From a virus, in IMG/VR virus record IMGVR_UViG_3300037244_000020, positions 26,838 through 90,837 of that record: a stretch of 64,000 nt of DNA. One strand, given 5' to 3'. This document shows positions 1 through 64,000 of this stretch, in pieces. Numbering within the stretch: position 1 is the stretch's first letter; each line of letters begins with the position of its first letter. The notes beneath the pieces were generated by a model. That model had not been told where the DNA came from, did no database searches, and worked only from the letters and a program-made list of their open reading frames with translations. Both the position numbers and the translations under genes were made by a program.

Positions 1-44
1 AGACGACGTAACCCTCAGCGGCGTGCTTGCACGTGGCGCAAGTT

Positions 45-317
45 TTACCAGTCTTCATTATCTTCCTCTGTTTGCATGTCGGCGCTCGGCTTGCCGTCTT
101 CCCAATTAATCTCGATCAACAACACATCGCTACCGGGGATGAGTATGTCGTTTCCGTTCTGGTGGAGCAGCCACAGCACATCAGCGTCGTGCGAGAAGCC
201 TTTAACCGTGCCGTACCCCTCGTTCTGCTTTGTGCAGACGCGAGCGGTATACTTGCGCCCGCTGTTTTGCTCGTCGGTCAGGATGCGGATTGCGTAATCT
301 ACTAGGGATGTGGTCAT
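45..317 (-). CDS. Hypothetical early protein, paralog of 1832-2101
   Basis: MTTSLVDYAIRILTDEQNSGR is nearly identical to MTTSLVEYAIRILTDEQNCGR; start overlaps the upstream stop. Confidence 0.75.
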   Translation of the reverse strand: MTTSLVDYAIRILTDEQNSGRKYTARVCTKQNEGYGTVKGFSHDADVLWLLHQNGNDILIPGSDVLLIEINWEDGKPSADMQTEEDNEDW

Positions 318-748
318 TTCGCGGCTTCCAAGACTTTCATATCAAACCCCTTGGCGACCAGCGCGTCGACTAAGGGCACGATCTCGGATTCGACGGCGAC
401 CGTCCAGCGCTGGCCGTCCCAAGTGTAGTTGTATTCCTCAGTGTCTCTACGCGCCTCAGCTTCCGTGGCGTCGGTCCAGCCGTTCTCACACAGATCCCCT
501 CGATCGCGACCGTAGTAGACAGTGCAGCCGTCGGCAGGTTTGGCGTAAGTGTGGCCCTCGGGCTTGTCGCAGCGACGCCCGAGTTGGCTCATGTTGCCAT
601 GCTCAAGTAGTGCGTCGACGCGCTCTTGCGTGTTGTAGCAGGCGAACAGGATCAGGCCGTTGCGGTTTATGTGGCCGTCGAAATGGCAGTACACCGATTT
701 CCAAGTGCCGTTGCTGAGTTTTGCGGTGATCGTGCTGCGTGTTGCCAT
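314..748 (-). CDS. Conserved phage hypothetical protein (YCHFDG motif)
   Basis: MATRSTI...SVYCHFDG; ATG at 748 downstream of the promoter at 857-897. Confidence 0.7.
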   Translation of the reverse strand: MATRSTITAKLSNGTWKSVYCHFDGHINRNGLILFACYNTQERVDALLEHGNMSQLGRRCDKPEGHTYAKPADGCTVYYGRDRGDLCENGWTDATEAEARRDTEEYNYTWDGQRWTVAVESEIVPLVDALVAKGFDMKVLEAAK

Positions 749-856
749 GATGTGTTCTCTGGGGTGTGCAACTACTAGATTAGGACGAGATGATGAGTAC
801 AAGGAGTGCAAGGGCGAAAGCGACAGCAACAAGCATCTTGTACCTCCGTGTTGTGT

Positions 857-897
857 TTCGATGTAGCTATTATGCAGAGGTTTTTAGTTCTGTGCAA
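857..897 (-). promoter_or_regulatory. Early sigma70-type promoter, copy 1
   Basis: Minus strand TTGCAC-N17-CATAAT-AGCTAC; motif recurs 5 times. Confidence 0.8.
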
Positions 898-927
898 CTG
901 TTAAAACGCTTTGCGCAGCGACTTTCG

Positions 928-1089
928 TCACACTCCCAAAATATCCACTTTCGTCTGCTGGCGCGACAATTCCCACAGTTCCGCGAGCAACTCGTCTGCT
1001 ACGCTGGCGCGTGGCTGTTCGCGCAATGCTGCTTGAATCTCCTGCTCGCGCATCCGCAGCGCTGCACTCACGCGTTCTTCAATGGTCAT
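928..1089 (-). CDS. Small hypothetical protein
   Basis: MTIEERVS..., coupled to the upstream stop. Confidence 0.5.
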   Translation of the reverse strand: MTIEERVSAALRMREQEIQAALREQPRASVADELLAELWELSRQQTKVDILGV

Positions 1090-1334
1090 GCTCGCTTCTC
1101 CTTTCCCACCAGCGCCAGGCGCTGGCGCTTTGACTGAAGGCTTTCGATCCATTCTACAGCCGGGCGCGTGCCTTGGAAGAACACCTTTTGATCGTCGCTC
1201 TCCTTCGGGATGCGGTGCACGCCTGCAGCGCGGTTATCGACATAGAGGACATCGTAATGGGTCGGACTCTCCCCGATAACCTCTACCAGGACCAGCCAGC
1301 CGTCACGCTTGGCGAGGATTGTGCCGTGGGTCAC
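1086..1334 (-). CDS. Small hypothetical protein
   Basis: Fills the gap between coupled genes; GTG start uncertain. Confidence 0.5.
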   Translation of the reverse strand: MTHGTILAKRDGWLVLVEVIGESPTHYDVLYVDNRAAGVHRIPKESDDQKVFFQGTRPAVEWIESLQSKRQRLALVGKEKRA

Positions 1335-1336
1335 GA

Positions 1337-1765
1337 TTACGCTTGCTCCGAAGGGCTGATGAGGGGAGCGAGCCAGTGCGACCCTTTGGGGCACTTCTCG
1401 TTACCCCATTTCTCCGCCGCGCTGGCGCCATTAAACGGTCCGAAATACTCGAAACCGCTGATCGGATTTCCGACGATAACGATAACTGGCGGCAGCTTCT
1501 CGGGGTGGCGCGCCTTTTTCGCAGTGTCCCGTGCGAGGTCCGTGTTGATGGGATAAGTGCTCAGAATCTCAACAACATCACCTAGCGCGATGCGCAGCCG
1601 CTCTGCTTCGATGAGGCTCTGTGGTATGCCGGACACGGGTTGAAGGGTCACAAGCATCCGATGATTTGTATTCTCTTTGCAATACTTACGGGCAGCCTCT
1701 GCACCCGCAAACGGTCCGTAATACTGATAGCCATTTGCGGGGGTACCGTCTATGATGATTTTCAT
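1337..1765 (-). CDS. Hypothetical protein with two internal repeats
   Basis: IIIDGTPANGYQYYGPF and VIVGNPISGFEYFGPF; SD AAGGA. Confidence 0.7.
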   Translation of the reverse strand: MKIIIDGTPANGYQYYGPFAGAEAARKYCKENTNHRMLVTLQPVSGIPQSLIEAERLRIALGDVVEILSTYPINTDLARDTAKKARHPEKLPPVIVIVGNPISGFEYFGPFNGASAAEKWGNEKCPKGSHWLAPLISPSEQA

Positions 1766-1831
1766 TTGTGATTCCTTGTCAGTGGGGCTATTTCGCAGCG
1801 TTTAGCGGCATGTTTGCACGTATTGCAAGTC

Positions 1832-2101
1832 TTAGTCGTCTTCATCGACTTCTCCTGTCGGATGCTTGCTCGGCTCGCCATCTTTCCACTGGATCTCGAT
1901 CATCTCGACTGCGCTGCCCGGAGTGATCAAGTCATTTCCGTTCGCGGTGCGCAGCCAAAGCACGTCGGCATCCCGTGAGAATCCCTCGACCGTGCCGTCT
2001 ACCGTGCACAATTTCGTGGCGACGCGAACGGTATATTCGCGGCCGCAGTTTTGCTCGTCGGTCAGGATGCGGATGGCGTACTCTACTAGGGAGGTGGTCA
2101 T
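1832..2101 (-). CDS. Hypothetical early protein, paralog of 45-317
   Basis: High similarity to the ORF at 45-317. Confidence 0.75.
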   Translation of the reverse strand: MTTSLVEYAIRILTDEQNCGREYTVRVATKLCTVDGTVEGFSRDADVLWLRTANGNDLITPGSAVEMIEIQWKDGEPSKHPTGEVDEDD

Positions 2102-2159
2102 GGTGTTTTGTTCCGTGTTCGGTTTCGATAAGGCGTTATCGAAATGTCAAAATATACGT

Positions 2160-2789
2160 CTAAACTAGGCCAGCTCCTCTCAGGTCCGCGCTGCTCAGGT
2201 CCGCGTAGCGCAGGTCCGCGCTGCTCAGGTTTGCGCCTTCCAGGTCCGCGTAGCTCAGGTCCGCGTAGCTCAGGTCCGCGCTGCTCAGGTTTGCGCCTTC
2301 CAGGTCCGCGTAGCTCAGGTCCGCGTAGCTCAGGTCCGCGTAGCGCAGGTCCGCGCCTCTCAGGTTTGCGCTGCTCAGGTCCGCGTAGCGCAGGTTTGCG
2401 CTGCTCAGGTCCGCGTAGCGCAGGTCCGCGCCTCTCAGGTTTGCGCCTTCCAGGTCCGCGTAGCGCAGGTCCGCGTAGCTCAGGTTTGCGTAGCGCAGGT
2501 TTGCGTAGCGCAGGTTTGCGTAGCTCAGGTTTGCGTAGCTCAGGTTTGCGTAGCTCAGGTTTGCGTAGCTCAGGTCCGCGTAGCTCAGGTTTGCGTAGCG
2601 CAGGTTTGCGTAGCGCAGGTTTGCGTAGCTCAGGTTTGCGTAGCTCAGGCCAGCTCCTCTCAGGTTTGCTCCTTCCAGGTCCGCGCCTTTTGCCACCGCA
2701 GCACCCGCTGTTACCGCTTCGGTATTGTTCGGGGCCTCGTGGCTGAACAAAACTTCTTGCGTCGTTCTATGTTTAATTTCGATTTTCAT
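2160..2789 (-). CDS. Pentapeptide-repeat protein (A[D/N]LXX)
   Basis: More than 30 [15 protein letters not shown] units encoded by 15-bp tandem repeats. Confidence 0.9.
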
Positions 2790-2853
2790 AGTTATCTCAG
2801 TACTGTTCTTTCAACGCATCGCGATAAGACGTTACCGCAATGACAAAGTTCGG

Positions 2854-2895
2854 TTTCGATGTAGCTATTATTCCGTACTTTTTAGTTTTGTGCAA
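2854..2895 (-). promoter_or_regulatory. Early promoter, copy 2
   Basis: TTGCAC-N17-AATAAT-AGCTAC. Confidence 0.8.
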
Positions 2896-2931
2896 TCTTT
2901 AAATCGCTTTGTAGAGAGGATTGGCGCAGCG

Positions 2932-3546
2932 TTAGATGTCCACCATTTCCGGGGAAAACTCCAGGGGCGTGGCTTGAACGCCTCGAATCGGTTCTGCGCC
3001 CAGGGCTACCATGCTCTGCCCCTTTGGAAGCGCAGCCTTCGGTTTCTGTGCCGTATCGGCAGGTTCTGGTGCGGTGCCGCCTAGAGCCTTGATCGCAGCA
3101 TCAATCCTCTCGCGCTCGGTCGTCAGCCAGCCAATCTGCAGCGTTCTAATCATCGTCTCTGACGGCGGCCACTCTTCCGACTCGATCGCGGGAAGCATCA
3201 CGGCGCGCAGCCACCTATGGAAGTGGATAGCAGGGCCGTAGGCGGCTTCGGACCAGTCGTCGGTACGTGAGGCAGGGGTAGCGGCGAAGAGGCCCTCACG
3301 GGTCACGCATTTGCGCGGGTAACGCTTCCCGGCGAAGGGGAGAGTGCGAATCTCTACTTCGTCGCATGTGGGGCGCATGCGATCAGGGCATTCATACAGC
3401 AGCGCTTGCGCCAGTTCGGTGAACGGGAAGAAGAATTCGCCATCACAGCGTACGGCGGTCACGGGGTGAGTGTGCCCGTCATGGGCGGGGTAAGTGAGTG
3501 TGAGGGTGTCGGAGGGGGTGATCATGGTTTCTTGGGTGGGCCTCAT
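2932..3546 (-). CDS. Bro-N/antirepressor-like DNA-binding protein
   Basis: DGEFFFPFTELAQAL, VTREGLF, FHRWLRAVMLPAI resemble Bro-N. Confidence 0.65.
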   Translation of the reverse strand: MRPTQETMITPSDTLTLTYPAHDGHTHPVTAVRCDGEFFFPFTELAQALLYECPDRMRPTCDEVEIRTLPFAGKRYPRKCVTREGLFAATPASRTDDWSEAAYGPAIHFHRWLRAVMLPAIESEEWPPSETMIRTLQIGWLTTERERIDAAIKALGGTAPEPADTAQKPKAALPKGQSMVALGAEPIRGVQATPLEFSPEMVDI

Positions 3547-3896
3547 TCCGGGGTACCTACGAGGATCATGGATTTGCAGCCAAGGGCGACTACTTCGAAT
3601 TCCGAGAGTTTGCGCGCCTTTTGATCAGGCTTGAGCTTGGCGCCGTACGTGATCAGGATGCGGACACCTTCCTCAGTGACGACACCCCAGGCGGTCGCGC
3701 CTCGCACACCTCGGACATAGGTTAGACAGGGCCACTTCCCAGAGACGCCACTAGCGCTACTCTGAGAGTAGCCTAGCCAGCGCGCGATATCAGAGGCGAC
3801 AAAAATCAACTGCCCGCCTGCCAGCGCGCATCGTATCTGTCCAGGGCCGTCCTTAAAGACGTAGGGCACGCTCATGAACTCGGGGATGTCACGCAT
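3543..3896 (-). CDS. Bro-N-like protein
   Basis: FVASDIARWLGYS...VVTEEGV. Confidence 0.65.
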   Translation of the reverse strand: MRDIPEFMSVPYVFKDGPGQIRCALAGGQLIFVASDIARWLGYSQSSASGVSGKWPCLTYVRGVRGATAWGVVTEEGVRILITYGAKLKPDQKARKLSEFEVVALGCKSMILVGTPE

Positions 3897-4716
3897 GAGC
3901 GGTCTCCACTCGGCTCGTCTTGGCTTTCTGGTCAGCGCGCCACTTACGGGCGCGTTCTATAGCTTTGAGGCGGCGGTCTTCGGCGCGTGCCGGGGCCGTC
4001 TTCGCACTTCTGATCTTGCGCAGTTCCCCCTTTATGGCGAGGATTTCGGCTCTCTTCTCTCGCTCGATAGCCCGTGCCTGCTCATCGGCTTTGACATCTT
4101 CAGCGATCAGTAACCAGGTGGGCGGCTTTTTCGGCGCGTTTAGGCGGTCAAGCCTCGCTTGCATGCGTCTGGACCGGGGGATCTGGTCAACAGGCACCTC
4201 AAGACTCCAGTACTTGTGGCGCGACTGCCCCCGGCGATCCCGCTCGCGGGCTAGCTGAAGTACGCAGTCCTCGGGGGACTGTGCGTCAGGGTCGTTCAGC
4301 GCTTTGCCACTTTCCCAGTAGATACGCAGTGTCAGGTACGCGATGCGTTCGTCCATCTGCAGGAAGTTTTCCGCAGCTTCTTCGGCGTGGCGTTGTAGGT
4401 GTTCGTATTGGTCAGTATCGTACGCCGCGTTTGCCAGTTTCTGGCGCTGCAGCGCATGACCCCAAGACACGTCCTTCTTTACCCTGGCCTTCGCACGGCG
4501 TACGTAGAGGGAGGGGCTTACTTTGCTGGACATGCGCGTTCCTTGCCCTGTGACGATGGGCCTTGGCAGGCCCTGCATAAGGTCAGGGGGCCTTTGCAGG
4601 CCGCCCATCGTCACAGGACCCTTATGTTTAGCTTGTTCCCTGTGTATCTGCCAAGATTTGCAGGGGGCTTTAAGGTTCGCAGCGCTTTGCACGCCGCGTT
4701 CGGAAAGGTAGGCCAA
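3889..4716 (-). CDS. Hypothetical basic protein (start uncertain, possibly 4533)
   Basis: Long ORF coupled to the downstream Bro-N genes. Confidence 0.55.
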   Translation of the reverse strand: MAYLSERGVQSAANLKAPCKSWQIHREQAKHKGPVTMGGLQRPPDLMQGLPRPIVTGQGTRMSSKVSPSLYVRRAKARVKKDVSWGHALQRQKLANAAYDTDQYEHLQRHAEEAAENFLQMDERIAYLTLRIYWESGKALNDPDAQSPEDCVLQLARERDRRGQSRHKYWSLEVPVDQIPRSRRMQARLDRLNAPKKPPTWLLIAEDVKADEQARAIEREKRAEILAIKGELRKIRSAKTAPARAEDRRLKAIERARKWRADQKAKTSRVETAHA

Positions 4717-4755
4717 TCTCAGCGATTTGTCAATACCTCCCGCAGCGACTGACCG

Positions 4756-4902
4756 ACCGTACGCAGAGCTACCCCCCCCGGCGGAAACCCCCAGGTTGGG
4801 ACTTTGTTAGTCACTTTTGTACAGAGAGATATCTTATACAAAAGTAACTAACATTCTTCTTCCCTGCGAGTTTCCTTCTGGGGGGGTGCCTTTGCGTACG
4901 GT
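4756..4902. repeat. ~147-bp imperfect inverted repeat
   Basis: ACCGTACGCA...TGCGTACGGT, CCCCCCC...GGGGGGG, TGTTAGTCACTTTTGTA...TACAAAAGTAACTAACA, centred near AGATATCT. Confidence 0.8.
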
Positions 4903-4968
4903 AAATAACTCCAATAAATTCAACTACTTATAAGTGCACTTTTTTGGTGCACTAGCAATGACAAGTAG

Positions 4969-5410
4969 TTAGCTGCATTCAATGTAGGCTAATGCCTATT
5001 TTTTAAGCACCGCTGCCTAATTTTTAAGCATTAGCCTACATTGAACGTAGCTAGGTTTTGCCTATTTTTTAAGCATTAGCCTACATCAATGTAGGCTAAT
5101 TCGGGTTTAGCCTACATTGATGTAGGCTAATTTAGGGTTAGCTGCATTCAATGTAGGCTAGTTTCCTTACAAAGCTGAGAGAGGCTCCCGAACGCCGTTG
5201 TAAGGAAACTCATGAGTGGCGTGAAAACAACGGGTTTTTAGCTGCACTCAATGTAGGCTAATGCCCGATTAGCCTACGTCAATGTAGGCTAATGCCTATT
5301 TTTTAAGCAAAAGCTAGCCTACGTCAATGTAGGCTAATGCCTATTTTTTAAGCAGGTGAGCGGAAAGCGTGCCTATTTTTTAGGCATTAGCCTACATTGA
5401 ATGCAGCTAA
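4969..5410. repeat. Iteron-like array of two interleaved motifs (candidate origin or protein-binding platform)
   Basis: About 9 copies of the quasi-palindrome TAGCCTACATCAATGTAGGCTA and 6 copies of TGCCTATTTTTTAAGCA. Confidence 0.85.
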
Positions 5411-5598
5411 AAACTCCGAGTTGCGTCAGACGAACGCTGAAAAAATATGAAAAATATTTGGGCAACCTGCGAACAACCAGCCGAAAAAGAGGCCAGTGAA
5501 GAAAACCCCGCCCGTTGTCAAGAGACTTTCTTTGGTTGTCTCTGCGTCTTTCGGGAAGAGGAAGAGCGGTTTGTGGTGTTTGTGTTTGTGGTGCATGG

Positions 5599-5787
5599 TT
5601 AGACCTCCGCCAATTTCTTGCTGTATGTGAAGAGGCGGTAGCTGCCGGATAGCTCGACAAACACAGGGAACTCTCCGACACGCGCGGGACGATGAACGTC
5701 TCGGCTGTATCTCGGCTTATCTACGCTGCCTACCAATTTGTTTTCTGCGGGGTTCCACTCTTTGCTGTCCACTGTCTTGACTGTCAT
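5599..5787 (-). CDS. Small hypothetical protein
   Basis: Preceded by the repeated leader CAACTGGAGAAAACGAG-ATG. Confidence 0.65.
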   Translation of the reverse strand: MTVKTVDSKEWNPAENKLVGSVDKPRYSRDVHRPARVGEFPVFVELSGSYRLFTYSKKLAEV

Positions 5788-5810
5788 CTCGTTTTCTCCA
5801 GTTGGTTCGG

Positions 5811-6338
5811 TTAGATGGCTGCAGACTTGCGCTTGCCTTTCTCAAAGGCGCGCTCTAACGCACGTTGCACGCTCAAGGCGTTGACCGTGAAAATTACGAC
5901 GTGAGCGCCGCGCTTGCCTTTAATTTCCACGACGCTGTTTTCGACGGACTCCACGACGCATTTCGTGTTGAGTTTGTAATCGCTGAAGACGAGAGATCCT
6001 AAGACCGTACCCGGCTTCAGGTTCAACGCTGCTTCAGCGTCAGCCAGTCGTTTCGCAGCGGCGCGAGCGTCGATCACTTGGCGTGCGTAATAGACCTCAT
6101 AGCCGAAGTCGCCACCCTCTACGTTGGAGCGGTTCCGTGCTGCGTCTTCCGGCCGCAAGTAGTCGCCGAAGTCTGCCTTGACGAAAGCCTTAACTTCGCT
6201 GCTGTAGAACAGGCCGGAGTCAAGCGCCTGCTGCGTGGCGTCGATTAAGCGCTGTTCGTGGGCGACTGGCTCACGGTGTCCGGCTGCGATCGGGACCCAA
6301 GTCGTGTATGCGTCGTCTGATAGTGGGTAATGGGTCAT
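5811..6338 (-). CDS. Hypothetical protein
   Basis: 175-aa ORF with the same repeated leader. Confidence 0.75.
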   Translation of the reverse strand: MTHYPLSDDAYTTWVPIAAGHREPVAHEQRLIDATQQALDSGLFYSSEVKAFVKADFGDYLRPEDAARNRSNVEGGDFGYEVYYARQVIDARAAAKRLADAEAALNLKPGTVLGSLVFSDYKLNTKCVVESVENSVVEIKGKRGAHVVIFTVNALSVQRALERAFEKGKRKSAAI

Positions 6339-6361
6339 CTCGTTTTCTCCAGTTGGTTCGG

Positions 6362-6553
6362 TTATTCGGTCGCTGCGATCGCGTCCCGCATTTCGTTGTA
6401 ATCCATCGCGCGTACCTCGATCATTACCGCGATACGTTCCTCAAGACCGGCGACACCTTGCAAGCGGCGTTGCATCAATTCCGCGCGCATCGCTGCAGCT
6501 TGCGGAACTATCCAGTTACAGTCTTGGCGGGTACGTTCGTTAATCCGGGTCAT
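6362..6553 (-). CDS. Small hypothetical protein
   Basis: MTRINER..., same leader, directly after a promoter. Confidence 0.65.
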   Translation of the reverse strand: MTRINERTRQDCNWIVPQAAAMRAELMQRRLQGVAGLEERIAVMIEVRAMDYNEMRDAIAATE

Positions 6554-6569
6554 CTCGTTTTCTCCAGTT

Positions 6570-6607
6570 GATGAAGCTATTATATACGGCTTCCTAGTTT
6601 TGTGCAA
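6570..6607 (-). promoter_or_regulatory. Early promoter, copy 3
   Basis: TTGCAC-N17-TATAAT-AGCT. Confidence 0.85.
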
Positions 6608-6855
6608 CAACTAGTTACCTTAAATATGGGCGGCTCCCTTGACTCCCGCCTAGCACAAAACGACACTCTCCGCATTATGGACATTTTCGCGAACGTTCCC
6701 CCTTTGTTTGACGACGGTCAAGACCTGTATAGGGTCCTGACGCCGTCCGACGCTATGAACTGGCACAGTGAAGCGTTTCCGGTCTACAATCCGGGCATAT
6801 CGCGCGCTGTACGTCTGCTGCATCGCGCCCTAGCCATTCTAAGGAGCGCTCCTCA

Positions 6856-7137
6856 ATGATTACTGCGCCGCCGCGCAAGCTGGTTTCCCGTGTCGCGAAG
6901 AAGACAGGTTTGAAGATGGAATACGTGCGGGACGTGCTCGTCGCAGCCTTTGAACAGATCAAGGATGAAGCTGCAACAGGGTCTATCATGATTCGCGGCT
7001 TCGGCACGTTTCATACAGCGACGCGCGCTGGATGTGTTCGCCCGTCGCCGTCTGACACGTCGAAAATTATCGAGGTGCCGTCGACCAGGCGGCTTACGCT
7101 GAGGTCGCCTTCGGATCGGATTGAAGAGGATGAGTGA
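6856..7137 (+). CDS. HU/IHF-like DNA-binding protein
   Basis: LVSRVAKKTGL...IRGFGTF...R..G..P..IIEVP; SD AAGGAG. Confidence 0.75.
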   Translation: MITAPPRKLVSRVAKKTGLKMEYVRDVLVAAFEQIKDEAATGSIMIRGFGTFHTATRAGCVRPSPSDTSKIIEVPSTRRLTLRSPSDRIEEDE

Positions 7138-7140
7138 GGG

Positions 7141-7722
7141 TTAGCCGTAAGCGCAGGGTGTGAACGCGTCGGCAACCTTTTCAGAGCGCCGTGGCATGAT
7201 GACGCAGAACGCCGTGCAATCCGGGCCGTGCATGACGCCGCTGCCGTCATACGTGCGTAACTCGGTGTTGGGTTTGCTGTCATGCCACGTCTGTATGGCC
7301 TTTTCGGCGTCCGCAATGTAGCTCCAATTGAATTGGAGCGCGTCTTGCTGTATGCGTTTCGTGGGGATAACACGGCGCCAGTCAGGAAATTTGCCGTCGA
7401 TCGGTGTGAAAATTGGGTCGCCTAAGCTGTAACGCCCGTCGGGCATTGCTGATAGCGTGATGTCTCCCTTACCTTTGACAGCTGTCTTTACCGTGTCAGA
7501 CGGCACGATAATAGAGAACGGGCCTTTCTGCGGGGTGTCAGTCCAGCGCGCAATCGCCGCCGGAATCAAGCCGCAAAACATACGATGTCCATCCGTCGCG
7601 ACGATGTGGATATCCCCGGATGCCGTGAATTCAAGAAGAACGCCGTTAAGGTAATAGCGAATGTCTTTTACTGCTGCATGAGAGAGTGCCGCGCGAAGTT
7701 GGGATTTAGTGAATGTGATCAT
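7141..7722 (-). CDS. DNA polymerase III beta-clamp-like protein (partial, 193 aa)
   Basis: DIRYYLNGV, VATDGHR, GKFPDWRRVIP, VIMP motifs of DnaN. Confidence 0.75.
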   Translation of the reverse strand: MITFTKSQLRAALSHAAVKDIRYYLNGVLLEFTASGDIHIVATDGHRMFCGLIPAAIARWTDTPQKGPFSIIVPSDTVKTAVKGKGDITLSAMPDGRYSLGDPIFTPIDGKFPDWRRVIPTKRIQQDALQFNWSYIADAEKAIQTWHDSKPNTELRTYDGSGVMHGPDCTAFCVIMPRRSEKVADAFTPCAYG

Positions 7723-7726
7723 TTGG

Positions 7727-7876
7727 TTACTCTGCGTCACAAGCAGCAAGAAACCGCTGCAGGGTGTAATGGTCGGAAAAGCCGCGAATCTTGCTCACGT
7801 TGATCGCGGCTTGTTTTCTTTCGGATCGCGTCTCGATAGACAGGATCTCGCGAGCGATGAGGGTGAATCGGTTCAT
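7727..7876 (-). CDS. Small hypothetical protein (49 aa, RFLAAC)
   Basis: Read manually; ATG overlaps the upstream stop. Confidence 0.45.
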   Translation of the reverse strand: MNRFTLIAREILSIETRSERKQAAINVSKIRGFSDHYTLQRFLAACDAE

Positions 7877-8139
7877 TCGGCGAAGCTAGCGCGGTACTGG
7901 TCGCGCGGTTCGTCATACACAAAGACATAACCGTCTTTCGTGCCCCCAGCAATCCAGGACTTGCCGTAATCGTCCCATCCGAGCTCGCGAACAAGCGCCA
8001 TCGCTGCGGCTGCATGGACATCCTGCCCGCTTAATTCGTGCGGGTAGGAAATGGTGATCGAGCCAGCTTCGCACGTCGCTTTGATGCGCGAACCCTTCGT
8101 GTTGGTTGCTGAGATGTACTTGGTGGTGATTGCTTGCAT
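7873..8139 (-). CDS. Conserved phage hypothetical protein
   Basis: MQAITTKYISATNTKGSRIKA; SD AAGGA; follows a promoter. Confidence 0.75.
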   Translation of the reverse strand: MQAITTKYISATNTKGSRIKATCEAGSITISYPHELSGQDVHAAAAMALVRELGWDDYGKSWIAGGTKDGYVFVYDEPRDQYRASFAE

Positions 8140-8162
8140 GATGTTTGTTCCTTGTTTCTGGA

Positions 8163-8203
8163 TTCGATGTAGCTATTATGCCTGGGTTTATAGTTTTGTG
8201 CAA
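8163..8203 (-). promoter_or_regulatory. Early promoter, copy 4
   Basis: TTGCAC-N17-CATAAT-AGCTAC. Confidence 0.8.
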
Positions 8204-8336
8204 GAACTATTTGCAGCTTGCCGTGTGATCGTAAAAGCCTGTCACGCTGGGGAAGTCTTGGTAAAAATCCCAGGCAGCGTGGATTGTGACGATAACGGCG
8301 ATGTAGATGATGAGTGCGCGCATTTTAAATCTCGGG

Positions 8337-8389
8337 TTAAACAACAAACCCGGGCGCCCTGGTGTCAAGGCGCAATCGTTTGATGTTTA
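8337..8389 (-). repeat. Intergenic hairpin repeat, copy 1
   Basis: Near-identical to 8701-8753; outer stem with inner GCGCC/GGCGC. Confidence 0.7.
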
Positions 8390-8680
8390 CTTCACGTCAA
8401 CTGATACTTTTGCCAAGAAGCCCGTGGTGTCTATCTCTACATTGGGGGGCAGACGGTCCAGCCGGAGCCAAGCATCCCCGCCTAAAATGTCTCGGCGAAT
8501 GCGCGCCAGCATCCCCGGAAACATATCACTGTTTGCGTAGCCGCCGAATTTCGGGTGCTGGCGTGCAGCAGCCATATCGACGTGTGTCCGCTTGATCTCA
8601 GGGACGACCACGTATTGATATAGTGGCGTGTCGTCGACACTGAACATTGTTTGCAGTTTGGCTTTAAATTCGATTTTCAT
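8387..8680 (-). CDS. Hypothetical protein
   Basis: 97-aa ORF flanked by the hairpin repeats. Confidence 0.7.
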   Translation of the reverse strand: MKIEFKAKLQTMFSVDDTPLYQYVVVPEIKRTHVDMAAARQHPKFGGYANSDMFPGMLARIRRDILGGDAWLRLDRLPPNVEIDTTGFLAKVSVDVK

Positions 8681-8700
8681 TTCGTTCTTCCCGTGTTTCG

Positions 8701-8753
8701 TTAAACATCAAACCGGGGCGCCCTATCGCTAAGGCGCAATCGTTTGATGTTTA
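8701..8753 (-). repeat. Intergenic hairpin repeat, copy 2
   Basis: TAAACATCAAAC...GTTTGATGTTTA perfect 12-bp outer stem. Confidence 0.75.
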
Positions 8754-9011
8754 AGGCAACATCGCGATACATTCCCCAGTCTGCAAAGTGTGCGCACGCT
8801 GCAGAAACGTAAAAGTATGGTCGTGCTTGCCCGCCAAAGCCTCAGCATGTTGCTCGTTTCGCCACGCTATGTAGCTGGGCAGGTCATTAACGCGCACGTC
8901 GCCTGAAACGGCCTCTGCAATGCAGGCTAGCGAATTGTCCGCGAACCATTGGCGGGTTTGCTGGATTGTTTCTTGTGTGAGGGCAACGCCTGCGAACATC
9001 ATCATCATCAT
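8751..9011 (-). CDS. Hypothetical protein
   Basis: ORF directly after promoter copy 5. Confidence 0.65.
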   Translation of the reverse strand: MMMMMFAGVALTQETIQQTRQWFADNSLACIAEAVSGDVRVNDLPSYIAWRNEQHAEALAGKHDHTFTFLQRAHTLQTGECIAMLP

Positions 9012-9039
9012 TTTGTTTCCCTGCGTTTCGTTTCAGTAA

Positions 9040-9072
9040 AGCTATTATGCCGTAGTTTTTAGTGAGGAGCAA
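9040..9072 (-). promoter_or_regulatory. Early promoter, copy 5
   Basis: TTGCTC-N17-CATAAT-AGC. Confidence 0.7.
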
Positions 9073-9080
9073 GCGGAATT

Positions 9081-9485
9081 TTAGTCAGTATCTATGACAC
9101 CCTCTAAGTACCTCAAGAATGACCCGCAGTGTTTGCAGCGCTTGCTCTCAGTACGCTTGAGGCGCTTGCGCGCTGCATATATCGCGTTAGACCCTATGCG
9201 CAGCGACCTAGCGACGTTTTCAATGCCCATTTCCGGGTCTTTAGACAGCAAGTCTAGTGCTATCCTGGTTCGGCTTACCGCGGGCGCCCTGTTAGTTACC
9301 CGTGGTTCGAAATAGCCTGTGTAGCGGTTAGCTGGCTTGGCAGGATGACCTCTCATCCGCTCGGCAGAAAGCGCGCGGGAGATTAGCGATTGGGATACTC
9401 CGAGAAGCTGGCAGACCCTGTACTGCGTCATACCGGGGTTGTTCCGCAATATTTCTAAGGCTTGCTGAGTCTTACTTTTTTCCAT
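9081..9485 (-). CDS. Double HTH DNA-binding protein with C-terminal CxxC
   Basis: MTQYRVCQLLGVSQSLISRAL and a second HTH-like segment; CKHC. Confidence 0.65.
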   Translation of the reverse strand: MEKSKTQQALEILRNNPGMTQYRVCQLLGVSQSLISRALSAERMRGHPAKPANRYTGYFEPRVTNRAPAVSRTRIALDLLSKDPEMGIENVARSLRIGSNAIYAARKRLKRTESKRCKHCGSFLRYLEGVIDTD

Positions 9486-9672
9486 TTGTTGCGTATCCGA
9501 GACAGCGAAAAATTCCTAATTTTTATCTCTTGACACCGACGAAATTTTCTGGTTTGTCGGCGTTACGAAAAATTAGCCTAAGCACAAGTGTATAGCAAGT
9601 GCGGTCTAGTTGGCGCGCAAACCGCCAGTGCGCAAGGCTTTCGCTCGCCAACTACTTAACACGGGTAAACCC

Positions 9673-10191
9673 TTAGACGTGTTTCCAAGTCTTGCGCGTG
9701 CGGATCGCGTGGACAGTCACATTCGACACACTGTAGCGCGCGCCCAACACTCTGTTCGTGTCCCTTGACAAACGAATATCCCTCACATCCTGATCTGTCA
9801 GCGACGATTTGCCGGACCGTTCGCCTCGTAGCGCCTGGCGGCACGTTGCAGCAGTCTGTATAGCGTCTGCGTGCGTTCCCCAGCGAAGGTTGCTGATGCG
9901 ATTGTCCGCGTAATCACCATTGGCGTGCAAGCCTGATAAGCCATCAGGACACGCGCCTGAAAACGCTTCCAACACTAAGCGATGAACCAGAAACCGCTGA
10001 GTCACGCTGTCTTTGCACAGTGTTACCTGCCAACGACCTTGATTGTTCTTGCCAGGTTTCAGCAGTTGCTTCGGTTTGCGTGTGCCAGATGCTGTCGCTT
10101 CGGCGGTCAGTCTAACCAAGCTGCGAACACGACCATCGTCGCTGACCTGGTACAGACCGATGTAGCTGATAACGTCTCGCCATTGTTCCAT
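9673..10191 (-). CDS. HNH homing endonuclease (NUMOD4 N-terminus)
   Basis: EQWRDVISYIGLYQVSDDGRVRS; VHRLV...H.NG...DNRISNLRW. Confidence 0.85.
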   Translation of the reverse strand: MEQWRDVISYIGLYQVSDDGRVRSLVRLTAEATASGTRKPKQLLKPGKNNQGRWQVTLCKDSVTQRFLVHRLVLEAFSGACPDGLSGLHANGDYADNRISNLRWGTHADAIQTAATCRQALRGERSGKSSLTDQDVRDIRLSRDTNRVLGARYSVSNVTVHAIRTRKTWKHV

Positions 10192-10362
10192 GATTGATAA
10201 CCTCTGTTGTGGGTGTTGGCGAGTATAATCGTTGTTAAGTATGACTGCAAGCTGCGATGTAAGTCATTGATTCATATGTGTTTGTCTGTGTTAAACCTAT
10301 GTCAAACGCATTTGTCATAAACAAGTTTATCGCTCAATCGTTCTGTGCAGCGCATTTCGCGC

Positions 10363-10390
10363 TTGCACACGTCTATAAACGGTGTATACT
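10363..10390 (+). promoter_or_regulatory. Rightward promoter upstream of the packaging genes
   Basis: TTGCAC-N16-TATACT. Confidence 0.5.
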
Positions 10391-10637
10391 TAGTTCATTG
10401 ACAACGGACTGACCTAAGCAATGACATGAATAGATTGATCATGACCTCGATCGATGCTGACCTGACCAAACGATAGCTTTGGCAGTCACGATGACCGTGT
10501 TGCGGTCATCGATGCGCTCGGCCTACCCCCACCCCCCTTTTTTGCTCGGCGCGGCGCGTGGTATCCTCGCGTCTGTGGTATGTCAAGTTTTTCGAGTTTG
10601 TCACATTACAATAAGCTTACAGCGGGGTAACGAGAGC

Positions 10638-11366
10638 ATGACCTACGATTGCAAAGATCTGACCGAGCGGCAGCGCAAGTTCTGCGAAGAGTACATCGTA
10701 GACCTGAACGGACGCGCCGCTGCCGAGCGCGCTGGCTATGCCCCGAACGGCGGCCAGGTCACGAACCTTCTCAAGCTCCCGCACGTCAAGGCATACGTCG
10801 ACTATCTCAGCGACGAGCGCGCCAAGCGTGTCGGCGTGACTTCCGACTTCATCCTAGAGCGCCTGCTCGCCATGGCGACGGTCGACGTCAACGACCTCGT
10901 CCAGTACCGACGCCACTGTTGTCGACACTGCTACGGCGAGGACTTCCGATATCAGTGGACCGACGCTGAGTACGAGCGCGCCGTCAAAGAGGCCACGGAC
11001 CGTCACCTCCCCATCCCCGAGGCACCTGGCGGAAACGGCTACGACCGCACCAAAGACGCCAACCCCGACTGCCCAGAGTGCCGTGGACAGGGTAAAGGCG
11101 AGGTGTTCGCTGCCGACACGCGCAAGATGTCACCTGAAGCGAAGATGTTGTACGATGGCGCCAAAGTGGGCCGCGACGGCTTGGAGATCAAGACGCTCGA
11201 TCGGCTGCGCATTTACGAACTGATCGGTAAGCACATCGGCATGTTCAAGGACAAGGTCGAGCACAGTGGCAAGATCGAGAATACCGGCCCGGTGCTGAAC
11301 TTGACACTCGCTGCGCCGCCGGGGACGAAGATCGCGGAAAATTCCCAAGAACCCACCAAGGAGTGA
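10638..11366 (+). CDS. terS: Terminase small subunit with Cys-rich insertion
   Basis: LTERQRKFCEEYIVDLNGRAAAERAGY; ELIGKHIGMF; CCRHC/CPEC. Confidence 0.9.
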   Translation: MTYDCKDLTERQRKFCEEYIVDLNGRAAAERAGYAPNGGQVTNLLKLPHVKAYVDYLSDERAKRVGVTSDFILERLLAMATVDVNDLVQYRRHCCRHCYGEDFRYQWTDAEYERAVKEATDRHLPIPEAPGGNGYDRTKDANPDCPECRGQGKGEVFAADTRKMSPEAKMLYDGAKVGRDGLEIKTLDRLRIYELIGKHIGMFKDKVEHSGKIENTGPVLNLTLAAPPGTKIAENSQEPTKE

Positions 11367-11602
11367 CGTTACAAATGGCTGACAAGCATGCAAACAAAAC
11401 CCCGGCAATGCTGCGCGATCTCGCGGACGATATTGAGAAGGGCGTGCACGGGAAGGTCCACGCAGCAGCCGTCGTTCTGGAGTCTGAAGGCTTTCCCGTT
11501 TTCGGGTTTGGCGAAACCGGAGAGGGCATGAGCAATGTCAGCGAGTTGTTCAGCCTTGCGCACCACAAGATGGTGATGCTGAGGTTGGAGTCGAGGGAGT
11601 AG
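11363..11602 (+). CDS. Small hypothetical protein
   Basis: Coupled to terS. Confidence 0.6.
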   Translation: MTLQMADKHANKTPAMLRDLADDIEKGVHGKVHAAAVVLESEGFPVFGFGETGEGMSNVSELFSLAHHKMVMLRLESRE

Positions 11603-11635
11603 CCCCTTAACCTTACAATTATTACAGAGACTCCC

Positions 11636-12073
11636 ATGTCCCGCGTCCCTCCCAGAAGCTGGAACGAAACGTTCGGCACAGCCTACGAGCACCTCAAAGC
11701 TGGCCGACGTGCAGCGCGCCTTGGCTGGAACAGCAACCGGGTGTGGCTCGAAGCCCTAAGCGATACCGCGACCGTCATCCTGCATAAGGACGGCGTGCGC
11801 ACCGACTGGGTGCCGGATGCGGGCGATCTCATCAGCAACGATTGGCATGTCTTCCCACCCCTTGAAAGGAGCTTAACCATGACCACCACGCCTAGCAGAG
11901 AAGCCCGCGAAGTAGCAGCAAGCCGCCTTAGTCCCGCCAGCTACGCGAACGTCGACGACTATATCGCGGCCGTCGACAAGCTCGCTCGGTATATCGAGCA
12001 TGGCAACTTTAAGGACACCGACAACCAGCCACACGTCACCGCAGCAGTCACGAATGTGATGAATGTTCGGTAA
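11636..12073 (+). CDS. DUF2829-like (Tad2-family) protein with C-terminal extension
   Basis: FGTAYEHLKAGRRAARLGWN...WVPDAGDLISNDW; internal SD and ATG at 11879. Confidence 0.65.
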   Translation: MSRVPPRSWNETFGTAYEHLKAGRRAARLGWNSNRVWLEALSDTATVILHKDGVRTDWVPDAGDLISNDWHVFPPLERSLTMTTTPSREAREVAASRLSPASYANVDDYIAAVDKLARYIEHGNFKDTDNQPHVTAAVTNVMNVR

Positions 12074-12136
12074 ATAACCCCGATTTAACCTCAACGAAAC
12101 CGCCCACTGAGGCGGTTTCATGCTATTATAGCAACG

Positions 12137-12185
12137 CACGTCTAGGGTCATTCCCGAAAAGCTGGCTATCCACCGGCCTGACGTG
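12137..12185 (+). ncRNA. c4-like antisense/leader RNA
   Basis: Closing stem CACGTC/GACGTG enclosing two hairpins complementary to 12194-12200 and 12213-12223. Confidence 0.6.
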
Positions 12186-12218
12186 TCTCCTCAGTGGATA
12201 TCGATTGGGAAATCGGGA

Positions 12219-13070
12219 ATGACAGACCAGACAAACTGGCCCAAACGCGGTGACGGCATTTGTGGCATCTACGCGATTGAAAATCTCATCGACGGGAAGT
12301 TCTACGTCGGGCAGTCTGCGGACATGAGATCAAGGTGGGACGTTCACCTTTATATGCTCAGAAAAGGAACGGCGAGCACGAAATTGTTGCGCGCATGGCG
12401 AAAGCACGGTGCGGAGAATTTCAGGTTCTTTGCCGTGGAAGAATGCTCAGTCGAAGATCTTACAGCGCGAGAGCAAGCGTGGATCGACACGTTCGACGCT
12501 GTGAAGAAGGGCTACAATATCAGTCCCTTGGCGAATTGCACGCGCGGGGTGAAGCACACGGCCGAGGCCCGCGCTAACATGTCAAAGGCGCAACTTGAGA
12601 TAAACTCACGCCCCGGCGCAAAGGAGCGACGAGTAGCTGTGGCAACGAAGGCTTGGGAAGACCCGGATGCTTTAGCCCGAAAGAGCGCGGCCAGCAAGAA
12701 ATCAAGGAACAAGCCAGAGGCAAAGGCCAGGCAATCCAAGGTATCAAAGGACCAGTGGGCAGACCCGGAAGGCAGGGAGCGTCGTCTGGATGCCTTAGTA
12801 AAGTGGTGGGCAGACCCTGACGCGAAAGCTAGTAGGCTAATGCTCCTGCAGAGTGGACGCACCCCAGAGGTAGAGGCGCAAAGGAAGGAGGCCGCAAAGG
12901 CAGCGAGGAGAGCCAGTGCGATCCTCGCTGTGGAAGACGTCTTGGAGATCCGCGCCAGATACGTATTCCGATGTCCGGCAAATGGAGGGAAAGCACTCGC
13001 AAAGGAGTTCGGAGTGTCCAACACGTACATCAGCAACATTATCGTGCGAAAGGTTTGGAAGGACATCTAA
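12219..13070 (+). CDS. GIY-YIG homing endonuclease
   Basis: CGIYAIENLIDGKFYVGQS..R..H; REQAWID; GYNI; helical repeats; C-terminal HTH. Confidence 0.9.
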   Translation: MTDQTNWPKRGDGICGIYAIENLIDGKFYVGQSADMRSRWDVHLYMLRKGTASTKLLRAWRKHGAENFRFFAVEECSVEDLTAREQAWIDTFDAVKKGYNISPLANCTRGVKHTAEARANMSKAQLEINSRPGAKERRVAVATKAWEDPDALARKSAASKKSRNKPEAKARQSKVSKDQWADPEGRERRLDALVKWWADPDAKASRLMLLQSGRTPEVEAQRKEAAKAARRASAILAVEDVLEIRARYVFRCPANGGKALAKEFGVSNTYISNIIVRKVWKDI

Positions 13071-13110
13071 TGCTACAATGCGGGAAATTAAGCTACAAAG
13101 GCTCCCCGCA

Positions 13111-14583
13111 ATGAATTTGAGTCTTCATCAACGCCAATCAGAAGCTTTCACTTCGAAAGCGACGGAGATTTTGTATGGGGGCGGGTGGTGCCTCTGCTAG
13201 AAGGTTTGGCAGAGGCACCACCCGCCTTCTTCAATGAGCGCCGCAGGCGGAGGCAAGTCCCATTTGCTTCGCGTAGCGTCGATCGCATGGTGTGCCGACA
13301 TTCCGGGCATCCAAATAGCCCTGTTCCGCAGGCTCAGTGACGACATCACGAAGAACCATTTAACTGGGGTTTCCGGGTATCCCGAGCTTCTGGCCGACTG
13401 GGTGAAGGCAGGGCATGTGAAAATCAATTTTTCGGCCCGTACAATAACTTTTTGGAACGGGTCGAAGATCCATCTTTGTCACTGCCAGTACGAGTCCGAC
13501 GTATCGAAGTATCAGGGAGCAGAGTTCCAAGTTGAAATGTTTGACGAGGGAACCCACTTCTCCGAGACCATCTACAGGTACCTGCGAGGGCGGCTGCGCA
13601 TGGGCGCACTGAAACTCCCGGAAAAGTATGTTGGGATGTTTCCCCGGATTTTGATAGGGTCGAATCCTGGATCGGTCGGGCATGCCTGGGTCAAAGCGTC
13701 TTTCGTTGACATGGCGCCCCCGATGGAACTGGTGCAAATGCCGAAAAACGAAGGGGGTCTCATTCGGCAGTTCATACCCGCGAAACTGGAAGACAACCCG
13801 ACGTTGATGGAAAGCGATCCGATGTATGCGGATCGCTTGGAGGGTCTCGGTCGACCTGAACTCGTCAAAGCCCTTCGTGACGGGGACTGGAACATAGTTG
13901 CAGGGGGTATGTTCGACGACGTGTTCTCTACTAAGCACCAAGTTCTTGCCCCCTTCGAGATTCCTCGCACCTGGAGGATCGACAGGTCATTTGATTGGGG
14001 TTCAGGAAAACCCTTCGCGGTGTTGTGGTTCGCCGAGTCAGACGGGTCGTCCGTTCGCCTTGCAGACGGCTCCGAGCGTAACTTCCCACGAGGGTCGATC
14101 TTCCAGATCTCTGAGTGGTATGGCAGTAACGGCAAACCCAATGAGGGTCTGCGCATGATGAATGCGGAAATTGCACGCGGCGTGAAGGAGCGCGATTTAG
14201 CTATGAAGCGCATCGTCCATGCTGGCCCCGGCGACAACTCGATAAATGACGTAATCAACGGCACGAGCATTGCAGACGAGATGGCGCGTGCGCCGAATTA
14301 CATCCGCTGGACGCCATCTGACAAGAACCCAGGCAGCCGGAAGCACGGGTGGGACATCCTGCGAAAGCTGCTGAAGAACGCAATTGATAGGCCGCTGGAA
14401 GAGCCGGGTTTCTACATTTTCGACACCTGTCGAAACACGATCCGTACGCTTCCGGTCTTACCTCGCCACGCCACCAAAGACGGGGATCTTGACTCCGACG
14501 CGGAAGACCATATTGCAGATGCAATTCGCTACCGTGTCTCCGCCAAAAAACGCACGATGACCGTCAGCGGCCTCGCTATATAA
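13111..14583 (+). CDS. terL: Terminase large subunit, interrupted at ~13183-13239 by a 57-nt hairpin with an in-frame TAG (13198-13200); the downstream part is an ORF at 13234-14583
   Basis: 5' part LHQRQSEAF...TEILYGG and 3' part AAGGGKS, FDEG (Walker B), GSNPG, FDWG, EDHIADAIRY lie in the same frame. Confidence 0.85.
13180..13226 (+). other. Perfect 18-bp hairpin inside terL (putative recoding element)
   Basis: GGCGGGTGGTGCCTCTGC-TAGAAGGTTTG-GCAGAGGCACCACCCGCC. Confidence 0.85.
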
Positions 14584-14607
14584 TCGCGGAAAATCACAGG
14601 ACGAAAC

Positions 14608-16161
14608 ATGACCGTCAACTTCACTGCGACGACCCCTGAGGGGTTTCCGCCACCAGTCCAACAACTGATTCAAGGCAATGCTAACGACGTGCGCGAACCA
14701 AGCCGCGTCGTGCAGAACATGATGGTCAACTGGCTCAAGGTCACGACGTTGCTCGGCGGCACCAAGGCGATGCGGGAGGCTGCGACCATCTTCCTCCCCA
14801 AGTGGCGCCGGGAAGAGCCGAATGACTACGCGCTGCGCCTGAAGACGACGGTGTTGTTCAACTGCTTCGGCCATACGGTAGACGGCCTAGGCGGCAAGCC
14901 TTTCGTGCGGCCGCTGGGCTGGTCGACGGATATGTCTCCAGAGGTTGAGGCGTGGTTCCCCAACATCGACCTGACGGGTCGCAGCTTTCACGTCTTCGCG
15001 CAGGAAGTCTTCAAGTTCTCACTTGCCTACGGCCTGTCGCATGTGCTGATTGACTATCCGGTGACTGCGGGGAAGGTGCGTACCGTCGCTGATGAAAAAG
15101 CGATCGGCGCCCGCCCCTACCTAGTCCACGTCAAGGCCAACCAGATTCTCGGCTGGCGCTCGACGATGAAAAATGGCGGCGAAGTGCTGACGCAAGTTCG
15201 CATCCTTGAGACCTGCGAAGTGGAAGATGGCCCGTTTGCCACGCGAACCGTCGAGCAGGTCCGCGTGTTGGAGCCGGGAACGTGGACGACCTACCGGCTA
15301 AAGCCCAAGCAGGCGCTTGTCACTCAGATCAGCCCGTCATCCAATGATCCGCAAGAGTGGGCGGTGTTCGATAGCGGCACCACGTCGCTCGACTACATCC
15401 CGCTCATCACTTTTTACGCACGCCGTACAGGTTTCATGACGGCGGACTCGCCGCTAATCGACATCGCGGACCTGAATATCCTGCACTGGCAGGTCGGGTC
15501 AGACATGTATTCGGTGCTGCACACCGCGAGCGTGCCGATTTTGACGATCACCGGCGTCGAAGGCAATGACGATGGCGAAGCGACTCTGGAAATCGGCACG
15601 GCGTCGGCGCTGAAGTTACCACAGGGCGCAACGGCACGCTTTACAGAGCACAGCGGGAAGGCTGTCGGGTCGGCGCTGACCGCACTCGGCACGATGGAAG
15701 AGCAGATGCGTCTGCTCGGTGCCGAGTTGCTTGTGAAGAAGCCGGGGCAGGCGACCGCGACGCAGGCTACGCTCGACACGAGCCAGCAGCGGTCGGAACT
15801 CCAGGCTATCACTAGCGTATTCGAGGATACGTTGGATCAGATCGTCGGGGTCATGGCGGCATGGGGCAATATCCAGAACTTCACGGGCAACATGCAGGTC
15901 TATGACGACTTCCTGCTCGCGGCCGACGACGCGGTGCAAGAAGCGCTGCTATTCTCGATCGTGACGGCAGGTCTGCTCTCGCCGCAGTCGTTCTTTGAAG
16001 CCATGCAGCGGCGTAACGTGTATGACACTGACATGACTTGGGAGCAAGAGCAGGAGCGTATCAAGGCGCAGCCGCTGCCAGCGCCGTCCCTGCTGCAACC
16101 GAAGGTGGCAGGCATTCCGAAGGTGGCGTCAAGTTCTACTTTGGCGCAGTTGAGTGATTGA
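14608..16161 (+). CDS. Portal protein (DUF4055-like)
   Basis: LLGGTKAMREAATIFLPKW..E...Y..RL; SPLIDIADLNILHWQ; follows terL. Confidence 0.85.
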   Translation: MTVNFTATTPEGFPPPVQQLIQGNANDVREPSRVVQNMMVNWLKVTTLLGGTKAMREAATIFLPKWRREEPNDYALRLKTTVLFNCFGHTVDGLGGKPFVRPLGWSTDMSPEVEAWFPNIDLTGRSFHVFAQEVFKFSLAYGLSHVLIDYPVTAGKVRTVADEKAIGARPYLVHVKANQILGWRSTMKNGGEVLTQVRILETCEVEDGPFATRTVEQVRVLEPGTWTTYRLKPKQALVTQISPSSNDPQEWAVFDSGTTSLDYIPLITFYARRTGFMTADSPLIDIADLNILHWQVGSDMYSVLHTASVPILTITGVEGNDDGEATLEIGTASALKLPQGATARFTEHSGKAVGSALTALGTMEEQMRLLGAELLVKKPGQATATQATLDTSQQRSELQAITSVFEDTLDQIVGVMAAWGNIQNFTGNMQVYDDFLLAADDAVQEALLFSIVTAGLLSPQSFFEAMQRRNVYDTDMTWEQEQERIKAQPLPAPSLLQPKVAGIPKVASSSTLAQLSD

Positions 16162-17128
16162 TATGAGACCCGCCTTCGCCACCGCTGTAGCTGCTTTGTT
16201 CATCGACCACGGAGTGCGTTTGGTCCAGACGGCGGATGGTCTGACGCAAGACGCCAACGACCGTTTAAGAGAAGCCGCTGATGTGATTGGGGCGCTTCTG
16301 CTCGCCACCGACTTCTCGAACTCGACGGACGTGACCAGCACGCTTGTGATCATCAAGTCGACCATCGAGGATGCCTATCAGCAGATCGCTGCGGAATCTT
16401 CAAAAAGTCTTTCGGGCCTGCCCGCCATAGAATCACAGTTCGTCGTCTCGGCGATCAACAAGGAAGCCGAGCAGGTTTTGATGCGGTCTCCTCGCCTGAC
16501 CGTGACCGAGCCACACCTCGATGGCGTTCCGGTCTCGGCCTGGTGGGATGCGCAACAGAAAGACACGGTCGCAAAACTCGTAGCGACCGTGCGCGTCGGC
16601 ATCACGGCAGGGCGGGTAGCCCAGGAGATTGCGAACATGATGGTCGCGGCGAACGGGCCAATGGCAGGAGCGATGAGGAACGCTGAGACGCTCACGCACA
16701 CCGCCGTGCAGCGCGTCGCGATGGATACGCGCAACGCGGTGCTGACTGCCAATAAGAGTGTCGTAGAAGGGCTGCAGGTCGTCGCCGTGCTCGACTCACG
16801 GACTTGCGCGCAGTGTCTGGCCTACGACGGGGCGACTTACGATCGCAGCGGCGAGCCAGTTGGCGACACGACGCTGCCGTTTAACGGAGGGCCAGCCTTT
16901 CACTTTCATTGCCGATGCGGTACGGTGCCGATCTTCCTCGACCAGCCGCCTCCCGAGAAGCTAACCGCCGAAGCGTGGCTCGACAGTCGTACCGAAGCGC
17001 AGCAAGACGACATGCTCGGGGAAGGGCGCGCTGCACTCTACCGGAAGGGAAGTTTGACGCTCAGAGATTTGGTTTCTGGGACAGGAACTCAACTTTCTCT
17101 AGCGCAACTTAGAGAAAAGTACAACTGA
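16154..17128 (+). CDS. Head morphogenesis protein (SPP1 gp7/Mu F-like)
   Basis: AVLDSRTCAQC..DG; PAFHFHCRC. Confidence 0.85.
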   Translation: MIDMRPAFATAVAALFIDHGVRLVQTADGLTQDANDRLREAADVIGALLLATDFSNSTDVTSTLVIIKSTIEDAYQQIAAESSKSLSGLPAIESQFVVSAINKEAEQVLMRSPRLTVTEPHLDGVPVSAWWDAQQKDTVAKLVATVRVGITAGRVAQEIANMMVAANGPMAGAMRNAETLTHTAVQRVAMDTRNAVLTANKSVVEGLQVVAVLDSRTCAQCLAYDGATYDRSGEPVGDTTLPFNGGPAFHFHCRCGTVPIFLDQPPPEKLTAEAWLDSRTEAQQDDMLGEGRAALYRKGSLTLRDLVSGTGTQLSLAQLREKYN

Positions 17129-17238
17129 TTCTGTAAAATTTGGTATGATGCGGGCATTTGCTAGCGTGTGGACACAGGCTAGCGCAACGGGCGGGATCGC
17201 CTTTTATTTAAAGCCGGATGGCTGAAGGAAAGCTGGAC

Positions 17239-18054
17239 ATGAAGCTCAAGCTCGACGAAGAAGGTCACGCAGTACTGGTGGACGGTAAGCCGGTTTATGT
17301 GCATGACGACGGTAAAGAAATTCCGTTCGATGCAGCGCGTACGGTGGAAACGATCAGCCGCCTGAATGGCGAAGCGAAGAACCACCGGGAAGCGAAGGAA
17401 GCGGCAGAGACTCAATTGGGCGCGATGAAGGATCAGGTCAAGGTGTTTGAAGGTCTGGACCCGAAGTCGGCGCGCGAGGCACTGCAAAAGCTCAAAGACA
17501 TCGGCGACGGCAAGCTCATCGAAAGCGGCAAGTTGGACGAAGTGCGCTCGGCAGCAACGAAAGAATACGAAGTGCGGCTCGCAGCGCTGCAAGCTGAGTA
17601 TGGCGAGAAGGAAGGCAAGCTGGTAGCAGACCGCGAGGCGCTGCAAGGCCATCTGAATAACGAGATCATTGGCGGTAGCTTCGCGCGTTCGAAGTTTATC
17701 CAAGAGAAGATCGCGGTACCGGTGGACATGATTCAGGCGACGTTTGGCAAGAATTTCAAGGTAGAAGACGGTAAACTGGTGGCGGTGGATGCGCAGGGCA
17801 ACAAGATTTTCTCGCGCGCCCGGCCAGGTGAGTTGGCAGATTTCGACGAAGCGATGGGTTCGCTCGTCGAGCAGTACTCCAGTCGAGACCATATTCTGAA
17901 GGCTTCGGGAGCAAGCGGCTCGGGGGCGGCCGCTTCGGCAGGGGGTAGTGGCAGTAAGGACGGCAAGAGCATGACGCGAACGGCGTTTAATCAGCTTCAT
18001 CCAATGGACCAGATGAAGACGATCAAATCCGGGGTCAAGATTGCGGACGAATAA
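17239..18054 (+). CDS. Capsid scaffolding protein
   Basis: MKLKLDEEGHAVLVDGKPVYVHDDGKEIPFD; coiled coil; precedes the capsid gene. Confidence 0.8.
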   Translation: MKLKLDEEGHAVLVDGKPVYVHDDGKEIPFDAARTVETISRLNGEAKNHREAKEAAETQLGAMKDQVKVFEGLDPKSAREALQKLKDIGDGKLIESGKLDEVRSAATKEYEVRLAALQAEYGEKEGKLVADREALQGHLNNEIIGGSFARSKFIQEKIAVPVDMIQATFGKNFKVEDGKLVAVDAQGNKIFSRARPGELADFDEAMGSLVEQYSSRDHILKASGASGSGAAASAGGSGSKDGKSMTRTAFNQLHPMDQMKTIKSGVKIADE

Positions 18055-18078
18055 TTTTTCAAAAGAGGATTGACCACT

Positions 18079-19221
18079 GTGGCAAATACACTGACCGGGC
18101 TTCTCCCGACTCTTTATGAATCGCTGGATATCGTTTCGCGAGAGCAGGTCGGGTTCATCCCGTCTGTCGCGATGGACGCGAGCGCCGAACGTGCAGCGGT
18201 GGGTCAACAGATCCTCGTTCCGATCACGCCGGCGTCGCAGTCCTACGCCGTCACGCCGGGTGTGACCGCACCGAACACGGGGGATCAGATCATCGGTAAC
18301 ACGCCGATCACGATCTCGGCGTCCAACGCAGTGGCGATTCGCTGGAACGGTGAAGAACAGCGCGGCATCAACACTGGCCCAGGCTACACGAACATCAAGA
18401 ACAACCAGATCGTGCAGGCGATGCGCACGCTGTGCAATGGCATCGAACTGCTGGTTGCGCAGACGGCCTACCTCGGTGCGTCGCGGGCAAGCGGCACTGC
18501 AGGCGCTACGCCGTTCGCGTCGGATCTGTCGGCAACCGCCAATTCGCGCAAGATTCTGGCGGATAACGGCGCACCGCTGTCGGACATCCATCTGACGATG
18601 AACACGACCGCTGGCGCGAAAATGCGCACGCTGACGCAATTGACGAAGGCGAATGAAGCAGCCGACGACACGATGCTGCGTCAAGGTGTACTGCTCGACG
18701 TCCATGGCTTCGAGATCCGTGAATCGGCACAGATCCAGTCGACGACCAAGGGCACGGGTGCTAGTTACGTGACCAACGGTGCGGCGGTAGTCGGCCAGAC
18801 TGTGATCCCTCTGATTACGGGTACGGGCACGATTGTTGCTGGTGATGTCGTAACTTTCGCAGGGGATCCGAACCTCTACGTGGTGGCGGCGGGCGGCGGC
18901 ATTGCTGCTCCGGGGTCTATCACGATCAACAAGCCGGGTCTTCTGACGAATGTTTCCGGCAGTACCGCCGTTACGGTTGGAGGCTCGTATACGCCGAACT
19001 TGGCCTATCACCGAAATTCAATCGCGTTGGTCACGCGCAGCCCCGCGCTCCCCATCGAAGGGGATATGGCGGTGGACCGGGTGACGATCATCGACCCGCG
19101 CAGCGGCTTGGCATTCGATGTTGCGCAATATTTACAATATCGTCAGGTGTTGACGGAAATCTCGATTGCGTACGGCGTGGCTGTCATAAAGCCAGAACAT
19201 GTGACGACGCTTTTGGGCTAG
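18079..19221 (+). CDS. Major capsid protein (P22-like coat with inserted domain)
   Basis: ANTLTGLLPTLYESLDIVSRE; C-terminal IAYGVAVIKPEH; position; followed by a terminator. Confidence 0.88.
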   Translation: MANTLTGLLPTLYESLDIVSREQVGFIPSVAMDASAERAAVGQQILVPITPASQSYAVTPGVTAPNTGDQIIGNTPITISASNAVAIRWNGEEQRGINTGPGYTNIKNNQIVQAMRTLCNGIELLVAQTAYLGASRASGTAGATPFASDLSATANSRKILADNGAPLSDIHLTMNTTAGAKMRTLTQLTKANEAADDTMLRQGVLLDVHGFEIRESAQIQSTTKGTGASYVTNGAAVVGQTVIPLITGTGTIVAGDVVTFAGDPNLYVVAAGGGIAAPGSITINKPGLLTNVSGSTAVTVGGSYTPNLAYHRNSIALVTRSPALPIEGDMAVDRVTIIDPRSGLAFDVAQYLQYRQVLTEISIAYGVAVIKPEHVTTLLG

Positions 19222-19237
19222 TAGCCTAGTCTCACTG

Positions 19238-19272
19238 AAAACCCTCCGCAGTGGAAGTTGCGGAGGGTTTTG
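19238..19272 (+). terminator. Rho-independent terminator after the capsid gene
   Basis: AAAACCCTCCGCA-loop-TGCGGAGGGTTTT. Confidence 0.8.
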
Positions 19273-19293
19273 TTTTTCTGTAGTATTGCAGTC

Positions 19294-19347
19294 GGAGGTG
19301 AACGGGCCGGCCAGCCCTTTCGGTGCTCATTCCACTGAATAGCCTCC
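19294..19347 (+). ncRNA. Two-hairpin leader RNA upstream of HNH gene (c4-like architecture)
   Basis: GGAGG/CCTCC closing stem; loop CTCATTC complementary to GAATGAG at the RBS. Confidence 0.5.
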
Positions 19348-19377
19348 AAATTTCAAATAATCGAATGAGGATTTCAA

Positions 19378-20214
19378 GTGAACTACCAGAAGCATTACGA
19401 TACGCTGATCGATCGCGCCCGAAACCGTAAGCTTTCAGGGTATAAGGAACGCCATCACGTCATCCCTCGCTGTATGGGCGGGAGCGATGACAAGTCAAAT
19501 CTTGTGGAGTTGCTGGCGGAAGAGCATTTCGTGGGCCATCTTCTGTTGGCGCGCATCCACCCGGAAAACAGAAAGTTGGTGTTCGCTGCGAACATGATGC
19601 TGATGAACAGCCCGATGCATCATGGCGCTCGATCCAGGAACAAGAGGCATGCGTGGCTTAGAAAGGCACACGCCGAGGCAGCAAGAGCTACGCATCTAGG
19701 AGTTCCAAAGTCCCCTGAACACGTCGCCAAGGTAAGCCGGGCATTGACGGGTAAGCCAGGAACGCGGCGAGGGGCGGTCACTGCGGAGGAAACCAAGGCG
19801 AAGCAGTCCGCAGCAGCCTTCGCTAGACCTGACAAGGCTGAAAATGACGAGAAGATGCGGGAAGGCTACGCAAGGATGACGCCACAGGAGCGTACGGCGC
19901 AGGCGGGTAAGGCATGGGATACAAAGCGCGCCAACGGGAAAGATAGGGACACGCCAGAGACGAGGGCCAAGAAAAGCACGGCGGGCAGGGAGCGCTCTCA
20001 GAGAGAAACCTCAGAGGAGAAAACCGCCCGAGCTTTGAAGGCTGCAGAGTCACGCCGCCGTAACGGAAGTGACAAAGCTACGCCTGAATCCCGAGAGCGT
20101 ATGCGCCAAGCCCATCTCGGGAAGAAACAATCCTTGGAAACCGTCGCCAAACGTAAAGCCACTATAGCACGCAATAAAGCGCTCAAGGCTGTTACAATGC
20201 CGGAAAACACCTGA
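19378..20214 (+). CDS. HNH homing endonuclease with NUMOD3-like repeats
   Basis: YKERHHVIPRCMGGSDDKSNLVELLAEEHFVGHLLL. Confidence 0.88.
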   Translation: MNYQKHYDTLIDRARNRKLSGYKERHHVIPRCMGGSDDKSNLVELLAEEHFVGHLLLARIHPENRKLVFAANMMLMNSPMHHGARSRNKRHAWLRKAHAEAARATHLGVPKSPEHVAKVSRALTGKPGTRRGAVTAEETKAKQSAAAFARPDKAENDEKMREGYARMTPQERTAQAGKAWDTKRANGKDRDTPETRAKKSTAGRERSQRETSEEKTARALKAAESRRRNGSDKATPESRERMRQAHLGKKQSLETVAKRKATIARNKALKAVTMPENT

Positions 20215-20227
20215 TTGGAGCCGATCC

Positions 20228-20413
20228 GTGGCAACCGCACCAATGAAAGCTGCAGCAAAGACCGTTCCGGCGAAAACTGCTCCAAAGACGCCGAACGGAA
20301 AGATCACGCTGGACCAAGCGTTGAAGATGTATGACAACTCCCCGGCCGACAAGGCTGCTGACCTCGCTGCGGCAAAGAAGTTGATGGCTGCGCACAATAA
20401 GAAGGTGAAGTGA
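20228..20413 (+). CDS. Small Lys/Ala-rich protein
   Basis: SD GGAG; in the head-tail region. Confidence 0.55.
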   Translation: MATAPMKAAAKTVPAKTAPKTPNGKITLDQALKMYDNSPADKAADLAAAKKLMAAHNKKVK

Positions 20414-20414
20414 C

Positions 20415-20678
20415 ATGTCCGAAGTCATCCCGACCGTACGCGTATTGCACCCGGACCACCCGGACGGCATTCTAATGAATGAAGCTGATCTGACCGATGA
20501 GCATGTGCTTGTCGATCCGAAGGCTGAGAAAGCGCGGCGCAAGAGTCTGAAAGAGACGTTGGCTGCGGAGATTGCCGCAGAGGACGCAGCAGAAAAAGAA
20601 GCTGCTGCGCGCGCCGCGCATGTCGCCAGTACGCTTGCTTCGCTCAGTGAAGCGATTGACCAAGGCGCGAAAGCCTGA
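20415..20678 (+). CDS. Hypothetical head-associated protein
   Basis: Coupled ORF; IPTVRV..NEAD. Confidence 0.65.
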   Translation: MSEVIPTVRVLHPDHPDGILMNEADLTDEHVLVDPKAEKARRKSLKETLAAEIAAEDAAEKEAAARAAHVASTLASLSEAIDQGAKA

Positions 20679-21244
20679 TGGCGCTCATCGTCGAAGACGG
20701 CACAGTTGTTGCGGGGGCGAATTCTTACTGCACGAAAGCTTACGCTGACAACTACCATGCGAACGTCGGTAACGTCGCGTGGGCTGCTTTGCCGAGCGTC
20801 AATGACGTACCTGCGCCTGCGGAAAGCGTCGTCACCAAGGAAGCGCTGCTGCAGCGAGCGACGCAGTACATGCTTGGCGTCTATCGGCTGCGCTGGCTAG
20901 GGCTTCGGATAAGCCCGACGCAATCGTTGGACTGGCCGCGCTTAGGCGTGATCCTAAAAGATACGGCGTCGTTCTTCGTCGACCAGCGCTTGGCCTACAC
21001 AGTGCCCGCCAATATCGTACCTGACGTTGTCCAGCAGGCGTGTTCGGAATTGGCGCTGCGCGCTTCGACGCAGGATTTGTGGCCGGATCTGGACCAGCGC
21101 ACGCTGCTGGAAAAGGTCGGCCCGATCCAGGTGAACTACGATCGCTTCTCCCCGCAATACCGGCGCTTCCGGCAAGTGGACCTGCTGCTCAATCCGTATC
21201 TGGACGGTACGAACGGGTTGACAACGCGGGTGGTGCGTCGGTAA
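20678..21244 (+). CDS. Head-tail adaptor (DnaT-like family)
   Basis: MALIVEDGTVVAGANSY; QSLDWPR; EKVGPI. Confidence 0.82.
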   Translation: MALIVEDGTVVAGANSYCTKAYADNYHANVGNVAWAALPSVNDVPAPAESVVTKEALLQRATQYMLGVYRLRWLGLRISPTQSLDWPRLGVILKDTASFFVDQRLAYTVPANIVPDVVQQACSELALRASTQDLWPDLDQRTLLEKVGPIQVNYDRFSPQYRRFRQVDLLLNPYLDGTNGLTTRVVRR

Positions 21245-21269
21245 GCCCTACTAAACCCAGAGAACCCAC

Positions 21270-21476
21270 ATGAAACCCATTCAACACTCCACCAACACGC
21301 ACATGCAAGGCTCGCTTCCCATAACGAAGACGGAAGCCGAGGGCAAATCCGCGATCATCTCGTTCTGGAAGCCAACGCAAGAGGAACTGATGAGCCTCAA
21401 CATGGGGGGCTTGATCTCGCTGCTGGTGATAGGGGATGCCATGCCTACCGTGGCCGTGACGGCGATCAAGGCATGA
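21270..21476 (+). CDS. Small hypothetical protein
   Basis: LPI..ISFWKPTQEEL..LN.GG. Confidence 0.6.
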   Translation: MKPIQHSTNTHMQGSLPITKTEAEGKSAIISFWKPTQEELMSLNMGGLISLLVIGDAMPTVAVTAIKA

Positions 21477-21688
21477 GTGCGAACGTCATTAAGCTTCAGC
21501 ACACAGGTACGCCGCGCACTCTGATGGAGAACGCGGCTGAAATCGCCCACGACATGAAGTATGCGTTGATGGTGTTCGTTCGGAAGGACGGCACTATCGG
21601 GACGGAATGGTCACATATACCCGATAACCTAGCGGCACTAGGAGCGATTGAAGTCCTGCGATCCGAGTTTCTTTCAAACGCGCTATGA
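21473..21688 (+). CDS. Small hypothetical protein
   Basis: ATGA-coupled on both sides. Confidence 0.6.
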   Translation: MSANVIKLQHTGTPRTLMENAAEIAHDMKYALMVFVRKDGTIGTEWSHIPDNLAALGAIEVLRSEFLSNAL

Positions 21689-22101
21689 GCATCTACGACA
21701 GCCTCCAAGCCACGGCGATGTCGCTGCTGACCCGGTATGGCAGACCGAAAGGCGTCACACTGCTGCAAGCCGGGCCTGCGTCTTACGACCCTGCGACGGG
21801 TAAGAATTCGCCAACGACGACCACGTACATCGGTACCGGGGTGTTGATCGACTACTCGCTCACGCAGCCCTCTGTGTCGACGGTACGCGGCACAGAGATC
21901 CAGCAAGGCGACAAACTGCTGTATCTCGGTATGCAGGGCACGTTGAACGGTGTTCCGGTCCAGATGCCACAGCCGAACACGGATGATACGATCGTAGTCG
22001 CGGGCACGTCGTATAACGTCGAGGCGACGACTACGATTGACCCTGCTGGCACGCCAGTAATACATACGATGCACCTCAGAGGCGTTCCAGGGGTACCTTA
22101 A
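21685..22101 (+). CDS. Head closure/stopper protein
   Basis: YDPATG; GTEIQQGDKLL; position. Confidence 0.75.
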   Translation: MSIYDSLQATAMSLLTRYGRPKGVTLLQAGPASYDPATGKNSPTTTTYIGTGVLIDYSLTQPSVSTVRGTEIQQGDKLLYLGMQGTLNGVPVQMPQPNTDDTIVVAGTSYNVEATTTIDPAGTPVIHTMHLRGVPGVP

Positions 22102-22565
22102 TGGCAGATTTCGCTGCTCAGATTCGAGCGTTCCAAGACAAAGTGCGACGCAACATTGACATCGTCGTTCAGGAGTCGACGGCTGAGATCGCGGCCGAGC
22201 TTGTAAGCCGCACGCCGATAGACATCACGACACTGCGCGCGAATTGGCAGTTCACGATCGGGGCGCCGTCTGGGGAAGACTTCCCGGGAGCGGCAGACGA
22301 GTCGCCGGAGGGGTCTACTACAGCAGCGAAGCTGGGGAGCGAGATCAGGGAAGTGCCTGCGGGTTCCGTGACCTACGTAGTGAACAACAGGCCGTATATG
22401 CCGATGATTGAATATGGCCTGTACACCGGCGGAACTAGCGGCAAACGCCGCAGCAGCAAGACTATCAACGGCTTCTCCACGCAAGCACCAGCAGGCGTGC
22501 GCGACGTGACCGCCATCGGATGGCAAACCTTTGTTAAAAACGCTATCGCCAAAATAATTACATGA
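22101..22565 (+). CDS. Neck/tail completion protein (HK97 gp10-like)
   Basis: TPIDITTLRANW; NNRPY..IEYG; STQAPAG. Confidence 0.8.
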   Translation: MADFAAQIRAFQDKVRRNIDIVVQESTAEIAAELVSRTPIDITTLRANWQFTIGAPSGEDFPGAADESPEGSTTAAKLGSEIREVPAGSVTYVVNNRPYMPMIEYGLYTGGTSGKRRSSKTINGFSTQAPAGVRDVTAIGWQTFVKNAIAKIIT

Positions 22566-22978
22566 ATTCAGACATCCGGGAAGCCTTCGAGACGCGCATC
22601 GCAGCATTTGCCGCCGCGCAGAAACCGCCGCTGCCGATCGCGTGGGAGAACACGTCCTACACACCTTCGCCGAGCGTCGCGTACTTACGATGCGCCATGC
22701 TTCCGGCCGTGACGCAGAATCCGTCGATGGGCGCTCCGCACGTGCGGCTGGTGGGTCTGTACCAGGTGAATGTGTACGGAATTCAAGATGAGGGACCGGC
22801 CGGTGCGGAAGCCATTGCAGATGCCATAATCGCGTTGTTTCCGCGCGGCGGCATGGTGCAGAACGGCGTGATTGTCAATATCGACACAACGGGGTCGCGA
22901 GCACAAGGCTTGAACGACATCAACGGGTTCTTCTTTATCCCGGTACGAGTCAAGTATCGCGAAGATGTTTTGAGTTGA
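22562..22978 (+). CDS. Tail terminator protein (DUF4128-like)
   Basis: IAWEN; GLYQVNV; ADAIIALF. Confidence 0.8.
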   Translation: MNSDIREAFETRIAAFAAAQKPPLPIAWENTSYTPSPSVAYLRCAMLPAVTQNPSMGAPHVRLVGLYQVNVYGIQDEGPAGAEAIADAIIALFPRGGMVQNGVIVNIDTTGSRAQGLNDINGFFFIPVRVKYREDVLS

Positions 22979-23054
22979 CGCGGAAAGGTTGCGTACAGCG
23001 CTTTAACGTTGTACAGTAGATTCTCGAACCCACCCTTAGACGAAGCCCGCGCCC

Positions 23055-23519
23055 ATGAAAGATACCCTTGAAAGTTTTCTTCCCAAGATCCAAGAGTCAC
23101 TAGATATCGCGTCACGTGATTTGAACTGGCTCTCAGACATTACTCTCGACGCCAGCGACGAGAAGGTAGCGAAAGGCAGCAAAACTGCGGGAGAGTGCGG
23201 GAGCGTAACTATCTCTCAAGCTATGTATGTTGCGCTTCCAGTTACTCCCCCGCTCTATAAGGCTAGTGAAGATCCACGGTATCTGGAACGACACCACGTG
23301 ACGCACGCCTTCAAGACACTCTTCGAAGCCGTCGAGGCAGAGATTGCTGAAGGGTCAACAGTGCTCGCTACCCGCCTTCCTGACGTTCCTGACATTGTAA
23401 TAAATTCAGCCGTGGTTACTGATAAGCGCAGCGGTATCTCATTTTGTATTTGGGACTACGGCCACCCACCTCTGGGGCGTGTGCGCTACACGGTCAATAT
23501 CGCTTACGGCGTAGCCTGA
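23055..23519 (+). CDS. Internally deleted paralog of the major capsid protein
   Basis: ESLDIASRD/LDASDE match the capsid N-terminus; DKRSGISF...NIAYGVA matches the C-terminus; candidate promoter TTGCGT-N17-TACAGT at 22989-23017. Confidence 0.75.
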   Translation: MKDTLESFLPKIQESLDIASRDLNWLSDITLDASDEKVAKGSKTAGECGSVTISQAMYVALPVTPPLYKASEDPRYLERHHVTHAFKTLFEAVEAEIAEGSTVLATRLPDVPDIVINSAVVTDKRSGISFCIWDYGHPPLGRVRYTVNIAYGVA

Positions 23520-23600
23520 CTAGACAAGCAGGTAATTCCCCTGTGAAGCGCGTTTTGAGCTAAAATCGCGCGAAAGTCTATACTTCACAGGGGAAGATTC

Positions 23601-24821
23601 ATGGGTTTGATCGCCGTTGGCGTATCCAAGCAGCTAATTTTCGCGAAGGAGACCACTTTCGCTGTGGAGGCTCCTGCGGCATCAGGCCAGCTTTTGCGCC
23701 GCACCACCAGTAACTTGGACTTGGCGAAGAAGACTTACAAGTCGACGGAAATTCGCCCGGACTATCAGCGTTCTGACTTCCGCCATGGCACGCGCTCTGT
23801 GACCGGCACGATCTCCGATGAATTGTCGGTTGGCACGTTCGAAGCGTTCATGGCCTCCGCAATGCGCCAAGCGTGGCAGACGCCAGCTACGAGTGGTCCG
23901 ATCACGGTCATCACGGCGCAAGCAACCGCCCCGCAATTCGCGCGTTCGGCAGGATCATTTCTGACGGATGGGTTTAAGATCGGTGACGTGGTGCGCTGGT
24001 CGGGATTCTCTACGGGCGGCGCGACGGCGAACAACGCCAAGAACTTCCTGATCACGGCGCTCGATGCGACCGACATGACGGGCGTATTCCTGAATAACGA
24101 TCCAGTTGCGCCGGACGTCGCAGGAGACTCGGTCACCTGTTCCGTGGTGGGCAAGAAGACGTGGATTCCGACGACCGGCCACACGCGGGATTCGTACACG
24201 ATCGAGCACAGCTACACGGACATCAGCCAGAGCCAAGTGTTCACGGGCTGCCGCATCAGCCAGATGACGGTCAAGCTGCCGTCAACGGGCTTGGCTACCG
24301 TGGACTTCCCGGTCCTCGGCATTAACGGCACCGAGACGGCCGGGGCGTATTTCACCACCCCGGCTGCGCCTTCTACCGGCAAGATTCTTGCAGCGGTCAA
24401 CGGGGCGATGTACGTGGGCGGGGTGCAGGTCGCTGTGGTGACATCGATTGACTTCACGGTCAACGGCAATATGACGACTGGCGACGTGGTCGGCTCCAAT
24501 GTGGCGCCGGACATCTTCCCAGGTTCCATCGACGTGACCGGCACGATCTCTGCGTACTTCGAGGATGAGACGTTCCAATCCGCGTTCTATAACGAAACGG
24601 AAGTGGCAGTAGTCGTGGCGCTGACGGCTGACAATACGCCGACTGCGGACTTCCAAGTCTACAGCTTCCCACGCTGCAAGTTCAACGGCGCGACGAAGAA
24701 CGACGGTGAAGTGGGGCTGGTGCAGTCGGTACCGTTCGTGGCGCTGCTCAACAACGCAGGGGGCGCTGCTGCTCCTACGCTGCTCACCACGATGTCGATT
24801 CAAGACTCGGCGGCTGTCTAA
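23601..24821 (+). CDS. Major tail tube protein
   Basis: LRRTTSNLDL.K..S.EIR.D; FTGCRIS; position before the chaperones and tape measure. Confidence 0.85.
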   Translation: MGLIAVGVSKQLIFAKETTFAVEAPAASGQLLRRTTSNLDLAKKTYKSTEIRPDYQRSDFRHGTRSVTGTISDELSVGTFEAFMASAMRQAWQTPATSGPITVITAQATAPQFARSAGSFLTDGFKIGDVVRWSGFSTGGATANNAKNFLITALDATDMTGVFLNNDPVAPDVAGDSVTCSVVGKKTWIPTTGHTRDSYTIEHSYTDISQSQVFTGCRISQMTVKLPSTGLATVDFPVLGINGTETAGAYFTTPAAPSTGKILAAVNGAMYVGGVQVAVVTSIDFTVNGNMTTGDVVGSNVAPDIFPGSIDVTGTISAYFEDETFQSAFYNETEVAVVVALTADNTPTADFQVYSFPRCKFNGATKNDGEVGLVQSVPFVALLNNAGGAAAPTLLTTMSIQDSAAV

Positions 24822-24944
24822 AATAACGAAAGCCCTCTATAATGGGGGCTTCAACCTTCTGCACGCAAAGACCGGCCGTTCGGCGCTAGGCTCATAGCTT
24901 AGAGTGCCAGCGATCTTTGCGTGCACTAACCCACGGGGAATTGC

Positions 24945-25409
24945 ATGAGCGACAATCAAGACAACAGCGGCGAAGCCCAAGCATCGGCTCCGGTCATCGG
25001 CTTCGACATCGGCCTGTCGGACACCAGCGAGTTGACCTACGACATCCCGTTCAGCTTCGATGCGGACGGTAAGGCCAGCGCAGGCATTACGGTTGTCGGC
25101 AAGAACTCCCAGCAGTACAAGGACGCCGACCGCGCTCTTTCGCGCGTGGCGCTGAAGAAGTCGGCTGTGCGCGGCCGCCCGCTGGATCTGAAGAAGGACT
25201 CCGACTCGGACGAATTCCTCGATCAGCGCGAATCCACGAACGTCGCGCTCGCGGTCGCCATTACGGTCGGCTGGTTTGGCCTGACGGACAAAGGCGCTGA
25301 GTTCCCGTTCAGCAAGGCTGCGGCTCAGATGCTCTACTCGAAGAATAGCGTAGTGCGTGACAAAGTGCTTGTTGCTGTCGAGGACGCCTCAAATTTTTTG
25401 AAACGCTGA
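24945..25409 (+). CDS. Tail assembly chaperone (G-like)
   Basis: Position; ends at the slippery sequence T TTT TTG. Confidence 0.8.
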   Translation: MSDNQDNSGEAQASAPVIGFDIGLSDTSELTYDIPFSFDADGKASAGITVVGKNSQQYKDADRALSRVALKKSAVRGRPLDLKKDSDSDEFLDQRESTNVALAVAITVGWFGLTDKGAEFPFSKAAAQMLYSKNSVVRDKVLVAVEDASNFLKR

Positions 25410-25753
25410 TCAAAGCCACCGTTCAGCATTGCGAGGCTGAATTCAGGCTCGCAAAACTGGGGCCGGACGGGGTACCGAAGCGTACGCATCTTGAAGCGGT
25501 CATGAGCCAGACAGGGAAGTTGCCCAAAGAACTGGCTAGTATCCCGAAGATGCCGAACGAGATGGTGTACCTGTTCGAATGGTTTTGCGAGCTTGACATG
25601 GCGAGGGGCGGCAACGGGTTCGGCATCAACCCGCTGGGCTTCACAGAGATCAGCGCGTGGGCGCAACTCACACGCAATTGCCCTCAGCCGTGGGAGATCG
25701 AGGTTCTGAGACGGCTCGACGCTGTTAGAATCCGGGTAGCGAACGAAAAATAG
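25394..25753 (+). CDS. Tail assembly chaperone T segment reached by -1 frameshift
   Basis: -1 frame is open from the slippery site (FETLIKAT...) into ORF 25502-25753. Confidence 0.75.
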   Translation, partial: FFETLIKATVQHCEAEFRLAKLGPDGVPKRTHLEAVMSQTGKLPKELASIPKMPNEMVYLFEWFCELDMARGGNGFGINPLGFTEISAWAQLTRNCPQPWEIEVLRRLDAVRIRVANEK

Positions 25754-25761
25754 GGAAAGCA

Positions 25762-28700
25762 GTGGACATTGCCCAACTCGGCCTTTCAGTCGACTCAACG
25801 TTGGCGGTCAAGGGCGCTGGCGAGGTCAGAAGCGCCCTCGACGGGGTTACGGCCAGCGCGGATAACGCGACCGCCTCCGTCGGGAGGCTGGCAGGTGCCA
25901 CGTCTTCAGCCAGCGCTGCACAGAGCGCCGCCGCCACGGCGACCGAGAGCGCTGCGACGTCCACATCGTCAGCGGCGACCGCTGCGGAGCGCCTGCTTGC
26001 CTCTCTCCAAAGGCAGATCGATCTGTACGCAGCCACGGACGCAGCCATTGCATCCTACAACGCGTCAGCAGCCAAGGCGACAGAGTCGCAGACAGCACAG
26101 ATCGAAGCGTCAGCCGCGATGATCAGCCAGTTGCAGGCCGAAGGTGCGCAGCGCGCACAGTACTATGCGCAAGTGGAGGCGTCAGCCGCCGCTGGCGATA
26201 AATTCATTGCGAGCCTGAAGACGCAGGTAGCCACGATGAATCTGACGAGGGCGGAACTCCTTGCCTACAAGGCGGATCAGCTAGGCGTGGCGGAAGCCGC
26301 CGCGCCGCTGATTGCCGCACTCACTGCGTCAGGAGCTGCCGCCGCTACCGCTGGGGAAAGCGCGGCGGCGGCGAGCGCGCGGTTTCAGGCTATTGCTGCA
26401 GCGGGCGTGGAATGGGCCGCTGCTAATTCTACGGTAACCGGGTCTATAGAGGGGCTGGCGGCAGCCAACGGCGTCGCTGAAAAGTCCGTCGCAAACCTAA
26501 CCGCTACGATCGAGGCTCAGAACGTATGGTTTAAGGAGACAACTGCCGAGGTGAACGCGTCGTCTGCGGCGTCTAAGGGAGCAGCGGCAGCGGCCGAGGC
26601 GCGCGCCGCTGCGGTGGACAAGGTGACCACCAGTCTTGAGCGGCAGCTTGTCGCCGCTACCGCGTCAAAATCGCAACTCGTTGAGTATGACGCGCTCGTT
26701 CTGGGGGCTACAGAGCAGGAGACAGCCTACGCTGTTGAGCTTGCCAAGGAAGTTGAGGTACGCGCTGCACAAGCTGCGCAGGGAGCTAAGATGGCGGCAG
26801 CCCTCGAAGCAGAAACTGCGGCGACCAACGGCGCAAGGGGGGCCACGGCGGCATTTACCAGTGAGATTCTCGTTCTGTTCCGTGAATTGGCACGCGGCAA
26901 TTTGACACAGTTCGCTGGCTCGCTCACGAGGTTGATCTCACTTGGTGGCGCGACTGCTCTTCTGTTCAACCCCCTGACGTTAAGCGCGCTTGCGCTCGGC
27001 GCCGCATTCGTGAAGGTCGAAAACGAAAACGCTGCGCTTGATCGGGCGCTGGCTCTGACCAACGGCTATGTGGGCGAGACCGCAGACAGCATGAATAAGA
27101 TGGCGGACGCCATATCGCAGAGTGGGGTGACTATCGGCGTGGCGAGGGACGCACTGACAGAACTCGCCGCGACGGGACGCGTGACAGGGGCCAATATTCA
27201 GCTTCTGGGGACGGCATCGGCGGAAGCGGCAACCTACTTAGGCGTCTCGACCAAGCAGATGGCAGCCGACTTCACGAAACTCGGCGACGAGCCGGTAAAG
27301 GCTGCGGTAAAGCTGAATGAGCAGTACCATTTTCTGACACAGGCCACGTTCGATGCAGCCGAGGCGCAGCATAAGCAAGGGAATGAGACCGAGGCGGCAC
27401 GAATTCTGCAAGAGGCGCTCGCCAGCTCCTTCATAAAGGCTGCGGACGACATGAAGACAAAGCAGGGACCGCTTCTAAAGTTCTGGCAGGACTTGAAGGA
27501 AACGATCAGCGGCACGGTAGAAGCGATCGGATCGATTGGCGCGACAGCGGGGCCAGCCGAGATTCTCGCGCGGGATCAGGCGAACAAGGCTGCACAGACT
27601 GCTAGAGGGCCTTTCAGTTCGTGGACTTCTGAAGATGACGCCAGACTGCAGAAAGAAGCCATGGCGGCCGTAGCAGCGATCGCAGTAGCGCGCAATAAGT
27701 CCGCAGCGGACACGGTGGAACAGCAGCGGGAAACCGCGACGCTCACCTATGACACGTGGCATAAGAATTACTGGACCAAGCAGCAAAAGGAAGCGCAGGA
27801 TCTCAAGGACTATGAAGACAAAATAGCGGGGCCACTCGGGTTAAGCGCAGCGCAGCGCGCAGCGGACGAGGCGCAGATACGAGCCAAAGATAGGCCCAAG
27901 GGCGCTGGTGCCGTCAACACCGCCGAAGCGCAAGCCGCACAGCAATCCCTAAAGGATCAGTTCACCGAAGAGCAGAAGCTGACGGCAGACAACCAGAAGA
28001 TCTTAGACGCGGACCATAAGGCGAAGCTCGTCTCGGACACCGACTTTTATACGCAGGAGAGGACGCTCGTCGCGCAGGACTTATCGCAAAAACTCGACTA
28101 CTACAGTAAGTTAGAAGCGCTGCTGAAGTCAGAATCTGAGAGTTCGAAGACGTCTAATTCGCAGAAGATCAGGGACGCGAAGCAGGTAGCCAGCTTGGAG
28201 TCAGATGCCCGCGTGGCGCAGGCCGACGCGGCGGCTAAGACGAAAGTAATTAACGACGCGGAACTAAAGGCGACGGACGATAAAACCAACGCGGTCGCGA
28301 AATATCAAGCGGTGCTGGACGCGCAGTACATAGCTGCGCAGAAGACGGCGGAAGCGCCGTTGACGACCTTTGGGCTGGGTTCGCGGCAGGCCGCGCTGGC
28401 ATCGGCCGATGCGGCGGCACAGGCAAAGGCTGCGGAGGAGATTACGAAGCTCCAGGCTGCGGCACAAGCAGCCGCACTTGCGAATCCTCAATCAGTCACG
28501 GATGCCAGCAAAAAAGCGTATGCAGACCAAGTCGCGGCGGCACAGGCGCAAGGGGACAGGCTTGTCGCGATGAACCATAAAGTCTACGACGAGGTCACTG
28601 CGCAGCAGCAAGACTGGCTCGGAGGCGCGAAAACAGCTTGGGCGAACTGGGCGGATAGCGCAAACAATACGGCGTCCCAGGCAGGCAGCACGGTCACCAC

Positions 28701-29397
28701 GGCGCTCAACGGGATGACCGATTCGCTGACCACGTTCGCGACGACTGGCAAGTTGTCGTTCACGAGCCTCGCTGACAGCATCATCAAGGACATGATTCGT
28801 ATCGCGATCCAGGCGGCTGCGACTCAAGCGCTTTCGGCGCTCTTTGGGGCGGTAGGGGGTGGAGCGAGCAGCGCGATAGGGAGCATCACAGGCGGACTCA
28901 GTACGGCTACGGCGGCTCCGATCGCAAGCGCGCTACCGGGTGATAGCATCACCAACTTCCTGAACCTGACAGGTAACGTCGTTGGGAAAGCTGATGGCGG
29001 CTACATCAGCGGCCCAGGCAGCGGCACGAGCGACAGCATCAACGCGAAGTTGTCGAACGGCGAGTTCGTCGTGAACGCTGCGGCCACGGCTGCTAACCGA
29101 CCGATGCTCGAAGCGATGAACGGCGGCGCACAGAGTTCGTCGAGCAAGACGCACTTTGCAACGGGAGGCTTCGTTGGAAGTTCTCCTAGCACCGTAAGTG
29201 GCGGCACGTCGATTGTGTTTAACATCTCGCAAGGTGGAACGTCTCAGGGCGCGGCTCCAGCAGGAGGCGCAACAGGCGACAAGCAGAAGACTGCCGCGAT
29301 GCAGAAAGAGCTTGAGTCGGCCGTGCTAGCGGTGGTTCAGAAGCACTCAGAGCCGGGCGGTCAGATTAACAAAATCATTAAACAGGTGAGTCGTTGA
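25762..29397 (+). CDS. Tape measure protein
   Basis: 1211 aa Ala-rich; LNEQYHFLT; GKLSFTSLADSIIKD; GPGSGTSDSI. Confidence 0.92.
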   Translation: MDIAQLGLSVDSTLAVKGAGEVRSALDGVTASADNATASVGRLAGATSSASAAQSAAATATESAATSTSSAATAAERLLASLQRQIDLYAATDAAIASYNASAAKATESQTAQIEASAAMISQLQAEGAQRAQYYAQVEASAAAGDKFIASLKTQVATMNLTRAELLAYKADQLGVAEAAAPLIAALTASGAAAATAGESAAAASARFQAIAAAGVEWAAANSTVTGSIEGLAAANGVAEKSVANLTATIEAQNVWFKETTAEVNASSAASKGAAAAAEARAAAVDKVTTSLERQLVAATASKSQLVEYDALVLGATEQETAYAVELAKEVEVRAAQAAQGAKMAAALEAETAATNGARGATAAFTSEILVLFRELARGNLTQFAGSLTRLISLGGATALLFNPLTLSALALGAAFVKVENENAALDRALALTNGYVGETADSMNKMADAISQSGVTIGVARDALTELAATGRVTGANIQLLGTASAEAATYLGVSTKQMAADFTKLGDEPVKAAVKLNEQYHFLTQATFDAAEAQHKQGNETEAARILQEALASSFIKAADDMKTKQGPLLKFWQDLKETISGTVEAIGSIGATAGPAEILARDQANKAAQTARGPFSSWTSEDDARLQKEAMAAVAAIAVARNKSAADTVEQQRETATLTYDTWHKNYWTKQQKEAQDLKDYEDKIAGPLGLSAAQRAADEAQIRAKDRPKGAGAVNTAEAQAAQQSLKDQFTEEQKLTADNQKILDADHKAKLVSDTDFYTQERTLVAQDLSQKLDYYSKLEALLKSESESSKTSNSQKIRDAKQVASLESDARVAQADAAAKTKVINDAELKATDDKTNAVAKYQAVLDAQYIAAQKTAEAPLTTFGLGSRQAALASADAAAQAKAAEEITKLQAAAQAAALANPQSVTDASKKAYADQVAAAQAQGDRLVAMNHKVYDEVTAQQQDWLGGAKTAWANWADSANNTASQAGSTVTTALNGMTDSLTTFATTGKLSFTSLADSIIKDMIRIAIQAAATQALSALFGAVGGGASSAIGSITGGLSTATAAPIASALPGDSITNFLNLTGNVVGKADGGYISGPGSGTSDSINAKLSNGEFVVNAAATAANRPMLEAMNGGAQSSSSKTHFATGGFVGSSPSTVSGGTSIVFNISQGGTSQGAAPAGGATGDKQKTAAMQKELESAVLAVVQKHSEPGGQINKIIKQVSR

Positions 29398-29747
29398 GCG
29401 TCGATCTCGATATTTTTACGTGGCTGCCGCAGTACGGCGCGCAAGGGTCGGTTACGCCTAGCGTGCTGACTGCGCAGTATGGGGACGGCTATTCTCAAGA
29501 TGTGCCGATCGGTGTTAACTCGACGCCGCAGGTATGGACCCTGACTTTCAACAACGACCCTGATACAGGCGACGCGATCTTTCAATTTATCCAGAACAAA
29601 GGAGGCGTTCAGCGGTTCTGGTGGACGCCCCCTCGTCAGAGCCTGGCGGTCAAAGTAAAAACGACGGGGGCGTACACGAAAACCGAAACGGACTCAGGAC
29701 AGGTTACAATCGGGGTTACCTTTACACAGGTCTTTGATCCAGATTAA
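29394..29747 (+). CDS. Distal tail protein (lambda gpM-like)
   Basis: AQYGDGYSQ; FWWTPP; TFTQVF. Confidence 0.88.
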   Translation: MSVDLDIFTWLPQYGAQGSVTPSVLTAQYGDGYSQDVPIGVNSTPQVWTLTFNNDPDTGDAIFQFIQNKGGVQRFWWTPPRQSLAVKVKTTGAYTKTETDSGQVTIGVTFTQVFDPD

Positions 29748-29749
29748 TC

Positions 29750-30436
29750 ATGACGAATCTCATCAACGCGGAAGTCTTAAAGCTCGCCCCGGACCACCTA
29801 ATAGAACTGTACATTCTGGACACCAACGTAATCGGCGGCGGATCGATCGATTACTTCCACGCGGGGACGGCCACCAACCGCTGGCCCATCGTTTTCCAGG
29901 GCATCACGTACCAGCCATTCCCGATCGAGATCACCGGGTTCGATCGTACAGGACAAGGCACGATCCCGAAGCCCAAGGCGTCAGTATCGAACGTGCAAGG
30001 CGTCATCTCAGCAACCGCGCTGCAATTCAATGACTTGGTGGGCGCGAAGTTCACACGCAAACGTACGTTCGCGAAGTTCCTTGACGGCAGCCCGACCGCC
30101 GATCCTACGCAAGAGTTTCCGCTCGACATTTATTACGTCAACCAGAAGCTCAACGAGAACGCGCAGCTTGTAGAGTTCGAACTGACAACGTCGTTCGACA
30201 TGATCGGCTTATCGCTGCCTAGTCGCCAGATCCTCCAAAACAGTTGCCCGTGGGTCTATAAAAGCGCTGAGTGTAGCTGGGTGCCTGTGGCGGGGGAGTA
30301 CTTCGATGTGAACGATGTTTCGCAGGCGCTGATCGGTGGGGATGTGTGTGGCAAACGTCTGACATCGTGTGAGGCTAGGTTCGGAGCGGTTACATTGCCT
30401 TTTGGCGGTTTCCCGGGCGCGCGGGCGTATATATGA
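29750..30436 (+). CDS. Tail tip protein (lambda gpL-like)
   Basis: CPWVYKSAEC; DVCGKRLTSC..RFG..LPFGGFPG. Confidence 0.9.
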   Translation: MTNLINAEVLKLAPDHLIELYILDTNVIGGGSIDYFHAGTATNRWPIVFQGITYQPFPIEITGFDRTGQGTIPKPKASVSNVQGVISATALQFNDLVGAKFTRKRTFAKFLDGSPTADPTQEFPLDIYYVNQKLNENAQLVEFELTTSFDMIGLSLPSRQILQNSCPWVYKSAECSWVPVAGEYFDVNDVSQALIGGDVCGKRLTSCEARFGAVTLPFGGFPGARAYI

Positions 30437-30514
30437 ATAAGGCTTGCGCTGAGTGCTGCTTTAATGGTGCGCGCAAGAGCAGCGGAGACTGGCCTAGCCT
30501 ACCTTGGAGCAATC

Positions 30515-31243
30515 ATGTCTGACATCGTGCGCCAGATGATCGAGGTCGCCCAGCAGGAGGCGCACGACAACGAGCGGCCTCGGGAACGCTGCGGGGTTGT
30601 CGTAAAGGAAGGCAACAAGCCACGCTTGATAGAGTGCAGCAACGTACACGACAACCCGCACGAGTTCTTCAGAATCTCTGCGCAAGAGTGGGCCTACCTG
30701 GACATCGATCACGAGGTGCTGTCGGTGTGGCACACGCACCCCAACGGCACGGCTGCTCCCAGCCAAGCCGATCGCGTGATGATTGAGGCGACGGGTCTGC
30801 CGTGGCACATCGTCAGTTGGCCTGAGGGCGGACATAGTTACACGGAGCCGACCGGCTACGAGGCACCGTATGAGGGCCGAGTATTCGTACACGGCATTCT
30901 GGATTGCTACGCGCTTGTGCGGGACTGGTACAGGCGCGAGATGAGCGTAAGCCTGCCCAACGATGACCGGGAGGATGAGTGGTGGAATAAGGGGAAGAAC
31001 ACCTACCTCGACGGCTTCGAGAAGAATGGATTCGTGTCGATGGGTGCCGACGTGCGCAACCTGCGCAGAGGTGACGGAATCCTTATGCAAGTCGTTTCCA
31101 AGGTGCCTAACCACGCTGCGGTTTACCTCGGAGATGGTAAAATCCTGCATCATGTGCACGGCAAGCTGTCGAATATCACCACGTACGGCGGCTACTGGCT
31201 GAAGCACACCACGCACATTCTCAGACACCGGGAGCACCTATGA
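30515..31243 (+). CDS. Tail tip assembly protein (gpK-like, JAB plus NlpC/P60)
   Basis: HTHP..PSQAD; DCYALVRDWY; NHAAVYLG..ILHH. Confidence 0.9.
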   Translation: MSDIVRQMIEVAQQEAHDNERPRERCGVVVKEGNKPRLIECSNVHDNPHEFFRISAQEWAYLDIDHEVLSVWHTHPNGTAAPSQADRVMIEATGLPWHIVSWPEGGHSYTEPTGYEAPYEGRVFVHGILDCYALVRDWYRREMSVSLPNDDREDEWWNKGKNTYLDGFEKNGFVSMGADVRNLRRGDGILMQVVSKVPNHAAVYLGDGKILHHVHGKLSNITTYGGYWLKHTTHILRHREHL

Positions 31244-31869
31244 CTACAGTCGTTAACGAGTACACCGAGGTAATCCTCGCAGGCGAGCTTGGAAAGAAAT
31301 TCGGGCGCGTGTGGAATCTCGTGGTGAAGAACCCGATCCACGCGCTGCGCCTGATTGGGCTGAATCGGCCAGACTTCAGGAAGCACCTACGAGAAAGCGC
31401 TGAGAAAGGCTTGTTCTATCACGTCATCGTAGATAAGCGCCACCGCAGCGAAGCTGAACTGCGTCTGCCCGCAGGCAAGCGCTTAATCATCGCGCCTGCT
31501 GTGCAGGGGGCAGGAGGGAAGACGTTCGCGATATTTGAGCTTGTGGCTTCGGCGGTCCTCGCTATAGTAACCTTCGGGACTAGCCTGATTCCAGAATCGG
31601 CTGCCCTCGCCGCAGCGTCGATGGCGGCAGGTCTGGCGCTTTCAGGCATTACAGGACTCTTGACCACTGTCCCCAAAGTAGGGACCGGGCAGTCCAGCGC
31701 GGCGCTGCAATCCTCGTTCTTTAACGGGGCGACTAATACGCAGCTACAAGGTACGCAGGTTCCCGTTGTCTACGGTGAAATGCTGATCGGGTCGCAGGTG
31801 GTGAGCGCGGCGTTGAGCGCCGTTGATGCCAGTTCGGCTGGGCAGGTTTCAGGGCTGGTCAAAGAATGA
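31240..31869 (+). CDS. Tail assembly protein (gpI-like)
   Basis: LAGELGKKFG; VPVVYGEMLIGS. Confidence 0.88.
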   Translation: MTTVVNEYTEVILAGELGKKFGRVWNLVVKNPIHALRLIGLNRPDFRKHLRESAEKGLFYHVIVDKRHRSEAELRLPAGKRLIIAPAVQGAGGKTFAIFELVASAVLAIVTFGTSLIPESAALAAASMAAGLALSGITGLLTTVPKVGTGQSSAALQSSFFNGATNTQLQGTQVPVVYGEMLIGSQVVSAALSAVDASSAGQVSGLVKE

Positions 31870-34800
31870 CGGATGTCGTGAAGTTGAGCAATAGACCCGC
31901 TCCGCAGGGCGCAGGCGGGGGCAAGGGCGCAGGCGGGGGTGGGCAGACTCCTACAGAAGACCCGGACTCGCTCCAGTCGATTGCCTCGGTTGCTCTGCTC
32001 GACCTGCTCTGCGAGGGGGAGGTCCAAGGGCTGGTCAACGGCATGCAGTCGATCTTCCTGAATGGCGTACCGTTGCTGCAGAATGATGGCGTTACCGCGA
32101 ACTTCTCAGGCGCGACAGTCGGGTGGACGAACGGCACACAGACACAAAGCTACCTCCCAGGCTTCGGGGGCGTTGAGGCTACGGTAACACTCAACACGCA
32201 GGTAAGAAACAGCCTGCCGATTACGTTGGCGGTAGACAATCCGGCTGCGAATGCTGCAGTCATTACGTTGTCGGTTGGAGGGCTGTCCTCAACCAGCAAT
32301 TCCACGGGCGATGTAACAGGGTCGTCCGTGGAGATGGTCGTCGACTACCAGCCGCAAAACAGCGGCTGGATTCGCGCGATTGACGCGGTGATCACAGGAA
32401 AGACGCGCAGCCCTTATGAGCGCAGTTACCGCTTCCCGTTGACAGGCACCGGCCCGTGGAATGTGCGGGTGACGCGCGTGACCCCGGACTCCGAGACGCA
32501 GTTGCTCGTGAACGATACTTACGTCGACGCGCTGTCGTCCATTGTCGACCAAAAGTTGAGCTACCCGAACTCGGCGCTCGTAGGTATGCAGATTGATGCC
32601 CGCCAGTTCAGTAGTATCCCGACGCGCACCTATCTTGTGCAGGGCATGAAGATACGGGTGCCGAGCAACTACGACCCAGTGTCCAGGCTCTATTCGGGTA
32701 TATGGGATGGCAGCTTCCAAGTCGCGTACTCTAACAACCCGGCGTGGTGCCTGTATGACCTGATGACGTCGACTCGGTACGGGCTTGGCAACTATATCGA
32801 AGCATCTCAGATCGATACGATTGGCTTGTACGAGATTGGGCAGTATTGCGACGAGATGGTGCCGGACGGGTTCGGCGGCCAGGAGCCTCGCTTTCAGTTG
32901 AACACCGTGCTCAACACGGCCAAAGCCGCGTATGACATGATTCAGGATATCTGCAGCGTCTTCCGAGGCATGACCTACTGGTCGGCGGGGGCAGTGGTCG
33001 TGACGCAGGACGCGCCGACGACGCAGCCGATGCCGCTGTTCTCGCCCGCCAACGTAGTCAATGGTTCGTTCAACTATGTCGGCAGCGCGCGCAAGGACCG
33101 GCATACGGTCGCTTACGTCCAGTGGAATGATCCGGCGCAGCAATACCAGCAGGCGACGGAGTATGTTGAAGATCCTGACGGCATCACGCGCTACGGCATC
33201 AGGTCTATGCAGATCATGGCGGTCGGGACGACGACGCGGGGGCAGGCGTACAGGCTGGGCAAGTGGATGCTGCTGTCTGAGCGCGTCGACACGGACCAGT
33301 TGACGTTTCAGACGGGTCTTGACGGCGCGCAGTTGTTCCCCGGCCAGATTATTCAGGTCGCAGACCCAGTGCGCGCGGCACGTCGTATGGGTGGACGCAC
33401 GCTTGCAGGTACGACGGTTAGCATTCAACTGGACGCGCCCATCACGTTCGACGGAGGGCAGTCCTATACGCTGTACTTTATGGATGCGAACGGGGATCAG
33501 CAGTCGATAGGCGTTGAGAACACGCTGAACACGACGGACCAGTTGCAATTCGTCACTGCCACTCCTACCGCGCCGAATCCAGGGTTCATGTGGATGCTTT
33601 CATCCACCGACCTGAATACGCAGTTGTTCCGAGTCATTAACGTAACAGAGTCGGCCAAAAACACTTTCGACGTACTGGCCGTGACGTACAACGAGTCGAA
33701 GTTCAACGACGTTGACTTCAATACGAAGCTGCTGTTACCGCCGATCGGCCTCGGCAGCGGATTGGGTGCCGCGCTCCCGACGAACTGGTCCGTCACGCCT
33801 GCGACGTATCTGAGTGCGCCGGGCGTGCTTGGGCAGAAGCTGATTTTGTCGTGGAGCGGCAATACCACGCAGTTTCAGTTGCAGTACCAAGTCAACAGCG
33901 GCGTCTGGGTTACGGCCACGATGCACACGCCTGGGTACGAGATTCTTGGCGTGACGGCAGGTGATGTTTACGACTTCCGCGTGTTCGGAGTGTCATCGGA
34001 CGGCACGCTGTCTTCGTCGCTCGATGAGACCTACACGGTGCTTGCCAAGTCGGTTGCGCCCGGCGCGCCGTCGAGCCTGACGGCTGCGGGCAATATCCGT
34101 TCGGTGGTGTTGAACTGGGGTGCGCCGTCCGATCTGGATCTGGATCATTTCCAAGTGTTCTATGCCTCCACTAACATCATCGGCAATGCTGTGCTGGTGG
34201 CGGATAAAGTAGGATCGACGACGTGGACGGTAGGGGGTTTGACACCCGGGTCGACGTACTACTTCTGGGTCCGGGCGGTCAATACAAGCGCGCTGAACGG
34301 CCCGTACAACAGCAACATAGGCACGGCCGCGACGGTGCTGTACACGCAGCCGGGCGACTTCTCCATCGGTAGCATTCTCAACGCAATATCGACCGCAAAC
34401 GAGATTAATGGCGCGCTGATCGCTAACCAGACGATCACGCAGGCCAACATCGCTGCGCAGGCGGTAGGCACGGCGCAGATTCAGAGTGCGGCAGTCGGCA
34501 CGGCGCAGATTGCAAGCGGTGCCGTGACGGCCACGCAGATCGCGAACGCTGCGATCGGCACAGCACAGATCCAGAACGCAGCGATTACGACGGCGCTGAT
34601 TCAGACGGCGGCAGTCGGCACTGCACAGATCCAGAATGCGGCGATCTCGTCGGCTTTGATAGCGAACGCTGCGATTGGCACTGCGCAGATTCAGGATGCG
34701 GGGATCACGACGGCCAAGATCGGAACTGCGCAGATCGACACGCTGCGTATCGGGGCGAACGCTGTTACGACGCTAGCGTCCTGGTCAGGGTTGGGCAGCG

Positions 34801-35093
34801 GTTGGTATACGTCCACTAACCAGCAGGTTGGGTACACAGCTTCTGGCGGGGATATCCTAGTTTTTGTTGTCGGCACGTGCGGCATCCCCGCATCAGGGGA
34901 GACTATCCAGAACACACCTGGCGGGGTGACTGTCTCCCTCAACGGAACCGCTGTTGCTTCTGTTTCCGACAGCTTAGGCACGCAAGTAACAGGGTTCGGG
35001 CGGATTACTGGGGTAAATGGCAGCGTTACTGTGAACGTGGCTTCAAACAACGCTCTTTACGTTAGCGTCGCTATTTTTGAGGCAAAACGATGA
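31866..35093 (+). CDS. Central tail tip/host specificity protein (gpJ-like) with FN3 and AAIGTAQI repeats
   Basis: LCEGEVQGL; SNNPAWCLYD; YYFWVRAVN; C-terminal decapeptide repeats. Confidence 0.92.
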   Translation: MTDVVKLSNRPAPQGAGGGKGAGGGGQTPTEDPDSLQSIASVALLDLLCEGEVQGLVNGMQSIFLNGVPLLQNDGVTANFSGATVGWTNGTQTQSYLPGFGGVEATVTLNTQVRNSLPITLAVDNPAANAAVITLSVGGLSSTSNSTGDVTGSSVEMVVDYQPQNSGWIRAIDAVITGKTRSPYERSYRFPLTGTGPWNVRVTRVTPDSETQLLVNDTYVDALSSIVDQKLSYPNSALVGMQIDARQFSSIPTRTYLVQGMKIRVPSNYDPVSRLYSGIWDGSFQVAYSNNPAWCLYDLMTSTRYGLGNYIEASQIDTIGLYEIGQYCDEMVPDGFGGQEPRFQLNTVLNTAKAAYDMIQDICSVFRGMTYWSAGAVVVTQDAPTTQPMPLFSPANVVNGSFNYVGSARKDRHTVAYVQWNDPAQQYQQATEYVEDPDGITRYGIRSMQIMAVGTTTRGQAYRLGKWMLLSERVDTDQLTFQTGLDGAQLFPGQIIQVADPVRAARRMGGRTLAGTTVSIQLDAPITFDGGQSYTLYFMDANGDQQSIGVENTLNTTDQLQFVTATPTAPNPGFMWMLSSTDLNTQLFRVINVTESAKNTFDVLAVTYNESKFNDVDFNTKLLLPPIGLGSGLGAALPTNWSVTPATYLSAPGVLGQKLILSWSGNTTQFQLQYQVNSGVWVTATMHTPGYEILGVTAGDVYDFRVFGVSSDGTLSSSLDETYTVLAKSVAPGAPSSLTAAGNIRSVVLNWGAPSDLDLDHFQVFYASTNIIGNAVLVADKVGSTTWTVGGLTPGSTYYFWVRAVNTSALNGPYNSNIGTAATVLYTQPGDFSIGSILNAISTANEINGALIANQTITQANIAAQAVGTAQIQSAAVGTAQIASGAVTATQIANAAIGTAQIQNAAITTALIQTAAVGTAQIQNAAISSALIANAAIGTAQIQDAGITTAKIGTAQIDTLRIGANAVTTLASWSGLGSGWYTSTNQQVGYTASGGDILVFVVGTCGIPASGETIQNTPGGVTVSLNGTAVASVSDSLGTQVTGFGRITGVNGSVTVNVASNNALYVSVAIFEAKR

Positions 35094-35476
35094 CCATAAC
35101 CGACACCAACACGCCGGTCGACTACGTCGTAGCCGACGCGACCGGGAAGATCATAATCAAAGGGCGCGTCCCGTTCTTTATGCTCGAAGCCCAGCCGCTG
35201 CAAACTGGGCAGTCTATCGTGCAGGGCGACGCCGACCCTGCGACCGACTACGTCCTCAAAGGCGTCATCACGCCCCGCCCCGCCAACCCCACCACGCTGA
35301 CCGGCATGAAATTGCTGAACGTGCCAAACCCCTCTACTGTTACAATAGACGGCGTAAACCCGCAGCAAGTGACGGACGGAGAAGTGGATTTGAGTTTTAC
35401 ACAGCCGGGTACATATACCATAACAGTTTCTTCGTGGCCGATGCTTGACGCCTCGTTCCGGGTGACGCAGCCGTGA
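35090..35476 (+). CDS. Tail-associated protein
   Basis: Coupled to gpJ; FTQPGTYTITV..WP. Confidence 0.7.
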   Translation: MTITDTNTPVDYVVADATGKIIIKGRVPFFMLEAQPLQTGQSIVQGDADPATDYVLKGVITPRPANPTTLTGMKLLNVPNPSTVTIDGVNPQQVTDGEVDLSFTQPGTYTITVSSWPMLDASFRVTQP

Positions 35477-35661
35477 AGATAGTCCACAACCCCGACCCGA
35501 GGCCGCTGAGGCAGAAAGCATACCCGTCGACCGGGGATCAACTCGACGCGATCTGGAAGATTGTGAACGCTCTGCTCGCGGGCGGTATTCCGCCTGACGA
35601 CGCGCTGAAAGTGCGTGACGAGATAGCAGCGGTAAAAGCTAAATACCAAAAGGGGAAATAA
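35473..35661 (+). CDS. Small tail-associated protein
   Basis: AYPSTGDQLDAIW..IAAVKAKY. Confidence 0.7.
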   Translation: MKIVHNPDPRPLRQKAYPSTGDQLDAIWKIVNALLAGGIPPDDALKVRDEIAAVKAKYQKGK

Positions 35662-36066
35662 GTGGCTGCTGCGGCTTATGATATTCAGCTTGAGCAGGGC
35701 GAGACCTTCAGCCCCGTCTGGACATGGAACTGGCCGGGCGCTGGCCCGTTCAACTTCACGGGCTATTCTGCGCACATGCAGATCAGGTCCACGTTCTATG
35801 CAGGGGCGACGCTCGTGGACCTGCACAGCAATACGGGCGGCATCATCTTAGGTGGCGTATTGGGCACGATGCAGCCGATCATCACGGCATCCGCGTCCGC
35901 TGCTCTCCTGTCTGGACAGGTGCCATTGTCCCAAATTCTGAACGGCCGTTCAGTTTATCAGCTTGGCGTATACGACGTGAAAATTACAGACCCTAGCGGT
36001 AGCGTCCTCACCCTCATGGGCGGCAATGTATGGATCGCCCCGCAAGTAACCGTAGGCGGGGCCTAA
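35662..36066 (+). CDS. Tail fibre adaptor-like protein
   Basis: IQLEQGETF; FTGYSAHMQIR; GVYDV. Confidence 0.7.
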   Translation: MAAAAYDIQLEQGETFSPVWTWNWPGAGPFNFTGYSAHMQIRSTFYAGATLVDLHSNTGGIILGGVLGTMQPIITASASAALLSGQVPLSQILNGRSVYQLGVYDVKITDPSGSVLTLMGGNVWIAPQVTVGGA

Positions 36067-36069
36067 GAC

Positions 36070-38850
36070 ATGGCGGTAAATCCAGTACTCACGAACAATG
36101 CGTTTTCGCTCACAGTAGATGTTAGCGGCGCACAGGCTGCAGGAACTTTTGCAGCGGAGGCGCAGGTTTCGGCGCTGGCGGCTTCAGTAAGCGCTGCTAC
36201 AGCCACGACTGAGGCGGCCATTGCGACCAGCGCCGCGACGAGCGCAACAGCCAGCGCTACCAGTGCGACAGCCAGTGCAACGAGCGCAACAGCCAGCGCG
36301 GCTAGTGCGTCCGCCAGCTCTGTTGCACTTACGGCGGGCCTCGCCTCGTTTAACAAGACATGGCTCGGCCCGCATACGAGCGACCCGACGCTGGATAACC
36401 AAGGCAATGCGCTCGTGATCGGCGCAGATTATCTGAATACCAGCGTCACGCCGAACACCATCCGAGTTTATACGTCGACGGGGTGGCAGGACCAAGACGC
36501 CACGGCGGAAGCTGCAAGCGCTAACGCATCACTGTCCGCCACTCAGGCTGCGACCAGCGCGGGAAACGCGGCGTCCAGTGCGACGGCGGCGGGTACGAGC
36601 GAAACGAACTCAGCCGCTAGCGCCACGTCAGCATCTGCGTCGGCTTCCACCGCGACGGCGCAAGCTACCAACGCGTCTAACAGCGCCACGGCGGCCGCCA
36701 CGAACGAAACGAACGCTGCGGCGAGCGCGACGTCCGCCTCGGGCAGCGCCACGGCAGCGAGCACAAGTGAGACCAACGCATCCGCCAGCGCGACGTCCGC
36801 CTCGGGCAGCGCGTCTACTGCGACGACGCAGGCCGGAAACGCGTCAACCAGCGCAACTAACGCAGCTACTTCGGCGAGCACTGCGACGACGCAGGCCGGA
36901 AACGCGTCAACCAGCGCAACTAACGCAGCGAACAGCGCTACTTCAGCTTCGAATAGTGCGTCCGCAGCGGCGACCAGCGAGACGAACGCCTCGAACAGCG
37001 CCTCGGCTGCCGCAACGAGTGCATCTAACGCGGCGGCTGCTGCCGCAGGACTGTCGGTCGTGAACGGCGTGTTGAGCGTAGCAGTGAACGGCGGGGTGAC
37101 GCTGACTGCTGACCAAGCCGCCAACGGCATCCACGTCTACACAGGCACGCTGGCGGCGGCCACGACGGTCACGTTGCCGATGACATCGCATCCGTTCATC
37201 GCTGAGAACAAAACGACAGGGGCGTTTCCTCTCACGGTCGCAGCTACTGGCGGTGCAGCGCAGATCGTGATCCCGCAGGGTGCGACGATGCAGTTGTTCT
37301 GCGACGGCTCGACTGGCATTTTGCAGTCGAGCACCGCGTTCGTGGCGGCGCAAGGTGTGACGTCCCCCTTAGGCGACAGTTCGCTGCAGCTCTCGACTAA
37401 CCAGTTCGTGCAGTCAACCGTGAACGGGCGGCTGTCCTTATCGGTCGCGGGCAATTCGGACGTCAACCTGACCGCTGCGCAGGCAGGTCAAGGCGTTCTG
37501 GCTTTCACGGGCGCGCTGACCGGAAGCATCGCTGTGACGATCCCGGCGGCGTCTACGGGCGAGCGCGTTATCGAAAATTTGACGACCGGGCCTTACACGC
37601 TGACCGTAAAGACGCCGGCAGGAACGGGCATCGCTGTGACGCAAGGCGCGACGCAAAGCGTGTTCTGCGACGGCACGAACGTGCTGCTGTCGTCGAGCGA
37701 TCTGGTGGGGTCTGGGGCGCTCCCGGCTGCGGGCGGCACGCTGACCGGCCCGTTGAGTACTACATCCACGATCACATCAGGCGCGTCGGGGTACACGTTC
37801 TCTGACGGGTCGGTTCAGGGGAGCGCTGCGGCGGGCAAGAACCGGATTATTAACGGGGCTTGCAATGTGGCGCAGTATGGCGCAGTTGCTTCGACCCCTG
37901 GGGCAACATTTTATGGGGGTGTAGATAGGTTCGTCGCCATTAATGAAGCATCTGCGGGCGGGCAATTCACTCAGTCGCAAGGGTCAATCACCTACAACGG
38001 GGTAACCAAAAACGCTGTTGTTCAGACGGTTAACACCGCGGTGTCGAGCCTTACAGGCATTAACGAGTGGTATGGAATTGGCCAACGCATTGAAGGGATC
38101 AACGCCCACGACTTGTTGGGGCAACCTGTTACAGTCTCGTTCATATTCAATACGAACGTCGCAGGAACCTATACCCTTGCATTGCGGGACGGGTCAAACG
38201 CCAATAATTATGTGACCACGTTCGCTGCCAGCGCGAATACACCTGTTAGAGTGGTGGTCTCTGTACCGGCGGTTCCCATAAACGCAGGGATTCCAAACAC
38301 GTCTGCGGGGGGGATGTTCCTGAATATCGGCGCCATAAACCAAGGAACGTACCAAATAGCAGCCTCGAATTCTTGGCAAAGTGGGAAGTACTTCAGCGCA
38401 ACAGGCGCAACCAACTGGGGCGCAACGGCTGGCAACTTCATCGCTGTCACGGATCTTCAACTTGAAGCAGGCAGCGTGGCGACGCCGTTTGAACGACGAT
38501 CGTATAGGTATGACCTTACTGAGTGTCAGCGGTATTACCAGATTGCCGGTAATGGGTCATTTGGGGCATTTGAGACCGCTACGTCAATCGGTATAGCAGA
38601 AAAATTAACTGTAAATATGCGCGCTGCTCCGACTCTTTCGACTATCCCAGGGCTGACGCCGGCATTTAGATCAAGTAGTACCGACTTCTCAACCACAACC
38701 TACGTGCTATCAAATTCTATATCCACCGTGAATGGCTTATGGACGCAGGTTTCAGGTTTTACTGGCGGCACAATAGGCGCAATGGCATACTCGCGCAACA
38801 ACCCAGCCTTTACCTCTCAAGGGTTTATTGCGTGTAACTCAGAACTCTAA
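36070..38850 (+). CDS. Tail fibre protein
   Basis: Ser/Ala/Thr-rich stalk repeats, two tandem beta-rich domains, KNRIING...QLEAGSVATPFERR...CQRYY. Confidence 0.85.
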   Translation: MAVNPVLTNNAFSLTVDVSGAQAAGTFAAEAQVSALAASVSAATATTEAAIATSAATSATASATSATASATSATASAASASASSVALTAGLASFNKTWLGPHTSDPTLDNQGNALVIGADYLNTSVTPNTIRVYTSTGWQDQDATAEAASANASLSATQAATSAGNAASSATAAGTSETNSAASATSASASASTATAQATNASNSATAAATNETNAAASATSASGSATAASTSETNASASATSASGSASTATTQAGNASTSATNAATSASTATTQAGNASTSATNAANSATSASNSASAAATSETNASNSASAAATSASNAAAAAAGLSVVNGVLSVAVNGGVTLTADQAANGIHVYTGTLAAATTVTLPMTSHPFIAENKTTGAFPLTVAATGGAAQIVIPQGATMQLFCDGSTGILQSSTAFVAAQGVTSPLGDSSLQLSTNQFVQSTVNGRLSLSVAGNSDVNLTAAQAGQGVLAFTGALTGSIAVTIPAASTGERVIENLTTGPYTLTVKTPAGTGIAVTQGATQSVFCDGTNVLLSSSDLVGSGALPAAGGTLTGPLSTTSTITSGASGYTFSDGSVQGSAAAGKNRIINGACNVAQYGAVASTPGATFYGGVDRFVAINEASAGGQFTQSQGSITYNGVTKNAVVQTVNTAVSSLTGINEWYGIGQRIEGINAHDLLGQPVTVSFIFNTNVAGTYTLALRDGSNANNYVTTFAASANTPVRVVVSVPAVPINAGIPNTSAGGMFLNIGAINQGTYQIAASNSWQSGKYFSATGATNWGATAGNFIAVTDLQLEAGSVATPFERRSYRYDLTECQRYYQIAGNGSFGAFETATSIGIAEKLTVNMRAAPTLSTIPGLTPAFRSSSTDFSTTTYVLSNSISTVNGLWTQVSGFTGGTIGAMAYSRNNPAFTSQGFIACNSEL

Positions 38851-39534
38851 ATGCTTACATACTCGCTCGTCGCAAACAGCGCATCAATCCAACGCTCGGA
38901 TGGCGCGTTTATCCCCGCCGACCCGAACAACACCGACTATGCGAACTACCTCGCATGGGTCGCTGCGGGTAACACCCCAACACCGCAGCCCGGCACCCCC
39001 CTTGCTACTGCACAGCAACAGCAGGTCACCACGATCTCAAACGCGTGTCAGGACGCGATCTACTCAGGCTTTTCATCCAGCGCGCTCGGCGCGGTTTATC
39101 ATTACCCAGCGCTGGACCGGGATCAGTCGAATCTGGCGGCGGCGGTCTTCGCCGCGATCTCGGCAGGGCAGAGTACCGTGGTATGGGTGGCGAGTACGCT
39201 TTGCCAAGCCGGCATGCTAATAGCCGCGAATGGGCAGATTAACATCAACCTGACGAAAGGCACGTGCGGGCCTTCCGCGCCTACGTGGCCTTCTACTGTA
39301 GGTACGATCGCTCTCGACGGCGCTGCAACGTGGGAGATATGGACGACACCGCTCTGGTGCCGAAACCAGAGCGGTGTCTGGTCGCTGCAGCAACACACGT
39401 CTTCGCAGGTCCAGCAAGTAGGCCAAGACGCCTTGACAGCCCGCACAACTTATCAGGCAAAGAACGCGGCACTCGCCGCGCAGATTATGGCAGCAACGAC
39501 GGTCACTGCGGTTCAGGCGACAGTGTGGTCGTAA
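38851..39534 (+). CDS. Tail fibre assembly protein (DUF4376-like)
   Basis: IPADPNNTDY..YLAW; GFSSSALG..Y...DQSNL; HT..QVQQVG.D. Confidence 0.7.
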   Translation: MLTYSLVANSASIQRSDGAFIPADPNNTDYANYLAWVAAGNTPTPQPGTPLATAQQQQVTTISNACQDAIYSGFSSSALGAVYHYPALDRDQSNLAAAVFAAISAGQSTVVWVASTLCQAGMLIAANGQININLTKGTCGPSAPTWPSTVGTIALDGAATWEIWTTPLWCRNQSGVWSLQQHTSSQVQQVGQDALTARTTYQAKNAALAAQIMAATTVTAVQATVWS

Positions 39535-39649
39535 CCGCAGACACATCTGGTTACAAATTTGATTCTGTCGTACAATATCGCCATTGCAAGGGCGGCTATC
39601 GCACGTCAGAATCGAACCGCCTACCTAGGGCGGTCACGCCGGGGAACAC

Positions 39650-40036
39650 ATGGATACCAGCTCGCTTGTTTTCATCGGACTGGCCGCAGCAGGCGGCGTT
39701 GGCACCGTCGCCTGGTTTTGGATTCGGAGTGTCCAGATGGGCCTCGACAACGCTGCTAAAGTGCTTAACGGCAAAGCCAACCTTACTGACGTAGGGTCGC
39801 TGAAAGACGAACTCCACGCCACGAAGCTGGAGATGAACACCCAACTGAAAGATTTTCAGTTGGAATGTCAGAAGAATTTCGTGTCTAACCCGGCCTTAAT
39901 GCAAGTCATGGCGAGCCTGGATCGCACCATCCAGCAGCTTACTCAGGCCATTCAGCACAACGCTCTAGAGTCTCGTGAAGGGATCAAAGCGATCAACGAT
40001 CGCATCGACAACCTGATGCACAACCGGAATCCATAA
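39650..40036 (+). CDS. Putative holin/antiholin (N-terminal TMD, coiled coil)
   Basis: Single TM segment; directly upstream of the endolysin. Confidence 0.55.
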   Translation: MDTSSLVFIGLAAAGGVGTVAWFWIRSVQMGLDNAAKVLNGKANLTDVGSLKDELHATKLEMNTQLKDFQLECQKNFVSNPALMQVMASLDRTIQQLTQAIQHNALESREGIKAINDRIDNLMHNRNP

Positions 40037-40555
40037 ATGGCAACGATTACAGCGACGCAAGCCGGGGGGCAGAACCGCGTTGCTTTTTTACAGATGATCG
40101 CGGCGAGTGAGATTGGCCCGGCGCTGCTTGCCAAGACCGACGACGGCTATTCGTGCCTCGTAGGCGCCACGCCCGCGCGTCCTCTGACGTTCCCGTCTTA
40201 TGCGGACCACCCGAACGTCTTCAACGCAGCGCTCGATTCGACCGCAGCCGGACGCTACCAACTGCTGTATCACTGGTGGGCGGATCGCACCGTCAACGGC
40301 AAGGTGTACCACGGGTACAAGACGATGCTGGCGCTGAAAGACTTCAGCCCGCTGTCGCAGGATAAGGTCGCGCTGCAGCAGATCCGCGAGTGCAACGCGT
40401 TTCCGTATATCGATGCGGGCGATTTTGAGCACGCGGTCGCGCTGTGCGCGCACATTTGGGCCAGTTTGGCTGGCAGCACGTACGGCCAACATACGAACTC
40501 TCTGGCGCTTCTGCAGGGTTATTACACCGCAGCAGGCGGCACTCTGTCGACCTGA
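40037..40555 (+). CDS. Endolysin, lambda R-type lysozyme/transglycosylase
   Basis: AFLQMIAASE; STAAGRYQLL; DFSPLSQD; WASL. Confidence 0.9.
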   Translation: MATITATQAGGQNRVAFLQMIAASEIGPALLAKTDDGYSCLVGATPARPLTFPSYADHPNVFNAALDSTAAGRYQLLYHWWADRTVNGKVYHGYKTMLALKDFSPLSQDKVALQQIRECNAFPYIDAGDFEHAVALCAHIWASLAGSTYGQHTNSLALLQGYYTAAGGTLST

Positions 40556-40557
40556 CC

Positions 40558-40812
40558 ATGTGGACCTCCGCCAAAAAAGTCATCAAAGACTGCACGACGG
40601 AAAACAACGGGGAATCGTACTGCGCCTTCCGGGTCGCTGCGATGACGGTCATTGCAACGGGTTTCCCGACGTTTTTAGCCTGCACGATCTATACTGTCGT
40701 ACGTAATGGCACGTTCGACATGTGTTCGTTCGGTACAGCGCTTTGCGCGATACTCGGTGGCTGCGGCGTTCTCGCAGGCGGCGTGGCGCTCAAAGCCCGT
40801 ACGGAAATCTGA
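40558..40812 (+). CDS. Putative holin (2 TMDs)
   Basis: Two hydrophobic segments; between the endolysin and spanins. Confidence 0.6.
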   Translation: MWTSAKKVIKDCTTENNGESYCAFRVAAMTVIATGFPTFLACTIYTVVRNGTFDMCSFGTALCAILGGCGVLAGGVALKARTEI

Positions 40813-40823
40813 CAGGAGACTCC

Positions 40824-41354
40824 ATGCCCAATCCTTACGTGATACTGGCGGCCTTTGGCGCGACCATCGGCCTAGCCGTCGCTTCTTTCGGTATCGGCCA
40901 TCACATCGAGTATCTCGAGCTGGTAGCTTACCAGAAGACGCAGGCTGCGGCGGCAGAGAAGCAAGTCGCAGACAACAAGACCGCGCTAGTCAAGCAGCAG
41001 CAGGCGGATCAGGCTGCGATGGACAAGATCAACCAAGACCACGGAGTGCAACTTAATGAGATCACTCAGCGTCGTGATGCTTTGCTCACTGCTAACCGCA
41101 ACCTTACTCAGCGGCTGTGGGTCAGTACCAGTTCCGGTAAGCAGCCTTCTGGCGTGCCCCAAGTTGGAGCCAGTGGACCCGATGATGCTCAATCCGGTCG
41201 AGCAGCACTTTCTTACGGATCTTCAAAGTTTTTCTACGATGAATTCGCCCAAGCCGACGTCGACACAGCAACCATCGCCGCTCTCCAGCAAATAGTCGCG
41301 CATGACCGGGAAGTGTGTAATGGAAGCTTGCCAGGCGCGGCGGCTGCGAAGTAG
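40824..41354 (+). CDS. Rz: Inner-membrane spanin
   Basis: N-terminal TMD plus coiled coil; SD AGGAG; contains an embedded lipoprotein gene. Confidence 0.8.
   Translation: MPNPYVILAAFGATIGLAVASFGIGHHIEYLELVAYQKTQAAAAEKQVADNKTALVKQQQADQAAMDKINQDHGVQLNEITQRRDALLTANRNLTQRLWVSTSSGKQPSGVPQVGASGPDDAQSGRAALSYGSSKFFYDEFAQADVDTATIAALQQIVAHDREVCNGSLPGAAAAK
41056..41295 (+). CDS. Rz1: Outer-membrane spanin lipoprotein embedded in Rz
   Basis: Signal peptide with lipobox LSGC; Pro-rich; +1 frame inside Rz. Confidence 0.78.
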   Translation: MRSLSVVMLCSLLTATLLSGCGSVPVPVSSLLACPKLEPVDPMMLNPVEQHFLTDLQSFSTMNSPKPTSTQQPSPLSSK

Positions 41355-41409
41355 AATAGCGCAACGCCACGATCGCGTACCCCTTCAGAGGTTCTGATAC
41401 GTTGTAGAT

Positions 41410-41432
41410 AAAGCCCGCTCTCGCGGGCTTTA
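41410..41432. terminator. Bidirectional terminator
   Basis: AAAGCCCGC-TCTC-GCGGGCTTT between convergent genes. Confidence 0.7.
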
Positions 41433-41645
41433 TTTTTTCTCCCGATCCTTCAATTCCTCGCGGGCCTCTTCGCACTCACTGCAGTGCTCGATCGCGAAAC
41501 GGATGCCCTCCGAAAGATTCCCCTGCCCTAGCTTTCTGGCTAACCGCGAGTGTGTCGCTGTAAGTCGGGCGTAATACACTTCCATCGCTACATCCGGGTA
41601 CAGCCTTTTTCTTCCTGGCTTTTCCACCCGAATCTCCTCCCCCAT
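41430..41645 (-). CDS. Small ribbon-helix-helix-like DNA-binding protein
   Basis: KPGRKRL...ARKLGQGNLSEGIRFAIE; divergent from the accessory operon. Confidence 0.55.
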   Translation of the reverse strand: MGEEIRVEKPGRKRLYPDVAMEVYYARLTATHSRLARKLGQGNLSEGIRFAIEHCSECEEAREELKDREKK

Positions 41646-41756
41646 TTCGTATGACGCATCGAATTCGTCAGACGCCGATGATCTTACCATGCGTGTTAAG
41701 CGGAGAGACCGCGTAGTCGTACGGCGGAAACAACATCTTACACAAAAGGAACGAAC

Positions 41757-42803
41757 ATGGACGGCACCACATCCTCGCCTGTCACCCACAACGTCTATAC
41801 CACGGGCAGCGGTGACGGGGCAGCAGGGGGCAGCAGCGCTCTGCATTCGATCATCCCCGCCATGATGGCGATGGGCCAGAACCAGAATCAGCACCTCCCG
41901 GCTATCGCCGCTGCGGCGCTTGCTGGCGGAGCAGGTGGCGTCGGTCGAGGCACTCACGCGGGTCTGGGCGCAGCCGCTGGCGGCGCGATCGGCTTCGTGC
42001 TCGGCGCGTTGCTCAACGGCGGCAGCGGCGGTCTGTTCGGGGGTAACAACAACCGGAATGAAGGTAGCCTCGTGACCACGACTGACTTGAACACAGCCCT
42101 GAATCAGCAATCGCAGAATCAAAACACCAACGCGATCCTTCAGCAACTCTCGGCCATCGCCGTTGCGATTCCTGAGAACGAAGGCAAGGTTCAACTGGCT
42201 ATCTCGCAGTCGGAGAACCACATCTCGACGCTGGCACAGCAAAACGCGCTGTACTTGGCGAACAGCACCGCTGCGATCAACCAGAACGTCAGCAGCAACA
42301 CGGCGACCATTATTGCGGCAGCAGGCACCAACAAGGATGCGATCAACGCTGCGTCGAACTTGTCGCAACTGGGCATTTCGAACCTCAGCACGATCGCGCA
42401 GCAACTGGCGGCGGGCCTTGGTCTGCAGGCTGCGAACAACCTGTCTGTCATCCAGACGACGATCCGCGATGATGGCGACAAGACGCGCGCCCTCATGACG
42501 GCGTTCAATGACGCGACGCTGAACCGCATCATCACGACGCAGGCCAACGAGATCATCGAGTTGCGCAACGATCGTACGGTGAGAGGCAACGGTCTGGAGA
42601 TCACGCAAACCGTCAACCAAGTCCAGGCGCAAGCCCAGGCTCAACAACAGCAACAACAGCAGTTCCTGGTTCTGTCGAACATCGCTTCGTCGCTCTCGGG
42701 CCTGACTCAAATTGCTCATGCTACTAACCAGAACGTCATCGCTGGCAATACGGGCGCTGTCACGACTGGTGCGCAGTCTGCCAACCCTGTGAACGTGGCG
42801 TAG
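41757..42803 (+). CDS. Gly-rich, N/Q-rich coiled-coil protein
   Basis: SD AAGGA; glycine-zipper segment, then N/Q-rich heptads, DGDKTRAL, polyQ. Confidence 0.8.
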   Translation: MDGTTSSPVTHNVYTTGSGDGAAGGSSALHSIIPAMMAMGQNQNQHLPAIAAAALAGGAGGVGRGTHAGLGAAAGGAIGFVLGALLNGGSGGLFGGNNNRNEGSLVTTTDLNTALNQQSQNQNTNAILQQLSAIAVAIPENEGKVQLAISQSENHISTLAQQNALYLANSTAAINQNVSSNTATIIAAAGTNKDAINAASNLSQLGISNLSTIAQQLAAGLGLQAANNLSVIQTTIRDDGDKTRALMTAFNDATLNRIITTQANEIIELRNDRTVRGNGLEITQTVNQVQAQAQAQQQQQQQFLVLSNIASSLSGLTQIAHATNQNVIAGNTGAVTTGAQSANPVNVA

Positions 42804-42861
42804 CCGCGAAGTTGTTAGAGGGCCGACTCTAAAGGTCGGCCCTGCTTAAAGGAGGATTACG

Positions 42862-43053
42862 ATGCTAATTTCGCCGATCCAGATGGCGCAGATGCAGTTT
42901 CTGTTGAGCCAACTGCAGATGGTCAGGTTTTTTAGTTTCCTGGCTCCCCAGCGTTTGCAGGTTGCGAAGGCCCGTAACCAGCAAATTATCACGGGGAATC
43001 TCGCGGCGGTGACTACGGGCGCGCAGAACGCCAACCCGATAAACGTGGCGTAA
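42862..43053 (+). CDS. Short paralog of the C-terminus of 41757-42803
   Basis: SD AAGGAGG; ends GNLAAVTTGAQNANPINVA versus GNTGAVTTGAQSANPVNVA. Confidence 0.7.
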   Translation: MLISPIQMAQMQFLLSQLQMVRFFSFLAPQRLQVAKARNQQIITGNLAAVTTGAQNANPINVA

Positions 43054-43091
43054 TCCTGTCCGCTTTTACGCAGGATCAATGAGAGGTCCCC

Positions 43092-43469
43092 GTGCTTCAG
43101 ATACTCCCGTTTTCAGGGATGTCGATGGCTCAAGGTAGCCTGTTGCAGCAGCAATTCGGATTGATCCAGCAGCAGCAGTCGCTGCAGCCTGTGGTCTTTC
43201 AGCCCGTGCAGCAACAACAGTCCAGCAACTTGCCTGTCGTCATCCCACCTCTACCTCCTACGCCGACTCCCGATCTTTCGTACGTGTTCACGCAGACTTC
43301 GGTGTCTCCGGTGTGGACCATTAATCACAACCTAGGGACGTTTCCCTCGGTGACGATCGTAGATCCGTCGGGCAACCAAGTATTCGCTCAGGTTCAGTAC
43401 ATCAACAGCAACCAGGTAGTCGTCACATTCTCGCAACCCTTTGCGGGTTCGGCCTACCTGAGTGCGTAA
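43092..43469 (+). CDS. Q/P-rich protein with C-terminal WTINHNLG beta domain
   Basis: SD GAGG; WTINHNLGTFPSVTIVD..G. Confidence 0.75.
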   Translation: MLQILPFSGMSMAQGSLLQQQFGLIQQQQSLQPVVFQPVQQQQSSNLPVVIPPLPPTPTPDLSYVFTQTSVSPVWTINHNLGTFPSVTIVDPSGNQVFAQVQYINSNQVVVTFSQPFAGSAYLSA

Positions 43470-43481
43470 GGAGAAAGAATT

Positions 43482-43877
43482 ATGGCAATCGATGTCTATG
43501 CTTCATTCGACATGCACCAGAACGTCATCAGCGAGTTCGCAATTCAAAGCGGCGCAGCGTTCCCTGCAACTCCCGTTCTCGGTCAGCATTTCATCTTGAC
43601 ACCGGGTAACGTCGAGTCATACTGGAACGGTACCGTCTGGGTTGCGCTCGGCAACGGCCCGTATAAGTTCGCTCAGACCATCGGCAACGGCGTTCTGCTG
43701 ACTTTCGTGGTGAACCACAACCTGGGAACGCAAGATACGATAGAGTCGCTGTATAGCGTCTCTGCGCCGTTTGCGGAACAGATCGCTGTAGTTCAGCATA
43801 CGGACGCGAACAACACGACGTTCATTTTCACTATCCCGCCTGCGTTGAACTCTGTGCGGGCGGTCATCCACGCCTAA
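43482..43877 (+). CDS. Protein with VNHNLG beta domain
   Basis: SD AAGGAG; IGNG..TFVVNHNLGT.D. Confidence 0.75.
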   Translation: MAIDVYASFDMHQNVISEFAIQSGAAFPATPVLGQHFILTPGNVESYWNGTVWVALGNGPYKFAQTIGNGVLLTFVVNHNLGTQDTIESLYSVSAPFAEQIAVVQHTDANNTTFIFTIPPALNSVRAVIHA

Positions 43878-43893
43878 TAGGCAGGAGGGCATC

Positions 43894-44085
43894 ATGTTCG
43901 GTCCGTTCGGGTTCCCAGGAATTTTCCCAGGGTTTGGTTTCGGCGGCATTCTGCCCTCCTACATACCGTACTTGGTAGCGAACGGATTCGGCAAGTGCAA
44001 CTGTTCGAATCCTCTGCAGAACCTGCCGTCGTTCATTTTCCAGCCGCTCATCACGCCATTTCCGTTCACAAGGCGGTTCTGGTAA
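43894..44085 (+). CDS. Small Phe/Gly/Pro-rich protein
   Basis: SD AGGAGG; MFGPFGFPGIFPGFGFGG; followed by a terminator. Confidence 0.65.
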   Translation: MFGPFGFPGIFPGFGFGGILPSYIPYLVANGFGKCNCSNPLQNLPSFIFQPLITPFPFTRRFW

Positions 44086-44087
44086 AG

Positions 44088-44117
44088 AAAGCCCCGCTCA
44101 AAAAGCGGGGCTTTTTC
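44088..44117. terminator. Bidirectional terminator
   Basis: AAAGCCCCGCT-CAAAA-AGCGGGGCTTTTT. Confidence 0.8.
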
Positions 44118-44281
44118 CTTCCAGCATCACAGCGTACTCGACTGCCGCCCCGCTCATGCGCGCCCGGCTGGCGACTGCGAAATTGGCGTCGGACACCGAA
44201 GGGTAAGACCGAGGCAACCGCTGCCAGCCAGTAGGCTCTTTAGCGTACCCGCGCCGGATGCGGTACCAGATGCAGTAGACC

Positions 44282-44485
44282 TCAGAATTCATGAGGTGCC
44301 CACAGCGCTCGGTTCTGTGCGCTTCGCCTCTGCAGTTCCAGCCCCTCTTTCCTAAGACAGTCGACCTCACGCTGCATGGAGTCGATACTGGCGAGAAGTA
44401 CCGCGTCAGCGATCTCACGCTGCTTTCGGCGCTCCCTACGCCGTCGCTGCAGTTTCTCGGTATCGTCTTTGACGTCTTTCATCAC
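44282..44485 (-). CDS. Small coiled-coil protein
   Basis: Coupled ORF. Confidence 0.5.
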   Translation of the reverse strand: MMKDVKDDTEKLQRRRRERRKQREIADAVLLASIDSMQREVDCLRKEGLELQRRSAQNRALWAPHEF

Positions 44486-44649
44486 TTCTTCCTCTTAACA
44501 CGTTCAGGTAGATTTTTGACCGGCACGCCCTTTTGTGCAGCGACAAGTTTCTTCGCTGCGGTCTGCGACAGTCCGGTCTTCTTGGCAATTGCAGGACTGC
44601 GCGCCGCCGCCTGAAAAAGCCTGTTCTGGGCTTTGCTGACCGCAGGCAT
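44482..44649 (-). CDS. Small basic protein (55 aa)
   Basis: Read manually: MPAVSKAQNRLFQAAA...; start overlaps the upstream stop. Confidence 0.55.
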   Translation of the reverse strand: MPAVSKAQNRLFQAAARSPAIAKKTGLSQTAAKKLVAAQKGVPVKNLPERVKRKK

Positions 44650-45479
44650 TACACCGCCCTCTGTATCTCATCGACGAATTTCAGCGTCTCGCGCCGCAAG
44701 TGGTCGGCGAGGCGTGGGTCGATGATGCTCTTGATGGTGGCGGCTTCAATTCCGAGCGTTGCAGCGGTCTCGAAGTCGAGAGCCGACTTGGCAGACGTCA
44801 GGATCGGGTCCACGCCTGCCCCGGCCACAGGGCAACCGCCCGGGCCGTCGCACAGCGCGAGGACAGCTTGCCAGTCTTTGCTGCGTTTCGTGCAGGTATC
44901 GATCAGCGTGTACTCGTCCGGGTCCAGCAAGTGCGCCTCAAACCGTGCGTGCTCCTCGACGATCTCAGCCCAGAACTTGACAACTTCCTGCCGGTCATAT
45001 TCCGACTGGCCGCCAGCGAGTTGCGTAAGGCGCGTCGTCCACCGCTCCGCCTCATGCTGCGTGTGCTCGAAGAACAGGGGCCAGACGAGGCTGCGTAACG
45101 CGCCGCTGGTCTGTGCTGCGCCCTGCTTTGCCTTGTAGTCGATGAACGGCTTGATGGCGTCAGTGACCATTGTACAGAACGCCTTCAGACCGTCCAGCTT
45201 GGGCGGCCCGCTGGCGTCGATCTTCTTGAGTAGGTCGGAGAACGTCTTATTGAACTGCTGCGCTTGGGTGCGTTCGGCCTGCGCGACTTCGGGGGGCATC
45301 AGCAGCACGAAGAATAGCGCGTGTTCCGCCATGATGTCGACGGCGAAGCGCGCATCGGCCCATGCGTGCAAGCACGGATCGGCCTGGTCGAGCGGAGGGA
45401 GTGTCACGATCTTTTCGAACTCTGAGTCAGGGGAAACGATACCGTCCCTGTCGTATAGGATGAACTGCGCTGCTGCCAT
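44649..45479 (-). CDS. DUF2935-like tandem four-helix (putative di-metal) protein
   Basis: IMAEHALFF..EHTQHEA; FWAEIVEEHARF..LLDPDE; LADHLRRE. Confidence 0.75.
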   Translation of the reverse strand: MAAAQFILYDRDGIVSPDSEFEKIVTLPPLDQADPCLHAWADARFAVDIMAEHALFFVLLMPPEVAQAERTQAQQFNKTFSDLLKKIDASGPPKLDGLKAFCTMVTDAIKPFIDYKAKQGAAQTSGALRSLVWPLFFEHTQHEAERWTTRLTQLAGGQSEYDRQEVVKFWAEIVEEHARFEAHLLDPDEYTLIDTCTKRSKDWQAVLALCDGPGGCPVAGAGVDPILTSAKSALDFETAATLGIEAATIKSIIDPRLADHLRRETLKFVDEIQRAV

Positions 45480-45492
45480 GATTGGTCTCCGG

Positions 45493-46185
45493 TTACTTCA
45501 CTTTGCCTGCGAGGAACTCGCAGTAGGTAGCATACAACTCCCGGAACTTTACCTTGGCGATGTCCGAATCAAGGAATTGCTGGAAGCCTGGCGCCCCCAT
45601 CTTCACGTGCAGGCCGATCTCTACCATCTGCTCGATAGACAGGGTTGCCATCGCGATCTTGAGGATGGGCGCCCACATCTTGACGTCGGGCAGCATCGAC
45701 CCTTTTGCAGCCGGGGCGGGGGTTGGCGCTTCTACGGGTGTGGCTTGTGGGAGGGCGGGTGCGGTCATGTCGGGTTCCGGTTGGGGCGAGGGCAACGGCG
45801 CAGGCGTTTCCTGAACGACAGGCGCCGGGGCGGGAGAAGGCTCCTGCTGCAGCGCTTGGGCAGATTCAGGGACCGCCACAGGTGCAGCCGCTTCAAGAGT
45901 AGCGGGCGGGGCAACAGCAGGGGCCGGGACCGCAGCGTTGGTCATAACTTGCTGGACCATCGAAGGCGTCATGGGCAGCGATGGCGAATTCTGCTGTAGA
46001 GCCGCCAATTGGTCAGCGAGCGACACATTGGGATTTGCCGACTGCATCGCCTTAAGCGCTGCGATCTGGGCCTGCAGCGCCTCGATCTGCTGGTTCTGCG
46101 AGAGTGGTGCGCTGCTCAATTTCAACCTCTTTAGGTATCTGCGGATCATCCATTCGGCGATCCAGGATTTCACTTTCGTCAGCAT
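45493..46185 (-). CDS. Pro/Ala/Gln-rich protein with helical C-terminal domain
   Basis: Low-complexity linker; upstream of the DUF2935-like gene. Confidence 0.7.
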   Translation of the reverse strand: MLTKVKSWIAEWMIRRYLKRLKLSSAPLSQNQQIEALQAQIAALKAMQSANPNVSLADQLAALQQNSPSLPMTPSMVQQVMTNAAVPAPAVAPPATLEAAAPVAVPESAQALQQEPSPAPAPVVQETPAPLPSPQPEPDMTAPALPQATPVEAPTPAPAAKGSMLPDVKMWAPILKIAMATLSIEQMVEIGLHVKMGAPGFQQFLDSDIAKVKFRELYATYCEFLAGKVK

Positions 46186-46616
46186 GGCGGCAGCACGTGA
46201 AAGCAGGTAACCCCTTCCGCGCGGTACATGCTGACTACAGGCATCTCGTTATCATAGGCGCACAGGACGCGCTCGCTTGGGATTGTTCCGTCGTGCAGCC
46301 AGCGCATCTTTATGTCAGCAGCTTCACGCGTGTCGCCAGCCGGGCGCATCAGCAGCCTGTTGTAGTAAATGTTGTGCTTGAATAACCAGTCTTCGGTATG
46401 GCTGCGGACCGAGTCGCTGCGCGCGGACACGATCCACATATCGCGACTGGCTGTGAAGTGGTCGCAGAATACCGATATGACTTCTTCGTAAGGCGCGTCA
46501 TCGACGCACGCTGCGGTATAGGCGTCCCAGTCGATCGGCTGTTCCCGCAGGAGATGGGCGCGGTGCGCCGTGAGTGCCAGCGTGTCATCAAGGTCAAATA
46601 TCACTAGGTCCCGCAT
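46179..46616 (-). CDS. HAD phosphatase (PNK 3'-phosphatase-like)
   Basis: IFDLDDTLA; VSAR; LLMRP..D...D.K. Confidence 0.85.
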   Translation of the reverse strand: MRDLVIFDLDDTLALTAHRAHLLREQPIDWDAYTAACVDDAPYEEVISVFCDHFTASRDMWIVSARSDSVRSHTEDWLFKHNIYYNRLLMRPAGDTREAADIKMRWLHDGTIPSERVLCAYDNEMPVVSMYRAEGVTCFHVLPPC

Positions 46617-46948
46617 GCCGCGCTCCTTGGTCGAAGGCGTCGGCTGCCTGACCGCACCTGCTGGTTGCCCATATGACGCCGAGGATGAATCCGACGCCAG
46701 CGCAGACTAGAAGACACACAGCCAGAAGCAATGCAGCGTTCGAGTATTCGATCACGTTCACCCTCGACAGGATGGAAAAAGGGCCGCACGTGAAGGCCGG
46801 CCTAAAGCCACATCAACCGGGGGATTGATGCAGGACTCCATCCTATATCGTCGGACGAAGCAAAGTCGTAACGAAGTGTATCAACGCAGCCACCAGACGA
46901 GCGAGGCTACCACAGCACCGATTAGAGCGCTGCGGAGGTGGGAGAGGA

Positions 46949-47653
46949 TCAGCCGGGTGCGGTAATGCATGATGAGGCTCCCAAGCGATGTCGCTTCAAC
47001 GCTGCGACCGCGACGGGTACGATCGGTTCGATCAAACTCAGCATTGCCTCAGCATAGACCCGAATCTCGTATTGCGAGTGCTCGTGGAGACGTAGTTTCA
47101 GGAAGTGCGCGAGATTGTGCAGGTCGACCGTGCAGAAGCAGTGTGAGTAGGTCGCGACCGGCAGAACAGTACGTGCCAGTTCGCGGGGGACGCCGTCAGC
47201 GATCATGTCCCGGTAGATAGTAAAACTGTCTCGGTTGAGGTTTGCCATCATGTCGCGCCAACCTTCTGCGAACGGGTGCTGCTCTTCCGTGCGCATCTGC
47301 TTATTTGAAGCGTGCTGTGTCGTGATCTGCTCGACGGCGGGTACGTAAAATTCTTCCGGCAACTCTGCGTAACGTGCGCTAACCTCGTTGAACGACCATG
47401 TACGGTGCCTATGCCACTGCCGGAACACGAAGATCGGCGCCTTCACGTCGAACGTGAACGTCACGGATTCCAGCGGACTGGTGTGGCCGTTCTTGATCAG
47501 GTAGTCGATCAGCTTTGCGTCGCTGCCAGTGTCTTCGCCAGCGCGCCACGCAGCGTTGTAGCTGACGCGTGCGGCGCGCGCGATGGATAGATCATTGCCC
47601 ATGTGGTCTACGAGGCGCACACTGCCGTGGTCTAGTACTTTGATTTCGTTCAT
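46949..47653 (-). CDS. thyX: Flavin-dependent thymidylate synthase
   Basis: HTSPLE; RQWHRHRTWSFNEVSARY; RELARTVLP; HSQYEIR. Confidence 0.95.
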   Translation of the reverse strand: MNEIKVLDHGSVRLVDHMGNDLSIARAARVSYNAAWRAGEDTGSDAKLIDYLIKNGHTSPLESVTFTFDVKAPIFVFRQWHRHRTWSFNEVSARYAELPEEFYVPAVEQITTQHASNKQMRTEEQHPFAEGWRDMMANLNRDSFTIYRDMIADGVPRELARTVLPVATYSHCFCTVDLHNLAHFLKLRLHEHSQYEIRVYAEAMLSLIEPIVPVAVAALKRHRLGASSCITAPG

Positions 47654-48585
47654 TTGGATTCCTTTGGGTTAAGTTTTTCGAGTTCGCGGACTTTTAAAAT
47701 AGCTTCGTAAGCCGCTTCCGGGGTATCGAAAGTCCCTAAATACTTAAATTTTCCATCTAATGTAGTTTGGGCTTTCCACCTCCTTGGCGAGGATGCTTTT
47801 GTTACTCCGCAGTAGCCGCTAGTATTAGACGAGCGCGCCCGGCCTAGCCAGTAGTTCCCTATTTTTGCCTTCGTCTCAGCCTTAAGTTTCTTTCCTTTGT
47901 TTATCTTGGACAGCTTCTCCCGAGTCTCCTGGCTGCGCACCTTGCCTGCATTTTTGCCCTTCAAGGAAGCAGACATTTTCCGCTTGGTCTCGTCACTTAG
48001 AGGTACGCCACTTCGTTTACCCTTCTGCGCCGCTGACATCTTTGCGCGGGCGGCGGAGCTACGCTTTTTGCCCTTATTCCCTGTTGCGATGTTCGCTTTG
48101 TGCTCGTCCGTGAGTTTTCTCCCGGTTCGGATACCCCGCTGGGCTTCGCTCATTTTCGCTCGTGTTTCAGCACTTCTTTTCTGACCCTTATGCGACTCCG
48201 CGCGCCTCGCTTTAGTCTCCTCGCTCTGCACACTGCCCAGCATTCTCTGGCGGCACTTCTCTCCGAACTCCGGGCCGTGCTTCGTGCCCAACGCGCTCCC
48301 CGCTGTCATGTAGGAGTTGTACAGTTTCGACCTGCTGCGCGCGTCGATCTGCTCCTGCTCTCTGGCTATCAGGTCTTCTTTGGCGCAAAACGCGATCTTA
48401 GAGAAAACTAAGGCGTCTTCGCCGTACTTGTTGAACGCCCGCTGCAGACTTAGGCAGTGGTGTGCCCCCTGCCTCAAATGCCTGCGGTGCACCCTCCACC
48501 GGGCTTTAAATGATACGGCGCTTCCGACGTACTGCTTGCCGGAAGGAGACGTAATGGTGTAGATCCCGCAGTCAAAGTTGAGCAC
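47650..48585 (-). CDS. GIY-YIG homing endonuclease with NUMOD3 repeats and AP2-like C-terminus
   Basis: CGIYTITSPSGKQYVGSA; S.ET+.K.S repeats; NTSGYCGV...YLGTFDTPEAA. Confidence 0.9.
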   Translation of the reverse strand: MLNFDCGIYTITSPSGKQYVGSAVSFKARWRVHRRHLRQGAHHCLSLQRAFNKYGEDALVFSKIAFCAKEDLIAREQEQIDARSRSKLYNSYMTAGSALGTKHGPEFGEKCRQRMLGSVQSEETKARRAESHKGQKRSAETRAKMSEAQRGIRTGRKLTDEHKANIATGNKGKKRSSAARAKMSAAQKGKRSGVPLSDETKRKMSASLKGKNAGKVRSQETREKLSKINKGKKLKAETKAKIGNYWLGRARSSNTSGYCGVTKASSPRRWKAQTTLDGKFKYLGTFDTPEAAYEAILKVRELEKLNPKESK

Positions 48586-50763
48586 TTACACCTCCACGAA
48601 ATTCTGAAAAACGCCCTCTGCCTGCGTCTCATGCGTAATTACGATCGTCTGCTCAAATCCTGCCGCCGCCGAAAAAGCCAGACACTGCAGCGTCCGCTCC
48701 GCGTCGCACGCGGCAAACGGCTCGTCAAGCACCATCATTGTCGCTCCGGGTACAAACACTTTCGCCAAAGCTATTCTTATTCCTAAGGCTAAGAGATCCA
48801 AGGCGCTCCCAGAATACGACGTGCTGGGCTTCCCATTGACGAGGAACGACTTACCCTCTCGCGTCACGATCGAAGGTTCACCGCGCATACGAGAAAGATA
48901 TGTGGAGACTGACATCAAAATAGTGTTCCAAAGCTGATTAGCTACAACAGGTCGCGCCTGCCTCAAATCCGCGATCAACTTGTTGTGGAACTCGTAGATC
49001 GCCAGTTCCGCTTCCGTCTTTTCGAGCGCTGCCGTCAAGCGCTGCACCAGATCCGCGTGAGTCGCTTCGGATTGCTTCAGAGACTTCAACAAGCTGCGCT
49101 TGGCTCCCAAGTCTTCAGCGAGTTTGAACGCGCGCATGCGCTTTTCGTTGAGGCTCTGCTCGCGAGTAGCGATTTTGGCGCTGAGGCTTTCTTCGCTTTC
49201 CGTAGGCACCTGAGCCTGCACCGTCGCCAGATCCTGCTTGGCGGTATCGAACGCGACGCGCGCCGACGACGCAGATGTGGCGGCCGACGCGCGGTCCTTG
49301 TCCAAGTTCACCCGAGCAAGACGCTCGGACTTCAACGCTGCGATCGCTTTCGTAGCATCTTCAACGCTGTCCAAGATCTCGCCGCCGATCCACTTGAAGC
49401 GAAACGGCACATACGCATGATCGATCTCGAACAGGTCAGGGCGTGTGAGGGCGAGCTTGAACGTCGGCGCCTTCAGGATTGCGTCGCCAGCTTCTGCGTT
49501 CTCGCGCGCATCTCTGCGCTTTCCCTGCAACTCAGCCACGCTCACTACGTAACCAGCCACTTCATCGGAGGCCGCGTAGATCTCCCGGAGAAGCGCCGCG
49601 TTCTGCTCCTTCACCTGCGGAAGCTCGCTCACGTCCTTGCCGCACAGTCCGCACGCGCTAGACGTGGTTTTCTTGCTCTCGGCGACGGCGATGCGCTGAC
49701 GCGCCGAGCTAATATTGAACTCCAGCGCACCTATCTTGGCGCTGTACTTCCGCTCGGCCTCGCGGTTCTCAGTGACGAACCGCTGCAGCGACTCGATGCC
49801 TTCATCCCACTCAGCTTCCGGCGCAGGCCACGCGTCAGCCGCTGCCTTGGCCTTCCGGCGCGCAGCGAAATCATCAGCACTACGTTGCTGCGTTTGCGCG
49901 GCTTCCAGGTCAGCCTCGATAGCTGACTCGGCGCGAGCGGCTTCCAACGCCGTTTCAGCCGCTTCCAGCGCACTTGCTGCAGTATCCATGCCGAAGATAG
50001 TTTGCGCGATGCGGCGCTGCGCGTTATCCAAGTTCGCAGCGTAAGTCGTGACAGATTGGAGCGACGCGCGGTCTCGGCGCAGGGATTCCTCGCCCGAAGC
50101 GATGCTGCTGTCCAACGCGGCCTTATCTGCTTCCATCGGCCCAATCGCAGATTCGCACTCCGCAATCGCTTGCGCGTAGCTGATGCCTTCCTGCGATTCT
50201 AACTGATCGCGGTCGGCGTTGGCGCGATCGACCAGTGCGACGGTAGAGCCGACCTTGCCGGTGGCTTGGATTTGGCTGATAAAAAATTCCACAATATCCA
50301 GACCACTAAGGTCTTCTATGAACTCGACCGCTTTCCCGGCTGCGTCGTCCAGTAGGCCGCCGATTTCCTTTTGCGAGGCAAAGTTCATTTTTTTGACGAC
50401 ATCGAGCGACGCGCCCATTTGCTCTGCAAACCAGGATGTCACTTCGTTCTGGCCGGTGACAGTCGGCGCTGCGGCGTCATGCGGAACGTAAATCTCGGCA
50501 CCTGACTTGCCCCGCGTCGCGCGGATCTGCGTGCCCTGCAGCGTCATGATCGCTTCGACCTTGCAGCTTGATGGCTTGGCAGACCACATCACGAAGTCGT
50601 TGTTGCGGCACGCCTTCGCACCTCCTAAGACGTAGAGGAATCCTTCGATGATCGTCGACTTGCCGCCTTCGTTGGCGCCTCTTAATGACGTGTTGCCAGG
50701 GCCGAAGGTGACGGTCTTGCTGTCGAACTGGCGGAAGTTGGTGAGGGTGAGGGAATTTAGCAT
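48586..50763 (-). CDS. Rad50/SbcC-like recombination ATPase
   Basis: GANEGGKST; CGLC hook; SYSGS; LDEPF; ITH. Confidence 0.9.
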   Translation of the reverse strand: MLNSLTLTNFRQFDSKTVTFGPGNTSLRGANEGGKSTIIEGFLYVLGGAKACRNNDFVMWSAKPSSCKVEAIMTLQGTQIRATRGKSGAEIYVPHDAAAPTVTGQNEVTSWFAEQMGASLDVVKKMNFASQKEIGGLLDDAAGKAVEFIEDLSGLDIVEFFISQIQATGKVGSTVALVDRANADRDQLESQEGISYAQAIAECESAIGPMEADKAALDSSIASGEESLRRDRASLQSVTTYAANLDNAQRRIAQTIFGMDTAASALEAAETALEAARAESAIEADLEAAQTQQRSADDFAARRKAKAAADAWPAPEAEWDEGIESLQRFVTENREAERKYSAKIGALEFNISSARQRIAVAESKKTTSSACGLCGKDVSELPQVKEQNAALLREIYAASDEVAGYVVSVAELQGKRRDARENAEAGDAILKAPTFKLALTRPDLFEIDHAYVPFRFKWIGGEILDSVEDATKAIAALKSERLARVNLDKDRASAATSASSARVAFDTAKQDLATVQAQVPTESEESLSAKIATREQSLNEKRMRAFKLAEDLGAKRSLLKSLKQSEATHADLVQRLTAALEKTEAELAIYEFHNKLIADLRQARPVVANQLWNTILMSVSTYLSRMRGEPSIVTREGKSFLVNGKPSTSYSGSALDLLALGIRIALAKVFVPGATMMVLDEPFAACDAERTLQCLAFSAAAGFEQTIVITHETQAEGVFQNFVEV

Positions 50764-50771
50764 GTGGGTTC

Positions 50772-50957
50772 CTAGTCAGAGAAGCAGTCAGTAATGAAGA
50801 GCGCTGCGCAACACCCCAATATGCCGTAGCAGATAACTTCCAGTGCGCCGACACTCGGCCGGGCGCAGAAGTAGACGACCCCAGCTAGCGGGAGCGTCCC
50901 GGACAAGAGGCGGATAGACGTCCGAACGTCTCGGTCTCTGAGAGGGTTACGCATCAC
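50772..50957 (-). CDS. Small membrane protein
   Basis: Two hydrophobic stretches; coupled. Confidence 0.45.
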   Translation of the reverse strand: MMRNPLRDRDVRTSIRLLSGTLPLAGVVYFCARPSVGALEVICYGILGCCAALFITDCFSD

Positions 50958-52102
50958 ACACGCTCCTTCAACATCGGCCGCAGGTACTCGACCTGGTCCG
51001 CCGACAAGTTATCGAAAAGAAACTCCGTCACGTCAAACTGCTGCACTTGCTCGACGGCTTCGAGCGCCGACACGTCCAGCGCCCGGCCGTTGACGATGAC
51101 CGCGTTGGTCACTACAAAAGCGCTATGCTTCTTGCGCAGCGTAGAGATCGCCTCCATCACGGCTGCGGCCTGCTCGTCAGTAGCCTCGCCTTTCACCCGC
51201 ACGAACTGCGCTGTCTCGGGGATCTGGTCGAGTTTGGTCCAATCGCATTCGAAATAGCTGCCCTTGTCGGTCCAGGTGACGACCTCGCTGATCCGGCCAG
51301 CCTCGATTTGGAGGGCGCGCTTGTAGGTGTTATTCAGACAATCAGAAACCGAGCAGGGGAATTGATTACCAACGATTAGCACTCCGTTCGGGTGCGTGTT
51401 CTGCACATGCTCGTGTGCAAAAATAATACGCTTCACGCCCGCCGCCTCAAGTGCTGCACACTGTTCTTTCGTTATGTTGAGTGAATGGTCTGTCTGCGCA
51501 GCCATTCCATTGTCGTAATTACAGTGCAGGAACACGAACGGAGTCGGATCGCTGCGCACCTGCTCAATCCACAAATCGTGAATGTCGTTATTCGGCGCGT
51601 GCGGAACAACCCAACCCTGATCGGCTTCGTGTTCGCTCCAAGCGATCAGTGTCGGCTCGGTGATGACGACAACCCGCTGCGGGTAAGCATCGGCGAGCAG
51701 CGCGGCGAGCAGGTCGAAGCTGGAGAGTTTTGCCGTGTCTTTCGCCAAATCGTGATTGCCCCTAGACATGAACAGCGTGCGGATCGCGCCGGACTCCAGA
51801 CGTGCGCATATAGCGCTGTAGACGCGCAGCAGCGCTGCGTTGGGGATCTGGAAGCCGTCGTGCAGGTCGCCGCCGATCAGCACGCATCCGTCTGTCGTCG
51901 GGATGTCGAGCAGATGCTCGAAACTTTCGTGAACGTATTCAAGTAGCATCGCCTGCGTTACAGGGGTGGTGCCGCCTGTGCGGTTCGGCGCGATGTGGAT
52001 ATCATTTATGAACAGCACTTTATAGTTTCCTTTGTGGGCGGGAACGAGGACCGATACTACTCGGTCCTCGCGCGAATGTCCACTACTAAGCGATTTCGCC
52101 AC
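50954..52102 (-). CDS. Mre11/SbcD-like metallophosphoesterase nuclease
   Basis: NDIH; GGDLHD; RGNHD; AHEH. Confidence 0.88.
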   Translation of the reverse strand: MAKSLSSGHSREDRVVSVLVPAHKGNYKVLFINDIHIAPNRTGGTTPVTQAMLLEYVHESFEHLLDIPTTDGCVLIGGDLHDGFQIPNAALLRVYSAICARLESGAIRTLFMSRGNHDLAKDTAKLSSFDLLAALLADAYPQRVVVITEPTLIAWSEHEADQGWVVPHAPNNDIHDLWIEQVRSDPTPFVFLHCNYDNGMAAQTDHSLNITKEQCAALEAAGVKRIIFAHEHVQNTHPNGVLIVGNQFPCSVSDCLNNTYKRALQIEAGRISEVVTWTDKGSYFECDWTKLDQIPETAQFVRVKGEATDEQAAAVMEAISTLRKKHSAFVVTNAVIVNGRALDVSALEAVEQVQQFDVTEFLFDNLSADQVEYLRPMLKERV

Positions 52103-53462
52103 GCACCGCTGCGTCGCGCTGTGCGTAGACTTCCGGCAACGAATCAGCCACCTCCTTATCGCTGCGATACCAGTCCTCCACCATGCGCGGCAGAAACAGC
52201 GAGTGCATCGGGTTGCTCGCGGACGGCGCCGTGACTTCGTTGAACCGCACGGCCCAGATGCGGCCTAGGAACGCTGATCGGTCCGCGTCAATAGCGTCCC
52301 GCAGCTTCTCGTTCTTCACTGCGACGTTCACGTTCAGCAACCCATCGCGCGTCTCCATACGCACGCGTCCGGCACGCCCTTCGTTCTTCGTGCCCTCCTC
52401 GCCGTCAAGGATCTCCCTAGTGATCAGGTCGACGTCCACTTCAAGCTTCAACTTCACGACGTCCTTGTTACCGCTCTTGGTATCCTTCCAGAACCCGGCG
52501 CCGTTCTTGAGCACAGTGCCCTCTTTGCCCTCGCCCTGCAGGCTCGTGCAGTGCGCATAGGCACCTTCTAGTGAGTGGACGATCGTAGTAGGAATGAGGC
52601 GTATAGACGTCACCGAGTAGTCTCCTAGTTGCCTGACCAGCGCTCCGAATCGCTCGCGGTACGGCACCCTGTACTCTCCCTTCGGCTTCACGAATTCCAG
52701 CGGGATCTGGTCCCAAGCGAAGAACACCGGCACCTCGTTCTCAGCGAAGGTTCCGCCCGACAACGCGCTGTTCAGAATGCCGTTACCGATCGCGCGCTCA
52801 GCGACTGCACCGTCGACCAGCACGAGGATTTCGCCGTGCGTTTGCGTGCCTTTAACCAGCGCGAAGCGTGCGTCGGCCGCGATGCCCGCAAACTGCTCAA
52901 TCGGCAGTTCGTTCCCGGCGCGCGTCGTCAGCCGCACGACGCCCGCGTGATCGTGATCGACGTTCGTGAAGGCACCGTCAGCCTTCTGCTGGCTGAACGC
53001 GCCCGCGTTCCAATCCCATTCGCTAAACTTGGCATCTGCAGGCAACACGCAGCGCATGTAGGGGAACGACCGGATAAGTCCCTTCGATACCTTGTTGACC
53101 GTCTCGGCGCCGAAGCCCGCGCGCAGGTCTTTCTTGATGACCCGCCAGAACAACTCGGAGGACTTAGGCTCAAGGCGCTCCATCTCGTTGACGACCGCAG
53201 CGATGGCGTTGTCGCCCGTCAGCCTTCGTGCTGCCAGCCCGGCGATGATCTCCCACGTGTTGTCGTCAAACAGGCCGTCACCGTTCGTTACGGTCAGCGG
53301 TCGATTGCTGATGTTGTAGCTGACGAGTGGGTCGAGAGCTGCGACGAGCGCGCGCTTGATCACGGCGCGGTTGATGATGGCTGCGAGCAGTGCCTGCTTC
53401 TCGTTCTTGCTGCTGGTTGCAGCGATCTGTTCGATTGCGTCGAATGCCTGGAGTGAGTTCAT
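52086..53462 (-). CDS. ATP-dependent DNA ligase
   Basis: QKADG; THGEIL; FAWD; EGTVLK; VKLK; SLFLPR. Confidence 0.9.
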   Translation of the reverse strand: MNSLQAFDAIEQIAATSSKNEKQALLAAIINRAVIKRALVAALDPLVSYNISNRPLTVTNGDGLFDDNTWEIIAGLAARRLTGDNAIAAVVNEMERLEPKSSELFWRVIKKDLRAGFGAETVNKVSKGLIRSFPYMRCVLPADAKFSEWDWNAGAFSQQKADGAFTNVDHDHAGVVRLTTRAGNELPIEQFAGIAADARFALVKGTQTHGEILVLVDGAVAERAIGNGILNSALSGGTFAENEVPVFFAWDQIPLEFVKPKGEYRVPYRERFGALVRQLGDYSVTSIRLIPTTIVHSLEGAYAHCTSLQGEGKEGTVLKNGAGFWKDTKSGNKDVVKLKLEVDVDLITREILDGEEGTKNEGRAGRVRMETRDGLLNVNVAVKNEKLRDAIDADRSAFLGRIWAVRFNEVTAPSASNPMHSLFLPRMVEDWYRSDKEVADSLPEVYAQRDAAVRGEIA

Positions 53463-53478
53463 GTGGGTTCCTTGCGGG

Positions 53479-55008
53479 TCAATAAGCGATGTACGTCTGC
53501 TCTTTAGCGCGGGTTATCGCCACGTATTGAGCAGTCATGAAGAGAAAGTTCGATTGCATTCCCATCAAGTCGGGAAGATCCACCAAACCATACTCCAGAG
53601 ACGCGCCTTGAATCTTGTAAACTGTGGATGCGTAGGTATGCCGAATTTCTGAAAAACTGTTCCGGTAGGCCCATGCCGCGTTGCGTGCTTGTGTGCGCTT
53701 GTCTCGCAGCGTCTTGTCGCTTGGTTCTCGCCGCATAGCGTGGTCAATCTGGTTTACTTCGTCAAATAGCTTCGACGCTTGGTGCCTGAACGCAGTCATT
53801 AGCTTCGGCGTATAGACCAGCACCGAGTTGCCCAGATCGTCGCGCATCACGATCTGGTAGACCTTCGTGTTGACGTATGTCGGGTGCGTCATCAGTTCGA
53901 CATCTTCAATAATGAACTCTTCGCTGCTGGCGATACTGACTTCCTTCCCTGTGTCCAGACTTTCGCCTTTGCAGGCTGACTGCACCAGCACGCGCTCTCC
54001 GATAACGAACATCGAGTTGCCACAGTTCGGGTAGAGATCGAAGTGGATGCTCTCATTGCACGACAGCACGTTTCGATTCGTGTAGCAGATGATCCGCGCA
54101 TCGACGCCGTCACGCTGCAATTCCAGCGCTTTCTCACGCAGACGGCTGGTGCCGCGAATGAAGCAGTCGGCGGGAAGAAAATCCATTAATTCGCTGGCCT
54201 GCACACGATCCTCGCGGCTAATGGATTGCATGATGCGCTGCGCTTCGCGCTCGGTCGGCGCGGCCAAAATCTCGTCCACGCGACTACGCTTTCGGACGTG
54301 CATAGATGCCGCGATAATCGGGTTACCCTCGGTCTGTCGCACGATCTGGCGCAACATCGAGCCTTGAGGCAATCTGAATGCCTTCGATACGGACCCCTCC
54401 ATCACCGAAGGGATCTGTGCGGGGTCGCCTACCATCAATACGAGGCACGCCCCCCGCGATGCTTGCACTTCGCGAAGCAGGACTTTTGCGTCTAGCATCG
54501 AACATTCGTCTATGAAGAGGAGATTGAACTGGTCTAATGCCGACTGTCCGGTGCTGGCGATCGACATCGTGCCGTCGTCGTTTTCGGTCATTCTCATCCC
54601 CAGGACGGAGTGAAGTGAGCGGAAGTCGGCTGCGACGACGCGCGATTTGGCGTACGCGCGGACCTTCTCCTGCACCACGCCGACGGCACGATTCGTCGGG
54701 GCGGTAACGACGATATTCCAGTTCTTCTCGCTCAGGTCAACGATGATCTTGGACGTGAGCGTGGATTTGCCCGAGCCGGAGTAGCCCTTGAGGACGTAGA
54801 AGTCATCCTGGTTATCGAAAAACCATTCCTCAGCGCCTGCGGGCAGCGGGAACTTCGGCTTCTTGTACCGAAGATCGATCCCGTCCGGCTGCTTCTTGCG
54901 CGGGTCACGCGCGTCCAGCCAGGCCATGATGGCGTCATAGGCCGCCTGCTGGTCCTCGTTGAGGGCGATAGATTCAGCCGCAGAAGCGGCAGTTTGTTCG
55001 GTCATCAA
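53479..55008 (-). CDS. Dda/RecD-like SF1B helicase
   Basis: GYSGSGKS; APTNRA; IDECSM; GDPAQI; YASTVYKIQG; YVAITRA. Confidence 0.9.
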   Translation of the reverse strand: MMTEQTAASAAESIALNEDQQAAYDAIMAWLDARDPRKKQPDGIDLRYKKPKFPLPAGAEEWFFDNQDDFYVLKGYSGSGKSTLTSKIIVDLSEKNWNIVVTAPTNRAVGVVQEKVRAYAKSRVVAADFRSLHSVLGMRMTENDDGTMSIASTGQSALDQFNLLFIDECSMLDAKVLLREVQASRGACLVLMVGDPAQIPSVMEGSVSKAFRLPQGSMLRQIVRQTEGNPIIAASMHVRKRSRVDEILAAPTEREAQRIMQSISREDRVQASELMDFLPADCFIRGTSRLREKALELQRDGVDARIICYTNRNVLSCNESIHFDLYPNCGNSMFVIGERVLVQSACKGESLDTGKEVSIASSEEFIIEDVELMTHPTYVNTKVYQIVMRDDLGNSVLVYTPKLMTAFRHQASKLFDEVNQIDHAMRREPSDKTLRDKRTQARNAAWAYRNSFSEIRHTYASTVYKIQGASLEYGLVDLPDLMGMQSNFLFMTAQYVAITRAKEQTYIAY

Positions 55009-55054
55009 ATTTCTCCTGGTCGATCCGCTGATCGGCCGTGTATGCAGCGTTGGG

Positions 55055-55255
55055 TTACTTGCAAAGCAGGTCGTACAGTTTCTGGCGGAACTCGGCTTGC
55101 GCAGCGACTACCTTCTCAGCGATGTCTTCCGGTACTCCCTCAAACACGTCGCGTTGACCGTCGCTGATACACACGGTCCCGTCACCCCACCAACCGAAAA
55201 CCGTATAGATTCCGACAGCCTCGTCGACGTACTTCTCTCGCATCGGTAGTTTCAT
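55055..55255 (-). CDS. Small hypothetical protein
   Basis: Coupled ORF. Confidence 0.55.
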   Translation of the reverse strand: MKLPMREKYVDEAVGIYTVFGWWGDGTVCISDGQRDVFEGVPEDIAEKVVAAQAEFRQKLYDLLCK

Positions 55256-55488
55256 GGCGCGTCCTTACGGAACTCGTCCACAGCCTCCGGCTTGTTAAGT
55301 ACGTCTACAGCCTGCGCACTGTTTTCTTCGAGATGCTCCCATTCGTGGATTTCTTCAGTCAGCTTCTCAAACTCCTCCGACTCCCACGGCTCGTCGAGGG
55401 TGTCACATAGATAGTTCGCACGGGCAATCCCCGCCTCAAACTGCTCTTTAGAGTTAAACGACATCCCAATCCCCAAAGTTAAGGGCAT
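55252..55488 (-). CDS. Small acidic hypothetical protein
   Basis: ORF, start uncertain. Confidence 0.5.
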   Translation of the reverse strand: MPLTLGIGMSFNSKEQFEAGIARANYLCDTLDEPWESEEFEKLTEEIHEWEHLEENSAQAVDVLNKPEAVDEFRKDAP

Positions 55489-55528
55489 CCTCTCGGATGC
55501 CCTCTGTAGAACGCTTTCGCGTTACGGT

Positions 55529-56017
55529 TTACGCATTAAACAGGTCTTTCAGAGCGAAGTCAAGCGCATATTCAGCCGATTCGAACCTCGGGAACGCTGT
55601 CGTCAACCAACTCGGCACATCGTTGTCGAAGAAGTGCTGGATCGGAACCACAGCCCATACGCCGATCGGGGCGTGATGGACGAGGACGGCTGTGACAGCG
55701 CCTGCGAGCGAGTGCCGGTACAACCGAGCGACTGCGTCGCGCGAATAGTTCTTCTTCGGCAGTCGTTCGGCGCTTTGCACCTCCTTGACTTCCAGGATGC
55801 CGTACCGCCCCGCGTAAGTCACTCGGAAGTCGCCGGCCACTGGCGTGAACCGTCCACCTGCTGCGTGCGCGTCAGGGATACGCTCCCAGTGAAACGCGAC
55901 GCCCCGCCGTTCAGCTAACCGCTCGCAGTACTTCTTCACAGCGCCCTCAGCCGTCTTGCCGCGCCCGGCCAGCGCCTTCTTCGCCTTGTAGTCGGTGAAT
56001 GCGGTTGCGTCGCTCAT
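55529..56017 (-). CDS. Holliday junction resolvase-like PD-(D/E)xK nuclease
   Basis: GRGKTAE; GDF; LEVKE. Confidence 0.7.
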   Translation of the reverse strand: MSDATAFTDYKAKKALAGRGKTAEGAVKKYCERLAERRGVAFHWERIPDAHAAGGRFTPVAGDFRVTYAGRYGILEVKEVQSAERLPKKNYSRDAVARLYRHSLAGAVTAVLVHHAPIGVWAVVPIQHFFDNDVPSWLTTAFPRFESAEYALDFALKDLFNA

Positions 56018-56129
56018 TGTTTGATCCACTTTGCCATTCGGTTGTGGAGCGGGACGAAAAACTGGTTCATGGCGTAACCAGTCCTGCCGATCTTGAGAAG
56101 CGCCCACGCGACAGGCCATAAGGCCCGTT

Positions 56130-56351
56130 TCACGCAGCCCTCCGTACACGTTTCTCATAGTCTTCCTGGCACTCGGACAGCCCATCCCCCAGCGCTGCGC
56201 AGAACAGCTTGCCTGGCTCCAAGTCAGCTTCACAGTTGTGGCACATGCAGATGGGCGCGAGTTGCGGGCCGGTATTGCGCCGTACGGCCGCCAAGCGGGC
56301 GCTGAGTTCGAGTTGAATGGTTTGATCTGCGTTATCTGCTATGTCGGACAT
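56130..56351 (-). CDS. TraR/DksA-like C4 zinc-finger protein
   Basis: MSDIADNA; CHNC...FC...EC..DYE. Confidence 0.7.
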   Translation of the reverse strand: MSDIADNADQTIQLELSARLAAVRRNTGPQLAPICMCHNCEADLEPGKLFCAALGDGLSECQEDYEKRVRRAA

Positions 56352-56376
56352 TTAAATTCCCCCGGTTACTGTTAAA

Positions 56377-59300
56377 TTACGCCGCTGCAGTTTGTGGGTA
56401 GTGCTGTGGGAACAATTCCCGCAACGCGCCCTCAATAGCTTCGGTCGTCGGTTGATCGCCAATTTCGATCAACTCTTTGAAGTTTAAGCCAATTCCGATG
56501 CTGGACTCAATCGGAATAAACATGTCGGCGTAACGCTGTGTCATCAGCGCGTGCAGTTCTTGGGTGAACGCAACGAGGTCTTCCCGACCGCAGGAGAATA
56601 CCAACTCGTCATGCACCACAGCGATAAACTCCACGTCGTACCTGACGAGCAACTTCGCGCGCCAGATACGGCCCATAGCCAACTTGGTCATCTCAGCGCA
56701 CGACCCCTGGATCTCGAAGTTGACCGCCTGCCGCTCGGCGCCGCTGCGAATACCCCAGTCGGCAGAAGCAAATGCTTCGTCCAGATGGCGTCGGCCGCCC
56801 AAACGTGTCAAGGCGTAGCCGCGCTTTTTCGCGATCGGGATGACATCGTCCTTCTTCCATTCTTCCGCACGCCAAAACGTCGCGTGCTTCGCGTCGAGAT
56901 AGGACTGTGCCTCTTCCTCCGGGACCATCAGCGTTTGCGCCATCTTCGGGGCTTGCGCGCCGTACTCGCTCGCAAAGTTCGTTGTCTTGGCCTTGATGCG
57001 CGTCGCCTTGACCTGCGCATGCAGCAGGTGGTCTTTATTGTCGATCGCTTCTGCAAACACCTCGTAAGACATCTCAGCGTTGATCTTCTTCTGCGCAATC
57101 GATACGCCTGTGAGGTGGTGCATATCACGTTTGTTCTCGCCCACGAAGCAGGACGTCATCGCCTCGTCGCCTGATGTGTCAGCGATCACACGTAACTCCT
57201 GAGCCTTGAAGTCGAGTGCTACAACTACCGCGTCTTTGTGATGCGATTCGATGTTCTGACGGAAATCCCCCTTGGTCTTCGGCCACTGCGCTTTGTTCGG
57301 CTTATTCGGAGCAAAGCGCCTGGTCGCGGTCATGCACTGTCCGTCCGATCCGTGAATGCGGCCGGTCTTCCAGTGCTGCAGATAGCGGTAGGGCTTATAG
57401 AACAGTTTGCGGCGGGTTGCCACAGCCCGCATCGTGTGCAGTGCATCGAGCACCTCCACAGCCGCCGCATGCGTCTCGTTGTCATAGAACTTCGCTGAGG
57501 CGATCGCGAGTGCATCTGACTTTGGCGAACCTACGGCGCGGCTCCCATGCGCTGCCTTCTCCGCTGCGGTTGGCCGGTTGCGTACGCGAATCGGCAGCGC
57601 CATCGTCTCATACAGCAGCTTCTGCATCTGCTTCGGGCTGTCGACGTTCAGGTTCGGCTCGCCCTTGAAGAACTTGCGGGCGTAGGCTTCGACAGGTTGC
57701 GTGTCGCCGTTCGCAGTGGTTGCTTGCAAGTACAATTCGCCCAGCGTCTCGCCGCCGTCCTCAGCGGCCATCAGCGCCGCCAGCTTGGCTGGCGTACGTG
57801 TCTGGCTCTTGAACTCCCGACCAGTGACGACTTGGAAGATCTGCTTCATGCTCGCGGGTTCGAGCGTCACTTCAGGCAACTCTACGCCATCCCATTTCTG
57901 TTCAATCAGGTAAGCCCGGACCTTCTCCCATGCAGCCTCGTGCAACTTGTCGTCCTCGCGCTCTTGCTTACGCATCGTCTCGCGGTTGAATTTGAAGCCA
58001 GTGACCATACCAGCCGCGACGAGGTACGCTGCATCGATCTCCACTTCCCGGTACAAGTCGAACGTTCCCTCCAATTCCAAGATGGTCTGGTAGTGGTTGC
58101 GCAGCGCTGATGTGACGATCGTGTCGTCCGTGCCGTAAGCGAAGACTTCCTGCGGCGTCAGTTCGTTCATCTTACGGCCCTGCGTCACTTCCTCGTAGCT
58201 GACCTGCTCGTAGTCTAGCCGCAGCTTCGCCTGTGCTTTCAGACCCACCCTCACGTTCTCGTCGACGTAAGACGCTTGGAAAATCGTGTCATCAATCCGG
58301 GGCAGAAAGCCACAGTCCCAGTCTGGGTTCTCGCCTATGTAGTCGATCAGGTTGAGGAAGAACACGACCAATTCGAAAGACGAGTTATGGACGCTGTACC
58401 GGATCTCGCGATCGGACTTGATCAGCTTGTCCAAGAACAGGTAAAGCTGCTCCGGCGTGATGTTCTTGTCGGTCTCGTGATTTACGGTAAAGTAAAGCGT
58501 GTGCTGCTGGTTGTCGCCGAACGTAATGCCCATCCCCGCGATAATCTGCGCGATGATGTCGATTCCCTTTGGCGCGTCTTCCTCGTCCTGGTCATTGACC
58601 GCACGCAGCCACTCATCGCTTTCCTGGGGCGTGAAGGACTCCAAGTCGATCGATACCCAAGGAGATTGCCGAATTCTGGCCCACACGTCGCTCGCCATAA
58701 GCTGCGCGAAGTTGCCTGCATGGATGATGCGACGCTGCTGGTAGAGCTTGTCGAAACGCTCGTCGGGATGCTCACCTTCTGGCTTCTCCAGCGTCATGCC
58801 GGGGGACCAGACCAGTTTCTTGCCCGGCACGTTGACGAGGTGGTCAAGGAAGCCTGCTGCCCGGTAGCAGCGTCTTACCGTGTCTGCTGAGTCGAGGATC
58901 TTCTGCAGCGGCTTTAGCTGTTTCGCGTCTTCCTTCAGTTCGTCCCACTCGCCCGCTTCGATGATCTTTTCGAGCGCTCTGAGGCCGTCCTCTTCGCAGG
59001 CTACGTAGAGATCGATAAAGCCTTTGTCGCCGACGCCTTTAGCGCCGGGCAACTTGTCGCTATCGTCGCCAACGATAGCCTTATAGAGTCGGATGAACTC
59101 GAACGGGAAAGGGCCGTAGGGGTTCTCGTCGACGTTGACAGCCTTCGACTGGTAGCGAAGGCTGCAGCCTTCGACGTCTGCGAGCGCAAATGAATCTCCG
59201 TCGTCCATCACGACGACCCGCTCGCTCTTCAAGTTCCTCGCGAGATAGGCCACCACATCGTCGGCCTCTAGGCCATCCTGCTTGACAAATGTTGAACCGA

Positions 59301-59664
59301 GGCGCTTGAAGAAGGTCTGTACCCACTCCTCCAGTTTGTTGTATTCGTCCATCTGCTGCTGCGGACGCGGGGCGCGTTGTTTGTAGCCTGGAAAGATGTT
59401 ACGGCGAATTGCCGTACCGTGGTCCCCCTCAAGCACGAAGATGATGTCGATCGGCGCTGCGTTCAGGTCCCTCAACGTCGCGCTGACGCTGTTCAGGAAC
59501 TTTTCCCGACCGTACTGCCAGCCATTGACCTGTACGGTCTTTCCTTCGAATTCGACTTTGCAGCCGAATTCCTTGTCGACTCCGGCGAAGTAGCAACGCT
59601 TGAGCACGCTGCTAACGTCGTAAATTACATGGCGGCGGTTACGCATTTTTGGACTCCTGCTCAC
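56377..59664 (-). CDS. polA: Family A DNA polymerase with 5'-3' and 3'-5' exonuclease domains
   Basis: EADDV, GDDSDKLPG.KGVG; IDLE, HNSSFE; LDFKAQELR, KTTNFASEYG, VHDE. Confidence 0.93.
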   Translation of the reverse strand: MSRSPKMRNRRHVIYDVSSVLKRCYFAGVDKEFGCKVEFEGKTVQVNGWQYGREKFLNSVSATLRDLNAAPIDIIFVLEGDHGTAIRRNIFPGYKQRAPRPQQQMDEYNKLEEWVQTFFKRLGSTFVKQDGLEADDVVAYLARNLKSERVVVMDDGDSFALADVEGCSLRYQSKAVNVDENPYGPFPFEFIRLYKAIVGDDSDKLPGAKGVGDKGFIDLYVACEEDGLRALEKIIEAGEWDELKEDAKQLKPLQKILDSADTVRRCYRAAGFLDHLVNVPGKKLVWSPGMTLEKPEGEHPDERFDKLYQQRRIIHAGNFAQLMASDVWARIRQSPWVSIDLESFTPQESDEWLRAVNDQDEEDAPKGIDIIAQIIAGMGITFGDNQQHTLYFTVNHETDKNITPEQLYLFLDKLIKSDREIRYSVHNSSFELVVFFLNLIDYIGENPDWDCGFLPRIDDTIFQASYVDENVRVGLKAQAKLRLDYEQVSYEEVTQGRKMNELTPQEVFAYGTDDTIVTSALRNHYQTILELEGTFDLYREVEIDAAYLVAAGMVTGFKFNRETMRKQEREDDKLHEAAWEKVRAYLIEQKWDGVELPEVTLEPASMKQIFQVVTGREFKSQTRTPAKLAALMAAEDGGETLGELYLQATTANGDTQPVEAYARKFFKGEPNLNVDSPKQMQKLLYETMALPIRVRNRPTAAEKAAHGSRAVGSPKSDALAIASAKFYDNETHAAAVEVLDALHTMRAVATRRKLFYKPYRYLQHWKTGRIHGSDGQCMTATRRFAPNKPNKAQWPKTKGDFRQNIESHHKDAVVVALDFKAQELRVIADTSGDEAMTSCFVGENKRDMHHLTGVSIAQKKINAEMSYEVFAEAIDNKDHLLHAQVKATRIKAKTTNFASEYGAQAPKMAQTLMVPEEEAQSYLDAKHATFWRAEEWKKDDVIPIAKKRGYALTRLGGRRHLDEAFASADWGIRSGAERQAVNFEIQGSCAEMTKLAMGRIWRAKLLVRYDVEFIAVVHDELVFSCGREDLVAFTQELHALMTQRYADMFIPIESSIGIGLNFKELIEIGDQPTTEAIEGALRELFPQHYPQTAAA

Positions 59665-60118
59665 GCAACATCAACTCCAGCCGTGCCAAGGCGTTCCACG
59701 CGAGGTGGGCGGCGTGCAGCAGCGCTGTGTCCTCGTCACACTCCTCGATGTTTTCCTTCAGCCGATGCCGATCCATCGCGTCGGTATAGCGTGCAACGCC
59801 GTTCTCGACGCTCTGCCAGCCTCCGTCCGTATACTTGTTCGCCCCGTAGGTGCCGACTTTAGCGACTTCCATCAGCGCCCGCGACATTTGCGTGATAATC
59901 AAGGACGGCCGCGTCTTGCCTGCGTCCAGCTTCGCCCCGGGCGCGTGGGGATCGAGGCCGTTAGGGTCGCGCTCAGACCATATCGTTGTCTTGGGTGTAG
60001 CCCAGTGTGCTATCAAATCTTCGCTGGATAACTTGTTCATGGTCTGGGCTATAGCGCCAGCTAGAAATGTGAGGCCGCTGGTCCCTAAGGCGTCTCTCTG
60101 TGCTTCTTCGTTATTCAT
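59639..60118 (-). CDS. dATP/dGTP diphosphohydrolase-like (DUF5664)
   Basis: GAKLDAGK; YGANKY...W; RY.DAMDRH; D.DT.LLHAAHLAWNAL. Confidence 0.8.
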   Translation of the reverse strand: MNNEEAQRDALGTSGLTFLAGAIAQTMNKLSSEDLIAHWATPKTTIWSERDPNGLDPHAPGAKLDAGKTRPSLIITQMSRALMEVAKVGTYGANKYTDGGWQSVENGVARYTDAMDRHRLKENIEECDEDTALLHAAHLAWNALARLELMLREQESKNA

Positions 60119-60265
60119 GGTCTTTGAGGTGGGTTATGGAATGGGCGTTCTTTTCAACTTTCATGTTCTACGCAGGGCTGCCGAGCCTCGCCAAGCGCAC
60201 GATTGAGAATCCGCGAACCGGGCTGCAATACTTGGGGTGGAGCGTGGCCCGGTTCGCTCTGCTGT

Positions 60266-60673
60266 CTAATCTGGGGCCGTGACTTCTGGCACTTCACCAC
60301 CGAATTCGGAAGCGACGAAGGCGCGCATCGCTGCGATAAGTGGCGAGGTTCCTGGCATCCCCTGGCTGCAGTCAGAGTCTATGACCCCCAGATCCGCGTC
60401 ATAGTACCCGTGCTCGTTACTCCCGGGATGCGCAGCGTAGAACTGACCTGCGTCGGCCCATACAGCGACGCGCTGCTCTTCAATGATCTGGCCGCCTTGT
60501 ACCCAGTTCGTCGAAGGAGTCCAACAAGAACGCTTACATACGAACCGCTCGAACGGCGCTTTATCCGCTTCGTGATACCAAGCATCGACTGAGTCAGCCG
60601 GGTAATCGATCCACCCCAACGCCTTCGCCACCCAGTAATCGAGCAGCGGCCCTTCCAACTCAGAGACTCTCAT
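60266..60673 (-). CDS. NinX/DUF2591-like protein
   Basis: ELEGPLLDYWVAKA; PSTNW.QGG.IIE; PLIAAMRAFV. Confidence 0.8.
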   Translation of the reverse strand: MRVSELEGPLLDYWVAKALGWIDYPADSVDAWYHEADKAPFERFVCKRSCWTPSTNWVQGGQIIEEQRVAVWADAGQFYAAHPGSNEHGYYDADLGVIDSDCSQGMPGTSPLIAAMRAFVASEFGGEVPEVTAPD

Positions 60674-61335
60674 CACAACTCCTTCAGCGCGCGCCGCATG
60701 TTCCAAGACAGCGAATCGCATTTGTTCAGCAGCCAATCTACATAATCGTCCGGCAGATCCGAAAGCTTCGTGCCTTTGTGCTTCCCGAAGCCGATCGTCG
60801 TCGGACGCTGCATCATGCAGCTTTCCAAGATGTGCCACGAAGTCTTCTGCAGCATCCTGTTGATCAGTTCCTGCGTCGTAATGCAGTCGCCGAGTGCTGA
60901 GTGAGCCAACGACTTGCCCAGGCCCAAATGCTCGCGCAGGAAGTCCAGAGAGTGCTTCGGCGCGTCGACGAACACGCGCGCAGCTTTCAACGTGCAGCCC
61001 ACCTCCAGCGACGACGGGTAGACGCCGTCGAGGTACTGCATGTCGTAGCTCGCAAAGTTGTGTCCGACCACGAGCGCGAACTCGTTCTTCGTCAGTTTCA
61101 ACGCTGCGGGAAGCACGTCCTGCAGCGAAGGCGCGTCTTTGACCATCTCGTCAGTAATGCCGTGTACCTTCATGGCTCCCATCGGGATCGGGATGCCCGG
61201 GTTGATCAGGCTCTCGAAACGCTCGACTTCTACGAGGCGGTTGTCCTTCAGGTCGCACAGGATATGCGCGTATTCGACAATCCGCGCGTCCGGGCCGAGG
61301 CCGCTTGTTTCGGTATCCGCAACGAAGATTTTCAC
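60673..61335 (-). CDS. DnaQ-like DEDDh 3'-5' exonuclease (ExoX-like)
   Basis: ADTETSG; VHGIT; GHN..YD; HSALGD; FGKHKG. Confidence 0.88.
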   Translation of the reverse strand: MKIFVADTETSGLGPDARIVEYAHILCDLKDNRLVEVERFESLINPGIPIPMGAMKVHGITDEMVKDAPSLQDVLPAALKLTKNEFALVVGHNFASYDMQYLDGVYPSSLEVGCTLKAARVFVDAPKHSLDFLREHLGLGKSLAHSALGDCITTQELINRMLQKTSWHILESCMMQRPTTIGFGKHKGTKLSDLPDDYVDWLLNKCDSLSWNMRRALKEL

Positions 61336-61403
61336 ATTGTTTCCTAGTTTCGTAGGGCAAAGAGAAACCCGGCCGAAGCCGGGTCCAATCAAGCGCTTAC
61401 AGA

Positions 61404-62309
61404 TTAACCAAGGTCAACCGGCGCCGTCTTCCCGTGCGATGGGATGACGTTGAAGTAGCTCTTACCGTTCGCGTTCTTCGCACGTTCCGTGGTGAATCGA
61501 ACGACAGGGTGTCCTGACGTCTCAACGATACGGCCCATGCGCGCAGCGATGCCGCGATTCATGACGTACGAATTGAACTTGTCCTTCGACTGCGGAGCCA
61601 GTTGCAGCGCGACTATTTCGTTCATGTGTTCAAAGCCAGCCTCCTCAGCGTCGAGTGCGATGCCGTACAGCATTGTGTACTCTTTGACCGAGGCATTCTC
61701 GAAGCCGAGGCTGCGCAGATGGTCCTTGTACTCCTCGACCGTCTTTCCGCTCCACTCGTCGTCGTCGCCCGCAGCCTTGATCGTCTTGCCGTCGTCGGAG
61801 AACCGCACCAGTTTCTTCGACGCTTCGTCATCAGAGCCGGGTGCCACATTCCACGTCGGGCCGTAGCTGACCACTTGGATTTCGATAAATTCGCCCGCGT
61901 CCTTGCCCTCAGCCGAAGCGATATGGCCCGAGTCAACGCGCAGTCGCGGGAAAGTTTTGTACGTAACGTCGATTCCGTTCTTGGCGAACGCGTCCTTCAG
62001 ATCGGCGAGCGGGTTGACGAAGTTCTTGCTGCTGGAGAACATCGTCTTGAGCGCGCCACCCTCAGTACGGGCGATGACGGCGGTAGACTTCGCCGGTGCC
62101 TCTTGCTTTGCGACGACTTCATCCTTCACCGCCGCAACTTCCGGCTGCTTCTCTACAACCTTCGGCTCGTCCTTTTGCACGTCGGCGCGCGTCACCGTCT
62201 TGACTACTTCCTGGGCAACTTCGGCGCCTTGACCTTCTTCCTGCTCGAATTCCGGTGCTGCGGAGGCTGCTTGATCGGCTGCTACGTGCTTCGATTTGAT
62301 GATGCCCAT
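61404..62309 (-). CDS. Hypothetical replication-region protein (possible ssDNA-binding protein)
   Basis: 301 aa; acidic disordered N-terminus; beta-rich core; own promoter. Confidence 0.6.
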   Translation of the reverse strand: MGIIKSKHVAADQAASAAPEFEQEEGQGAEVAQEVVKTVTRADVQKDEPKVVEKQPEVAAVKDEVVAKQEAPAKSTAVIARTEGGALKTMFSSSKNFVNPLADLKDAFAKNGIDVTYKTFPRLRVDSGHIASAEGKDAGEFIEIQVVSYGPTWNVAPGSDDEASKKLVRFSDDGKTIKAAGDDDEWSGKTVEEYKDHLRSLGFENASVKEYTMLYGIALDAEEAGFEHMNEIVALQLAPQSKDKFNSYVMNRGIAARMGRIVETSGHPVVRFTTERAKNANGKSYFNVIPSHGKTAPVDLG

Positions 62310-62382
62310 TTTAGAATTCCTGATTCACGGTTAAGGTTTAATGTGTGCTGCTTTGTGTCTTCACGCCGTCAGCACAGGAACT

Positions 62383-62411
62383 ACTTTACTACTCGAAAAC
62401 GCTTTGTGCAA
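62383..62411 (-). promoter_or_regulatory. Promoter for the replication genes
   Basis: TTGCAC-N17-TAAAGT, same -35 as the early promoters. Confidence 0.6.
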
Positions 62412-62417
62412 CTACTT

Positions 62418-64000
62418 TCACGCTTTAAATGCCCCCAGCCCATACTCCTCTAACGCAACGGCCGACAAGCGCACGACACGCGGCGCGTTCGTGCCTTTGT
62501 TCAGCGGCGTGTCAGGGGGTGCGACTTCCTTCTTCAGCGAGGACGACTGCAACGCTGCGAGGAACGTATCCGGGTCAGGGAATGCAGGAACCTGGCTGCG
62601 ACGAGAGACGGCCGTGCGGTAGCGCAGATAAAACGCGTCGACATCGATATCCAAGTCCAGACCCGCGCCTGCGTATTCGTACTCAATCCCATGGCGCACG
62701 TTCCATTCAGCGTCCAAACTGTCCTGATGCGAAATCGTGACCATGAAGCGCAGCAGTTTGACGATTTCGGGCGCGGCCACAAGCGACGCGTAGTTGTTCG
62801 GCTCAATCAACGCTAGACGCAGGTCGGTCAAACGCTGCTCAAAGCGCTCGGCGTATATCTCAGGCATGTGATGCTTCAGCACCATGCCGAGAAACCCCAA
62901 GCCTGAGAGCGCGACGCCTGCGTTATAAACGATCCGGCTATTGCCCGACCGGGCCAGCTTCTCGTTAGCGACTTCGTGGCTGCGGGCGATCAGGTGCTTC
63001 AAGCTGTCCCGCTTGGACGCAGCGGTGCCGAGCAAGAGCAGCTTGCCGATCGCAGCCATCACCTGCGGATTAGCTGCCAAGGTCTGAAACGCAGCGTCCG
63101 CTTTGCCTGCGCGCGCCGCTTTGCTGAACGGTACCGAGATCGTACGCTCCTGAATCGCGGTCTCGGACTCCGCCGTCTCGGTCGTAAAGCACAGCGGCGT
63201 CGTCTTCGTGTCCATCGACAATTCCGCCCACTGGCCCGGCGCGCTGGACCGTGCATCGCCGCCGCCGCGTGGCGCCTGGAACGCGGGCGTGTACATCTCG
63301 TGAATCGTCATGCGAAAGTCGCGCACCGCCTCCAGCGACATCTTGGTGGGCTTGAACTCGTCGACCAGCATCGGAATGGTGCTCGATCCGCTGAACATCA
63401 CGCGCCGCCCATAGGCGGACCCTTGCGACGCATTCATGGCCTTAGGCTCTTCCTTGGCGTAGAACATCTTGAGCAACTGCAGGAATAGCTGCGTCTTGCC
63501 TGCGCCCGACTCGCCGTACGCTTGGAGAATGGGGAACGCCCCGTGCAGCGCGACATGCAGCGGTTTTTGCCAGCAGGCGACGAACCAGCCGAGCGTGGCC
63601 GCCACGGCGTAATCCGAATTGTTGAAATTCAGCAGCGCTTCTACCACGTCCGCCGCGTTGTCGAACTCGTTGACCTGCGCCGCCGCCATCACATCCGACT
63701 TGTAGTTTCCCGCCTCGCTGCCGGTCGATCCCCGGAACCGATAAGTGTTCTGCGAATCGTGCGCCCAGCAGCCACTCGGGCTGCACCAGATCATCTCCTC
63801 GCCTACCAGGTTAAAGCCTTCCTTGGCAAGCGCGTAGACTTTCCCATTCTGCCTAGCGTGCTGCATGATGAGTGCCAATATTGCTCCTGCTTTGGCGGTA
63901 TCCATCCGAGGGGCAGTGGCGCCCTTGGCTGCCAGAAATCCTTTGAACCGATCCCCGGATGTAAAGATACCGTGGTCTACGTTAATCTCCTGCGTGACGC
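62418..64000 (-). CDS. Primase/helicase C-terminal ATPase domain (partial; frame open to the window edge)
   Basis: FPILQAYGESGAGKT; MLVDEFK; AIQER. Confidence 0.75.
   Translation of the reverse strand, partial: VTQEINVDHGIFTSGDRFKGFLAAKGATAPRMDTAKAGAILALIMQHARQNGKVYALAKEGFNLVGEEMIWCSPSGCWAHDSQNTYRFRGSTGSEAGNYKSDVMAAAQVNEFDNAADVVEALLNFNNSDYAVAATLGWFVACWQKPLHVALHGAFPILQAYGESGAGKTQLFLQLLKMFYAKEEPKAMNASQGSAYGRRVMFSGSSTIPMLVDEFKPTKMSLEAVRDFRMTIHEMYTPAFQAPRGGGDARSSAPGQWAELSMDTKTTPLCFTTETAESETAIQERTISVPFSKAARAGKADAAFQTLAANPQVMAAIGKLLLLGTAASKRDSLKHLIARSHEVANEKLARSGNSRIVYNAGVALSGLGFLGMVLKHHMPEIYAERFEQRLTDLRLALIEPNNYASLVAAPEIVKLLRFMVTISHQDSLDAEWNVRHGIEYEYAGAGLDLDIDVDAFYLRYRTAVSRRSQVPAFPDPDTFLAALQSSSLKKEVAPPDTPLNKGTNAPRVVRLSAVALEEYGLGAFKA

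Follow-up and report, generated by a model that had tools for sequence, protein, structure and literature searches.

How can a phage make its large terminase when the only terL gene of its genome is split within the Walker A motif by a short stretch of DNA containing a stop codon? This question is raised by a locus within a stretch of 64,000 nucleotides (in the following, the window), which corresponds to bases 26838-90837 of the IMG/VR record IMGVR_UViG_3300037244_000020. The record is a peat phage genome of 90,837 bp with a G+C content of 57.7% and direct terminal repeats, and it is rated 100% complete. A search for a second terL in the complete 90.8-kb genome found none, leaving a single terL locus with the following components and context genes:

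10479-11366, plus strand: terS (small terminase), Pfam Terminase_2, E 4.9e-24; context gene
13111-13182, plus strand: terL exon 1, 24 codons from ATG 13111; the last codon, Gly GGC 13180-13182, is the proposed take-off codon
13183-13239, plus strand: non-coding insert (putative coding gap), 57 nt; absent from 171 related loci, with a homologous 54-nt insert at the same site in contig L182
13240-14583, plus strand: terL exon 2, from AAGGGKS of Walker A to the stop codon, open over 447 codons, Pfam Terminase_6N
14608-16161, plus strand: portal gene, Pfam DUF4055, E 1.6e-35, placed as in phage SE13; context gene

Read from ATG 13111, the terL frame gives ...ATEILYGG, then 19 additional codons (GWCLC, TAG, ...SSMS), then AAGGGKSHLLR, and it is open from there to 14583. 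The closest cultured relative is the Salmonella phage SE13 (Rosemountvirus), whose TerL shares 50% identity with exon 2; the closest metagenomic homologs reach 70%. Exon 1 matches the TerL N-terminus of SE13 and of more than 100 homologs in the alignment. In SE13, TerL reads without interruption as ...ATEILYGGAAGGGKSHLMR, and an uninterrupted ILYGGAAGGGKS was found in more than 170 related loci (171 among the loci examined) and in most of the 120 best database homologs. Because SE13 and the 171 loci are uninterrupted, the extra DNA is exactly 13183-13239, and its deletion restores the canonical P-loop, just as an earlier note on this DNA had proposed from the letters alone. A single-protein scan of IMG/VR gave no close relative of the window TerL. 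Among the matches listed in alignment-based scans of IMG/VR and metagenomes, all relatives had at most 62% identity and were either uninterrupted or intein-bearing.

The insert-bearing terL sequence is no assembly artefact, an outcome which the earlier note had named as fatal to its reading. The sequence is identical in four metagenome runs from three studies. Independent Logan contigs from two peat runs, which may be the source samples, contain the identical sequence at depths of 63 and 164. From a different study, two soil runs contain pieces of 151 nt with the identical sequence; one extends over 13190-13340 and thus includes half of the hairpin described below. This evidence from public runs consists of contigs, and only DNA runs were among those listed.

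Most of the insert is occupied by an RNA hairpin. The elements within and near the insert are:

13144-13160, plus strand: small 6-bp stem-loop in exon 1, 20 nt upstream of the take-off codon, from the centroid fold
13177-13229, plus strand: RNA hairpin, 25 pairs including G.U, with a perfect 18-bp core (13180-13197 / 13209-13226)
13198-13200, plus strand: in-frame TAG, situated in the upper part of the hairpin's 5' arm
13237-13239, plus strand: AGC, last codon of the insert and proposed near-cognate landing triplet; the insert ends with ...GAGC

The perfect 18-bp inverted repeat had already been recognized, and 0.12 such matches are expected by chance; at the RNA level, the stem extends to 25 pairs with a folding energy of -50.8 kcal/mol (z = -7.5). 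The hairpin is present in one copy per 90,837-bp genome. The stem-loop at 13144-13160, which the fold predicts in exon 1, may possibly serve as a 5' stem-loop; it is identical in L182 and therefore gives no covariation information. In an Rfam search with E values up to 10, the insert matched only microRNA-hairpin look-alikes far under the gathering scores.

Several known types of element were considered and rejected. With 42-57 nt in the four known cases, no catalytic core and no Rfam match, the insert is neither a group I or group II intron nor another known ribozyme. This bears out the earlier assessment that it is too short for such introns, and a group I intron is also at odds with the exon and intron ends. 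An intein is incompatible with 19 codons including TAG, compared with about 370 amino acids for the inteins at the same site. A terminator was dismissed for want of a T tract and a terminator score, and recoding by a SECIS- or PYLIS-like element was dismissed as well, the stop being located inside the stem and readthrough breaking the P-loop. Finally, an inversion switch was rejected, as the inverted loop again yields an in-frame TAG.

The window is one of four gap carriers, with inserts of 57 nt (window), 54 nt (L182), 42 nt (L196) and 42 nt (L229). L182, a 12.2-kb contig, was found by an exact-pattern scan of IMG/VR with the window hairpin. Its terL is located on the minus strand with ATG 6395, and the insert (L182:6323-6270) has the same position as in the window. 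It shares the TAG with the window, and the base of its stem carries a compensatory change from GGC...GCC to GGU...ACC (C-G to U-A). The other two inserts are located between GGG and KS, five codons downstream of the window site: L196:3959-4000 in a 27-kb contig and L229:2977-3018 in a 49-kb contig binned as Kapaibacterium (L307 and L308 represent the same sequence). These two share the 5' 12 nt and an 11-nt 3' arm, while the apical part has been replaced; one insert has TAG as its apical stop, the other TGA, and both are 42 nt long because a 2-nt difference in the tail offsets an opposite apical indel. Pairing in their upper stem is preserved through one-sided, G.U-dependent changes, which points to selection on RNA and not on a DNA cruciform.

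Across the four inserts, the stem spans 12-25 bp, and the stop lies 4-6 codons into the insert, in the window 5 codons past the take-off GGC. The 3' ends are GAGC in the window, L182 and L229, and AGAC in L196. Both the window and the L196 inserts are preceded by GGGGGNGG and begin similarly, with [G/V]-W-x-L in the translated frame, so that the two types are probably related. The putative hairpin gaps thereby constitute a small family (57, 54, 42 and 42 nt) at two positions of one P-loop. Across 2.2 Mb of related loci, motif scans detected no extra copies of either hairpin type outside terL. About 17 of the 120 closest TerL homologs (about 15%) have gene calls beginning just after the P-loop; two of these N-terminally truncated calls, P0036 and P0071, are verified gap carriers, and scans with P0024 and P0030 gave no additional one. 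Two other truncated calls, P0006 and P0014, read ...T|GGKS and M|GGKS, respectively, which hints at a third insertion site with a matched Gly landing codon. A search for short exon-1 ORFs returned one 33-aa Logan protein, identical to the exon-1 ORF of L196.

Comparison of the carriers shows that exons and stems are under purifying selection. For the window and L182, exon 1 has a synonymous difference of 35% and a dN/dS of about 0.2 (0.13-0.22 across both pairs), and only 2 of 36 stem positions differ, both in a compensatory manner (P 4e-5 against synonymous divergence). For L196 and L229, the synonymous difference in exon 1 amounts to 54% with a dN/dS of 0.13, and all 23 arm positions are identical (P 1.5e-8, or 5e-4 against overall nucleotide divergence). 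Exon 2 shows a dN of 0.23-0.28 (0.23 for L196 and L229) with saturated dS, and it is open in all four carriers with zero stops and zero frameshifts. L196 and L229 read the identical nucleotides of the 3' arm in different frames; what is conserved in the insert is therefore the RNA, not a peptide. A stop is present in the translated frame of 4/4 inserts, compared with 1/8 in the other frames.

The P-loop needs exact omission of the insert, and exons and stem are under purifying selection; therefore, the insert must be skipped in expression. This holds most strictly for L196 and L229, where any residue kept between GGG and KS destroys the motif GxxxxGK[ST]. We infer that the insert is a mobile, endonuclease-linked coding gap in the sole terL and that this gap is most likely skipped by translational bypass, and we assign this reading a probability of roughly one half. 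According to this proposal, a ribosome with peptidyl-tRNA-Gly on GGC 13180-13182, at the foot of the hairpin, would detach from the mRNA, move past the hairpin and pair again with the near-cognate AGC 13237-13239 before resuming at GCC 13240. Such an exact skip would result in the predicted junction peptide ATEILYGGAAGGGK. Ribosomes that do not hop would end at TAG 13198, and because of this termination no P-loop-defective TerL would be made. In the DNA, the insert probably disrupts the P-loop coding target of homing endonucleases and inteins, and the carrier genome would thereby be protected.

Some features of the four inserts are consistent with bypass. The take-off codon is GGY in 4/4, and in the window the perfect stem begins with this codon, GGC 13180-13182, which is located at its 5' side; in L196 and L229 the stem begins 1-6 nt from the take-off codon. 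The last insert codon (AGC, AGC, AGC, GAC) can form 2 of 3 pairs with the anticodon GCC. A GGAGG precedes the last insert codon by 9 nt in L196 and by 7 nt in L229. No Shine-Dalgarno-like motif precedes the landing site by 5-9 nt in the window-type insert; all that the window and L182 offer is a GAG overlapping the landing triplet. The stop in the translated frame and the location of the element in an endonuclease cassette likewise favor bypass.

Confidence in bypass is limited because take-off and landing codons are unmatched: the pairs are GGC/AGC in the window, GGU/AGC in L182 and L229, and GGU/GAC in L196. A hop from GGC to AGC is a possible landing. Moreover, take-off would occur after only 24 residues, with a nascent peptide that has no evident resemblance to the gene 60 signal, and in none of the four inserts is the stop adjacent to the take-off codon. 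Also against bypass, a ribosome with GGC in the P site would already open most of the 5' arm of the 25-bp stem. Two variants of the hop were rejected. A matched hop from G24 to G27 (GGC-GGC in the window, GGU-GGU in L182) yields the non-canonical YGGGGKS and is inapplicable to L196 and L229. Take-off at the codon before the stop has no cognate landing site and adds 4-6 residues to the P-loop.

Alternatively, the hairpin could be excised from the RNA and the exons rejoined before translation, either as a mini-intron or by an endoribonuclease together with a host ligase. The comparative facts equally demand exact removal in this case, the structure is conserved at the RNA level, matched codons are unnecessary, and 8/8 junctions are pyrimidine|purine (read from the sequences, post hoc). 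On the other hand, the insert of 42-57 nt belongs to no Rfam family and lacks a ribozyme core, and a search for RtcB or another RNA ligase showed that none is encoded in the phage genome. Because the 3' junction is located 6-13 nt past the stem, pairing of the arms leaves the two junctions apart. That stops are enriched in the translated frame agrees with ribosomes entering the insert, although such stops would also limit damage from unspliced mRNA. We know of no programmed mRNA splicing of this kind in bacteria, and taken together we regard excision as rather unlikely.

A further explanation does without skipping. The insert would remain in place and terL would be dead, and a defective or selfish genome would depend on TerL from co-infecting phages that lack the insert or from rare insert-free copies of its own DNA. 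Homing cassettes can spread despite a cost, and minority variants are invisible in contigs. A direct repeat could in addition allow rare precise deletion: the 3-nt GCG which the earlier note had pointed out at both ends of the window insert (13181-13183 and 13238-13240) is indeed present. However, it is not conserved, being reduced to a 1-nt repeat in L182 (GTG/GCG) and missing in L196 and L229. The genome itself is complete with direct terminal repeats, abundant at the depths given above, and recurs in another study. A dead gene would decay, but four lineages have open, selected exons and conserved stems. This explanation is therefore improbable in our view.

Readthrough of the stop, giving a TerL that functions with 14-19 additional residues in the P-loop, is very improbable. 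It would fit the lengths of the inserts, all four being multiples of 3 (about 1 in 81 expected under independent length changes), with the frame length preserved by compensating indels; neither bypass nor RNA excision accounts for these lengths, which are unexplained. Against readthrough, TAG terminates 14 of the 77 long ORFs in the window phage genome and is therefore an ordinary stop in this phage. No tRNA or tmRNA genes were found in the 90,837 bp, so a phage-encoded suppressor tRNA is absent as well. In L196 and L229, retention of the insert would separate GGG from KS, and the differing frames of their 3' arm argue for conservation as RNA.

Least probable of all is a restart past the stop at Met 13234, leading to an N-terminally truncated or two-piece TerL. 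The window does have an ATG (13234-13236) just before AAGGGKS, but L182 has ACG in its place and no ATG, GTG or TTG from the stop to Walker A, which refutes the notion that active TerL starts at this Met; in L196 and L229 a restart is possible only past the glycines of the P-loop. Moreover, exon 1 evolves under purifying selection, and no Shine-Dalgarno motif precedes 13234.

Upstream of exon 1, two further features are relevant:

12219-13070, plus strand: predicted free-standing GIY-YIG homing endonuclease gene, open from GTG 12183, between conserved phage genes
13071-13110, plus strand: terL 5' leader, left portion of the shared cassette patch; starts with TGCTACAAT

By domain match, the 12219-13070 product is a predicted GIY-YIG homing endonuclease (Pfam GIY-YIG PF01541, E 1.8e-11, 44.6 bits with a cut-off of 22.6; phrog_314 'homing endonuclease', E 4e-27). 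The gene ends 113 nt before the insert, in agreement with the GIY-YIG neighbor described from the letters. No homologs of this protein were found in the other loci examined. No canonical sigma-70 promoter scored in the leader (13071-13110).

The leader shows 85% identity to that of L182 and 80% to that of L165, and each of the three is preceded by an endonuclease gene of a different family. In L182, the upstream gene encodes an HNH_3 endonuclease (E 4.7e-13; phrog_99, E 1.7e-63). L165 has an uninterrupted terL preceded by an EndoVII-like ORF. The upstream ORF of L196 is weakly GIY-YIG-like (Pfam 21.3 bits, just under the cut-off; phrog_314, E 1.3e-5), with no similarity to the window GIY-YIG protein in pairwise BLAST, and L229 has no endonuclease gene upstream of terL. 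In some 17 relatives with an uninterrupted terL, terS and terL overlap by about 20 nt and have nothing between them. An endonuclease directly upstream was found in 3/4 carriers versus 1/21 uninterrupted relatives (Fisher p 0.007, uncorrected for relatedness).

The window and L182 share 85-90% identity over about 165 nt (about 13075-13240: UTR, exon 1 and insert), compared with about 61% in exon 2, and this patch begins a few bases past the endonuclease stop codon. Within it, exon 1 of the window has 85% nucleotide identity to L182 and 51-74% to other relatives. These identities mark the shared patch as the trace of a cassette that comprises leader, exon 1 and hairpin and moves laterally, its endonuclease having been exchanged. 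Of the cassette postulated earlier, the mobile part is thus upheld by the shared patch, whereas the endonuclease is not a fixed partner. Similarly, a precise terL indel exists as anticipated, but it does not consistently co-occur with a GIY-YIG gene, given the HNH gene in L182, the weak resemblance in L196 and the lack of any such gene in L229. The association between endonuclease and gap is loose, with different families among the carriers, no such gene in L229 and, in L165, an endonuclease gene next to an uninterrupted terL. Inteins of about 370 amino acids occupy the same TerL P-loop in L015 and L220, and the P-loop coding DNA is therefore a hotspot for homing elements.

Tentatively, and with somewhat less confidence than for bypass in the window itself, we propose a new class of elements: small hairpin gaps that home to the Walker A region of phage terL, act as shields against endonucleases and inteins, and are either skipped without matched codons or cut out and rejoined as mRNA. 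If this is true, skipping with unmatched codons would add to long-range translational bypass a second form with a distinct mechanism, and the natural variants (sites, stem sizes, stops, unmatched codons) could be used for studying ribosome take-off and landing. Coding gaps would then be a recurrent answer in the conflict between phages and homing endonucleases, within the best-conserved motif of the best-conserved phage gene, and would explain why one class of terL genes is called as truncated or split in viromes. If removal acts on RNA, it would represent a new kind of bacterial mRNA processing.

To our knowledge, efficient long-range ribosomal bypass is essentially limited to T4 gene 60 and its topoisomerase homologs, plus the byps of yeast mitochondria. 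Our literature search returned the gene 60/MobA and Hau3 terminase cases and no hairpin gaps in the terL P-loop.

The T4 gene 60 gap resembles the terL gap in several respects. Both are short, stop-containing non-coding gaps in an essential, highly conserved coding segment, with a Gly take-off codon (proposed for terL) at the 5' side of a stem-loop. In both, a free-standing homing endonuclease gene is located just upstream (3/4 terL carriers), the element carries its own copy of adjacent coding sequence and apparently moves laterally, and the endonuclease can be replaced or lost with the gap retained. In some clades, the cassette of the 50-nt gene 60 gap contains a GIY-YIG or VSR endonuclease in place of MobA (bioRxiv 10.1101/2022.08.31.505936). 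The two gaps differ in the host gene, which is terL (P-loop) and not topoisomerase, and have no sequence homology. Take-off and landing codons of the terL gap are unmatched, and its stop lies 4-6 codons downstream, whereas the stop of gene 60 is adjacent. The terL stem has 12-25 bp, in contrast to the small A-site stem-loop of gene 60. The terL gap has no recognizable nascent-peptide signal, with 24 amino acids at take-off in the window, and its lengths are multiples of 3. Also in contrast to gene 60, terL is a candidate for bypass.

In the mitochondria of Magnusiomyces capitatus, byps have matched take-off and landing codons, with a stop or unassigned codon right after take-off. They are G+C-rich, 27-55 nt long, and occur many times per genome in many genes. 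Like the terL gap, they are short mobile hairpin inserts in conserved coding sequence, which gives a colinear protein only if they are skipped. Unlike byps, the terL gap is a single-copy element restricted to the terL P-loop, with no other copy in the 2.2 Mb of related loci.

A candidate translational bypass within a phage large terminase gene is also found in Streptomyces phage Hau3, where a UUA-triggered bypass of 10 nt was inferred from exact extra blocks relative to homologs (PMC10732093). In contrast to the terL gap, the Hau3 blocks are 10 nt long and frame-shifting, start with the rare codon UUA, lie at different protein positions, and have neither a large hairpin nor a link to an endonuclease.

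The TerL P-loop inteins of L015 and L220 share with the gap the Walker A hotspot, mobility, the association with homing endonucleases and the requirement for exact removal. They are, however, in-frame domains of about 370 amino acids which are removed by protein splicing, whereas the gap comprises 19 codons in the window, with a stop and a conserved RNA structure.

The common leader of the terminase gene terL, and two genes flanking the small terminase gene terS, were located as follows.

Window 9673-10191 (-), second free-standing homing endonuclease gene (HNH_3 + NUMOD4), upstream of terS
Window 11636-12073, Tad2-like (Thoeris anti-defence) gene, between terS and the GIY-YIG endonuclease gene
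Window 13071-13110, terL leader
L182, a related phage locus with a similar insert, 6396-6438 (-), terL leader
L165, a related locus with uninterrupted terL, about 3880-3919, terL leader

In all three phages terL is preceded by the same leader of ~40 nt (CTACAATNCGGGAAATT...), and the genes located 5′ of it belong to three different endonuclease families (GIY-YIG, HNH, and EndoVII-like). L165 carries the leader with the hairpin insert absent; it also contains a gene similar to the Tad2-like gene (2737-3012). Copies of the HNH_3/NUMOD4 gene, 60% identical, are present in two further loci (L185 and L186).

Elsewhere in the window, a nested palindrome (5075-5131) lies intergenically, flanked by two minus-strand ORFs; it consists of two adjoining 26-bp palindromes, jointly giving 25-bp arms, and may function as an operator or resemble an origin. 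ORF 38851-39534, which contains DUF4376 and probably encodes a tail-related product, includes a hairpin (39345-39378) whose 14-bp stem is perfect and whose loop is 6 nt long; the ORF remains open across it.

The gene calls of P0006 and P0014, two of the 120 closest database homologs of the window TerL, begin at ...RHQT/GGKS and M/GGKS; these starts suggest that inserts also occur at a third position, after G27/G28, where the Gly landing codon may be matched. In IMG/VR, the contig that encodes P0006 (L164:1) has as its first bases exactly those of GGKS, as if the assembly had broken at the insert. In about 17 of the 120 homologs the gene call is truncated at the N-terminus and starts at the first Met 3′ of the P-loop; these homologs are distributed across several sublineages.

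Inteins of ~370 aa were also found in the TerL P-loop of two related loci.

L015, 1103-2218, intein
L220, about 2920-4000, intein

Both are inserted between GGGK and S, and the 3′ junction reads ...THN/S.

Follow-up and report, generated by a model that had tools for sequence, protein, structure and literature searches.

Why should a phage encode, in the middle of its tail genes, a protein that resembles a shortened version of its own capsid protein? This question is raised by a 154-aa ORF in the 64,000-nucleotide stretch of DNA analysed here (the window; positions 26,838 to 90,837 of the IMG/VR virus record IMGVR_UViG_3300037244_000020). The source record comprises 90,837 bp with direct terminal repeats (IMG/VR) and was assembled from peat metagenomes. 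Its late region begins with the genes for the large terminase, portal (14608-16161), head morphogenesis protein, scaffold (17218-18054), major capsid protein (MCP) and an HNH homing endonuclease, and continues with adaptor, head closure, tail completion, tail terminator, the mini-capsid ORF (referred to as the mini), tail tube, chaperone and tape measure. The resident MCP gene directly follows the scaffold gene, whereas the mini is encoded among the tail genes, between tail terminator and tail tube, and not, like P22-type coat proteins, beside the scaffold within the head module. The initial annotation had described the mini as a capsid paralog apparently reduced to the core domain and equipped with its own promoter, and had proposed that it acts as a decoy, an inhibitor of foreign capsid assembly or an assembly modulator. 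The coordinates of the relevant features are given in Table 1.

Table 1 Features of the late region around the mini gene. Positions refer to the window.
Feature	Position	Strand	Support
Resident MCP, 383 aa, P22-type HK97 fold	18070-19221	+	Pfam P22_CoatProtein 3.7e-16; phrog_283 1.1e-93
Free-standing HNH homing endonuclease, directly 3' of the MCP gene	19378-20214		phrog_655 2.6e-51
Tail terminator, left flank of the insertion site	22562-22978	+	PF13554 2e-22; phrog_179
Upstream spacer with candidate promoter TTGCGT-N17-TACAGT (22989-23017)	22979-23054	+	
Mini-capsid gene P0001, 154 aa: N-arm helix, shortened E-loop base hairpin, spine helix, P-domain strands	23055-23519	+	
Long hairpin, 3' edge of the cassette	23536-23595	+	fold -33 kcal/mol, z -3.67
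Conserved 16-nt element TAAAATCGCGCGAAAG, in the hairpin loop, upstream of the tube gene	23561-23576	+	
Tail tube, right flank of the insertion site	23601-24821	+	PF18906 5.7e-34

With respect to the host, the cultured phages with the most similar tail tube proteins infect Limnohabitans (45% identity) and Curvibacter (42%), and one MCP relative is annotated in Paraburkholderia, from which we conclude that the host likely belongs to the Burkholderiales. Close MCP relatives with 75-82% identity (P0006-P0024) are encoded on long contigs. No tyrosine integrase was found in the phage, and a megablast search of phage records with a 12-kb part of the window as query returned no match. Near-identical 151-nt pieces of the phage are also present in a soil metagenome of another study; the piece located inside the mini gene carries a single C>A exchange at window position 23366, which is synonymous (CTC to CTA, Leu104). 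No contigs joining across the mini gene were obtained from metagenome reads.

BLASTP aligned the mini with the resident MCP in two colinear blocks, i.e. mini residues 1-43 with MCP residues 4-47 (39% identity, E 6e-8) and mini residues 101-154 with MCP residues 317-371 (35% identity, E 4e-6), and both blocks recur against all of the 120 sampled MCP homologs. The C-terminal block was also recovered in a profile-profile comparison of mini and MCP (96.4% probability, E 1.4e-9). A multiple alignment adds the other motifs that had been listed initially, namely the strand that follows the E-loop, with the residues around ITIS, and QA.RTL versus HAF.TL in the spine helix. According to the same alignment, the mini lacks 18 and 7 residues of the E-loop (about MCP 49-66 and 73-79) as well as about 186 central residues (about MCP 131-316), which make up the A-domain and the insertion domain, and the last 12 residues of the MCP are absent, too. 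The proposed colinear relationship to the capsid protein is thereby corroborated, and the same applies to the loss of an early loop of about 25 residues and of about 190 central residues. The mini did not match any Pfam family at E ≤ 0.1 and matched phrog_283 at E 0.0088 only, with no stretch passing alone. Its homology to the P22-type coat proteins (PF11651, PHROG 283; P22 gp5, CUS-3, Sf6), which extends over the N-arm, the spine helix and the P-domain strands, is therefore documented by pairwise and profile-profile comparison and not by a significant profile match to the family. These alignments show the mini to be a true, internally deleted descendant of a P22-type MCP, without the A-domain, the insertion domain, the tip of the E-loop and the C-terminal end.

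Structure models were in line with this assignment. The MCP model (pLDDT 81) matched the P22 procapsid (E 6.8e-20, TM up to 0.72). In this model, the N-arm helix (residues 8-26) is followed by the E-loop as a long hairpin (34-93), by the spine helix (106-135), by the A/insertion region, which is helical and rich in beta structure (about 139-314), and by the strands of the P-domain (318-372). The mini model (pLDDT 68.8, pTM 0.67; the alignment behind it is mostly composed of MCPs) contains a helix at residues 5-22, a short hairpin at 43-62, a helix at 74-98 and four strands, whereas the A-domain elements seen at about 139-314 in the MCP model are absent. Mapped onto the hairpin and the A/insertion region of the MCP model, the lost segments are predicted to be the E-loop tip and the A/insertion domains, as the initial annotation had assumed. 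All of the 50 best structural matches of the mini model in an exhaustive comparison with VIA-align are HK97-fold shells, headed by the coat proteins of CUS-3 (Z 9.4, rmsd 3.6, 128 aligned residues) and P22 (Z 8.5), so that the predicted fold is related to the capsid core. A Foldseek search of the mini model against the PDB yielded nothing at E ≤ 0.001, with capsids in the top weak rows, the single-sequence model of the mini from the ESM Atlas was poor (pLDDT 0.36) and its neighbours were uninformative, and a sequence search of the PDB with the MCP gave no relevant match. The domain reading is thus mainly based on sequence homology and the MCP model.

A full HMMER scan over 1.84 billion cluster representatives, which stand for about 15 billion proteins, identified one true relative of the mini, a protein of 152 aa (P0003; 48% identity, E 2.5e-20), which carries the same two deletions. 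It is encoded on a 1.8-kb metagenome contig (L015), also between a tail terminator gene, the product of which is 72% identical to that in the window, and a tail tube gene. Relatives beyond P0003 were found neither in a search for homologous proteins of near length nor by tblastn against 50,697 phage records, and neither in IMG/VR scans with P0001, P0003 and their alignment as queries nor in GTDB genome contigs. A repetitive protein of 2,636 aa (P0004) was rejected as a relative, its similarity being a chance match over a 28-residue stretch.

One explanation for a truncated gene copy would be that it is a functionless passenger, brought in by illegitimate recombination or homing-endonuclease traffic, which at most shields the site from endonuclease cleavage by occupying it. 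However, the comparison of both minis indicated constraint. While dN between P0001 and P0003 amounts to 0.45 and dS is saturated, the nucleotide identity at the first, second and third codon positions is 0.61, 0.70 and 0.35, respectively (chi-square p 8e-9); the corresponding values for the neighbouring terminator gene are 0.82, 0.82 and 0.51. From this codon-position pattern we conclude that the mini is kept by purifying selection. Two signs of a decaying duplicate, a dN/dS near 1 and frameshifted homologs, are not seen, since the third positions are randomised with the first and second positions conserved, and the single homolog is intact without any frameshift. The mini gene can accordingly be described as intact and diverged, as had been proposed, and two intact ORFs with motifs specific to the minis are difficult to reconcile with a passenger.

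These motifs became apparent when the minis were compared with positions that are conserved in at least 90% of the MCPs and covered by the minis (n = 75). The MCP residue is kept in both minis at 19 of these positions and in neither at 34, and several N-arm positions are among those lost, whereby MAFFT aligns mini residues 99-112 to a stretch of the MCP other than that in the BLAST register, which affects this comparison. About half of the residues that are invariant in the retained parts of P22-type coat proteins are missing. In addition, the minis share residues that are foreign to MCPs, i.e. H84 in THAF and a WDYGH loop. The loss of invariant MCP residues and the new shared motifs suggest that the minis may have a function different from that of the MCP.

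Regarding the origin of the gene, the two minis group in a single clade (SH-aLRT 95) with very long branches, which is located outside the supported clades holding the resident MCP; the exact placement of the minis is unreliable because of the long branches. When 120 MCPs are ordered by how similar they are to the minis, the resident MCP takes only places 37-48. The mini gene has a GC content of 0.516 and a GC3 of 0.516 compared to a GC3 of 0.71 for the MCP gene and 0.67-0.77 for the neighbouring genes, and the same GC3 offset between mini and neighbours is found in L015. A recent duplication of the resident MCP was rejected based on the similarity rank, the tree position and GC3. Taken together with the codon-position pattern, these data point to a single old truncation event, which was probably followed by rapid but constrained divergence.

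We also examined 120 short MCP-like proteins, 119 of which are one-ended fragments. The remaining one, a protein from E. coli (P0167, EPR7230715.1; 203 aa), has cleanly lost about MCP 140-304 in frame and was rejected as a member of the family, since this deletion is recent: P0167 shares 97.5% identity with intact coat genes of E. coli siphophages, and a single assembly is known to encode it. P0167 shows that the boundary of the lost MCP region is prone to loss, and the spontaneous appearance of an in-frame loss of the same region could be taken in favour of a passenger. However, P0167 is, to judge by its near-identity with intact genes, the picture of a recent accidental deletion, occurring as a single copy, and the minis look different.

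Further information came from the insertion site. The terminator-tube junction is without a gene in L004/L016, L017, L018, L020-22, L010, L013 and Limnohabitans phage DC31, and the empty gap measures 27-90 nt (L004, L017, L018, L020-22, L010, L013). This includes the closest relative, L004, the terminator and tube of which are 90% and 88% identical to those in the window. At the same junction, a 270-aa HNH endonuclease is encoded in L005 (3569-4381) and a putative endonuclease unrelated to it in Curvibacter phage P26059A (L026 1660-2466). The junction endonuclease of L005 is related to the HNH gene product encoded after the MCP in the window (50% identity over 104 aa, N-terminal residues of the window HNH). 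From this we conclude that selfish genes land repeatedly at the terminator-tube junction. Because the mini is missing from the junction in relatives, two of which have endonucleases there, it is, according to gene content, dispensable for building virions. As a separate observation, the C-terminal 47 residues of the L005 endonuclease match window positions 12924-13064 (51%, E 1e-10), within the final part of the gene preceding terL; both may share a DNA-binding module.

The fact that the junction takes up two unrelated endonuclease genes in relatives and that an HNH gene of the L005 family adjoins the resident MCP gene would be compatible with a passenger that arrived by such traffic. Nevertheless, the codon-position pattern renders a functionless passenger unlikely, and we give this explanation no more than a slim chance.

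The distribution of the gene also bears on the possibility that the mini has an optional, minor part in the virion or in the assembly of the phage's own head, for instance as a cementing or portal-vertex subunit that would dock by its N-arm and P-domain. Decoration-type proteins commonly differ in their presence between relatives, and the mini gene lies within the late structural row, on the same strand and with no terminator seen before it; a retained capsid core fold, as predicted by the model, would fit as well. On the other hand, the mini is absent from the closest relative and most others, its composition and codon usage are unlike those of structural genes, and it evolves faster than its structural neighbour, with 48% identity between the window and L015 compared to 72% for the terminator. 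To our knowledge, there is no solved capsid with a comparable subunit. We therefore consider a role in the phage's own virion to be improbable.

With its position between genes that are adjacent in relatives and its distinct GC3 (0.52 versus about 0.7), the mini gene resembles the morons of lambdoid and HK97-like phages. A candidate promoter lies upstream and a strong hairpin without a U-tract, a putative terminator, downstream. It differs from classic morons in that there is no tyrosine integrase, which makes expression from a lysogen doubtful. As for the promoter proposed in the initial annotation, the sequence TTGCGT-N17-TACAGT is present, but it agrees with the consensus at no more than 7 of 12 positions and was missing from the output of a consensus scan. 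At the equivalent place, L015 contains TTGACA-N17-CACACT, and the block CGTTGyACAsTAG is common to both genomes. A promoter upstream of the mini is thus plausible as a candidate. A comparison of upstream regions revealed no evident Shine-Dalgarno sequence before the mini ATG, unlike for the MCP, tube and chaperone genes.

The 5' arm of the downstream hairpin (CCCCTGTGAAG) occurs only in the two mini-bearing genomes, and the 3' arm covers the ribosome-binding site of the tail tube gene (GGGGAAG). In L015 (1620-1675), the outer stem is preserved, with two compensatory exchanges of base pairs (GA/TC for AG/CT), but the fold is no better than those of shuffled sequences. The conserved element in the loop, TAAAATCGCGCGAAAG, occurs once in the window at 0 mismatches, and its core TA.AATCGCGCGAAAG shows no variation between the window, L015, L004 and L005, about 25-40 nt before the tube start codon. 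The element probably predates the cassette and may represent the tube gene's own promoter or another regulatory site. One reading of this arrangement is that, on read-through RNA, translation of the tube would be masked by the hairpin, and that a start inside the loop would serve the tube gene. A weaker look-alike, TATAATCGCGGAAAAT, is located just before the portal gene (14579-14594).

Counter-defence genes are often accessory, patchily distributed and fast-evolving. The mini gene has all of these properties, and its candidate promoter could permit expression ahead of the coat protein. The mini could thus be an anti-defence decoy or blocker, which would bind a sensor of unassembled capsid protein without activating it or mask the coat monomers of its own phage. 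In support of this, MCP monomers are frequent triggers of bacterial immunity and activate Avs7, Avs8, Avs10 and Dsr1 (PMC13581612). However, Avs7, Avs8 and Avs10, the three MCP sensor families that were structurally modelled, all grip the face of the A-domain (PMC13581612), i.e. the very domain that is missing in the mini, which weakens the decoy for the best-described sensors. Moreover, a stoichiometric sponge is expected to be highly expressed, yet the mini gene has a low GC3 compared to the abundant structural genes and no visible Shine-Dalgarno sequence. The mini had no PADLOC match, and no phage capsid decoy was found described in the literature searched. In view of these arguments, an anti-defence role appears doubtful.

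The explanation we prefer is based on what the mini has kept and what it has lost. In P22 and HK97 capsids, the A-domain and the E-loop lock the subunits into pentons and hexons, while the surfaces of the N-arm and the P-domain make inter-capsomer and scaffold contacts. Since the A-domain and the tip of the E-loop are lost and the N-arm and P-domain are kept, the mini would be a mimic of the capsid protein that is unable to join the lattice but still offers its N-arm and P-domain surfaces. It could bind a partner of the unassembled coat protein, i.e. the scaffold, portal-proximal or neighbouring coat subunits, without the shell being extended, and might in this way interfere with capsid assembly or bias it in cells that additionally contain a related phage or a capsid-hijacking satellite. 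We put forward this action of a capsid mimic on assembly in mixed infections as a tentative hypothesis. It would go further to assume that a domain-deleted capsid copy was domesticated as a weapon or shield against co-infecting relatives or satellites, with the N-arm and P-domain as the minimal interfering module; this extension is more speculative.

A setting of mixed infections is favoured by the presence of at least one free-standing homing endonuclease gene in this genome, the HNH gene after the MCP, and by the endonucleases at the junction in relatives. Homing endonuclease genes spread only in co-infections; by this reasoning, co-infection must be common in the lineage that carries the mini. 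Interference with capsid assembly is, however, not easily reconciled with the location of the mini gene in the phage's own late structural row, where an inhibitor that is neither specific nor low in amount would risk poisoning the phage's own capsids. In addition, about half of the MCP-invariant residues of the retained part are lost, so that the ancestral contact surfaces may no longer exist. A modelled complex of the mini and the resident MCP had a score of 0.14 (mark 0.32), which speaks neither for nor against an interaction. Furthermore, the family has only two known members and, therefore, whatever the mini does is rare. The probability that is not covered by interference, decoy, virion component or passenger goes to functions outside these explanations.

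How does the mini compare to other second copies of capsid proteins? The T4 vertex protein gp24 and the size-redirecting Ccm capsid homologs (SaPIbov5/cf-PICI) are also second HK97-fold copies with a separate role, and they are among the structural matches of the mini model (7rwz Z 6.0, 1yue Z 5.0). These proteins have the fold in full and become part of shells, whereas the mini lacks the A-domain and the E-loop and is not a gene of a satellite. In terms of logic only, the mini resembles Ty1 p22 of yeast, Fv1 of mice and enJS56A1 of sheep as a capsid-derived gene that is kept by selection. In these cases, truncated or diverged capsid products affect how the capsids of related elements assemble or function; the genes are, however, eukaryotic, derived from retroelements and encode an unrelated fold. 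In the literature searched, we found no precedent in phages for a truncated capsid paralog or one without the A-domain, a capsid decoy, or an exclusion mechanism based on capsid fragments or dominant-negative capsid proteins. The architecture of this capsid paralog hence appears to be unprecedented in phages.

What stands of the initial interpretation is that the mini is a true paralog of the MCP, that its losses can be mapped to defined domains, that it is under selection and that it occupies an accessory place in the tail row. HK97-fold capsid proteins belong to the most abundant and best-studied folds, and the capsid paralogs known to us retain the fold in its entirety and are incorporated into shells. 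A form that is reduced to the N-arm and the P-domain, selected and moving as a cassette, would represent a new way in which a virus reuses a capsid gene, and the mini would be a compact natural probe of the capsid surfaces that are sufficient for partner binding. If the mini does interfere with capsid assembly or with capsid sensing, it would define a new class of genes in the conflicts between phages, between phages and satellites, and between phages and their hosts. If it was domesticated as a weapon or shield, it would be the counterpart, in viruses of prokaryotes, of the Gag-derived restriction factors of eukaryotes.

What the first reader, a model, noticed from the sequence alone, without database searches (positions are those of the whole stretch)
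41430..46185. Uncharacterised accessory island: N/Q-rich coiled-coil, NHNLG-domain, FG-rich, Pro-rich and DUF2935-like proteins
Seen: after the lysis genes, a terminator-bounded operon with strong SDs encodes a 348-aa glycine-zipper plus N/Q-rich protein, its mini-paralog, two NHNLG beta-domain proteins (one with a Q/P-rich leader) and an F/G/P-rich peptide. It is preceded by a divergent RHH-like gene and faced by a small basic protein, a His/Glu di-metal-like DUF2935 protein and a Pro-rich protein. None belong to the standard siphovirus set. Inference: the compositions recall self-assembling coat, amyloid or fibre proteins, so this may be a phage-encoded assembly (virion coat or appendage, protective matrix, or condensate) with a metal-dependent modifying enzyme. 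Functional linkage of the two convergent halves is unproven.
Basis: inference. Interest (0 to 1): 0.72.

Follow-up and report, generated by a model that had tools for sequence, protein, structure and literature searches.

The report
Self-regulated T5.077-type phage accessory cassette
The "island" is two unrelated gene sets facing each other. One is a real, widespread, repressor-controlled phage cassette of unknown function, a divergent relative of three untested genes of the model phage T5; the other is ordinary end-of-operon cargo.

Summary
They do not form one system.

**Plus strand (41430-44115).** This is a terminator-bounded cassette:
- a ribbon-helix-helix-like repressor gene, transcribed divergently;
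- a 348-aa protein (A) with a glycine zipper and a long coiled coil;
- a 63-aa copy of A's C-terminal end (A');
- two small proteins with a tail-fibre-type beta-sandwich domain (B1, B2);
- a Phe/Gly/Pro-rich peptide (FG).

These parts co-occur in related phage contigs. The A family has at least 838 clusters at 50% identity, is almost entirely phage-borne, and matches no Pfam, PHROG or PDB entry. About 25 loci carry a small divergent DNA-binding gene next to A, of three different folds. A profile of A hits phage T5 gene T5.077. The commonest gene after A belongs to the T5.078 family. The cassette is therefore a new, self-regulated branch of the uncharacterised T5.077-079 cassette, which this scan has already noted several times in T5-like phages.

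**Minus strand.** The Pro-rich, DUF2935 and basic proteins end the converging nucleotide-metabolism operon. DUF2935 occurs in only one relative.

**Function.** Unknown. My best guess is a membrane-anchored rod with co-assembling partners, not a core virion part.

The parts
41406..41435 (.). Hairpin terminator separating the spanin genes from the cassette; it also lies at the 3' end of the RHH gene
   Evidence: Folds at -19.8 kcal/mol, z -4.95, followed by a U-run on the + strand.
41430..41645 (-). Ribbon-helix-helix-like DNA-binding protein, about 65-71 aa, transcribed divergently from A. The ORF is open up to 41690.
   Evidence: Homologues lie divergently next to A in 13 non-redundant loci. 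In the ESM Atlas, all ten best named hits belong to RHH-type families, scores 0.89-0.93. Pfam gives no match.
41646..41756 (.). Divergent control region with three operator-like sites TCGT-NN-GRCG at 41647, 41665 and 41717
   Evidence: Three of the window's 11 matches fall within 80 bp; Poisson P about 3e-4 after correction for the number of windows. The blocks ATTCGTC(A/G)GAC and GTCGTACGACGG are conserved in relatives, and the second is a perfect 14-16-bp palindrome in L078 and L069.
41757..42803 (+). A: 348-aa protein with a disordered N-terminus, a glycine-zipper hydrophobic segment (residues 67-86), a GGLFGG motif, one long helix (108-275), a second helix (284-324) with a poly-Q stretch, and a conserved 28-aa tail containing GNTGA
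   Evidence: AlphaFold2 pLDDT above 90 for residues 140-270. 156 homologues; 838 clusters at 50% identity in the profile search. The A1 profile hits T5.077 at 51 bits, and T5.077 alone hits 17 family members.
42819..42843 (+). Stable hairpin between A and A' with no U-tract; possibly an attenuator or RNA-stability element
   Evidence: -19.7 kcal/mol, z -4.06.
42862..43053 (+). A': stand-alone paralogue of roughly the last 55 residues of A (the Q-rich helix plus the tail)
   Evidence: The same arrangement occurs in L041/L074/L078, L043, L058, L061, L062 and L075.
43092..43469 (+). B1: Q/P-rich leader followed by a C-terminal HNLG beta-sandwich domain
   Evidence: PHROG families 30556, 34633 and 10272 at E 7e-20 to 3e-16, all of unknown function. 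Matched by the HNLG HMM built here. Homologues follow A in L042, L058 and L064.
43482..43877 (+). B2: small all-beta protein of tail-fibre type, with an N-terminal beta region and a C-terminal HNLG domain
   Evidence: AlphaFold2 model at pLDDT 73. BFVD matches at E 6e-5 to 1e-3 to proteins named tail fibre, Mtd_N, Stf-repeat and collagen-like. PDB matches at Z 5-6.4 to phage neck and tailspike C-terminal beta-sandwiches. HNLG ORFs follow A or A' in 13 non-redundant loci.
43894..44085 (+). FG: 63-aa Phe/Pro/Gly-rich peptide with a conserved LPSYIPYLVANG-G-(K/R)-C-x-C core
   Evidence: Homologues sit at the same position in L041/L074/L078, L062 and L043. It occupies the same position as T5.079 in the T5 cassette, but no homology was shown.
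44087..44115 (.). Terminator shared by the two converging transcription units
   Evidence: -21.1 kcal/mol on the + strand and -20.7 on the - strand.
44282..44482 (-). 66-aa Arg/Glu-rich coiled-coil ORF; its ATG overlaps the stop codon of the 55-aa gene. Not part of the cassette.
   Evidence: Read directly from the sequence. No homologue found.
44482..44649 (-). 55-aa Ala/Lys-rich basic protein. Not part of the cassette.
   Evidence: phrog_16759 at E 3e-10; the motif also matches the N-termini of 'virion structural protein' PHROGs. Present in L062 only.
44649..45479 (-). DUF2935 protein (two domains), a relative of a solved 'conserved metalloprotein'. A sporadic insertion, not part of the cassette.
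   Evidence: Pfam PF11155 at 92 bits. PDB 3D19 at E 1.5e-17 over nearly the full length. Found only in L034 among relatives; no match in phage or viral collections.
45493..46185 (-). Pro/Ala-rich protein: Q-rich N-terminal helix, P/A linker, and a conserved C-terminal helical domain of about 55 aa. Possibly a remote relative of the T5.078-type partner.
   Evidence: Kept in all close relatives, converging on the cassette (L034, L041, L062, L078). hhalign against one partner subfamily gives P 6e-4 and probability 29%, which is weak.

Best explanation
The finding joins two transcription units that merely converge on one terminator.

(1) 41430-44115 is an autonomous accessory cassette. A ribbon-helix-helix-type repressor is transcribed divergently. 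It probably binds three palindromic sites in the 110-bp control region and limits expression of an operon headed by protein A.

A is a member of a large, almost exclusively phage-borne family that includes phage T5 gene T5.077. It has a glycine-zipper hydrophobic segment, about 250 residues of poorly charged Ala/Gln/Asn/Thr-rich helix that most likely forms an oligomeric rod, and, in this branch, an invariant 28-residue Gly/Asn/Thr/Val-rich tail.

I infer that the glycine zipper anchors the rod in the membrane of the infected cell, and that the small proteins encoded after A co-assemble with it. These proteins are A' (a free copy of A's C-terminal end), B1 and B2 (carrying tail-fibre-type beta-sandwich domains that look like sugar-binding heads) and the aromatic FG peptide. 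Together they would form an envelope-associated accessory structure. Candidate roles are exclusion of competing phages, envelope remodelling, or binding of receptor-bearing debris. It is not a core virion part.

(2) 44282-46185 is the tail end of the converging nucleotide-metabolism operon (ThyX, HAD phosphatase). The DUF2935 metalloprotein is a sporadic passenger there.

Shown: the gene content, co-occurrence, regulator replacement, operator conservation and T5 homology. Inferred: membrane anchoring, co-assembly and the biological role.
For: Module reality:
- An RHH-like gene lies divergently next to A in 13 non-redundant loci.
- A 4-Cys zinc-ribbon gene takes the same place in 11 loci, and a KorA-type HTH gene in 1 (Pfam E 1e-5).
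- Operator-like palindromes cluster in the control region and are conserved in relatives.
- A' follows A in 7 loci, HNLG ORFs in 13, and FG-type peptides in 5.

Family size and range:
- 838 clusters at E<=1e-3.
- Only 2 small contigs among 185,579 bacterial and archaeal genomes match the tail motif.

T5 link:
- The A1 profile hits T5.077 at 51 bits over the N-terminal helix, the PVNVF motif, the glycine zipper and two thirds of the rod.
- T5.077 alone hits 17 family members, best E 3e-12.
- The commonest gene after A, seen in 17 loci, is phrog_7894, which is the T5.078 family.
- The T5 record annotates its own promoter P12 and a bidirectional terminator around T5.077-079, inside the tRNA region.

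Accessory nature: the surroundings differ from phage to phage, including lysis genes, helicase, thymidylate synthase, PhoH, head genes and an integrase.

Rod: AlphaFold2 predicts one helix over residues 108-275 with pLDDT above 90.

Hydrophobic segment: the best 19-residue window scores Kyte-Doolittle 1.85 in the window protein; the family median is 1.52.

Separateness of the minus-strand genes.
Against: - Topology is unresolved. The N-terminal region is on average acidic (-2.4) and an Arg usually follows the zipper. The positive-inside rule therefore gives no clear answer, and the hydrophobicity is borderline.
- None of A', B1, B2 or FG has a signal peptide or lipobox. They could not join a periplasmic rod.
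- The rod's composition (11% charged, no Cys or Trp) resembles secreted filaments and phage fibres.
- Fibre- or tailspike-like genes follow A in several independent lineages, which fits a virion-fibre reading.
- An HMM of A's Q-rich helix does not detect the partners' N-termini, so co-assembly rests on gene order alone.
- No expression data are available.
- The RHH fold rests on language-model features and sequence pattern only.
Confidence: 0.45

Rival explanations
1. Accessory virion fibre. A is a trimeric coiled-coil stalk that docks on the virion through its variable N-terminus. Its tail acts as a foldon-like trimerisation or docking motif. The downstream genes are exchangeable tips (HNLG or collagen-like heads, depolymerases) or fibre chaperones.
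For: - The rod composition is fibre-like.
- B2 resembles tail-fibre proteins.
- A is followed by collagen-like fibre proteins in L005, a pre-neck-appendage-like protein in L009, an SGNH esterase in L006 and a tail-protein-like gene in L017.
- A small gene directly after a fibre gene is the usual arrangement for fibre chaperones.
- Some homologues carry an N-terminal beta-rich extension.
Against: - The T5 homologue lies in the early tRNA region on its own promoter. From my own knowledge, it is not among the known T5 virion proteins.
- KLER1-1 carries it between helicase and primase genes.
- A dedicated repressor and a hydrophobic glycine zipper are unusual for fibres.
- No chain in the PDB, which now holds many whole-virion structures, matches the family profile.
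- The most conserved part is the C-terminus, conserved across hosts of different phyla. This is the opposite of what receptor-binding fibres show.
Confidence: 0.2
2. Lysis-related envelope machine. A acts as a spanin-like or fusion-like protein, or as a large holin or antiholin, using a Gly-rich hydrophobic segment plus two helices.
For: - The cassette sits directly after the lysis genes here, and near endolysins in L021, L047, L059, L068, L070 and At2.
- The layout is a hydrophobic segment, a long helix, a hinge and a shorter helix.
- All identifiable hosts are Gram-negative.
Against: - This phage already has holin candidates, an endolysin and an Rz/Rz1 pair with a lipobox.
- There is no lipoprotein partner.
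- The rod is poorly charged, unlike spanins.
- Many cassettes are far from any lysis genes.
Confidence: 0.1
3. Amyloid-like or self-templating switch. The 28-residue tail shared by A and A' drives cross-beta assembly, which controls insertion of the glycine zipper, by analogy with Bab/Agp or HET-S.
For: - The motif is about 25-28 aa, rich in G/N/Q/V/T, free of Lys and Leu, sits at the C-terminus, and is repeated in the adjacent gene.
- This matches the published description of bacterial amyloid signalling motifs (10.1101/2020.01.06.895854; 10.1101/2024.11.07.622273).
- There is an N-terminal hydrophobic segment, as in those systems.
Against: - A' carries no sensor domain.
- A 250-residue rod separates the tail from the zipper.
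- Most family members have no A'.
- Some family members, and T5.077, lack the tail altogether.
- No amyloid predictor or assay was run.
Confidence: 0.08
4. One reading: one island in which the DUF2935 metalloenzyme modifies the self-assembling proteins.
For: The genes are adjacent. A palindrome resembling the RHH operators lies upstream of the minus-strand operon at 46845-46885, which might allow co-regulation.
Against: - DUF2935 is present in only 1 of the close relatives and in none of the other A loci.
- It lies in an operon with ThyX and a HAD phosphatase.
- The palindrome count across the whole window is at chance level: 11 found against 9 expected.
Confidence: 0.04

Closest known systems
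Phage T5 genes T5.077-T5.078-T5.079 (AY543070 38064-39671), annotated as hypothetical proteins
   Same: - T5.077 shares with A the N-terminal helix, the PVNVF motif, the glycine zipper, a GGFGG motif and two thirds of the rod.
- T5.078 belongs to the same PHROG (7894) as the commonest gene after A.
- A tiny Cys/Pro/Phe-rich peptide comes last in both.
- The T5 unit has its own promoter and a bidirectional terminator, and faces the opposite way to its neighbours.
   Different: - T5.077 has a Cys-Cys-Cys motif and no poly-Q stretch or GNTGA tail.
- T5 has no divergent small regulator, no mini-paralogue and no HNLG proteins.
- In the window the T5.078-type partner is missing, or at best represented by the converging Pro-rich gene.
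- FG and T5.079 show no detectable homology.
Phage P22 immI region (mnt / arc-ant)
   Same: A ribbon-helix-helix repressor is transcribed divergently from an accessory operon embedded in the late region next to host-recognition genes, with palindromic operators between them. This comparison rests on my own knowledge of P22.
   Different: The cargo is an antirepressor, unrelated to A. No homology was found between these regulators and Arc or Mnt.
Phage 'morons' (lambda bor/lom, HK97 gp15, T5 llp)
   Same: A transcription unit bounded by its own promoter and terminators, at an operon end, variable among relatives, and probably acting at the envelope.
   Different: The unit has several genes, carries its own repressor, and occurs mainly in virulent phages. 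No tyrosine integrase (Pfam PF00589) was found in this genome; other recombinase families were not searched. It is almost absent from bacterial genomes.
Coiled-coil accessory fibres (T4 fibritin, phi29 head fibre gp8.5)
   Same: A long oligomeric helix with a short C-terminal motif that could act as a folding nucleus. Small beta-sandwich proteins are encoded nearby.
   Different: No sequence or fold match. A has a hydrophobic glycine zipper, a dedicated repressor, and non-structural genome positions.
DUF2935 / PDB 3D19 'conserved metalloprotein' of Bacillus cereus
   Same: The 276-aa protein matches over nearly its whole length.
   Different: It is carried by a phage, and no other copy was found in the phage collections searched. 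Its role and metal ligands were not examined.

Membership tests
T5.077 / A superfamily | Significant sequence similarity in both search directions | tested here: met
   The A1 profile hits T5.077 at 51.1 bits (E 3e-17 against 4 sequences) over HMM positions 9-217. T5.077 by phmmer hits 17 of 250 family proteins, best E 2.7e-12. However, A alone gives no PHROG match, phrog_8119 included.
T5.077-079-type cassette | A T5.078-type partner (phrog_7894) directly downstream of the rod gene | tested here: not met
   Met in 17 other A loci. In the window the next genes are A', B1, B2 and FG. The converging Pro-rich protein is only a weak candidate (hhalign P 6e-4, probability 29%).
T5.077-079-type cassette | The Cys-Cys-Cys motif in the rod protein, as reported in earlier notes of this scan | tested here: not met
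   Present in T5.077. Absent from the window's A. Among the 250 family proteins held, only one has a CCC triplet, and at a different position.
Ribbon-helix-helix regulators (Arc/MetJ clan) | A match to an RHH family model | tested here: inconclusive
   No Pfam match even at E 5 and no PDB sequence match. In the ESM Atlas, all ten best named clusters are RHH-type (NikA-like, RHH_1, RHH_3, TacA1, DUF6290), scores 0.89-0.93. The invariant pattern Y..R......R..R..G.G....G.R fits a strand-helix-turn-helix layout.
Ribbon-helix-helix regulators (Arc/MetJ clan) | Repeated or palindromic operators at the regulated promoter | tested here: met
   Three sites within 80 bp; the blocks are conserved in four relatives. 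Binding itself was not tested.
i-spanin (Rz type) | A cognate outer-membrane lipoprotein (o-spanin) embedded in or adjacent to the gene | tested here: not met
   No lipobox in A', B1, B2, FG or the ORFs embedded in A. The phage's own Rz/Rz1 pair lies at 40722-41354 and 41056-41295.
i-spanin (Rz type) | An N-terminal transmembrane anchor with a highly charged periplasmic coiled coil | tested here: inconclusive
   A hydrophobic segment is present (Kyte-Doolittle 1.85) but its orientation is unclear. The rod has only about 11% charged residues.
Amyloid signalling pairs (Bell/BASS, Bab/Agp, HET-S) | A motif of about 25 aa rich in G/N/Q, shared by the termini of adjacent gene products | tested here: met
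   The A tail and the A' tail are 68% identical. The composition fits the published description.
Amyloid signalling pairs (Bell/BASS, Bab/Agp, HET-S) | The partner carries a sensor or NLR-type domain, and the motif forms amyloid | tested here: not met
   A' is 63 aa with no further domain. Fibril formation cannot be tested with these tools.
Phage tail-fibre / tailspike distal beta-sandwich modules (B1, B2) | Structural similarity to fibre-protein domains | tested here: met
   BFVD: 17 matches at E<=1e-3, several named tail fibre, 26-29% identity over 69-96 columns. PDB VIA-align Z 5-6.4, which is within the range common for small beta-sandwiches. Foldseek against PDB gives only E 0.35.
DUF2935 (PF11155) | A Pfam score above the gathering cut-off | tested here: met
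   92.3 bits against 24.4, in two stretches. PDB 3D19 at E 1.5e-17. Metal ligands were not checked.

The most novel reading that the evidence does not exclude
The invariant Gly/Asn/Thr/Val-rich tail that A shares with its free-standing copy A' is a self-templating (cross-beta) assembly switch. When triggered, it drives the glycine zipper of A into a membrane. This would be a phage-encoded counterpart of the Bab/Agp and HET-S amyloid-controlled membrane effectors, kept silent by its own repressor.
Probability: 0.08. Interest if true: 0.85.

Novelty: new variant of a known kind. Interest (0 to 1): 0.55.

Why it matters
A protein family with hundreds of clusters in soil, peat, groundwater and lake phages has no assigned function. 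This work ties it to three never-characterised genes of the model phage T5, so the question can now be tested at the bench in E. coli.

The branch described here adds features that constrain any mechanism:
- a dedicated repressor that has been replaced by three unrelated DNA-binding folds;
- a free copy of the protein's own C-terminal end;
- tail-fibre-type heads.

Whatever the cassette does, whether exclusion, envelope remodelling or an accessory appendage, it is a common and overlooked part of how virulent phages of Gram-negative bacteria deal with their hosts.

Tried and rejected
- **DNA and protein searches of cultured phages.** No DNA match. A gave only two weak protein hits, At2 and KLER1-1. 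DUF2935 gave none.
- **Family libraries.** Pfam, NCBIfam and PADLOC gave nothing for A, A', B1, B2, FG, the Pro-rich protein or the RHH-like protein.
- **Structure searches for A.** PDB by sequence and Foldseek on the A model gave nothing useful.
- **First related-locus scan.** It was swamped by poly-Q patterns. A hand-made degenerate pattern for the tail worked instead.
- **Fused forms of A.** The only hit was one terminase-annotated 699-aa protein, probably a gene-calling fusion.
- **Idea that partner N-termini mimic A's Q-rich helix.** Rejected: an HMM of that helix hits only other A proteins.
- **Pro-rich protein as a T5.078-type partner.** Only hhalign P 6e-4 and no PHROG hit. Left as a weak lead.
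- **Single-protein scans of viral contigs** for DUF2935 and B2 found almost nothing.
- **RNA data.** No RNA holder was listed for this DNA.
- **Literature.** No paper mentions KLER1-1 or T5.077/T5p075.
- **Rejected script.** It was redone using coordinates.

Full report
**Source.** The window is the last 64 kb of a complete 90,837-bp viral record with direct terminal repeats, taken from a peat metagenome. No tyrosine integrase (Pfam PF00589) was found in it; other recombinase families were not searched. Upstream of the finding lie a 926-aa tail fibre gene, a fibre-associated gene, holin-like genes, a lysozyme gene and an Rz/Rz1 pair. Downstream, on the minus strand, lie genes for a HAD/PNKP-type phosphatase, ThyX, a GIY-YIG endonuclease and an SbcC-like protein.

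**Observation.**
- A' is a true copy of the last ~55 residues of A.
- The DUF2935 assignment is solid: Pfam 92 bits, and PDB 3D19 at E 1.5e-17.
- The RHH-like gene is shorter than the open frame suggests. Its start is probably 41645 or 41627. That leaves a control region of about 110 bp.
- A coupled 66-aa ORF at 44282-44482 was overlooked.

**The A family.**
- A has 156 homologues in a word-indexed search. None carries a name or a Pfam domain.
- A profile search of 1.84 billion representatives finds 838 clusters at E<=1e-3 and 218 at E<=1e-30, all 150-430 aa long.
- The conserved parts are a variable N-terminus, often with an 'L..HE' helix and a (P)VN(V/I)F motif; a glycine zipper followed by GGLFGG; a long helix; an RDDGDKTRAL...NEIIELR block; a poly-Q stretch; and a nearly invariant tail ATN-N-(V/L)I-(A/V)-GNTGA-TG-Q-ANP-NV.
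- AlphaFold2 predicts one helix over residues 108-275 (pLDDT above 90) and a second over 284-324. The N-terminus and the tail are disordered.
- No PDB fold or sequence match exists. The ESM Atlas returns only viral 'hypothetical' clusters.
- The region after the zipper is 200-326 aa long (median 252). Its composition is A16, Q13, N11, L9, T9%, with about 11% charged residues and almost no Cys or Trp.
- The hydrophobic segment is borderline for a membrane span and its flanking charges are uninformative, so topology is open.
- A degenerate DNA pattern for the tail found 16 viral contigs and 53 metagenome contigs. Among 185,579 bacterial and archaeal genomes it found only 2 small contigs. One of these is a collinear fragment binned with a Granulicella MAG.

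- A small gene lies divergently upstream of A in about 25 loci. It is RHH-like in 13, a 4-Cys zinc-ribbon protein with a basic tail in 11, and a KorA/TrfB-type HTH protein in 1. Replacement of one DNA-binding fold by another at a fixed position points to a dedicated regulator.
- The control region holds three TCGT-NN-GRCG sites within 80 bp. Relatives conserve the blocks, including a perfect 14-16-bp palindrome about 35 bp before the A start codon.
- A' follows A in 7 non-redundant loci, an HNLG-domain ORF in 13, and an FG-type peptide in 5.
- Close relatives show a minimal set of RHH | A, A', FG (L041/L074/L078). The HNLG genes are optional additions (L062 has one, the window and L058 have two).
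- Other branches carry different genes after A. In 17 loci it is an 85-240-aa protein with a Q-rich N-terminus and a conserved C-terminal '...EGK.LA..L.KFARF' domain. In 6 loci it is a ~50-aa 'YFDDDD' protein. In 3 loci it is an 80-aa protein followed by an endolysin.

**The minus-strand genes.** The Pro-rich gene is kept in all close relatives and converges on the cassette. DUF2935 is present only in L034. In L062 the Pro-rich gene directly abuts the basic-protein gene, and L041/L078 have neither DUF2935 nor the basic-protein gene. DUF2935 has no other phage homologue in the collections searched. These genes belong to the converging operon that also holds the HAD phosphatase and ThyX genes. 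The proposed 'metal-dependent modifying enzyme' is therefore not part of the module. Two weak hints of a link remain:
- The Pro-rich protein has the same three-part layout as the common partner family, with a weak profile match (P 6e-4).
- An operator-like palindrome lies upstream of the minus-strand operon at 46845-46885.

**B1 and B2.** The HNLG domain matches PHROGs of unknown function, where it forms the C-terminal end of larger phage proteins. The B2 model is all-beta.
- In BFVD it matches proteins named tail fibre, Mtd_N-containing, Stf-repeat, collagen-like and pectate-lyase (E 6e-5 to 1e-3).
- In the PDB it matches phage neck and tailspike C-terminal beta-sandwiches (Z 5-6.4).
- The PDB scores are modest and typical of small beta-sandwiches. 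'Tail-fibre-type head, possibly sugar-binding' is as far as this evidence goes.

**The T5 link.** Earlier notes of this scan on T5-like phages led me to T5.077-079. I tested the link myself.
- The A profile hits T5.077 at 51 bits across the N-terminal helix, PVNVF motif, glycine zipper and two thirds of the rod.
- T5.077 alone hits 17 A-family proteins.
- T5.078 is phrog_7894, the same family as the common partner after A.
- T5.079 is a tiny Cys/Pro/Phe-rich peptide in the position of FG.
- The T5 record annotates promoter P12 and an efficient bidirectional terminator around the trio, inside the tRNA region and on the opposite strand to its neighbours.
- T5.077 has a CCC motif and lacks the poly-Q stretch and the tail. 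The window's A has the reverse.
- The window therefore carries a distinct, large branch of the same superfamily, with added features: its own repressor, A' and the HNLG heads.
- The earlier notes say the T5 trio is dispensable in the laboratory. I did not test this.

**Mechanism.**
- Well supported: this is an autonomous, repressor-controlled accessory cassette whose main product is an oligomeric helical rod with a hydrophobic glycine zipper.
- Against a core virion role: the position of the T5 homologue, the variety of genome contexts, the dedicated regulators and the near-absence from bacterial genomes.
- I therefore favour a membrane-anchored rod acting in the infected cell, with the small proteins co-assembling on it.
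- Evidence against this reading is real. The partners have no export signals, the rod composition is fibre-like, and fibre- or tailspike-like genes follow A in several lineages.
- The virion-fibre reading is the main rival. A lysis role and an amyloid-like switch are minor rivals.

**Verdict.** The feature is a new variant of an annotated but uncharacterised cassette type that this scan had already met in T5-like phages. What this window adds is the large environmental branch, its regulators and its partner repertoire.

Noticed in passing
window 46845-46885: Two adjacent palindromes, TTCGTTACGA and TCGTCCGACGA, lie between thyX and the next minus-strand genes. They resemble the operator-like sites between the RHH gene and A, so the repressor might also control the converging operon. 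The motif count over the whole window is at chance level.
   Followed up: partly
window 46594-46761 (-): A 55-aa ORF with one clear hydrophobic span overlaps the start of the HAD/PNKP phosphatase gene. It may be an unannotated small membrane protein heading the minus-strand operon.
   Followed up: no
window 44482-44649 (-); L019:8814-10058: The N-terminal motif of the 55-aa basic protein (MP.VSK...) also forms the N-terminus of much larger proteins, in PHROGs 25121 and 22033 ('virion structural protein') and in a 414-aa protein downstream of A in L019.
   Followed up: partly
window 39650-41354: The lysis region appears to hold a 128-aa protein with an N-terminal hydrophobic segment and a coiled coil, a lysozyme, a second multi-span small protein within 40444-40812, and an Rz gene with an embedded Rz1 lipoprotein (lipobox LSGC).
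   Followed up: no
L078 (CAZPZL010000281.1): A 4.1-kb contig binned with an uncultured Granulicella MAG is collinear with window 40900-46185: Rz/Rz1, RHH, A, A', FG and the converging Pro-rich gene. This is a weak hint that the host is an acidobacterium.
   Followed up: partly
L043:2170-2654: This relative encodes two consecutive Gly/Phe/Tyr-rich peptides (88 and 66 aa) after its HNLG gene. The second is 76% G/F/Y/P/W.
   Followed up: no
L066 and L072, about 150 nt after A: A 37-aa ORF starting M-N-S-C-C-S and containing C-C-N-C recalls the 'MCC...' peptide T5.079.
   Followed up: no
L020, L037, L045, L043, L034 (HNLG genes): The leaders of these HNLG proteins carry repeats of the type N-x-G-G-S-I-x-G-D-N-N together with His/Asp-rich runs. 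Several A homologues have His-rich N-termini. This suggests metal or pH sensitivity.
   Followed up: no
A-family alignment A1, N-termini: Long homologues have a conserved internal Met 5-12 residues before the (V/I)-N-(V/I)-F motif, exactly where the short homologues, including the window's A, begin. This raises the possibility of two translation starts.
   Followed up: no
window 47650-48585 (-): A 311-aa GIY-YIG-type endonuclease gene with Lys-rich repeats sits between thyX and the SbcC-like gene. It is probably a homing endonuclease.
   Followed up: no
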